Part shown: one piece after another, positions 1-64,000 of the stretch
Numbering within the stretch: position 1 is the stretch's first letter
Layout: each line of letters opens with the position of its first letter
NCBI GenBank assembly: GCA_004022145.1
Contig: RCNU01000006.1
Reading direction: 5' to 3' (one strand)
DNA: 64,000 nucleotides
Origin: Paecilomyces variotii
Taxonomy: Eukaryota
Notes under the pieces: generated by a model
The model's database searches: none
Told to the model about the DNA's origin: nothing
The model's input: only the letters and a program-made list of their open reading frames with translations
Position numbers and translations under genes: made by a program

Positions 1-372
1 TGCTGGCCCGCTTCTTTTTTGTGATAATTAATACTTCTGCCTCGACAGCGTAGCCGCACTGGATAATAATCGATCGCCCATATAGACACCTGGTTTGCCT
101 GGGAAACAACTCCCTGCACGACTTGCTGGCTTCTTCTCATCTCGACTCATCCCCTTAACCCGTCAACGTCCGGATCCTGTGGACTGCGGACGGAGCGTCT
201 TTGACAAGGGAACTTTTTTCTTCGTCACCTGGTGCGCATAAGAGCTCTCGTTGGTCCCTAGAAAACTGCAAGTACAGGGTCCTTTTTTTCCACATCGAAT
301 GTCCGGCGTCTAGAATCGATCCCTTTTGTCGTCCAGAAGATCTAGAGATCCGGAAGGTTGACCCTAGCCAAT

Positions 373-2440
373 ATGCCTGTTTCCGTCCCCCACATCCATA
401 GCCGCCGCCGCTCCTCTCTAAACAGTGAGTTCCGCCAAACTTTTTGCGTCATGCCTTCTCAGCAACCGACAACGTCCCTTCGATCTTACACGTACACTGA
501 TACTTGAGGGCGCGAGACGTGTGATGGTCATGATGGCTGACAACTGGACCTCGCGTTTCCTTCACACTACAGGCAACAGGTCATCTGTCGATGAGTCCAA
601 AGCTGAAGCGTCAGGCGCGGAAGATGAGACGGTCGTGGAGCCCGATCAGGGAAATGGTTAGTGCGAATACTGTGCTCAGTAGGATGCTGCGAAAACGACG
701 GAGCATGGAAGCTGATCTTTGTGTGTGATCCCAGTCCTTTCACACATCATTTCACAGCTCCGTCCCGGAGCAGACTTGAGTCGTGTTGTCCTTCCTACGT
801 TCATTCTAGAGCCCAGATCAATGCTGGAGCGGATCACAAAGTGCGTGCTAGCAGCTCGCCGCCCGAATTTCCTGGAAGCAGAAAGTATACTGATATGGTT
901 TGCGATTCTTGCAGCTTCATGGCACATCCGGAGACGCTACTGCCCATCTCCACCATCGATGACCCCCTCGAGCGGTTTGTCGCCGTTGTCAAGTTCTACT
1001 TGAGCGGCTGGCATATCAAGCCTCCGTACGGAAACCTACATATAATCCCGGAAGAAGTGGCTGGCTGACTGGTTTATCTGTAGTGGTGTCAAAAAGCCCC
1101 TGAATCCTGTCCTTGGAGAGACCTTCACTTGCTGGTGGGATTATCCCGATGGCACGCGGGGATACTACGTCTCCGAGCAGACTTCTCATCATCCTCCCAA
1201 GTCGAGCTACTTCTTTATGGCGCCAGAGCACCATATCCGGATAGACGGCACTCTGAAGCCCAGAAGCAAGTTCCTGGGGAACTCCGCTGCCAGTATGATG
1301 GAGGGTATCGCTTTCCTGCGTCTACTGAACAGGGGCAGCGACAAGACGAAAGGAGAAAAATAGTATGTGCACAATTGCTGCGATTTGGTTATCGTCTGCG
1401 CGGTTTCTAACGAGGAACAGCACATTGACGCAGCCAAACATGTATGCCCGTGGAATACTCTTCGGCAAGATGAAGTATGAGCTGGGAGATCACAGCTTCG
1501 TTCGATGCCCAGAGAACAACCTGGTCGCAGACATCGAATTCAAAACGAAAGGATACTTCTCGGGTACCTACAACGCGCTTGGCGGAACCATCAAGAATGA
1601 GAAGACTGGGCAGGTTTACTACGAGCTTTCCGGTTTGTGGAACGGGGAAATGCATATCAAGAACGTCTCGGTAAGTAATCCTGTGGGCATAGCCAAGACA
1701 TTCTGCTGACATGCTGCACAAGACTGGCAAGAAGGAATTGCTCTTCAATGCCACCAACGCAAAATACACACCACCAAAGACTAGGCCACTCGAGGAGCAG
1801 ACTGAGCGAGAATCTCAAAAATTGTGGTACAACACAGTAAAAGCTCTGATTGCAAGGAACCACGATCTGGCAACAACAGAAAAATCCAAAGTTGAGGATC
1901 GCCAGCGAGAGGAGGCCGCCAAAAGAGTAGACGAAGGAGTTGAATGGAAGCCTAGACTTTTCCGCCCCGTTAAGGGAGGCCCGGGAGGTCCCGATGAAGG
2001 CGAGGAAGATCTGGACTGGATCATTAACGCACAAGTGTAAGCCTTCTTTCAATGTCCGTTATATCCAAGTGCTAACAAACCGCAGTGATTCTCAAAACCC
2101 TGAGCTTGCTGTGAAACAGATTCTTGCTATCGCGCCGATTCTCCAGGGGCAAAAGGTTTCCCATGAGTTCGAGATACCGCCACGATCTGCTGGCAAGGAT
2201 AAAGCGACGGACGACAGTGGCAATCCTATAGACTCTGCAGGCGAGAACGCCGCTCCGGGTCCAGGCGGCCTTTCGCAGGCTCCGAATGCTGCGTCTCAGG
2301 ATCAAGGTGCGTCCAGCAGCAGCTCCGGTCTCGTGGAACTACCGCAGCCCTCCCAAAGTCAACAGCCCGGCAATCCATTACAGAGACGGGACACCAACAC
2401 TAAGGAAGTGGACGAATTTGTAGATGCGAAGGAACAATAG
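373..2440 (+). CDS. Oxysterol-binding protein family (Osh6/Osh7-like), multi-exon
   Basis: Exon pieces carry ORD motifs: LRPGADLSRVVLPTFILEPRSMLE, KKPLNPVLGETF, EQTSHHPP, YARGILFG, EKSKVEDRQREE. ATG at 373, several GT..AG introns, stop at 2440. Exon limits approximate. Confidence 0.9.
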
Positions 2441-3937
2441 TAGAGAAACGATTTCTCCCCGATGCGCATGATTTGGTGCCTGATTGCGCTATACTGCTTT
2501 GTGATTCGCCGTTTTATGACTGGTCCTTTTGATGAGTGACGTCCCTAAAGCTGTCCTAGAACAGATCCAGCACTTCCTCCGTGCAAATCTGGCTGAAAGT
2601 TGCCATTTTCAACCTCTTGATTTGGACAGCTTCCGTTCATCCCTCATCCAAAACGTTCCTATGCTGGATACCCGTTAATGATTTTCTCGTTGGGCCCTAA
2701 GAGAAGAAGGATTCAAGAATCAAAAAGGGCCGAAATACTAGCCGGAGCCTCGATGAAGAAGGCTAGGAGACGGGATGGCAAAGGTCTCATGCGGCATTCT
2801 CATTTTTGATGACAAAGCGCTGTAGGTCCAACGCTAGAAAGAGCGCTGATTAGTCGATTTTAAGATAATGAACAAATCTAACATGATTGTAAGTATTCTG
2901 CAGAAATGATGCTGTCGAGCTCAGACAGCCGATTAGTCAAAATGATTATTATAATCGGACTGGCGTTGATTCGACTTGACCACCCGAGCACTGCCAGCTG
3001 TTTCTAGTAACGCCCGTCCAATTGTGCTGCACTGGTGGACGCGAGACACTACCTAGTTAGGTAGTCTTGACATCTTATACAGGCAATACGAGACTGGCAT
3101 TTGCCTAGTTCCATCTTTTGGTAGCCAGTCAAGACTATGGTAATATTCGTGAATCTCAACCCGAACTATGACTATGATATCCAAAATGAAGCCGCCCATT
3201 ATGCATTCCACAGATCAATCCCTCAAAATCCACCTTCCTGGGTATTTTCCTTCTACTCAGCCATCTTTTGCCGTTTTCCCAGTATCAATCCAAGTGTTCC
3301 CCGTATGTTCATGTTGTACGCGCCATTTTCGGTCAAGGTGCTCGTAGACTCTGTAGGCTGTGAATAATGAGTTGAAGAATAGGAAGCCCAGGATCAGAAA
3401 TGGATTGGCTGTCAGAGAGCGGCGTTTGTCATTGTGGATTAAGAAGTAGAGTAACTAGGCCAGCGCTTGCTAAGTATGTGGGATTGATTTCCTGTGATTG
3501 TCGGTTGGGACAATGGAGCGTTTTGATTTTGAAATTCCGGATGTGGTTTCCTCCTTTGGATGTGCGGCCATGTTGATGTTGGTGAGCTTTGGAGAGGAGA
3601 CGGCTCTTGGGGATCTGTTGCTATGCAAGCATTACGCATGTTGCTGTTCAAATAGGAAAGCACGTATACAAAATGATATATCAAGTTTCCGATGGAAAGG
3701 CCATGTAGTTGCTGCCAGGATATGCCCGCAATGTTCCAGCCATGGAAGGAGCCATGTCTCTTCTGTTTACCCTATATGAAGAGGGGGCCCGCATGCCCGT
3801 CTCTGTTTTCTTTTCTCCTCCTTTCACACAACAGGTATTCGATCGTTTACAGAATTACTCGTTTAGATTATTCCATGTTGGCTCAGCTTCGTTACTAGTC
3901 AACCTCCAAGATAGTATATATACTCCCGCCAATCATT

Positions 3938-5130
3938 ATGCGGGCTTTCACGAGTGCCGTCGCCCTTCTGGGTGCTGCATCCCTTGTCTCGACTGCTTCA
4001 GTCAACTTCAAGAGAGATGACATGCTCAGTGAGCGTAGCGTTCCTCCTTTGCCAGATGGAATGCCCAATCCGAGCGAGGAGCAAATCGAAGACATCGAAC
4101 GCAGAGCGCGCGGCACTCTCCCCAACACTCCTCCGCCTTCCACAATCAGTCCGGAGGGAATTGTCAGTTTGCAGCTGATTGCGTTCAACGAGCTCTTTGA
4201 AGTGGCTTACTTCAATGAGCTTCTGCTGAACGTGACCAACAACGTTCCAGGATATGAGATCTCGGATCCCGATGAACGTGAGTTCGTCATAAAGATTTTG
4301 ACGGCCGTCGAAGCTGTATGCCATTCCTGTCCCTCACTTTCTTACTCGTAGGGCATCAAGGCTGACTATACCAATAGCAAGAGTCACTCCATGCTTTAAG
4401 CGCGAACGGTGCCCTCAAAAGTGTCGGTGTTGACCCGATCCAACCATGCGAGTACATGTTTCCGGTGACAGACTTCAAGTCCGCCATTGTTCTTGCGGCG
4501 ACCTTTACCGCTGTTGTTCTGGGCACGCTCCAAGATGCAGTGGATAACTTTGCCAAAGGCGGGGACAACGGTGTGGCTCGTGAGATTGCGTCCGTTATCG
4601 GTAACGAGGGAGAGCAGGAGGGTTGGTACCGACTTCTCCAGAAGAAGATCCCTAACGAGCTGCCATTCCTGACTACCAGCGTCTTGGACTTCGCTTTCAC
4701 TGCCGTTCAGGGCTTCACGATACCTGGGACGTGTCCGAACATCGATGAGATCCCACTGGAGACATTTGAGCCATTGACTATTGTAACTCCACCCGGACCA
4801 CAGACTCAGGAGATTACTGTGGCTTTCAATGCGGAGGACGTTGAGAGCTTGAAAGCTGAGATTGATGGAGACGATGATGATGACAAGGATGACGGGGAAC
4901 ACTGGTGGATAACTTATATCAACCAACTCAACAAGCCGATTGTGGAATCGCTGGAGTTCGTATCACTTGAAGGGGATACGATTTTGGCCAACGCACTTTT
5001 CCCGTACGATGAGCATTTGATGAATGGGTTGACCATTGCCGCTATCACCGATAGCCCAGGACCATTTGCAAACGCGGATGAGGTTGTCAATTCAACCGTA
5101 TTTGGACCGGGGCTGATTATAGTGAAGTAA
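3938..5130 (+). CDS. Secreted ferritin-like-domain protein (LsdA/Rds1-type sexual development protein)
   Basis: Signal peptide MRAFTSAVALLGAASLV; LQLIAFNELFEVAYF, QESLH and GNEGEQEGWYR motifs; intron 4316-4377 joins the ORFs in frame. Confidence 0.8.
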
Positions 5131-5662
5131 GGGGGATATGACTTGGAGTTCTTCCACATGGTGTCCATCAAAAGAACACTGGTATATTCATAGCAAAAGT
5201 GCCTCTCCATAGTCCACTTATAATTATCCTCCCGCTTAGCCTATAGCGTACCAATCAAAAGGATCATTCTCTTCCGGACTGTCCCATCACTGTAGAGCCT
5301 GTTTTCTCCGGTTGTTCTTCGAAGGGGTGCGTAGTTGCCATTCCACAAGACGACAGAATATGAACGATAGAAAATTTCAAATTCCACGACGCATATAGGT
5401 ATCAGTGTCTAGAATATAATATGCAGCGCACGTATGTATGTACAGTATATGACAATAGCCCCACTACTCAAAAGAGATATCGACAGGCCATGCTTCAAGG
5501 AATAATCGCCAAGCAAAAAAAGTAAGAATCTTTCAGACAAGTGAACGCCGTGGCTCGAATGTACCAAAACGCCAGTTTTTTGTGACACCAAGACGAAGAA
5601 GAGCGTATTATGCAGATAACCAAAACCAGACCCATAATTTTGCAATAGGGTTTATTCTCTTC

Positions 5663-7132
5663 TCAAGAGTACAATTCACCTCTTGTGCCAGCACCGCGCT
5701 CGAGATCTCGCCGTCGACGACCAGAATTCGTTGTGGTTGTGCGGGTGCCGCCTCCTTCGCGGTCTTCGAGCTCGTCCTCCAGCATTCGTTGTTCTTCTTT
5801 GATCTCCTCTTCCATGTCTTCCCGGATCCCGAGGATATCGGGTGGGATGAAGCTCATTTGCACGCTGGGGGCGCCTTGGATGTAACGGAGTTTCTCCTTG
5901 ATGGTTCGAACGAGATTGGCGAGGTAGGCGCGAGAGTTCTTATTTTCGATCCGACGCATGTCGGAGAGAGGGGGAAAGAGGCTGTAGTCTGGACCGAAGT
6001 GGTTGCGGAAAGTGACTGCTTCGGGGATGTTGGGGTCGATGATGTTGGCGGCGTCGATGAGGATGGAGGTCTCGTGGGCCCAGGCTCGAGAGACGTTACG
6101 GGGGGTGTAGCCACCGCCGCCGACGACGAGGAGAGGGATACCGAATGTCTTGACGTACGCGACGCAGGCGCCGTGGGCTTGGACGTTCAGGCTGAAGCAG
6201 CCGAGACGGTCGCAGCCCAGACTGTCGGCGCCGCATTGCAGGACGATGGCGCCTGGTTTGAAAGTCGAGATGCATGATCCGATGATCTCTTTGAAGAGCG
6301 CGATGTAGTCGTCATCCTCGATCCCGTCGTTGAGGGGTACATTCAGCGCGTGATGCGCGCCTGGGTTCAGAGGATGCGCGGGACCATTACTGTCGAGGGC
6401 GCCTGTTCCTGGGAAGAAATTGTCCTTGTCGTATTTGTGGAAGGAGACGGTGAGGACGCGATCTGTTGACCAGAAGGCCTGTTCGACGCCATCGCCATGG
6501 TGGACGTCGATGTCGATGTACATGACGCGCGGATGATGGCGTAGCAGCTGTAGGATGCCCAGGACGATGTCATTGACGTAGCAGAAGCCACTGGCTTCAG
6601 CCTTCTTCGCATGATGAAGACCTCCCGACCAATTAATCGCGATATCAGACTGATTATTGCATAGCTTGCGCGCCGCGTCGATAGTGCCGCCGGCATAGAG
6701 CGAGGCGTAGTTATACAAGCCATCGAAGACGGGACAATCGTCTCCGAAATTGAACCGGGCGAGGTTATCGCTCTGCTCAGCAGACTGCATGTCCGACGGG
6801 ATGATGGTCTTGAGGAAGTCGAGGTAGTCGGGATTATGGAAATCGGCCATCTCTTCGTAGGTCGCTGCTCGGGTTAGATACAGGTCCATCGCATGGTGCA
6901 TGCCGTAGGCCATGACCAGCTGCTTTGTGAGGGTCAGTCGAAACGGTTTCATCGGATGCGACTGGCCGAAATGATGCGGTTCGACGGCCGGGTTGGCGTG
7001 CCATGATACTCGATACCCCTTGGGGCGCGGGATCGCAGTGTGCTGGCGTTCATGGGCGACTTTGCTGTCGACGGTCAAGGTGGTTGAGCGCGGAGGTGGT
7101 GCGTATTCCTGGACGACAGATGAGCGCGCCAT
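5663..7132 (-). CDS. hosA: Class I histone deacetylase, Hos2/HosA type
   Basis: 489-aa intronless ORF with [40 protein letters not shown] and GGGGY motifs. Confidence 0.92.
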
Positions 7133-7889
7133 GGCGGGCGCGAGAGGTTGGAGGGAGGATAGTATCGATACGTAGATAGATAGAAGAGAGAAATCGAGAT
7201 CTCGTCCAAATCATCGCCGGACTTCACGATCGGCGGAGACTCGGCCAGTGGCGGGGCGAAACGCCACGTGAGGCTGGCTAGCCGTTTGGGGACTGTGGCT
7301 GGAGAATGCTATGGATTATTAATAATGGGTTATTGGATATTATTTTGATTATTATTGTTGTTATTTTATATTTTTGGTTATCATTACTCGTTCACTGAAG
7401 AGAGCATCCTAATAAGGTCATCTTTCTTTACTACTATAGTTAGTACATACATACCTTCATAGTTAACTAACAAGACAAGACCCGCGCCGTTCGAGGATCC
7501 TCCGCGTCGGCCCGTATAAATGAATGAATCATCGAATATCACAGCAGAACCAAACACGACAGTATCTAGTCCCTGAAAATGATCTGTCTTTTCCTATTTA
7601 AAGTATTATTATTCCCACCAATCGTTTGATCGACAAATGAACCTGTTGCTCTCGGTAATTTTGTTGTTGGCTGCTTACATATCCGGCCTCCGATACCGGC
7701 CCCGGTTGGCATCGGCGTTCCATCGGGAAAAAGATGTATAAAAGTTGCTGTACCACCTCTTCTTGAGTGCAGCTTCGAGAGCTGACAATAATAAAGCAAT
7801 TTATTCATTATAGATAGGATAATACCTATCAGACTCTTTCCCTAGACCATTGAAAGACTTCAAGTCTTCCCCTCAAATCCTATTCCATC

Positions 7890-8935
7890 ATGGCAGCAAC
7901 AGCACCGCCCTCTGCAGCGACCACTCTCCGCCGCACCCTGGAAGATCCCAATTCCTTCATCGTAGCACCGGGTGTTTATGATGGATTCTCTGCCAGAATT
8001 GCCCTTCAGACCGGATTCGATGCTCTATACATGGTCAGTTCAACTCTTTCCTCTCTTTTCCGTTTCGAATCTTGATCTTTCAATCGTTACATCACATTCT
8101 CCATTTTCAAGGTCAATATGTGAGCAATGAATATATGAAGCTAATATCTCTACAGACCGGAGCAGGCACAACAGCCTCCGTCCACGGACAGGCAGATCTA
8201 GGCATCTGCACATTGAACGACATGCGCACCAATGCCGAAATGATCGCCAACCTGTCCCCCTCCACCCCGCTGATCGCCGACGCAGACACAGGCTACGGCG
8301 GTCCCATCATGGTTGCCCGTACGACGCAGCAATACGCCCGTTCCGGCGTCGCCGGCTTCCACATCGAGGACCAGATCCAGACCAAGCGATGCGGACATCT
8401 AGGCGGCAAGATCCTCGTTGACGTCGAGACATTCGTCTCGCGCATCCGAGCAGCAGTGCAAGCTCGCCAGCGTATCGGCAGCGACATCGTCGTGATTGCA
8501 CGCACAGATGCGCTCCAGAAACATGGCTACGAGGAATCTCTCCGACGACTGAAGGCTGCGCGGGACGCAGGTGCGGATGTCGGTTTCCTCGAGGGCGTCA
8601 CGTCGAAGGAGATGGCTCGTCAGATCATTCGTGATGTGGCGCCGTGGCCGATGCTGTTGAATATGGTTGAGCACGGTGCGACGCCCAGTATTTCTGCTCC
8701 CGAGGCCCGCGAGATGGGGTTCAAGATTATCATTTTCCCTTTCGCGGCGCTGGCGCCTGCGTATACTGCTATTAAGGCCGGTATGGAGCGGTTGAAGGAG
8801 ACTGGGTTGACTGGTGCTGGCAAGGAGTTGTCGCCGGCGATGCTCTTCCGCGTGTGTGGGCTCGATGAGAGCGTTGAGATTGATGAGGCAGCTGGTGGTG
8901 CCACTTTTACTGATGGAGTTGATTTGCCGAAATAG
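7890..8935 (+). CDS. Isocitrate lyase/PEP mutase family, 2,3-dimethylmalate lyase-like
   Basis: PGVYDG, YMTGAG across intron 8034-8155, DADTGYG, HIEDQ, catalytic KRCGH. IIFPFA has Pro where true oxaloacetate acetylhydrolases have Ser. Confidence 0.85.
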
Positions 8936-11328
8936 AGTAGATACGTGGATTTTTCTTTCTGTGTCTTGTGTTTTCTGCATTGGAAGGGATAACTACTGTA
9001 CGTATGGTCCCGGAAATAGAACATAAATCAGCGGCCAACATACTCAAATTCATAATCAAGACATGTTGTTGCGCACTTTCATTATCGTAATTAGTTTTTA
9101 ATGGCCTATACACCTCTCCCGATCTCGCGCCTAGCGTAAAGTATACTGTAGCTGCGCTGTTTCCGAGTGATGGTGCTTCGCCACTCGCCACCATCACCAC
9201 TAAACAGAACTCAGTATGACTTTCAAGGAAGACGAGATCATAAAATAAAGACTAATGACTCAGTTAGTCCCAGTCTTTAAATTAAAGGTAACTAGTATAC
9301 CCGCGGAGAGATGTAAAATGAAATAAAAGGATCCCAGGACCTTATCAGTATAAACGATACGTGATAGCCAACCACTTCCTCCGACTAACTTGTCGGGAAA
9401 CTCGTCACTAATGTCATTTATCAGACAAATTGATCTCCGGACAAGGGATGGTTTTAACTCTAGATTAAGTTTAAATGAAAAAGCTTATATCTTTTCGTAG
9501 CTAAGTTCTTATAATTATTATCTAAACAAATTAGTGATAGCATCTAAATGAATCAAGGCTAGCAGGTCATCCTCAAGGAGAGCGTCCGTTCTATATCCGA
9601 TGAATTACCCTCGCATAAAAACTATTATTTGTAGTCAGATTCTCTAGCCCAGTGCTCCTATAGCAGCGGCAGAGATGCCTGGATAGCACTAATTGAAACT
9701 AGCATGCTCTGGATACGAGAATACATTGCTGGTTTCATCGAGACCCTACGGGCGATGTAAGATACTATGTATATCCAGCGATATTTACCAAGAAGAATAG
9801 TAGATCGAACCCAGTCATGATTGAGGCCACTCGTGACTGCAGAGCTGAACCTGCACTTGGTTGAAGACTCTAGAGTATGTAGATCCTTGATCGCTGGCCA
9901 GAATCACCTCCATATCTGCCGTCCTTTCGGTTCAGGACACACACCGTACAACCAAACCACCTAGGCGTCCTGCTGAAGACGTTAACTATATGGATCGTGC
10001 TATACGACTGTAGTCTGTTTTTAAAAAGTCAATGGATTCTAGGTCGCAGCTGTGTGACTGACCCGTCTGCATCGAAGAGTTATCGTTTGACCACATTGAC
10101 TATACGACACCCAAGAGAGCTAAAGAGTTTTACTTGGCGGTTAAAGATTTCCATTAGCCAATGATGAAACAAGAGAGAATTAGTCTACTGGTGTCTGTTC
10201 CGCTTGACTTTCCCCAGACCTTGACTCTGAGCGTTTCTTTGCGTCCTTGTATTTGACTCGATAATGTTTCATACAACTATCCCATTCCAGTAAACCAGAA
10301 AACAGGTCAAATATGGTATCAATGTGAAACTTCATGATCGATTTCAGGAAGACCCTTACAATGTGCGTATAGAATTATGAAGATATGCTTCCTTATTCTC
10401 CCTCTACGCTATATACCCTCTATCTGCATTTGTTTTCCTGAATCTTCCGTTTACGCTGCCCCTGGTTCGAAAAATTCCAAGCTGTGGCTCTTTGAAGTTT
10501 GTCCCTTCTCCTCTGCAAGTCCATATCGAGTGATCGTTGACATTTTCTTCTCAACTTTCGAACTCCCAACGTGATAATAAGAGACCGCCAATGAACAGGC
10601 TGGAATTGTTCACAGTATTGTATCTTCGATCATTCTGTGGCTTACTAAAACTTCATAACCAGATGACTGACAGCCTCGATCTAGAAAACATGGATTGCGA
10701 TTTTCCAATACCCGGCTGCTTCGCTTTTTGGTAGCAACCGTGACAGATATCGATAGATCAAGATAAGATAGCCTCGCCACCTCAGCCCTGGCTTGTTGAA
10801 CTTCTTGTCTCTAGCACCTACTCTTGTTGATTCGATGGAAGCTTGCTGACAATAAATATGAATAAGATATACTCCCGTATCTGGTAACTAACTACGTAGC
10901 TAGTTGGTCCCGCAAAGACCCACCAGTAAGTACTCTAGGGTGAAGCTAGACTGCCGCGCTACGGGCGAAAGACTTGCAGTTCAGCTCAAGGGAGCTGATA
11001 ACTGCATCCACTACGGAGTATATACTCTAAGCACTTACAGTATACAGTTAGCTATAATTATGCGCCACAATGATCGTTACATGAGAGAATCCAATGAAAC
11101 CACTGCCTCTATCCCCACACCGGTCGCAATCTTCAATTAACTTGTGATAGAGCACAGCTGCTCCCCTGCCTAAGTAATGTTGTCCTGCCGATTCCATTCT
11201 TAAGAGGGGGACTGCTTTTTTTTCACTTCTCTCTCGTTGCTGACTTTAATTCTGCTATATCCAGCAAAATTGCAATCTCTCCCTTTCGATAGACACATAC
11301 CAATTTTCGTCTGATCCATCTATACAAA

Positions 11329-12128
11329 ATGCGCCTCTCAATTCTCCTCCCTGTCTTCATCTCCTCCAGCCTAGCCGCAGCCAACACCCTCAACGTCACT
11401 GTTCTCGGCGCCCGCAACAACCGCTCCACGCTGGAATGCTGGGCCCTCGAGCCGGGCTTCAAGACTTCCACGGAGTCCGGCACCGCTGGCTCTATGAGTT
11501 TGAATCTGGGTCCTCTGGGCGGCAAGAGTGCGGGGAACTCCACATATGCTGTTATCCCGGCGAAATTTGATGGTGGAAGACATAATGCACCGACTCCGCA
11601 GTACGTTACTTGATGTTTTGGCTTGGTTTTTTTTTCTTTACATATATGTTTTCCTTGTGTATTTCTTTCTTCTTTGTCCAGTTCACATAAATCAGGGAGA
11701 AAAAAAGATGGGGATTATGGCGTAGCATATCACTGTATACAGCTATGTTCTCATTCCCTCGAGCTAGATTCTCCTTCACCCTACTTTTCTTTGTTATCAC
11801 CATTAGCTCTATGTATATTTCTCCATCATTGATTTACTTATTCCTCCCCACACCACTAACACCTCCACCAACCAGATGGGTCGTCTTCCTCTCCGGCTTA
11901 GCCCACATCACCCTCCCCAACTCAACACTCGAAGCCTACATCCCCGGCGGGAAGAACGGAGCCATTCTGGCCCTCGACACAGCGGACGTGAGTACTCTGG
12001 GCCATATCACCACGTACCCGTCTCAGGAGACGACGGTTGCGTTGGAAATCCCCCTCGGCGATGAGGGTGTCCCTGGACATCGAGTCTTGCATGTGGGAGC
12101 TTGTCGAGATGGGGAGATGTTGGTTTGA
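11329..12128 (+). CDS. Small secreted protein (cupin-like, fungal conserved hypothetical)
   Basis: Signal peptide, STLECWAL, HNAPTPQ|WVVFLSGLAHITLP joined across intron ~11602-11875, GHITTYPS. Confidence 0.75.
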
Positions 12129-13087
12129 TTTACTGTATGAGATCTTGTTCTCCTCTCCACCCTTCCCTGGAGATATATCGGGAATGTAAAGCTGTGTGGG
12201 GTTCAAGTGTGTGGGATTATTTATATGCAGGAATGAAGAATCGATTATAGATGGATGGAGGTGTTAATGCATTTTATAGGTATTGCAGACCGTTAGGTAA
12301 GGGATTCAAAATGGCGTTCTCGCTCTTACATACGGCTGTTTGGTTGGTGGTTTATACGTACGGAAAGCTGGATTGCTGCTAGGAGGTCATAGAATTCATT
12401 GAAAATGGAATTACTGGTCCGGAGGGTCTAAGCGTCCTCGTTAGAGTGAAACTGGACAATGGATATGTTGCTTTTCTACCAGTACGAAAAGACCATGCCG
12501 CTTGCGGTGTCCAGAAAAGTCGATGTCTATTGTTCTAGCCTATAGACCATGATAGTATCCTAGCCGAAATGATGTAGATATGATCCCCTACTTTTTCAAT
12601 CTATGTATAGTTGTTCTCTTTCTTTCGTCTCGTTGAGCCACGGTACCCACTGCTAGTTTGATACTCCTAAAAAAACACCGTCGTTGAGACACCGCCAATC
12701 TTTCTTTTTCAGCAGCCTGTCATAATCTAGGCTAACAGATAGCCCTATAGCAACGCGCGTCACCGCTCCTCGAACAACGCCACAAGACCCCGAAAACCAC
12801 CAGTCATGATCGTAGATACCAAACACTGAATCGTCGGCCTCCTTTTGAGGGCCAGAAAAGCAGCTCAAAGAGTTAACGGAGAACGCTCGCGAAAAAAAAA
12901 AGAAACAGCCCACAAGTAGTTAGAAAGGCAAAGACAAGCAGAGCTATTTCTCTGCATCCCGAATCTAACGACGCAAGATCATTCGTGAGCGCACAGACAC
13001 TAGCACCTCTTTAGATAGATACTGTATAGCCATAGACAGCTCTGAAATTCTACGTCTAATGCTCGTTGCAGCCTCGTGAGATTCCCT

Positions 13088-15151
13088 CTATATCTTTTCG
13101 ACACCCTTCTGCTCGTCAATGTTGAGTTTGGCCTCGAGCTCGGCTGCGGCTGCGGCAGCTGCGGCGGCCTGCTTCTTGAGCCTCTTCTTCTCCTTCTCTC
13201 TCTCCTTTGCAGCCTTCTTCGCCGCAGCCTTCTCGGCCTCGAGAGCCTTCAGCTTCTTCAACTCCTCACCACCGTATGCCAGGCGCCACTCCTCTATCTT
13301 CGAAGTCGGGATCTGGGAGAACAAGAGCTTAGGCTCTCCAATGACGTGGCCTGGCTTGAGGATATCGACCTCCCAGGTGTCAGGGATGAGAGGCTCAGGC
13401 ACGACTCCAATCTGCCGGAAGATGGACTCCGAAGTACCGGGCATGAAAGGAGACAGGATGCTTGCGAGGAGGTGAAGGTGGTTGAGCGCCAGACCGATGA
13501 CGGCAGCACAGCGATCGGGCTCTTCCGTGAATAGTCTGTTGTCGAGTTTGTTGTCCTGAAGAAGCTTGTTGCCGAGGGCGGAGATGTGGAGGACGTCTGA
13601 CAGACCCTGTCGCTGCTTCATCGCCTCCATATGCTCAAGATACTCCTTCAGGTGAGCGTTGACCTGCTTCTTGTGTTCCTCGAGAACCTCATCCGAATAC
13701 TTGGTGAAGTCGGGAACCTTGCTTTCCATCTTGGCCTGGGTGAACTTGACCACTCTCTGGACCAGGTTGCCAACGTTCTTCAGCAGGTGATCGTTGTTGG
13801 CACTGACGAACTCATCCCACTTGAATTCCGAGTCGTTGGTCTCAGGACGTCTAGACAGCAGATAGAATCGCCAGATGTCCGGGTCGATACCCGTATCCTT
13901 GGCATTGGTACCAAACACACCCACTCCCTTCGACTTACTGAACTTTCCACCCTCGTAATTCAGATACTCTGTAGCTGAGAGCTTGTGTACTTGGGTCCAT
14001 TTCCCGCCCGTGCCGAGCTGGGAACCGGGGAAGATGATGGTGTGGAATGGCACGTTATCCTTACCCATGAACTGGTACAAGGACACCTGCTCCGGGTTCT
14101 TCCACCACTTCTCCCAGTTCGTACCCGAGAGATTATCTCCGTCGGTATAGTTCTTCGTGATGGACATGTAGCCGATGCAAGCATCGAACCAGACATAGAA
14201 GACCTTGTTCTTGTACTCCTCCTCGTCCAAGCCCTCCACATCAGTTGGGATCGGAACACCCCATCGGAGGTCACGAGTGATTCCACGGGGCTTCAGTCCC
14301 TTATCTATCCATGACTGCGTGATGGAAATGCAATTGGCACTCCACTCGCCCTCTTTGCTCGCTTTCTCAAACCAGGAAACGATCTGGTCACGAAGCGCGT
14401 CCAAGCGCAGGTAGAGATGCTTAGTCTTACGCTTCTCGGGGGTTGCACCATCCAGCTTGCAGCGAGGGTTGATCAACCAGCCGGTGGCCTTCGTGACCAC
14501 ATCCTCGTCGTCCTGACCACTGGTCTTCGCTTGGGCATCTTCCGTTGATTCCGGCTCCAGGGGATCGAGCAGATTGCCACACTTGTCGCACTGGTCTCCA
14601 CGGGCACCCAGATCATGACAGATGCTGCACTCTCCCTCGACAAAACGGTCTGCCAGGAACTTCGAATGAGTGGGCACAGGACAGAACGGCTGCGTGGTTT
14701 CCTGCTCCTCGATATAGCCGTTCTTCCAGAGACCCCGAAAAACGTCCTGGACAATTTGTGTCTGCTGGGCAGTAGGTGTCCGGCCAAAGATATCAAAGTT
14801 GATTCGGAACCAGTCGTAGATACCCTTGTGAATGGCATGGTACTTAGCACAGAGCTCCGCGGGCTCTACGCCTTCCTCGAGTGCCTTTGTCTCTGTGGCG
14901 GTTCCATATTCATCCTAAGACAGTATCAGTATTCTGCATCTAATTTTGAGATGGGACGAATGACGAACCGAACCGCAAATAAACAGCGTCTGGTAGCCTC
15001 GTGCCTTGCAGAAGCGAGCAAAAGTGTCTGCCGGCAGGACACTCCCCACCACATTTCCGAGATGCGGGACATTATTCACGTATGGCAGAGCACTAGTGAT
15101 GAGAATATTGCGCTTACCCTCTACGGGGAGAATGGGATTGCTGTTCGCCAT
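13088..15151 (-). CDS. MES1: Cytoplasmic-type methionyl-tRNA synthetase
   Basis: [16 protein letters not shown] (HIGH-equivalent), CGS|DEYGT across intron 14968-14915, zinc knuckles, [19 protein letters not shown]. Confidence 0.95.
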
Positions 15152-18100
15152 GATCAACGCAGTCAGATCGGCCTCTCGCTGATATCTCGACAACGATGAC
15201 CAGCCCTCCAGCACAATAATCGAGTCATCGCGATATGGCGGGTTCGACGCTTTTTTGCCGCCTGGTACCGCCTTTCACGTGACCTACCCCGCCATAGCCG
15301 GTCGAGTGCAGAAGAGATCAATCATGGGTTTCTAGTATTTACGGGCATAATTATAGCATAGCACTTATTTCTGGTCTTATCCTGACAATCTCCCATCGGT
15401 GTCAAGGTGACTCTGGAATGCCCAGCCAGTCAGTTGCTTCTAGTGGAAGGCGGGGTTCGCATAACGAGTTATGTCAACATCTGTAAGCTGCCCGCTCGCT
15501 CATACGTAGTTCCGATCCAGAATTCATGATCCAAGGACCAGTCGAGTCATTCATTTGGGAATTGGGAGATGGGCCGTTCCGAAAGGCTATTAGCACCGAC
15601 CAGATATGAACGCTGGTTGGCAGGTCAAAGTCCCCTTGAAATGGATAGAAATTTGCTGGGATTTGGCGCAGGGTTAGCAGCCTTGCGAAGGCAGTTTCAA
15701 ACAAATAAAGACGGCCTCATTCTCTGGCGGCAGTTCTGCACGGTTCTAGGTGGCTAGCTTGTCAGGCTAGTGATGGCTTCCGTCAGCCAGCGGACACTTC
15801 CGCGCAAAGGATTTCAAGGGCTGAGTATAATAATAATAATAAGTAGACTGTAGAACATATCTGCATAGCAAGGGGCCCGCGTATAGAGCGAACATCCTGG
15901 GCGAGGGACAAGCTGCCCACGGGCTCATCAAGTGTAAGGGATATACAGTCCAGGGAATGAAATAAGTCTCGACCAAAACTGCACTTAACTGCGACATGTG
16001 ATGCCATTTCGAGCTCAGCTTCAGCTGCGTGCACGCACAGCGCTAGATCTCAGAGCGCAACAACTAAAGACTTGGTTAACTATTATACGGTCTATATGAC
16101 GAGTCAAATGGCGGGAACAACTCATCATTGCGAAAATCTTTGACCGCCATAAATTAGGTTGCTCGCGAATGAGCAGGGCAATGGACATCGCTAACGCAGG
16201 CACCAATCCTGCAGCGAGGAATTGCACAGCGATTACGGACAGGTGCATGAGGGAATAATACTTTAATTGTGTCGTTACATGTGCCTTACATACGTCCAAC
16301 CTGCATCGGAGATCTTGGTCGTGAAAGGGTCGGTGAGGACAGAAGAATGAGGCTGACGATGGCGCAGCAGCCTATGAGTAAGGGCTTCGTTTTCTCTCAG
16401 CCCTACATTGGGGCTGTCTGTAGACTCTGTAGTCTGTACAGAGAGTAGGACACTGTTCATGACCAGTCAATTTTCTGTCTAGACACAGATTCCCAGACGG
16501 CCTTTCTTCTCTCGCGCGCCGAGGATGAAAATTCTTCTTTCTGCCCTTGGCAATTCCAAAGACGAAGTGGGCGAAAGATCTAGACGTCGAGCGCGCCAAG
16601 ATATTTGTCTTTTTTACACCATCACCGGTGAGAAAAGCAGAACAGGATGGTGGGTAGAAAAACTTAGACAGCAACAGCAACAGCTTCTGCGTGGTAGGCG
16701 GAAATTCAGAAATGAACCATGATCCAGTGTGTGTCACTCGGACACGTGGGTCATGACAGGTGGCGAGAACAAACATCATGAAGTTTTCATTCGGACCAGA
16801 AGCAGACACGAATCAGCGATCTTCTCGAGTAGATTTTCGGGCGTTCAACAGAGTGAGAAATGCCAGAGTGCCGTCAGGTTGCGGAGAGCCCTCAGAGGAT
16901 TCTTTTTGTCGTCATTGGCTTGTTTCCCAGGGGCCCTATCGGAATGTTGCACCGCCATGCTATCTCATGGACGATGATGAAGAGTTCAAAGGGCACTAGC
17001 AGAGTGCAATGGATCTCCCCGCCCTCCATGGTGGACCACGTAGAATCGCCGGGTTGTTCGGATGGTGTGGGACAGTGGGAGACAGCAGAGTTGAGCCATG
17101 AGCCTGCCGTGTATTACCCGATCGCCGTGGGTTTTGTTTACTGTCTGTGCCCATCTTGCCTGACGCCTTCGTTAAGGGCAGCTAGAGTAAGAAGCGACTG
17201 GTCACAGAGCACATCTAGGGCTGAAGAACAATTAAAGATGGCAGCAGTCCGGACCATATACTCCGTAGATAGATAGACAGATAGTTAGATAGCGTTGATA
17301 CTCGTCGACTGCTGATCCCGATCGCCGGAGTCACTTGCAGCGCTGGACTGGGGCAAAGTTTGGTCGCATCAATTTACCACGGTTGGCCACGGGCGCAACC
17401 GACTTCTGCCAGCCAGACGAGAGGCGAAAGATCCAGGAACCTGACGCCGTTCCCCTGACTAGCGGGGAGAGGTGCGATGATCTGACAGGCCGGCAGGACT
17501 GCTGGCTGGCACTGCGACCCTGGGATGGGGATATTGGGAACTGGTGGTTGTTCTTTCTTGTCCTTCCCCTGGCCAGCAACAGCAAATTCTCTCCGATCCA
17601 CGCGGCATCTCCAGGCTCTCGAGGGGAAGCGACTGCTTGCTGCCCCTGGCACGAGCTATAGAGTAGTGTATCCGTAATAATATACTCTAGACGCTCAGCG
17701 CGATGGGCAGTCACCACAGGGAGCAAACGACTAGTCTGGCAGCGAGTCAGCGAGGTCCAGCCAGCAAGTCATCAATCTCATTAATACTTAGACGGACTAG
17801 ATCATAGAAGAGACACACGTATACAATATGGCCGCTAAGATTGCATCTCCACTGTTCCTGGCGCTAGAAGGTCAATCCTTTCCTGTTTGTTGGTCTGGCC
17901 CTTGTTTGGCGTCAACGGCACGAAGTCTAAGCGGGCAAACACAGCAGTATAATACCACAGCCGTCCCCCTTTGTGCGCGCTGCCGGCTCATCTCGTCTTG
18001 CTTCGTCTTCTGTGCTTCTCTCCTTCTTGTCAGCCCAGGCTTCGCATTCACTCTTTTCGTGAGCTCTTTTGCTCGCTGTCACTCATTCAACACAATTCGC

Positions 18101-18208
18101 ACTCTTTTCCAAAGAAACACACCCCGACTTCTGGGCTGTTTTTGCAGATCCCCTTCCAACAGCCAGTCGATACATAACAGATCCTCCCATTGAACATATA
18201 TCGCAACA

Positions 18209-19189
18209 ATGCAGCTCAAGAACTCCCTCCTTCTTCTCACTGCAGTGAGCGCTGGCTCTGCCATGGGCCGCCTCCACGGCCACGAGCGCCGTCACGCCCA
18301 GCTCCACGAGAAGCGTGACGTTGGCGACTGGGTCTACGCTGAGATCGACGGTGTCTGGGAGTCCTGGAAGAACAACTGGAGCGGCACTCCCACCACTGCT
18401 GCCTCTGTTTCCTCTGCTGCTGCCACCACTGCTGCCAGCACCAGCGCTGAGGCGACCCCCGCCGTCACCAGCGCCTCCGCCTCCGCCAGCGCTTCCAGCT
18501 CTTCTTCCTCGTCCTCATCCTCGTCCAGCTCCGACTGGTCTGCCACTCCCGCGGACGGCGTCTTTTCCTGGGAGGGCTTCGGTGGCCGCACTACCCAGTC
18601 CGGCAGCGGAGTCGAATACAAGGGCAATGTCGGTAGCCCCTACGGATCCAACATTCTAGAGGTCTCTGAGGCCGATGCCCCCAACTACAAATACGTCGTC
18701 CGCTTCGTTGGCGACAACACCGACCCCTGGACCGTCGGTATCTGGAACAAGATTGGTCCCGATGGACAGATGACCGGCTGGTACGGCAACGCCGTCAAGC
18801 AGTTCACCCTCCAGCCCGGTGAGGTCAAGTTCGTCGCTTTCGACGAGGACTCCCAGGGTGGCTGGGGTGCCGCCAAGGGCACCTCGCTCCCCACGGACGA
18901 GTACGGTGGCTATGCCTGCACCTGGGGTGAGTTCGACTTCGGTAACTCTCAGAACGACGGTTTCTCCGGCTGGGACGTTTCTGCCATCCAGGCTGAGGCT
19001 GCCAACCTCACTGTTCAGGGTATGCAGATCTGCGAGGCTGCCGGCACTGGCTGCTCTGCTATCGCCGATGCTCTGGCTGAGGTGATCGCTGCCTACACCT
19101 ACGCTCTCAAGGAGGTCAACGGTATTGGTGGCAACACGCCCGCTGGTCCTGTCCGTCTCAACACCATCCTCAACTGGTCCAAGAACTAA
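18209..19189 (+). CDS. Allergen Asp f 4-like secreted protein
   Basis: Signal peptide, HERRHAQLHEKR propeptide, Ser/Ala/Thr linker, GNVGSPYGSNI and TWGEFDF motifs; strong codon bias. Confidence 0.85.
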   Translation: MQLKNSLLLLTAVSAGSAMGRLHGHERRHAQLHEKRDVGDWVYAEIDGVWESWKNNWSGTPTTAASVSSAAATTAASTSAEATPAVTSASASASASSSSSSSSSSSSSDWSATPADGVFSWEGFGGRTTQSGSGVEYKGNVGSPYGSNILEVSEADAPNYKYVVRFVGDNTDPWTVGIWNKIGPDGQMTGWYGNAVKQFTLQPGEVKFVAFDEDSQGGWGAAKGTSLPTDEYGGYACTWGEFDFGNSQNDGFSGWDVSAIQAEAANLTVQGMQICEAAGTGCSAIADALAEVIAAYTYALKEVNGIGGNTPAGPVRLNTILNWSKN

Positions 19190-20617
19190 GGCGGCACGTC
19201 TGTCTTGTCTTGTTTACGTCCACGAGATACTTTTCTGTTTCTTTCATTCTTCGGGGGATGGAACTTTGTTTGAAAAACCAGCGCGGTGTTGGGCCTCATG
19301 ACCTCACCTTCCCGGTGGGAAGGGAAAAGAACGCTGCCACCTCTAAAGATACCACCAGCTCGCGGCTGCCGCTTTTTATTATTTGATATTTGGTTTACGG
19401 GTACATTACACTATTTCTTCTACCTTTAACGCTTCGTGGAAAGCAGTTCGTTCTCCTTTGAACTGTGTACATACTTGAAACGTGGATCTGGCTAGTTCAA
19501 ATGTGTTTCCAATTGAGTCTTGCATGTTCTATCTATTTTCGTCGCAGACCCTTGTAATAACATACGGAGCGCGGACATAGCCACCCCGACGTGGGCCTCG
19601 ACCATAGGATTCGTCAAAGCGCGTAACTACTCCAGGACCAAAATATCTCCCCAACGAGAGCACACCGTAGCAGAGCCCGGAATAACTTCACCGCCACGAC
19701 TCACTCTGAAACCGCTGTCCATCTAGCAATTGGTTCTGGAAGCATCGCGCTCAGACCCAAAGTCCAGCGCCAGAGCAAAAAATAGCTAGATACTATGTAC
19801 CACTACCACTACTAAATCACTCCACCCCGGATCCCGCGTCAAGTGGAACCCCTGAATCTGGACAAGAAGCAGGGACACTTCTTGATCTTCTCTTTGAACT
19901 TTCTAAGACAAGATCTGGTCGTCGATAGTCGTGCAGATCGCTAGAGGGGTGATCGTTTGAGGGGGCGATGGATGATCGGTGATCAGCGGTGCGCTAGAAT
20001 TCTTCTATTTTCGAAATTTACGGGGACTATTCTTGGCGGGTGGTCTAGACTTGGGAGTCTGGATGAGACATTGGTGATATCTTTAGATGGGATGGGATAT
20101 AGTTAGAATGGATGTTGTTTGTCTTGGGAAAGGAGGCTATGTTTTGGGGTAAGGTAACAAGCTGCTGGGTAGCTGTACTGTACGGTCGGCGAAGGGAGAC
20201 GAAACTTGGGCTGGGAAAGAGGTCAGTATTCTTTGAATGTACATATGTACAATTATGGTTATAAGTATAGGATAGTATAGATACTGATATTGCTATTTAA
20301 TTGGTTTATTCGTTGAATACGGAGAATCTATTGTTGTCATCGCGCTGTTGTATTGAGGTTCTTGTAAACATGGGGAGTAATGTGGTGTTGGTTATGCGAG
20401 TCCTTTGCTACGTGAACTTTTACTTCGAGTACATAATTTGACAATATTAGATTAACTTGGATATTCATATCCACCTACCGCTCCGTGATTGAATATGTTG
20501 GGCTTCTGGTTTTGTTAATGGCCAGTGTATAGAATAGGTCAAGTACCGTACATATTATACTGTCCTTTATCTATCGTACTGTGTTGCCTTTTCTTTCTGT
20601 GTTCTCCCTCCAGCTAA

Positions 20618-20653
20618 CCCCCCCCCTCCCCCCCCCCCCCCCCCCCCCCCCCC
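20618..20653. repeat. Poly-C/poly-G tract
   Basis: Near-pure C run with one T interruption. Confidence 0.9.
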
Positions 20654-22280
20654 CGATCCTAACGGATTCAGATATTGTCAATGAAATGTCCTTGCCAAAA
20701 TAGCCACTATTTATAACCCTGTTGCTATTAACTACACACTTACACACAATAATAATAGAGAATACCCATCCACACCACATCCAACAACAGAAAAGCACAC
20801 ACATTCAAAATGCATACCTATCTAAAGAGATCTGTCTAGACTCTACCGGCATGTGAATGACATTTGCATAATCTAGACAATGTAAACAAACAACAACAAT
20901 CCCGACCCAGAGGCCCGGGAATGTGGTGTGGGGAAAGGACAGACAGGGAAGTCAGCCGTATCTATGGTATTTACTTTCCCGGCTTCCTCTAGATCTAGAC
21001 TCGAACTTCCCCAGACCCAGAATTATTTAGGTACATATGTCAGGTTCTGTGGAATGTGGAATGTGGCTGTGTGTCTGCGTGTGGCGGAGGAATTAGAGAG
21101 TGTCTGGAGTATATCTGGTGTAATATATGTGGTGGGTATATTTTTGAGTAGGCATTGGAATGTGGGACTGGGCTTGGGGGATATTTTAATTGGTGTGTAT
21201 ACAGTGCCAGAGTCTGAAGTTAATGGTTGCTTATGGTACAGGCGGAGGGAAAGCATACAGCGATTTACTTAATTGGGTCGTTAAAGGGATATAGACTAGA
21301 TGGCTGGGTACTTATACAGGCAAACTCCAGGCACTGATGAGATAAATTATATTACGGTGATCCAAGAAACACTACGTAGCTCGGATGTTCGTTTAGGTGC
21401 TAAATGAATGGGAGCTCAACCCCTCGATTCTACCGAAACAAGCAACTAGCTACTACTAGGTAGTTAACCGGCTCAATATAACTGTTTACTTCTGTGCCTT
21501 CGAGATTCGAGAATGAATGCATGCAGCCCATAACTACAGCTAGTTGTGTTGATCCTGAAAACCATCCGTATAACTAACGTATAGTAAACCCGCAAAATAT
21601 AAAATTGTTGGTTTACCTTCTAATTGCCCCAGTCTCAGATTCCTCCGATACACAGCAGGATATTTCCTATTACCACTCGGCATGAAGATTTTTATATATG
21701 CCTGAACTTAATACGAGACCTTCGCCTTTTCTTTCTGATCCTTTGAGGTTTTTCGGAGACCCCCTTCCCCTAGGCTGCTCCGCCGGGGATTCTCCCACAC
21801 CCGAGCTCCAAATATAGTCTGACATAGAACGAACAAATCAATCATCCTTCACCAGTCGACATGCCGAGGAACCTGTCGGCATGACAAATCCACGACTTAT
21901 CCGGGAAATGCCGGTTCTGAGGTGGCGGTTCCGACTGTCTTGTTCATCTACTAACTACCTACTTTCCGACAGCTCCATGGGGAGTCGTGCTCCATCAACT
22001 TCGACGTTCAAGGGTTTTTTCCTCTTCGATGATAGAAGGGAGTCGACCGTTACTATTTATCAGCCCGCATCGGCACCTACCAAAGTATTATTATATACTA
22101 CAGTTCGTCTATGGTAGTATGCCATTCACCGCCAAGACTTCACTCACTACCATAGATTCACGACCGCAGACTGGCCGAACAGAACCCCAACCCCCGGAAA
22201 CCCACATTTAATACTCTTTTTCCACCCTGAAAGGAAAGGAAAATTGAATCGCTTTAGTGATCGACAATATCAACTTGCAA

Positions 22281-22352
22281 GGGTTGATAGCTCAGCGGTA
22301 GAGCAGGAGATTGCAGATCTCAAGGTCGGGAGTTCGATCCTCCCTCAACCCT
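22281..22352 (+). tRNA. tRNA-Cys(GCA), no intron
   Basis: GGGTTGA/TCAACCC acceptor stem, TAGCTCAGCGGTAGAGC D arm, TT-GCA-GA anticodon loop, GTTCGATCC T loop, T-run terminator just downstream. Confidence 0.95.
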
Positions 22353-22921
22353 CTTTTTTGTTGTCCTAGAAAATTTAGGGGTGGTATCTTTTTTATCGTT
22401 TCTTTTTTAGACTTCGGCTTTCTGGGCCGGCATGTGGGAAACCAACTCGGGTGCGGTTAATCATAGTGTCAGCGCCTGGACACGTATTCCAGGTAATTAG
22501 CATGGCTGTTAACTATATGCAGCAGACTTTCTTTTTGGTTGTTGTGGATTTACTAGATCTTCAGATCTGGCATCTTGAGTGTAGTAACGTTGTTGATTGT
22601 GGGTTTAGACACATCTGGTTGTTTGATGTGATGACTTTTCACCTCCGTGCATTCAATCTCGGTGATATTATATCTAGATGAAACAAGAGCATCCCATCTC
22701 ATGTCAAACACCATGTACGAGACGATGAGATTCTCAGGTTTAAAACTGCCGGGGGTGGATTATACCTAGCGTTATCAACGCTTTGCTAGCTAGATATATG
22801 TATATTGCATAATTGTATAGTATGCAAGCATGATAATTGACAACCTTATATACACTAGTACATTATTATCTCCGAGTATTCTATACTTACAGACTTCCGA
22901 CAGCGCGATAGTTGTGATGGG

Positions 22922-24528
22922 TTAGCCAGAATAGTATAGACCCAATGCTCTAACGTGCGGGTTGAGCAGCGTGAGATTATACGGTGTGACATAGAGGTCC
23001 GTATCCGTGACCGCAATGAATGCCGTGCCATTCAAGGCCGGGTCAGCGTCAAACACGTTGGCCGCAGGCTGGAAGGTAGTTCCAGAGTTAGGCCCAGTGA
23101 CATTGAGCGGAGTGTAGGTGAGGTTCAGCTGGGATAGCCACGCGACAAATGCCGGTTGACCTGCCGTGGTCGAAGTGATGTAGCTATTGTTAGGTCCCAC
23201 GGCCTTGCCAGGGTCATCCCACTCCAAGAAGACCTCGCGGCCGGGGAAACTCAGTGGCTGGTTTCTAACTCGCGAGATAGCAGGGCCGCAGTCGTAACCA
23301 GTGACATTGACGTGGACGCAAGATTGGTCTTCGGCGATGTTCGATTTGCTCGGGTCACCAGTACGGTTACCGACGACTTCGAAGTCTGCGGTGTTGTTGG
23401 GAGAGATTCTGGATGCGTGATAAGCAGGCGAACAGATGCGATCGTATGTGCATTATATACGTACCTATTCGCATTTGGCTGGTTGACAACGTGGAGACTG
23501 GGGAAATTTTGCCATACCAGACGAGTGTTGTTCTCCGGACAAGAGCTGATGTACTGAGAAAGCAGAGTCCAATGCCAGGATTGAGGGATGCCTTCGATTA
23601 CCAGTCAGTCCGTGGCACAAGAATGTAATCACCATATAAATCTCACCTGGGGCAAACCAGATTGGCATAGGGTGGAGACCTAGCCACTGGCGGAACACAG
23701 ACTGTTGACGGGCCTCGATTGCCTCAGCTTGCACCAGGAGCGTCGCAACCTCCTTCGAGTCAAGATGGCTCAGGAAACCCCAGTTCCCAGACTCACCCCA
23801 GCGAGTGAGCCGGACATTAAAGTCGATATATTCGCGGACCGTCTTGAAAGGGTAGTTGTACGTGCATTGCTTAGGCGCAGACTCGCCCAACATGTCCGCC
23901 AGTAGTGATGCATGGCCTGCTTCCTGTAGAGCCATGTACTGGAGCAGGGCGCGATCCTCAGCTGTAAGACCAGCTTCGATGAAGTCCTGCTCGCTGAAGA
24001 CTTGCGCACCATAATGGAAGAGGTCCAGTTCGATGAACTCTTGGTGGATGCCTAGAGCGATTGACTGATAGTCATAGTCGCTCTGGACCATGTATACCGG
24101 GAGAGTCCCGTTGGTCCCAACGCCACCTGTTTTAGGTCAGTATGTATTACACCGGAGAAAACTCATGGGGTCTTCTTACCCGCTGGCATGTACGGCATGG
24201 GCTGCGGTTGAGTTAGTTTGCCATTGGGATTATAGTATGTTGCCCACGGGTTTGGCTGAGACGGGATGGTTGCACTGATAGTGGCCGGTCCCTGCTCTGC
24301 CCCAGTCGTCGTGGGAGTCCCTGAATAAGGGCCATGGGTTGTGATGACTGTCGTAGCGCTGGTAACTAAGGGAGCACCAGCACCAGACGCCGTTCCGTTA
24401 GGGGCCTGCGTCTCAATGGCTGGTATCTGGGTCACGGATGGAAGGGACAACGTTTCTGCACCACCAGATGCTGGCGCACCAGCTGCCACAGAGGCAATTG
24501 CCAGAAACAGGTACCGGTAACCAACCAT
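22922..24528 (-). CDS. Rds1-like secreted ferritin-like-domain protein, 4 exons
   Basis: Signal peptide MVGYRYLFLAIASVAAG; ALGIHQEFIELDLF, QEAGH, EAIEARQQ, QYISSCP motifs; three GT..AG introns join the ORFs. Confidence 0.85.
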
Positions 24529-25410
24529 TCTGGCTGAAAACTCGCTTTCGGATCCGAGCCGCAAAGTGGACACTGGAAAAGGTTCAGTTGTCAGGAGTCG
24601 GTGTTCGTGAGGATGTTCTTATATCAAAAATCTCTGCAACATACGAAGAAGAGCACTCGGTAGAATCCTATTATGAAAGGCACAATGACGTCCATAATTG
24701 GGATCCTACGTAACAATCGCAACCAGACAATGTACTAAGTAGGCCTTGGATAGTCGCCGTCTCCAGTGTCGGAATCGAAGTATTTGCGAATATTTACGTA
24801 GGACAAGGACGCACAAAGAATCGGCATTGGACTTGACGAGATCTAGCCAGGTCTAGATGACCAAGGCCATCCTGAGATGGGATTTTGTATAGCTTCCATG
24901 TAATTAGAACGGCCACCTGATAATCGTACACAAGGGAAGATCAAGAGATCTGACGTAATGAGATAAGATCTTCGCTGTATAAAAGCTTGGTTCGTTTATT
25001 GCCAATCTAGATGCTCATTGCTTCGGATACGACAGCCGGCATTGAGCTAAGGTGCTGTTCCTTTCCCCGGGGTTGCGACGTCGTCTGTATGGACGGAGAT
25101 ATTAACCGCTGGCCCTTGATCTTTGCTTGAGGCGACGGTTGCGGTTAGCTATCGACATCCTTGCGGCAACTTCCAAGCAGGAAACTCAAGCAGGAAACTA
25201 GGTAGGTACTGGTAGTGCTAACATGTTCCAAGTTTCGGTCGAGAATTGCTGTAGACTACCTAGGTAGATACCAAAAATCCAAGGTTGAAGCGGAAGCTCC
25301 TCCCAGGGCTTAGTCAGGCGGGACTCCGCGCCAAGTCTCCCCTCCGCCTTGCGTTACTCTTGGCTTCATTATTCTAGGTTGGAGAATCACCGAAAATCAG
25401 TTGCGCAAAG

Positions 25411-26253
25411 ATGGCGCCTATTCGACGCTATCTCAGAATCAGCAAGTACTCAGTTCTCGAGTGCCGCATCTATCTGGAGAACCCAGCAGACACAAGGTGG
25501 CTGCTGGACTCGCGTGAACCGGTGCTCCCTCGAATCTTTACTGCCATCAAACCACATGTTCTACCGAAGCTGCGCGAAGAGAATGAGAGAGCTCTGGGAA
25601 AGAAGAAGAAAAAGCCCGTCAAGGATGTTATTGTCGAAGGTATGACGGCCAATTGTGTATAGAGATCCGCGCTTACGAATTTCTGGCCGCGTGCCAGCTT
25701 CACAGACGACTTCGAGGTCGCAATCTTCCTTCGCCAATCTGGGACACGTCATTCACTTCTCACACGACAGAAGACGTTTGCAGAACCTAAGAAGATAGAA
25801 AGCAACTCTAATAAGCTAACGGGGACGGAGGATTCTCCTATCAAAGTCAGGGACGAGTCTGACGCAGCCCGTCACGTTATAGCGGACAGCGACGGTGAAC
25901 CGGAACTGGATTTGCATGATATCCCGGAGGCTTCTCAGGCAGAAGAAGAAAACCGCAGTAAACGGCGTCGAACATTGACAGTCTCTGACGACCCGTCCGA
26001 TGTACAACAGCCTGCAGTAAAGAGGAAAAGGAGACAGGATGACGATGATGCCGGTTCCGAAGACGAGAAGAAGCTGGGCATGATAACGACGTACGAAGGC
26101 TTCAACATCTGGGGCTGGGTATTGTGTCTTCTGGTCACACGTAAGGGGGAGAGAGCCAGGACCAACAATCTTGCACCTGAAACGACCGGGCAGCTGCTGC
26201 TGGAGGAATGGATATCTTCGCAGGCGCCAGGCGGTGTTGATGACGAAGATTGA
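25411..26253 (+). CDS. Conserved fungal hypothetical protein, 2 exons
   Basis: MAPIRRYLRISKYSVLECRIYL; intron ~25640-25705; C-terminal YEGFNIWGWVLCLLV...LEEWISSQ. Confidence 0.75.
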
Positions 26254-39374: not shown

Positions 39375-40420
39375 TAAGCCCGGAGTCTTATTCGAGCTTT
39401 AGATCTTACTCTATTTAATGATGTGATGGTTAGCAGGTAGCTGAAAATGGCGACTTCTACGGCCATTTTACAAGTCTTGTTAACCAATATCCATCTTGGC
39501 CTCATGTGAGCGAACACCCATGGCCACGGCTCACCTCAGCATCCTCAATGTCCTAAGTATCCTCCCTACCCAGACGCCTACACTGCGGGAGGGGAGTCGT
39601 TTTTGGCTCCCCCCTTGACCATTATGTTTTCTTCAGTTCTAAGTCCCCATCATGCCAACTATGTCCTTTTCCTGCTCTCTTATCCTTCCTTCCACCGGCA
39701 TCTCTTGCAACACATCTCATCCTTCCCCAAACTCTCCTCATCCACAAAAACTCTATTCTCTTTACACCCTGAACTTTTCACTCTGGATCTCTGCTTTGCT
39801 GCCAGTTCCCCATGGTTCCGCCCAATTATGGCGCCTCGTTCCCGACCAGTTAGACGACGACAGCAAGAGCGAGAGTGATGCCAGCTCTAACATTAGCGAG
39901 ATCTTTTCGGACAACAGATCTGGTAGTGGATCCGATCTTGCCCTCCTGAGCTTCGCCCCCAAGTCTCAATTCTTATATCTATGTCGACTGGCCAGCGGCC
40001 AGCATTCTACCGCATGTTGCGCCCTGTATATCGCCTCCGAGTTCCGTATCACTGCTCCTATCTTCAGTGTGGGGATTCTGGGTCCTTCGTCAGATTGATA
40101 TTGCAATGTATATCATGTTGTCAGGGTGACGATCAGAAGGAAGGATGTCGGGCAGTCAGAAATTATTCAGGTTGGCGATTTGCCAGATAGAAAGAAGCCT
40201 TTATGCCAGTAAGTAGATAGAGTAGGGTAGGTGACGGAGTCAAAATTGAACGGATCGCTGAGCTCTAAGATAGTAGAGTAGGTCGAATTAATCATGGTGT
40301 ATATATCTAGATGCCAAACCAATTATATCTTTTAAATTAAAGCAGTTACATAGTTGTCTCTAGAAATTTTACTATTGGAAAAACTATCAATAAAGGAAAG
40401 GAAAAGAAAAGAAAAGAAAA

Positions 40421-40517
40421 TCCCAGGTCTGGGATTCGAACGCCAGAGCTGCGGCCCCCGAAGGGCTCAGGTTTCCCTGAGTGTCAATCGCGATGTTAAC
40501 CATTACACCAACCTGGG
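40421..40517 (-). ncRNA. Atypical tRNA-like Pol III gene with a structured anticodon-arm insert
   Basis: CCCAGGT/ACCTGGG-A acceptor, A-box TGGTGTAATGG, GTGT/ACAT D stem, B-box GTTCGAATCC, TTTT terminator; no canonical anticodon loop. Confidence 0.8.
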
Positions 40518-41013
40518 GATTGTTGATCTACTCAAGGGGGATCTCTTTTTTTCCCTGTCCTTCCAGTGATGGAAACGCACAGTTGTTCGACTTCAGCTGA
40601 TTAATTATGTGACCTATCAGTCGCACGCTAGGAGGATTAGTTTTCTGTCCTTTTTTTCGGTCCCCTTTTTCTTCTCTCTCTTCTATACCAGTGTCAGCAG
40701 TAAGGTAGATATAAAATTTATACTGCATTAGTACTAGTAGGAGCGAGGGGATAAAGCTTTATTTATATGCATGCCACTATCCTTAGTGCTGTAAGGGTTT
40801 GACCTATAAGCTATCTAGGTTCCGTTGGTATTCCCACATCGTCAAAGCCGGCGGGCGCCGCCTGCGGGTAACTATTTCAACTACATGTACCTACCTAATC
40901 TTAACTCTTAAAATAATAGCAGCCGGTAGCGCAAAAGGCTACAGTTTCTGATCCAAAGGCTACGCGCAACTGGTATCCTATACCTCACGACCGCTTACAT
41001 TCAGCCAGCGGAT

Positions 41014-41153
41014 AATTAAGATGAAGTCTATGGGCAATAAATAGCTGATAGATTCCGGTATCCTTTAGTTCTCTAAGCAATCCAATATTCATTCCCGTGT
41101 CATATGTTTTTTTCTAAGTCTTTGCTTCCGTGATCCTAGATCTCTACAAATTA
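41014..41153 (+). repeat. Direct repeat copy 2
   Basis: Matches 39155-39244 plus 39323-39374. Confidence 0.85.
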
Positions 41154-41837
41154 CTTGTCTGGTGGGATCTTGATGGGCGATCATTGAGGACTTCTATTGC
41201 TGTCTTTTATTAAACGGACCCCGCATCATGCGGGGCGAATGCTGCGAACTGTCCTTGATGTAGAATACTCTAAGACCAGAGTAACATGCTATCGGCTGAG
41301 AACCGGAGAGTTGTCTTTTGTTATTGACTGATGATGACGCGAACAGCCGGGAGATGAAGCCTTCAATCTTGCAGCACTGCGCCATCTATATAAGCAGGAC
41401 TTACCAATCAGTTGACTGTCTGGAATTAAAGAAGTGAGAAGAGTTCAAGGAAATTCAGGCTCTATATTTAATGTGTAATATGGCAGTTGTGCGTATAGGT
41501 CATATTAGATCTGCCTCCAGAAGGAGTAGCGAGTAGTCTGGGATTGTTTGAAGAAGCCTACATACAGTAACAGAGACATGAAGGGGCATGATCGAAGTAG
41601 TGGTATTTCCATGTTTATCTGATCGATATAATTCGGGCGGAAGAGGGCCCATTGATATCCGTCGGATACTTCCAAACTTTTGTTTCTACTTCTAGGTAAG
41701 AAACTAGAATGGGTAGTCTACTACTTAAGAGACTTCCTATCTAATTACACTAAAAGTAACGAGGGCTTTTAACGAGTATATCTTTAATGTCTATTAGAAG
41801 GGTTACACATGCTATTCCTTCTAGCAGTGGCCTTAGC

Positions 41838-44800
41838 TCATCCACTACTGTCTTCACTCTTCTCCAATAAAATAACCCCAAGGCCTAGCTTGCCAGGACT
41901 CATATCGAAGCCCCACAGCCCGACCATTTCGCAGTATGGGATACTGGTCGGTCCTCTATGGTCCCAAGAGCTGTGGACCTTATCGATGATGCATGTTCTC
42001 AGCCAATGAGTAGAAAAGTCCACACGGTCGTGACGAACAGACTCATATTCTGGTATCTCAATCGGTTTTCCTGCGAATGATTGAGACTTTCTAGCCTGCC
42101 CGGGCCCCACACGATCACTGTGAAGCTGCAAAAGATAAGTATGTACCGGAGAGAGTACGGTTGGCTTGGTTGCTTACAACGATGTCCAAGGTACCATGGT
42201 AATCTGAAAGCACCTCCAGGATCACAAGCCTCTCACCATCCTCAAAATATGCTTCACTACAAGGCCTACCATCCGTGCAGCCAATGGTACTAGTATAGCC
42301 GGTCTGGTAGCTGAATTTCAAACCAGTGAGATATTCATTTCCTCGATCACGGATCCGATAGGCTGAAATGGCAATGACCTGGTCGAATCGTCCATCAGAA
42401 TTTATCTGCCAGAAAGCTTTCTCTGGCACGGTCCATCGCAATTGCCTCATGCAAGAACGTGCGTCCCAAAGAATAATCCGCTCTGACTCAGTTACTGGCG
42501 ATGATAGAACGCGAGGGTGGTCGAAGCCGGCATTAAATATCCAACAGAAAGAAACCTAGATGATCAGAACCAGCATCTCGGCGACGGTGTCGAGAAATTA
42601 ACAGATATTCACCTACCAGCTTCTCAAATTGGTTCCCTGGAAATCTCAGTACCGTGAAATCACCGGCGGAGAGAAATTCTGACACATGTACGTCCTTCGA
42701 CTGCATATGAGACGTTCTAACAACTATTCGGACCACCCGACCAAGATGCTGGAAGAGCCAAGACGAGTTGTCTTTAGTTAACCATATGGAGACTTCCGTA
42801 ATCTTTTCGTTCGGCTCGATATCCATACAGTCTATGTCAGAAATCCACTGCCCCACAATCTCCGAAGGCCGAGAGTCGAAATAGTCCAGCCACAGTCCAG
42901 ATACTTCGTCTGCTCGTCGAGTACGTGACGGAGAACCGCAGGAGAACCGGATACGCCTGGCACCCTCCAGGGAAGCAGCTGTAGAGGCAGTGCATCCTGT
43001 TTCAGCCATGACATAGGAGCCTACTGAATAACATAGTTTGTCATTGAGAGGATCGTTGTAAGCTCTGTTTTGACCATAGGTACTCTGAATAGGCTGACCG
43101 TTCGTATAGCTGCATTGTAAACCAAAGGTCTGAAAGACACTGTTACTGGCCTAGAGTCCGAATTGTGAGTAAATCATAAACTCTGATTGAGGGACACTTT
43201 ACAGACCCCAAGCGTAGTTGCAAATCCGGTTATAACCTGGCCATAGGGTGCTGTAAGCACATCCGTACCGTACGATATCTCGTCCAACGTTGATACATAT
43301 TGGCGGTTGTAAGGGCTAAAAGTAACACTCCTCCCAAAGTTGGTGTAAAGCTAGTCACAATTCATGGATCCATGTTAGCTTCGGTTGTAGTTTCTGGTAA
43401 GCGGGATGGGGCCGACGGACACTAAGAGACCAGATTCCTAAAGAGGTTGTAGCTCGCTCATATAGCACTTCTACAATCCTCTCGCCACCTGATCCATCGA
43501 TAATGAAAGAGACCTCGGTTGCGCCTTGTTTTCCATACATTGCAGGATCTTTCCCGTTGAAATAGAACATCAATCCAACCAATGGTGCTGCATTGTCTTG
43601 CATATGTGCAACTATTCGTATTAGTTTCTGCAGGTGTTCCCCATACTCGCCTCCGAAGTCCATATTCAAAATGGGATTGTAGGTCTGGTATTCGAGGATC
43701 TCGGGCACCTGGATGATGGGTTTTGGTTTGGGATAGCTCGGTGTCCAGAGTGGCAGTTGAATAAGCTGCTTTCGAGTGAAATTCTTTGGGGATTTCGATT
43801 CGCGAGGAGCATCAAAGCCATCAACTATTGCAACTGAAATCATCTTAAAGGCCTTTAAGAATAAGTTAGACCGAGATCATACAGAGAAGCGGCGTTTCTT
43901 ACGTCAAAACTGACAACAAGGTTGAAAACGGCCAATTCTCTCTGCACGCAGATTGTTCCGAATGCAAAATTCGATTCTCTGCCCTCGACGTCTCCTAACC
44001 ATTCCGAAGAGGATACACCAGAATCACTTGATGAGATAGTCCTTATCGCAGAGATACCATTCTGGCGCGTTACAAGCTCCACTCCAATAAAATGCTCGTT
44101 CGGTGGGATCCACAGGAAGGTCTCTGTACTGGTGTCAACATAGCCCAGAGAATGACTAGCATATCCGGTATTATTGCAATCCTTAGTGAGTAGTCGAAGA
44201 GCTGATATAAACATTTGCGAGTTGAAGATAACGGTAGAGACACCAATTGCACGTATATATTGATTTCCCAAGGGATCAGGAAGGCTCCTGATGAAGATTT
44301 CCCTGCTTCCAACCTGCAGATAGTCACAGTTACCAGATCTTAGCTCAGTTGTGATTATTCTACCTTGTGTGGGCGTTTGCAGACTTATCTCCTGGCGGCT
44401 GCTCATGGAAAGATTGTCCCAAGAAATAGGGAAACCTTGTAACTGGACAACGGGTGAGTATAGATCAAACAAGGAAATATTCCAGTTGATAATTTGCCAT
44501 ATCCTCTTGCGATTACGCAGGCGTGGAGATCCTTGCGGAAGTTGCATTTCATGCTTCACAGAGAAGTATAGAGATCTCCAATCCACAGGACTGTGCGCTT
44601 GAGTGGGTCGAACAAAACCCATCTCGAAGTCAAGCGAAAAGCGGCTTCTCCAGAAGAACTGTGGCAGTAGATTAGGATGTGACCCGCTGGCGATAGACCT
44701 GGAGGATAAGCGAAAGTGTTGAATATCGCGGGATGGAAGCCACATTATGATGCTATTGGTATATTAGGGCATTTTATGGTTTTGGAAAGAGTCCCCAAGC

Positions 44801-45380
44801 AATCATTGATACCGTCCGCAGAGTCAAACATCGAAGGCTTGACTATGAATGGGGAACTCCAAGGCTCCATGGAGGGTCTCTGGAAACTCAACGCACCACC
44901 AAAATCATGCCCCATATCTGGATTCTGGTATCGTTTCCACACAGTACAGTATAGGATATTCCACAGTATTGTGCCGAGACGATGGTTTTTAGTGGTGTCG
45001 CAGGATGTTCTTTCACACAGAACCTCCCAGCATGCTGCATGAAATATAAAGGTCCAACCATATGTTTCGTAATTACAAAATGGTGGATAATGATCAAAGG
45101 AGGCACCTGAGCTCTGGTAAGAATGACTTGGATCCCTGGGAGTGACAGTGTTCCCTCTGGAGCTAAGATATCCAACACCGGTGAGCCAGACAGGCTTGTC
45201 TGGACCTTGACACCTCACTAAAATGACAAGTCAGTTTGAATATAGGAGAACCCATGGCAAAAATGAATTATGCTAACAGGATCTCAGTTCCTGGCACCAC
45301 TCCAAGGGCGGCACTCCGGAAAGTGGCTCAACCGTATATTGAATATGGACGCCACATATAACGCAGTGGATATCCCACAT
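41838..45380 (-). CDS. Large multi-exon accessory protein (N-terminal CxxCG, FHAACW, F-box-like segment, beta-rich C-terminus); possibly disrupted
   Basis: MWDIHCVICG start at 45380, FIFHAACWEVL, WLPSRDIQ...FWRSRF...DWRSLY...LRNRKRIW, IDGSGGERI. Chain of co-oriented ORFs with introns; frame break near 44745. Confidence 0.6.
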
Positions 45381-45842
45381 TTTCAAATATCTCTTCACTT
45401 CAGTATTTCATGAGCTACTGGCCTGGAAACTGAAACGATGCATTCGATATGGACTTCAATGGTTAAACTTATACAGTTTTGGCGATTTTTTCTTGTTCTA
45501 ATGGCGCACCGCAGTTTGTAATAAGGATCTTGTTCAGACTCGGGTGGTGAGGGTACTTAGAATTTTGAGACCGGGTACAACTTTAGCCAGAGTTGTCACG
45601 GGACCAGATATCATTGCTGCCTGGTTCAATATTCACCTGGAATATTAAATCCAGTCACATCACCAAACTACATTCCCTGTTTCATTGTAAGAAGGTAGAT
45701 GCCATGAGGCTTGAGAACCAAGCGATATCTTAGTCCAAAATAGGCAAGTACAGGAGCTCCGCAATCGCGGGTGATTGCACGTGATCCGTCGCGAGCTCTC
45801 ATTTCACCCAGCTACATACGCCCCGGAGCCACAAGCGCAACA

Positions 45843-47289
45843 ATGGTTCTGGAACTCCATGTCTGGGGACCAGCCTTTTCGCTGCCCTCAATTGAGGCGC
45901 AATCGTTGGCTACTATCGCATACTTTGTTCTAGCCGTCCCGAAGGATGAGTGGGTACTTGTCCCAAGCAGTGACCCTTCCGTGTCACCGACAAGTAAGTG
46001 TCTGGAGTTTGACTGCTTATTGGATTTCTAGCGCAGTAGGATATCCTCATGATAACGGTGGAGTGCTGACGTGAAAGTAATAAGATGAATTGCCTGCCTT
46101 GAGGGATGGGACTACATGGGTAAGCCGGTTTCGCAACATCGTCGACTACCTGCGGCAATACTCGGACGGAGAATGGGATCTGGATGGGTGGTTAACGGGG
46201 TTGGAGAAGGCGGATAATATCGCGTATGTTCCTTTGTCTTCTACTATGGATAACATTCTGGGTGGCTCTTCGTGTGGTGCTAACTGGACGACCGGCAGCT
46301 TTGCCTCCTTCATCGAATCGCGTGGACAAACCCTCCTCGATCTATCGCTCTACGTCTCGAGCCAGAATTATTACGGAAGCACATCACCAGCTTATGGCAC
46401 CATCTTAACATGGCCCAATATGTGGATCCTCCCACCGAAACTACGTGATGGCGCAAAGACACGAACAGAGCATTTGGGACTATCATCCCTAGATCTAGAT
46501 GCGATAGAAGAACAAAGGAACCGGGATCAGTCTTCTGCGACGGCAACAGCAAAGATCCCCAAGAGCCTGATAAAGAGACCCCGGGATACCGTCTCTAGTC
46601 TGTTAGGAAGAACTCCGCAGCAGAATCAGTTCAAACTGGAAGCACTCACGGCGGAGTTCTTTGAGCCGTTCGAGGAACTCCTGGGCAACAAGTCATATTT
46701 GCTGTCTGATGAGCATCCTTCGAGTTTGGACTGCCTCGCAATTGGGTATCTATCGTTAGCTTTGGTCCCGGAGCTCCCATATCCCTGGCTCCGCGAATCG
46801 CTACAGGCGAAGGCACCAAGGCTAGCCGAATACACGGAGAGGATGCGCCGACGGTGTTTTGGCATGGTCGATGTCTCTTCCGTCTTCGAGCCAAACGGTG
46901 CGGTTTCGTCGCTTCCATGGAGGGTCCCTGAGCGTGTTACTGTAGGCAAGATCGGTTCCACATTGATCAACACGCTTGCCGACTCTACTCCCATTGTCAA
47001 GGAGCTCCGCGCGAACGACCGTCTGCGGGATGCTGCAAAGGCGCCAGAATCTGGCTTCACACCCGAGGAAAGCAAGGCCATATCCGAAGTCTCGCAGGCG
47101 CAAAAACGGGATGTGTACGTGACCATCGCAACAGTTGCAGCCGGTATCACAGCCTTTGTGGGCTACTTGTTCCACGTGGGACTGATCCAAGTGAGCCTCG
47201 GCGGTGGTTCCGAATTGGAGGGGGAAGATGAAGGCGAGGAAGTCGATTTCGAAATGGGGGCGCTGGGTGACGCTTTATCTGGACTGTGA
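45843..47289 (+). CDS. Metaxin/Sam37 (Tom37)-like mitochondrial outer-membrane protein
   Basis: MVLELHVWGPAFSLPSIEAQSLA, SSDPSVSP|ELPAL, GST-like PSSLDCLAIGYL, C-terminal TM segment; two introns. Confidence 0.85.
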
Positions 47290-47973
47290 ACACAGTCTGC
47301 GTTCAAAAATTCCAATATAGCTTTCCTGTCTTGTTTGAATACTACCTTTTTTCTATGGACCTTTCTCCTTATTCCCATCTGTCCCATCTCCAAGCTGCAT
47401 TAGAGGCTGCTTATCCCCTCTGAATCTGCAATCATTTTCATATGCCAGAGCATTTGTTCGAGTGTACCCCATGATAGACTGTACTACTAGACAATAGCAC
47501 AGAATATAGCGGAAGTGTGAATCATTATTACCGAGAGGACTTCTTTCCCGATGATCTGACATATAAAATATACCCAGAAAACTCGATATATAGATATAGA
47601 GTATCCTACCCATGAGCAAGGAAAGAGAACCCATTACCTCAATGCTAACTACTTTTACACTAACACGTCCCGAACACACCCAGTCCCCTTCCCCTGTACG
47701 ACGACGACGCGATGATAATCACCTGACGACCAACGTCCGGAAGCCGAAAAGACATGAGGATACATGCACGACCATCCAAGCAGTGGATACGTTCAGGGCA
47801 CGAGTAATCTATACATTATGCTTGGGAGTATATGTATAATAGAAACTATAGTATATGCTCTTTCTTCAGCAGTAGTGATTCTCGGTTCTCCACAACTATA
47901 TATGGCCATACATATGCCTCCCTAAGAGTATAGGTGAACTGATTTCTCATTCAAGTACGAGAAAATATCAATC

Positions 47974-48092
47974 ACATACGACCATAGGGTGTGGAAAACA
48001 GGGCTTCCCGTCCGCTCAGCCGTACTTAAGCCACACGCCGGCAGGTTAGTAGTTGGGTGGGTGACCACCAGCGAATCCCTGCTGTTGTATGT
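47974..48092 (+). rRNA. Dispersed 5S rRNA gene
   Basis: ACATACGACCATAGGGTGTGGAAAACAGGGCTTCCCGTCCGCTCAGCC...GCTGTTGTATGT, 119 nt, followed by a T-run terminator. Confidence 0.97.
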
Positions 48093-48210
48093 ATTTTTTT
48101 ATCTTTATTTTTGAACCTCCCTTGAGCCTATACTGCTAGTTTTTGTTTCATCGTCAGACCGATCACAAGTACGCAGTAGTGGTCGTCGTCTGTTCAATCG
48201 ATCCTACACT

Positions 48211-48717
48211 ATGAGTACGTCGAGCGTCATGATAGAACCAGTCCTAAACAGTTCATCGGTTTCGGAATGCATCCCCGGCCATCCAAAACGTGTTATTCTA
48301 CGACTTCGTGTCAGCGATTTCGATAATCATGGTCCAGCAGAGCTTGACCGTGCCATTATGGCATACCTATCGTCCGCCGGTCGCTCTGTTCGGTAACGAA
48401 CTAAGCCAAAGAATACATCACTCGCATATTGAACCACTCCCAATCCCCGGAGATGAAGCAGAAATCATTCCATATAGTTCTCGATATTGAGAAAGATATG
48501 CTCAAAGACCCAGACTTCGAGCAGCTTGAGCATGAGGTTCATCGTGTTCGTCGTGCTAGGGACGGAACACTGTATGGATGCTACGCCCCAGTTTTGGTTA
48601 TTTTACTACTAATTCTTGAATAGCATTGTTAACAGGATCCAAAATCCAATAGAGGAGCAGAATTTTGTGAAAAAAATGCGACAATTCACTGACATCTTTT
48701 ATCCATGGGCAAGATAA
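48211..48717 (+). pseudogene. Small hypothetical protein gene, probably frameshifted
   Basis: Protein-like segments RVILRLRVSDFD..., KSFHIVLDIEK...HEVHRVRR and, after an intron, KKMRQFTDIFYPW; frame break near 48390. Confidence 0.4.
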
Positions 48718-49240
48718 TATCCATCTTGGAGGCCTGGTTCAAAAAAATCTGGTTCATGAATAATCAAATCTGAATCTCACATCTCTCCTTTATAAACAAA
48801 CCTCCGTTTCCTTTTCGCAGCTATGTAGCTATATTTTGGAGATTACTTAGTTGGGCTTCAAAACATTGATTTTTGACATCTTTTCTAGGAAGACGGATGT
48901 TTAAATCTAGGTCTTGCTCAGTGTCTCTTGTCAGAACTCGGCTATTAAGTGTGACTTTCTACTCGATCAAACAACGCAGAGCACACGCTCATCGTTTACA
49001 TCTTCCATTGTCCCTTTCCGCCTCGTCTAAGAAACACGGCCTACCAGTTCCGAGACTGGGGCAACGGGGTAGAATGTTCGCGAAGGGATACGATAGTGGG
49101 AGAATGCAAAGACAGAAGATGGCGTTCTATCGCGGTCGAAATCACCAGGAGTAGGTGCATACGCTAGTTGGTCCCATATGCCAACTTGGGAGTCGTCATC
49201 ATTGTTGCTGTGTAGGAGCTGGTTGTTATGTTCCCAAGGC

Positions 49241-49242
<2 letters not shown>

Positions 49243-49294
<52 letters not shown>
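49243..49294 (+). repeat. Poly-A tract (52 nt)
   Basis: Uninterrupted A run. Confidence 0.95.
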
Positions 49295-49298
<4 letters not shown>

Positions 49299-52206
49299 CC
49301 GAGGAGCCTAATAACAGAGCCATCTGGTGTTAACCTTTACACAAAGAAAGGGCCTAGCATAAGATAATGATAATGCTGACAAGCCGGGAAGAACGATAAC
49401 CGTGGGTCATGAAGATTAAGTTACTCCGCTCAGATGCTGCCTGTATAATAGTTAGCTCCAGTCTGAATGCTAGGATAGTAGAATACGAACAAGAAGGCGA
49501 ATGTTGCCATATTGCTATAGTTGCTAGGTGTCGTAGCGCATGATATCTGCTCCTTATTGAAAAGTTATGATCCTTTGGCTAGCTAGTTGCATATAGATCT
49601 ATATTGTATCAATGTTTCTTCGCTATAAGAGGTAGAGACGATTCCTATATGGACCCTAATAAGTCCAAAACTGCGGTACAGACGAAGCAAGTCTTGTATA
49701 CATACAATGGCTGTTGTATGTTTTTTGCTTGCGTTTGGCTTTTTTTTGTGTTTCTGATGGATGTTCGTCTTGATTTCTTTTGTTGATTCACGAGCGCATT
49801 GTGCTATGTACTATGTATATGGTATTGTATATTCTACTCGAATAATGAAAGGTTCTTTTTCTCTCGATTAACAGTAAGAAATTTATTTGAACTCAATTTC
49901 CATTCTTCTAGTTGATATTATTATTATTGCGGCTTTGGTCTTTCAGAAGAGTTGAGTCGGTATTATTTCATCGATAGATCATCATCGCATGAAGAGCGGG
50001 ATGGAAATCAAGAAACTAGATATCTATGGGTTGACGGGCCTTCGTCTTCGCTGGTTAAGAGAGGCGTATGGATGAAATGGGTAGATATTTAAAGTAGGTG
50101 AGACCCGGATGATCTTTAAACATCAAGTGTAGTGCATTATTTATGCAGGAATAGGGGTCCCTGGTTTAAGTATTGCTCATCATCATCCATCTCTCAATTC
50201 AGCTTAATGTGAAATTTAGAGTAGTTACAGCTACGTTCATGGAAGGTCTCGACAGATTCTGCTATGTACTCTTACCTGAAACCAGCTTCTCCGGAAATGG
50301 CAAGGTTGGTTGATTCGAGCCCTCCACTTTTATATCTAGAATGGATTTATTCTCCGAACCGAAACCGTTCTGTTATTAACTTCCACTTTGTGATCTCATT
50401 GCGGCTCTCTATGGTATCAGATTCAGAGCTCAAAACAGTTTGTTTGGGAAAACCAAGAGCTACATAGATAGCCAAAACTGTCAGACCAGTATTATTAATA
50501 ATTGGCCCAGTGGGGCAAGGGAGGCTTCCATCATGCGTGCGGCGTGCCGGTCTGACGGACGTCGTGCCATTCCTCTTCCTCAGTCCGCTTCGACCGTGCG
50601 GCCGAGAATAATTGGCTGCCTACCATATGCCGGCACCGATCCGTTGGATGCTTGTCAATAATATCGAAAGGGTCCTGCCGTCCTGGTACTCGCGGTGGGG
50701 ACGTTTTGGATATGATGGGAAACCGAGGGTTTTGTATGCGTTGGGAAAGTAGGTAAAAAAAGTGACGACAGTAGTATATGGTAATTGTTGGGTCTCTAGG
50801 AATTGAGTTATGATGACGCTGTTATTCGTGGGAATGGGTCTGGCGTAACAGACAACATAATACTTAAATCAGTAGGTATCGGAACCTGCAACCTTGGCTT
50901 GGTTCACCGAATCGTTTGTTCTGCGTCATGATTTGTTCTCTGTATCCACTCCATCTCGCTACCTTTGGTCGAAGTATTCCGTACCTGCGTGGGCGGGTTT
51001 CAGTGACTGTGGCTGAGGATAAGCTAATGAAATAATAGAAAAAAAAAATTTTCTTTCTTCCCTCCAGCTGTTTCAAAATGTCTCTTTTTGTTCCTGCATA
51101 TCTGCTAAAAACAGGCGGTAAGAGACGTTGACGGTTGAGAGCGGTATCTGCTACAATGGTTGCCTGAACGGGTCAGCCTCTAAGACTTGCCACGTCCACG
51201 CCTTTGAGCTGCAGAACCGTTTGGATGACCGGTCCTTATTTAAAATCCAACCGTCACAGTAATAATGCTGAAGTGGAAGGTGGTGCGATAATAAGCAGTT
51301 GATCTTTCCGCAAGAAGATGTGCTGGGCCCGTTGTTCCCGAGCCAAGCTGGAGGAAGATCCAGATTTCTTGCCGATCAGATACCAAGCCAAGTAATCGGT
51401 GGCACGACTAGTGAGCTTATCGCTGCACTGATAGCTGAGATGGCCCTGGGATAAGACCATGGCATGGGATAAAATCCTGGGGCCCGGCCTGACAACCTCG
51501 ACGCGTCCAGTTCTCTCGCATGAGCGGAGTGTATCTATCTTTGCCGGGATGTGCCAACGCAGGCCAAGTAATCACTACTACTGCTCACTGGAAGAAATGA
51601 CCCACATTGTGATGAGTATCAATCAAGGCACGGGGAATGTGTCCGGACTGCGCACAGATTAGATAGAGTAAGTATAAGTGAGTGTCGGTAAAGAACTTCC
51701 CCGGATCAGTAGGTTTTCTCTTTCTCTCCTCATCGTGGCTTCGGGGCCTCGGGCTGAATTAATAAATGAGCGAGCCATTTGATCCAGCCCATCGTAGACG
51801 ACGGAACGGGCCCATCGAGGTGTTCATACAGCGCCGAGCTGCTACCAAAGCTGGAAGGTTGCATTAGTTCCCAAAGTAGGCCAGTATTTGCGCTTGGCTG
51901 TGGATTAATTATGTGACTGGATGCCTGTCACGAGATCGCTGGAGCGGAGAAGTCCGTCGGACGACGACAGCGATAATTGTGGTGGGCTCTCCCTGGATAG
52001 CTAGACTCTAGAGTATGGAGATGGTGCTAAAAGAGACGGGGGGGCTGTGTGCAATGAAGTCATTGCTGGTTGGACTACGCGGATACCTCGAGGAATCGAG
52101 ACTGTCCTGGAAGACGGCATTATTATTAAAAGGCGTCCTTACCCCGCAACTGAGGCACAGCGACGGAACCCAGGACAGTAATCAGACACGCACCCCAAAG
52201 CCCACG

Positions 52207-64000: not shown

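Follow-up and report, generated by a model that had tools for sequence, protein, structure and literature searches.

A tRNA-like gene in an intergenic region

The element considered here is a tRNA-like gene of 97 nt located on the minus strand (40421..40517) of a 64-kb window, the whole stretch of DNA that was analysed. It lies within a 1.7-kb intergenic stretch, with an ORF carrying a luciferase-like monooxygenase domain (37950-38990, minus) as its neighbour on one side and ORFs that include a DUF7600 domain (43855-44763, minus) on the other. The nearest look-alike clusters of the luciferase-like (LLM-class) ORF are mostly bacterial. RIP indices of the intergenic region are 1.02 and 1.09. An initial annotation of this DNA had described a tRNA scaffold carrying two ultra-stable tetraloop hairpins in place of a normal anticodon loop, and the minus-strand sequence that it gave for the element was reproduced exactly.

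Read from 5' to 3', the element consists of CCCAGGT, TG, the D arm, C, GCGAT, TGACA, hairpin 1, hairpin 2, GCCGC, AGCT, the T arm, ACCTGGG and A, all on the minus strand. The 5' strand of the acceptor stem, CCCAGGT (40511..40517), pairs with ACCTGGG (40422-40428) to form a perfect 7-bp helix, which is followed by a discriminator A (40421) and then by TTTT. The D arm, GTGT-AATGGTTA-ACAT (40493..40508), contains the A box as well as G18 and G19, and T8 and A14 are conserved both in the sequence and in the Infernal alignment. The 5' strand of the anticodon stem, GCGAT (40487..40491), pairs weakly with GCCGC (40451-40455) through three Watson-Crick pairs, one A.C and one U.G. A linker, TGACA (40482..40486), which is single-stranded when the fold is constrained, separates this stem from hairpin 1, CTCAGG-GAAA-CCTGAG (40466..40481), and hairpin 2, CCC-TTCG-GGG (40456..40465), follows directly; an alternative register of the latter, GCCC/GGGC, spans 40454-40466. 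The 31-nt insert is unique in the window. Beyond the 4-nt variable region AGCT, the T arm, CTGG(C)G-TTCGAAT-CCCAG (40429..40446), contains the B box, the loop TTCGAAT and the pair G53-C61, with one C inserted between positions 52 and 53. The nucleotides of the tRNA elbow (T8, A14, G18, G19, T54, T55, C56 and A58), the pair G53-C61 and the D-stem pairing are all intact. The perfect acceptor stem, the weak anticodon stem with its A.C and U.G, and the bulged C of the T stem, which Infernal aligns as an insertion, had all been pointed out in the initial annotation, and each of them was found in the sequence.

Infernal, which that annotation had proposed as a check, aligns the Rfam tRNA model (RF00005, model positions 1-71) end-to-end with 40421-40517 on the minus strand at 26.4 bits, below the 29-bit cut-off, with an E-value of 5e-4. 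These figures come from a run on the 105-nt stretch 40417-40521 alone, where the filters are laxer; by our own rescaling, the E-value for the tRNA family alone over the whole window is about 7e-5. The alignment retains GCG/CGC of the anticodon stem and closes the arm with a local end of 35 nt against 11 model positions, so that the anticodon arm exceeds the model by about 24 nt and the T stem by one C. At the gathering threshold of RF00005 (29 bits), a scan of the window reports a tRNA-Cys gene and a 5S rRNA gene only. An Rfam scan of 251 nt at E<=10 missed the tRNA, and ARAGORN did not call the element in its default or intron mode.

Transcription signals at the flanks

A candidate upstream start-site motif, ATCAACAATC, stands directly before base 1 of the element (40518..40527, minus). 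The 8-mer ATCAACAA, which adjoins the element upstream, has only five copies on both strands of the 64-kb window. The tRNA-Cys(GCA) gene of the window (about 22281-22353, plus; 64.5 bits) is canonical and intron-less, with a T6 terminator 1 nt past its end, while the 5S rRNA gene (47974-48093, plus; 83.7 bits) is of the dispersed kind and has a T7 terminator. ATCAAC is found upstream of the tRNA-Cys gene (22265-22280) and ATCAAT upstream of the 5S gene (47960-47973), each at most 15 nt from the start, and one or the other lies no more than 15 nt upstream of base 1 in all three Pol III-type genes of the window. Among the tRNA promoters of Aspergillus niger, 28 of 37 contain CAAC, ATCAA or AACAA in their last 16 nt (PMC6108506 S2 Table, by eye). 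Judged from these sequences, Pol III genes of this group probably use ATCAAC/ATCAAT as their start-site motif. A similar start-site motif exists in yeast tRNA genes; a literature search for a described upstream CAACAA motif returned nothing to the point. Over its first 40 nt, the window's 5S gene is identical to A. fumigatus 5S-type heads printed in PMC5063351, and this identity makes an Aspergillus-type comparator reasonable.

On its downstream side the element runs into a pyrimidine tract (40379..40420, minus) composed of three TTTTC units, TTTTCC, TTTCC and T5, which would make a weak Pol III terminator; a (TTTTC)n-like microsatellite occupies 40386-40427. The terminator consists of four T4 runs, compared with T6 for tRNA-Cys and T7 for the 5S gene, and the T5 run (40379-40383) lies 37 nt downstream of the element. 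Every A. niger tRNA entry has at least five T in the poly-T column (PMC6108506 S1 Table). Of the A box, B box and terminator that had been called intact, the two boxes are so; the terminator is so only in part, with T4 runs close by and a T5 37 nt away. The contigs break in the pyrimidine repeat directly downstream of the element.

Taking the Infernal alignment together with the independent support from the flanks, we conclude on sequence grounds that 40421-40517 is a genuine Pol III tRNA-type gene locus, more than a product of chance.

Predicted folding of the hairpins

Folded by itself, hairpin 1 has a free energy of -8.9 kcal/mol, and its pair probabilities are 0.96-1.0. Hairpin 2 alone reaches -2.9 kcal/mol and has a pair probability of 0.02 in the full-length unconstrained ensemble, so that the term ultra-stable, applied initially to both hairpins, suits the first and not the second. 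Once the fold is constrained to the tRNA body, GCCC/GGGC displaces hairpin 2 as the favoured register, and the element folds at -36.4 kcal/mol into a three-way junction made up of GCG/CGC, an 8-nt single strand, UCAGG-GAAA-CCUGA and GCCCU-UCG-GGGGC. The unconstrained minimum, at -39.8 kcal/mol, is not a cloverleaf. Relative to this minimum the cloverleaf with two hairpins is less stable by 9 kcal/mol, and in the unconstrained ensemble the D and T stems have probabilities of at most 0.05; the pair probabilities of the acceptor stem are 0.66-1.0. For the window's tRNA-Cys, by contrast, a cloverleaf is predicted.

The folding energy of the 31-nt insert is -13.1 kcal/mol. Mononucleotide shuffling reached this stability in 62 of 5000 cases and dinucleotide shuffling in 63 of 5000, as did 175 of the 42646 31-mers of the window; the insert thus outdoes about 99% of shuffles and 99.6% of the 31-mers in stability. 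Such stability is unusual for random DNA and, by comparison with A. niger by eye, is not unusual for an Aspergillus tRNA intron.

Comparison with the tRNA genes of Aspergillus niger

A set of 284 curated tRNA gene models of A. niger NRRL3, complete with introns, is given in PMC6108506, and all four parts of its S1 Table were compared with the element by eye and across species. The acceptor stem of the element is found in no entry of this table, and three motifs of the element gave no matches there. The nearest body is that of tRNA-Glu: Glu1 agrees, by eye, at 41 of 50 core positions (8-31 and 39-65), whereas only 4 of 15 positions match in the acceptor stem and discriminator. Common to the two are T8 and G9, the D stem GTGT/ACAT, the D loop AAyGGyTA, C26, G27 and C28, an identical 4-nt variable loop AGCT, and the T loop TTCGAnT. 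They differ in the acceptor strand (CCCAGGT in the element, TCCGATG in Glu), the discriminator (A and G, respectively) and the T stem, which is CTGG(C)G/CCCAG in the element, and the element has an interrupted anticodon arm that offers no TTC/CTC anticodon. Where the T stem (50:64) and the anticodon stem (29:41) depart from tRNA-Glu, they do so through compensatory changes.

Hairpins of the kind carried by the element recur in A. niger tRNA introns (PMC6108506 S1 Table). GAAA loops cap intron hairpins in Phe9 (CGTCC-GAAA-GGACG) and Gly16 (TGC-GAAA-GCA), and a TTCG loop does so in Leu19 and Leu20 (GTTC-TTCG-GAGC). All 14 Asp genes with a GTC anticodon have TCCC-NNNN-GGGA or TCC-N6-GGA, the loops differing between copies (TCTC, TTTC, TTCC and others). 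The Val4 intron has a 6-bp hairpin, as do the elongator Met introns, in which the stem varies between paralogues while the pairing is kept. In the longer introns, as judged by eye, the beginning of the intron is paired with positions 32-37 across a loop of 3-4 nt, the 5' splice site coincides with the start of that loop, and a second short hairpin adjoins the 3' splice site; Leu-AAG is an example (TTAAGG, then TCCA-CCTTAA...AGCT-TCAC-AGCT). This two-hairpin layout was seen by eye in 18 of 21 Leu genes, a count that leaves out Leu11, Leu15 and Leu18, and in all five intron-bearing Met genes. Given that GAAA- and TTCG-capped hairpins and two-hairpin introns are ordinary in Aspergillus, the hairpins alone are no sign of a new structured RNA. 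The argument that GNRA and UUCG hairpins point to a selected RNA and are unlikely in a pseudogene thus fails, such hairpins being frequent in the tRNA introns of A. niger.

The 5' strand of hairpin 1, CTCAGG, fits C32 U33 C34 A35 G36 G37, and its helix TCAGG/CCTGA is, by eye, the anticodon-intron helix of the A. niger Leu-CAG genes Leu1, Leu9 and Leu10. The pattern in which CUCAGG occupies positions 32-37 would arise by accident roughly 1 time in 16. The element and the intron-bearing Leu and elongator Met genes of A. niger have the three-way layout in common; unlike in those genes, 5 nt separate the stem from "position 32" in the element, the hairpins abut without a spacer, and the 3' splice site would fall within hairpin 2. 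Read as an anticodon-intron helix, hairpin 1 therefore stands 5 nt (TGACA) too far from the anticodon stem. A class-II tRNA-Leu(CAG) was considered and rejected: the element has the 4-nt variable region AGCT where the Leu genes of A. niger have a hairpin variable arm, and its body, being of class I with no long variable arm, is not that of a Leu tRNA.

Interpretation of the element

The reading that we prefer, and to which we give about an even chance of being right, is that of an aberrant, intron-type tRNA gene relic of an Aspergillus-type fungus, probably non-decoding. Its body would be a class-I tRNA of the Glu/Asp type, with a working-looking A box and B box and the upstream motif ATCAACAATC. 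The two hairpins would represent the architecture usual in the longer tRNA introns of Aspergillus: CUCAGG, paired to CCUGAG, would make hairpin 1 the anticodon-intron helix, with the 5' splice site at the start of its 4-nt loop, and hairpin 2 would be an accessory intronic hairpin ending next to the 3' splice site. The presumed lesions are the 5-nt TGACA, the A.C and U.G of the anticodon stem, the extra C of the T stem, and terminators of T4 only. TFIIIC and Pol III may still transcribe the element, the splicing endonuclease would cut inside helices or not at all, and the resulting RNA would be Y-shaped, non-decoding and probably short-lived.

A splicing endonuclease of this type removes only introns lying between nt 37 and 38, and sets its cut sites by a ruler from the tRNA body (PMC10485636); an enzyme measuring in this way would cut the element inside helices or leave it uncut. 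When the frame is fixed by the Glu-like C26, the cuts fall after base 37 and before base 62 of the element, both inside helices, and would leave, as worked out by hand, the loop UGACACG with G33 and C37; the absence of a U33 in register, remarked on in the initial annotation, is borne out by this G33. The element has no canonical 5-bp anticodon stem with a 7-nt loop, U33 and a purine at 37, only GCG/CGC being aligned, and it has no intron between 37 and 38 whose removal would leave a canonical loop. The description of the element as a tRNA with a highly structured intron accordingly comes close to the A. niger comparison, but no register yields a canonical tRNA.

Homology to tRNA combined with disabling lesions, as found here, is what marks a tRNA pseudogene, and the element resembles such pseudogenes in its sub-threshold score, stem mismatches, T-stem insertion and undetermined anticodon. 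It differs from them in that its acceptor and D stems and its promoter context are intact, and in that it has no parent in the A. niger table. That the hairpins are undamaged is not surprising when there are only three or four lesions in 97 nt; we estimate a chance of about 0.4 that no lesion falls in the 20 paired bases. Several points weigh against the relic all the same. A recent pseudogene of a standard tRNA would not show a perfect acceptor helix with a 4/15 match to Glu, and the compensatory changes relative to tRNA-Glu and the retained promoter elements count against it as well. We also know of no class-I body combined with a CAG anticodon loop. If the relic reading is true, the consequence is a detail of annotation, an orphan and probably dead intron-type tRNA gene that escapes standard finders or is reported by them as "undetermined". 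More generally, hairpins capped by tetraloops, and layouts with two hairpins, are normal features of the tRNA introns of Aspergillus.

A SINE was also considered. AfuSINE2 of A. fumigatus (PMC5063351) is like the element in being tRNA-derived, in having A and B boxes and in its low copy number. The copies described there are 140-493 bp long, with a tRNA-unrelated region before the oligo-T and with target-site duplications, and their heads do not fold as cloverleaves. The element, at 97 nt, ends at the discriminator followed by T runs and is unique in the window, and a repeat search found no flanking direct repeats around it; the SINE assignment was rejected.

Alternative readings

The perfect acceptor stem, which is without an A. 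niger parent, keeps one rival in play, namely a functional tRNA-like small RNA, made by Pol III and non-decoding, whose anticodon arm has turned into a three-way junction and whose structured insert is under selection. We consider this unlikely. It would account for the intact D-stem pairing and elbow nucleotides, the retained promoter motifs, the very stable hairpin 1 and an insert that outdoes nearly all shuffles, and the element is without variation in two other assemblies. It has to contend with the inserted C in the T stem, a cloverleaf that is not favoured thermodynamically, a weak terminator, and hairpins of a sort that is ordinary in tRNA introns, as well as with the searches for homologues and transcripts described below. 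RNAs of the mascRNA type are similar in that they have a tRNA-shaped body without a decoding anticodon loop; they are cut from long Pol II transcripts, whereas the element has its own Pol III-type promoter and terminator.

Neither of two metagenome scans revealed a homologue. The first, with acceptor stem, D loop and 3' acceptor strand as the pattern, returned no loci. The second, with D loop and B box, returned 30 loci, all of which were inspected and proved to be unrelated tRNAs, none sharing the acceptor stem; four of the 30 are Pro-type tRNAs that share the D and T arms, a likeness largely forced by the search pattern. As a separate observation, the tRNA genes at the metagenome loci L010, L011, L021 and L029 combine a long variable arm and an encoded CCA end with the anticodon loop CTCTAAA, whose anticodon CTA corresponds to the amber stop codon; they look like amber-reading class-II tRNAs.

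A listing of 24 sequencing runs, in which only near-identical sequence is found, includes 20 runs from 10 studies that contain the stretch; the sources are one organism together with grain, fermentation and groundwater metagenomes. Contig placement on the locus covered four of the 24 runs (X9, X18, X19 and X20), and X18 had no contig there. A second haplotype in X9 differs by four SNPs, which lie at 40247-40293 and leave the element untouched; the number is too small for a test of constraint. Contigs of the metatranscriptome X19 span 40200-40381 and 40439-40800, taking in the flanks as well, and are not specific to the gene. The single 153-nt contig of X20, a run whose RNA origin is only guessed, covers 40313-40465; it starts within the insert and extends past every T run to a point 108 nt beyond the gene. 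None of the contigs of the four runs has a joint across the insert; these contigs contain no discrete transcript and are silent on any tRNA-sized RNA. In one X19 contig the orientation of a 96-nt segment, 40641-40736, is reversed with respect to the window, the joints lying at 40637/40736 and 40641/40736, and X19 also shows several small deletions at 40320-40350.

Improbable, in our view, is a Pol III-made tRNA mimic in which the acceptor stem, the elbow and the C1-G72/A73 end have been kept while the anticodon arm was remodelled as a three-way junction bearing a GAAA-capped hairpin. The C1-G72/A73 end would act as an identity signal. In A. niger the same end occurs in the tRNA-Tyr genes (PMC6108506 S1 Table). 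Such a mimic could receive CCA and perhaps be charged, would never decode, and might act on tRNA-handling enzymes as a decoy or regulator, or donate an amino acid. Were this reading true, the element would be a rare fungal stand-alone Pol III tRNA mimic with a remodelled anticodon arm.

It is quite improbable that the element is a working decoder after unusual processing, whether as Val(GAC) with a 19-nt intron, as a Pro-like CGG tRNA arising from the loss of 24 nt within the 5' strand of the anticodon stem, or with a CAG anticodon supplied by hairpin 1. Only at -ps95 does ARAGORN report the element, which it then reads as Val(gac) with a 19-nt intron and the canonical loop TTGACAT. This parse, which agrees with the Val-GAC reading of the initial annotation, is sub-threshold; it omits position 26, requires a variable loop of 11 nt and leaves the T stem poor, and none of the 17 A. 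niger Val genes has a GAC anticodon (PMC6108506 S1 Table). In a brute-force search of 648 registers, none with the intron at its canonical position gave a 5-bp stem and a canonical loop together with the correct position 26 and a variable loop of 4-5 nt. Good arms arise only when the excised segment lies at non-canonical places, as in GCGCC-TTCGGGG-GCCGC (4/5 pairs, U33 and G37), which appears if the 24 nt after position 29 are removed; among 648 registers one good-looking arm is expected by chance, and the restriction of the fungal-type endonuclease to introns at 37/38 (PMC10485636) speaks against such removal. So does the lack of a splice joint in the contigs from the four runs. By eye, the A. 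niger table does contain tRNA genes with insertions at non-canonical places, which favours unusual processing.

A reading at the level of DNA, which we regard as highly improbable, holds that the RNA is irrelevant and that a tDNA relic has been kept between two divergent gene neighbourhoods as a putative TFIIIC/Pol III site, either a boundary or a site of the "extra TFIIIC" type. The retention of the A and B boxes and the upstream motif beside decayed RNA-level features, and the position in a 1.7-kb intergenic region, would suit such a role, but DNA binding explains neither the perfect acceptor stem nor the hairpins.

A chance cloverleaf in intergenic DNA can hardly be credited: ARAGORN at the same -ps95 threshold gave 6 hits in 25 shuffled windows and so proves nothing alone, and the B-box pattern by itself is expected 1.38 times per window, but against chance stand the full-length Infernal alignment at 26.4 bits, an upstream 8-mer and T runs that begin exactly at the gene ends, and a core closely like A. 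niger tRNA-Glu. A separate ARAGORN call at -ps90, a "tRNA-Trp" at 46853-46975, was dropped, as by eye it is without tRNA features.

Insertions in some A. niger tRNA genes

Inspection of the A. niger table (PMC6108506 S1 Table) also brought out several entries whose assignments differ from what their sequences suggest by eye. The entries tRNASeC1-3, tRNAPhe1/4 and two named "Pseudo" appear to be tRNA-Asn(GTT) genes with a 55-64-nt insertion in the D loop that starts with GTAAGC and ends with TACTAAT...AG. Ala18/19 and three further "Pseudo" entries read as tRNA-Trp(CCA) with a GTAAGT...CTAAC...AG insertion after position 26, and Asp6 and Phe3 resemble tRNA-Pro(TGG) with an extra stretch in the D loop. 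A literature search for spliceosomal-type introns in tRNA genes returned nothing to the point. The insertion signals in these tRNA-Asn, tRNA-Trp and tRNA-Pro genes resemble those of spliceosomal introns.
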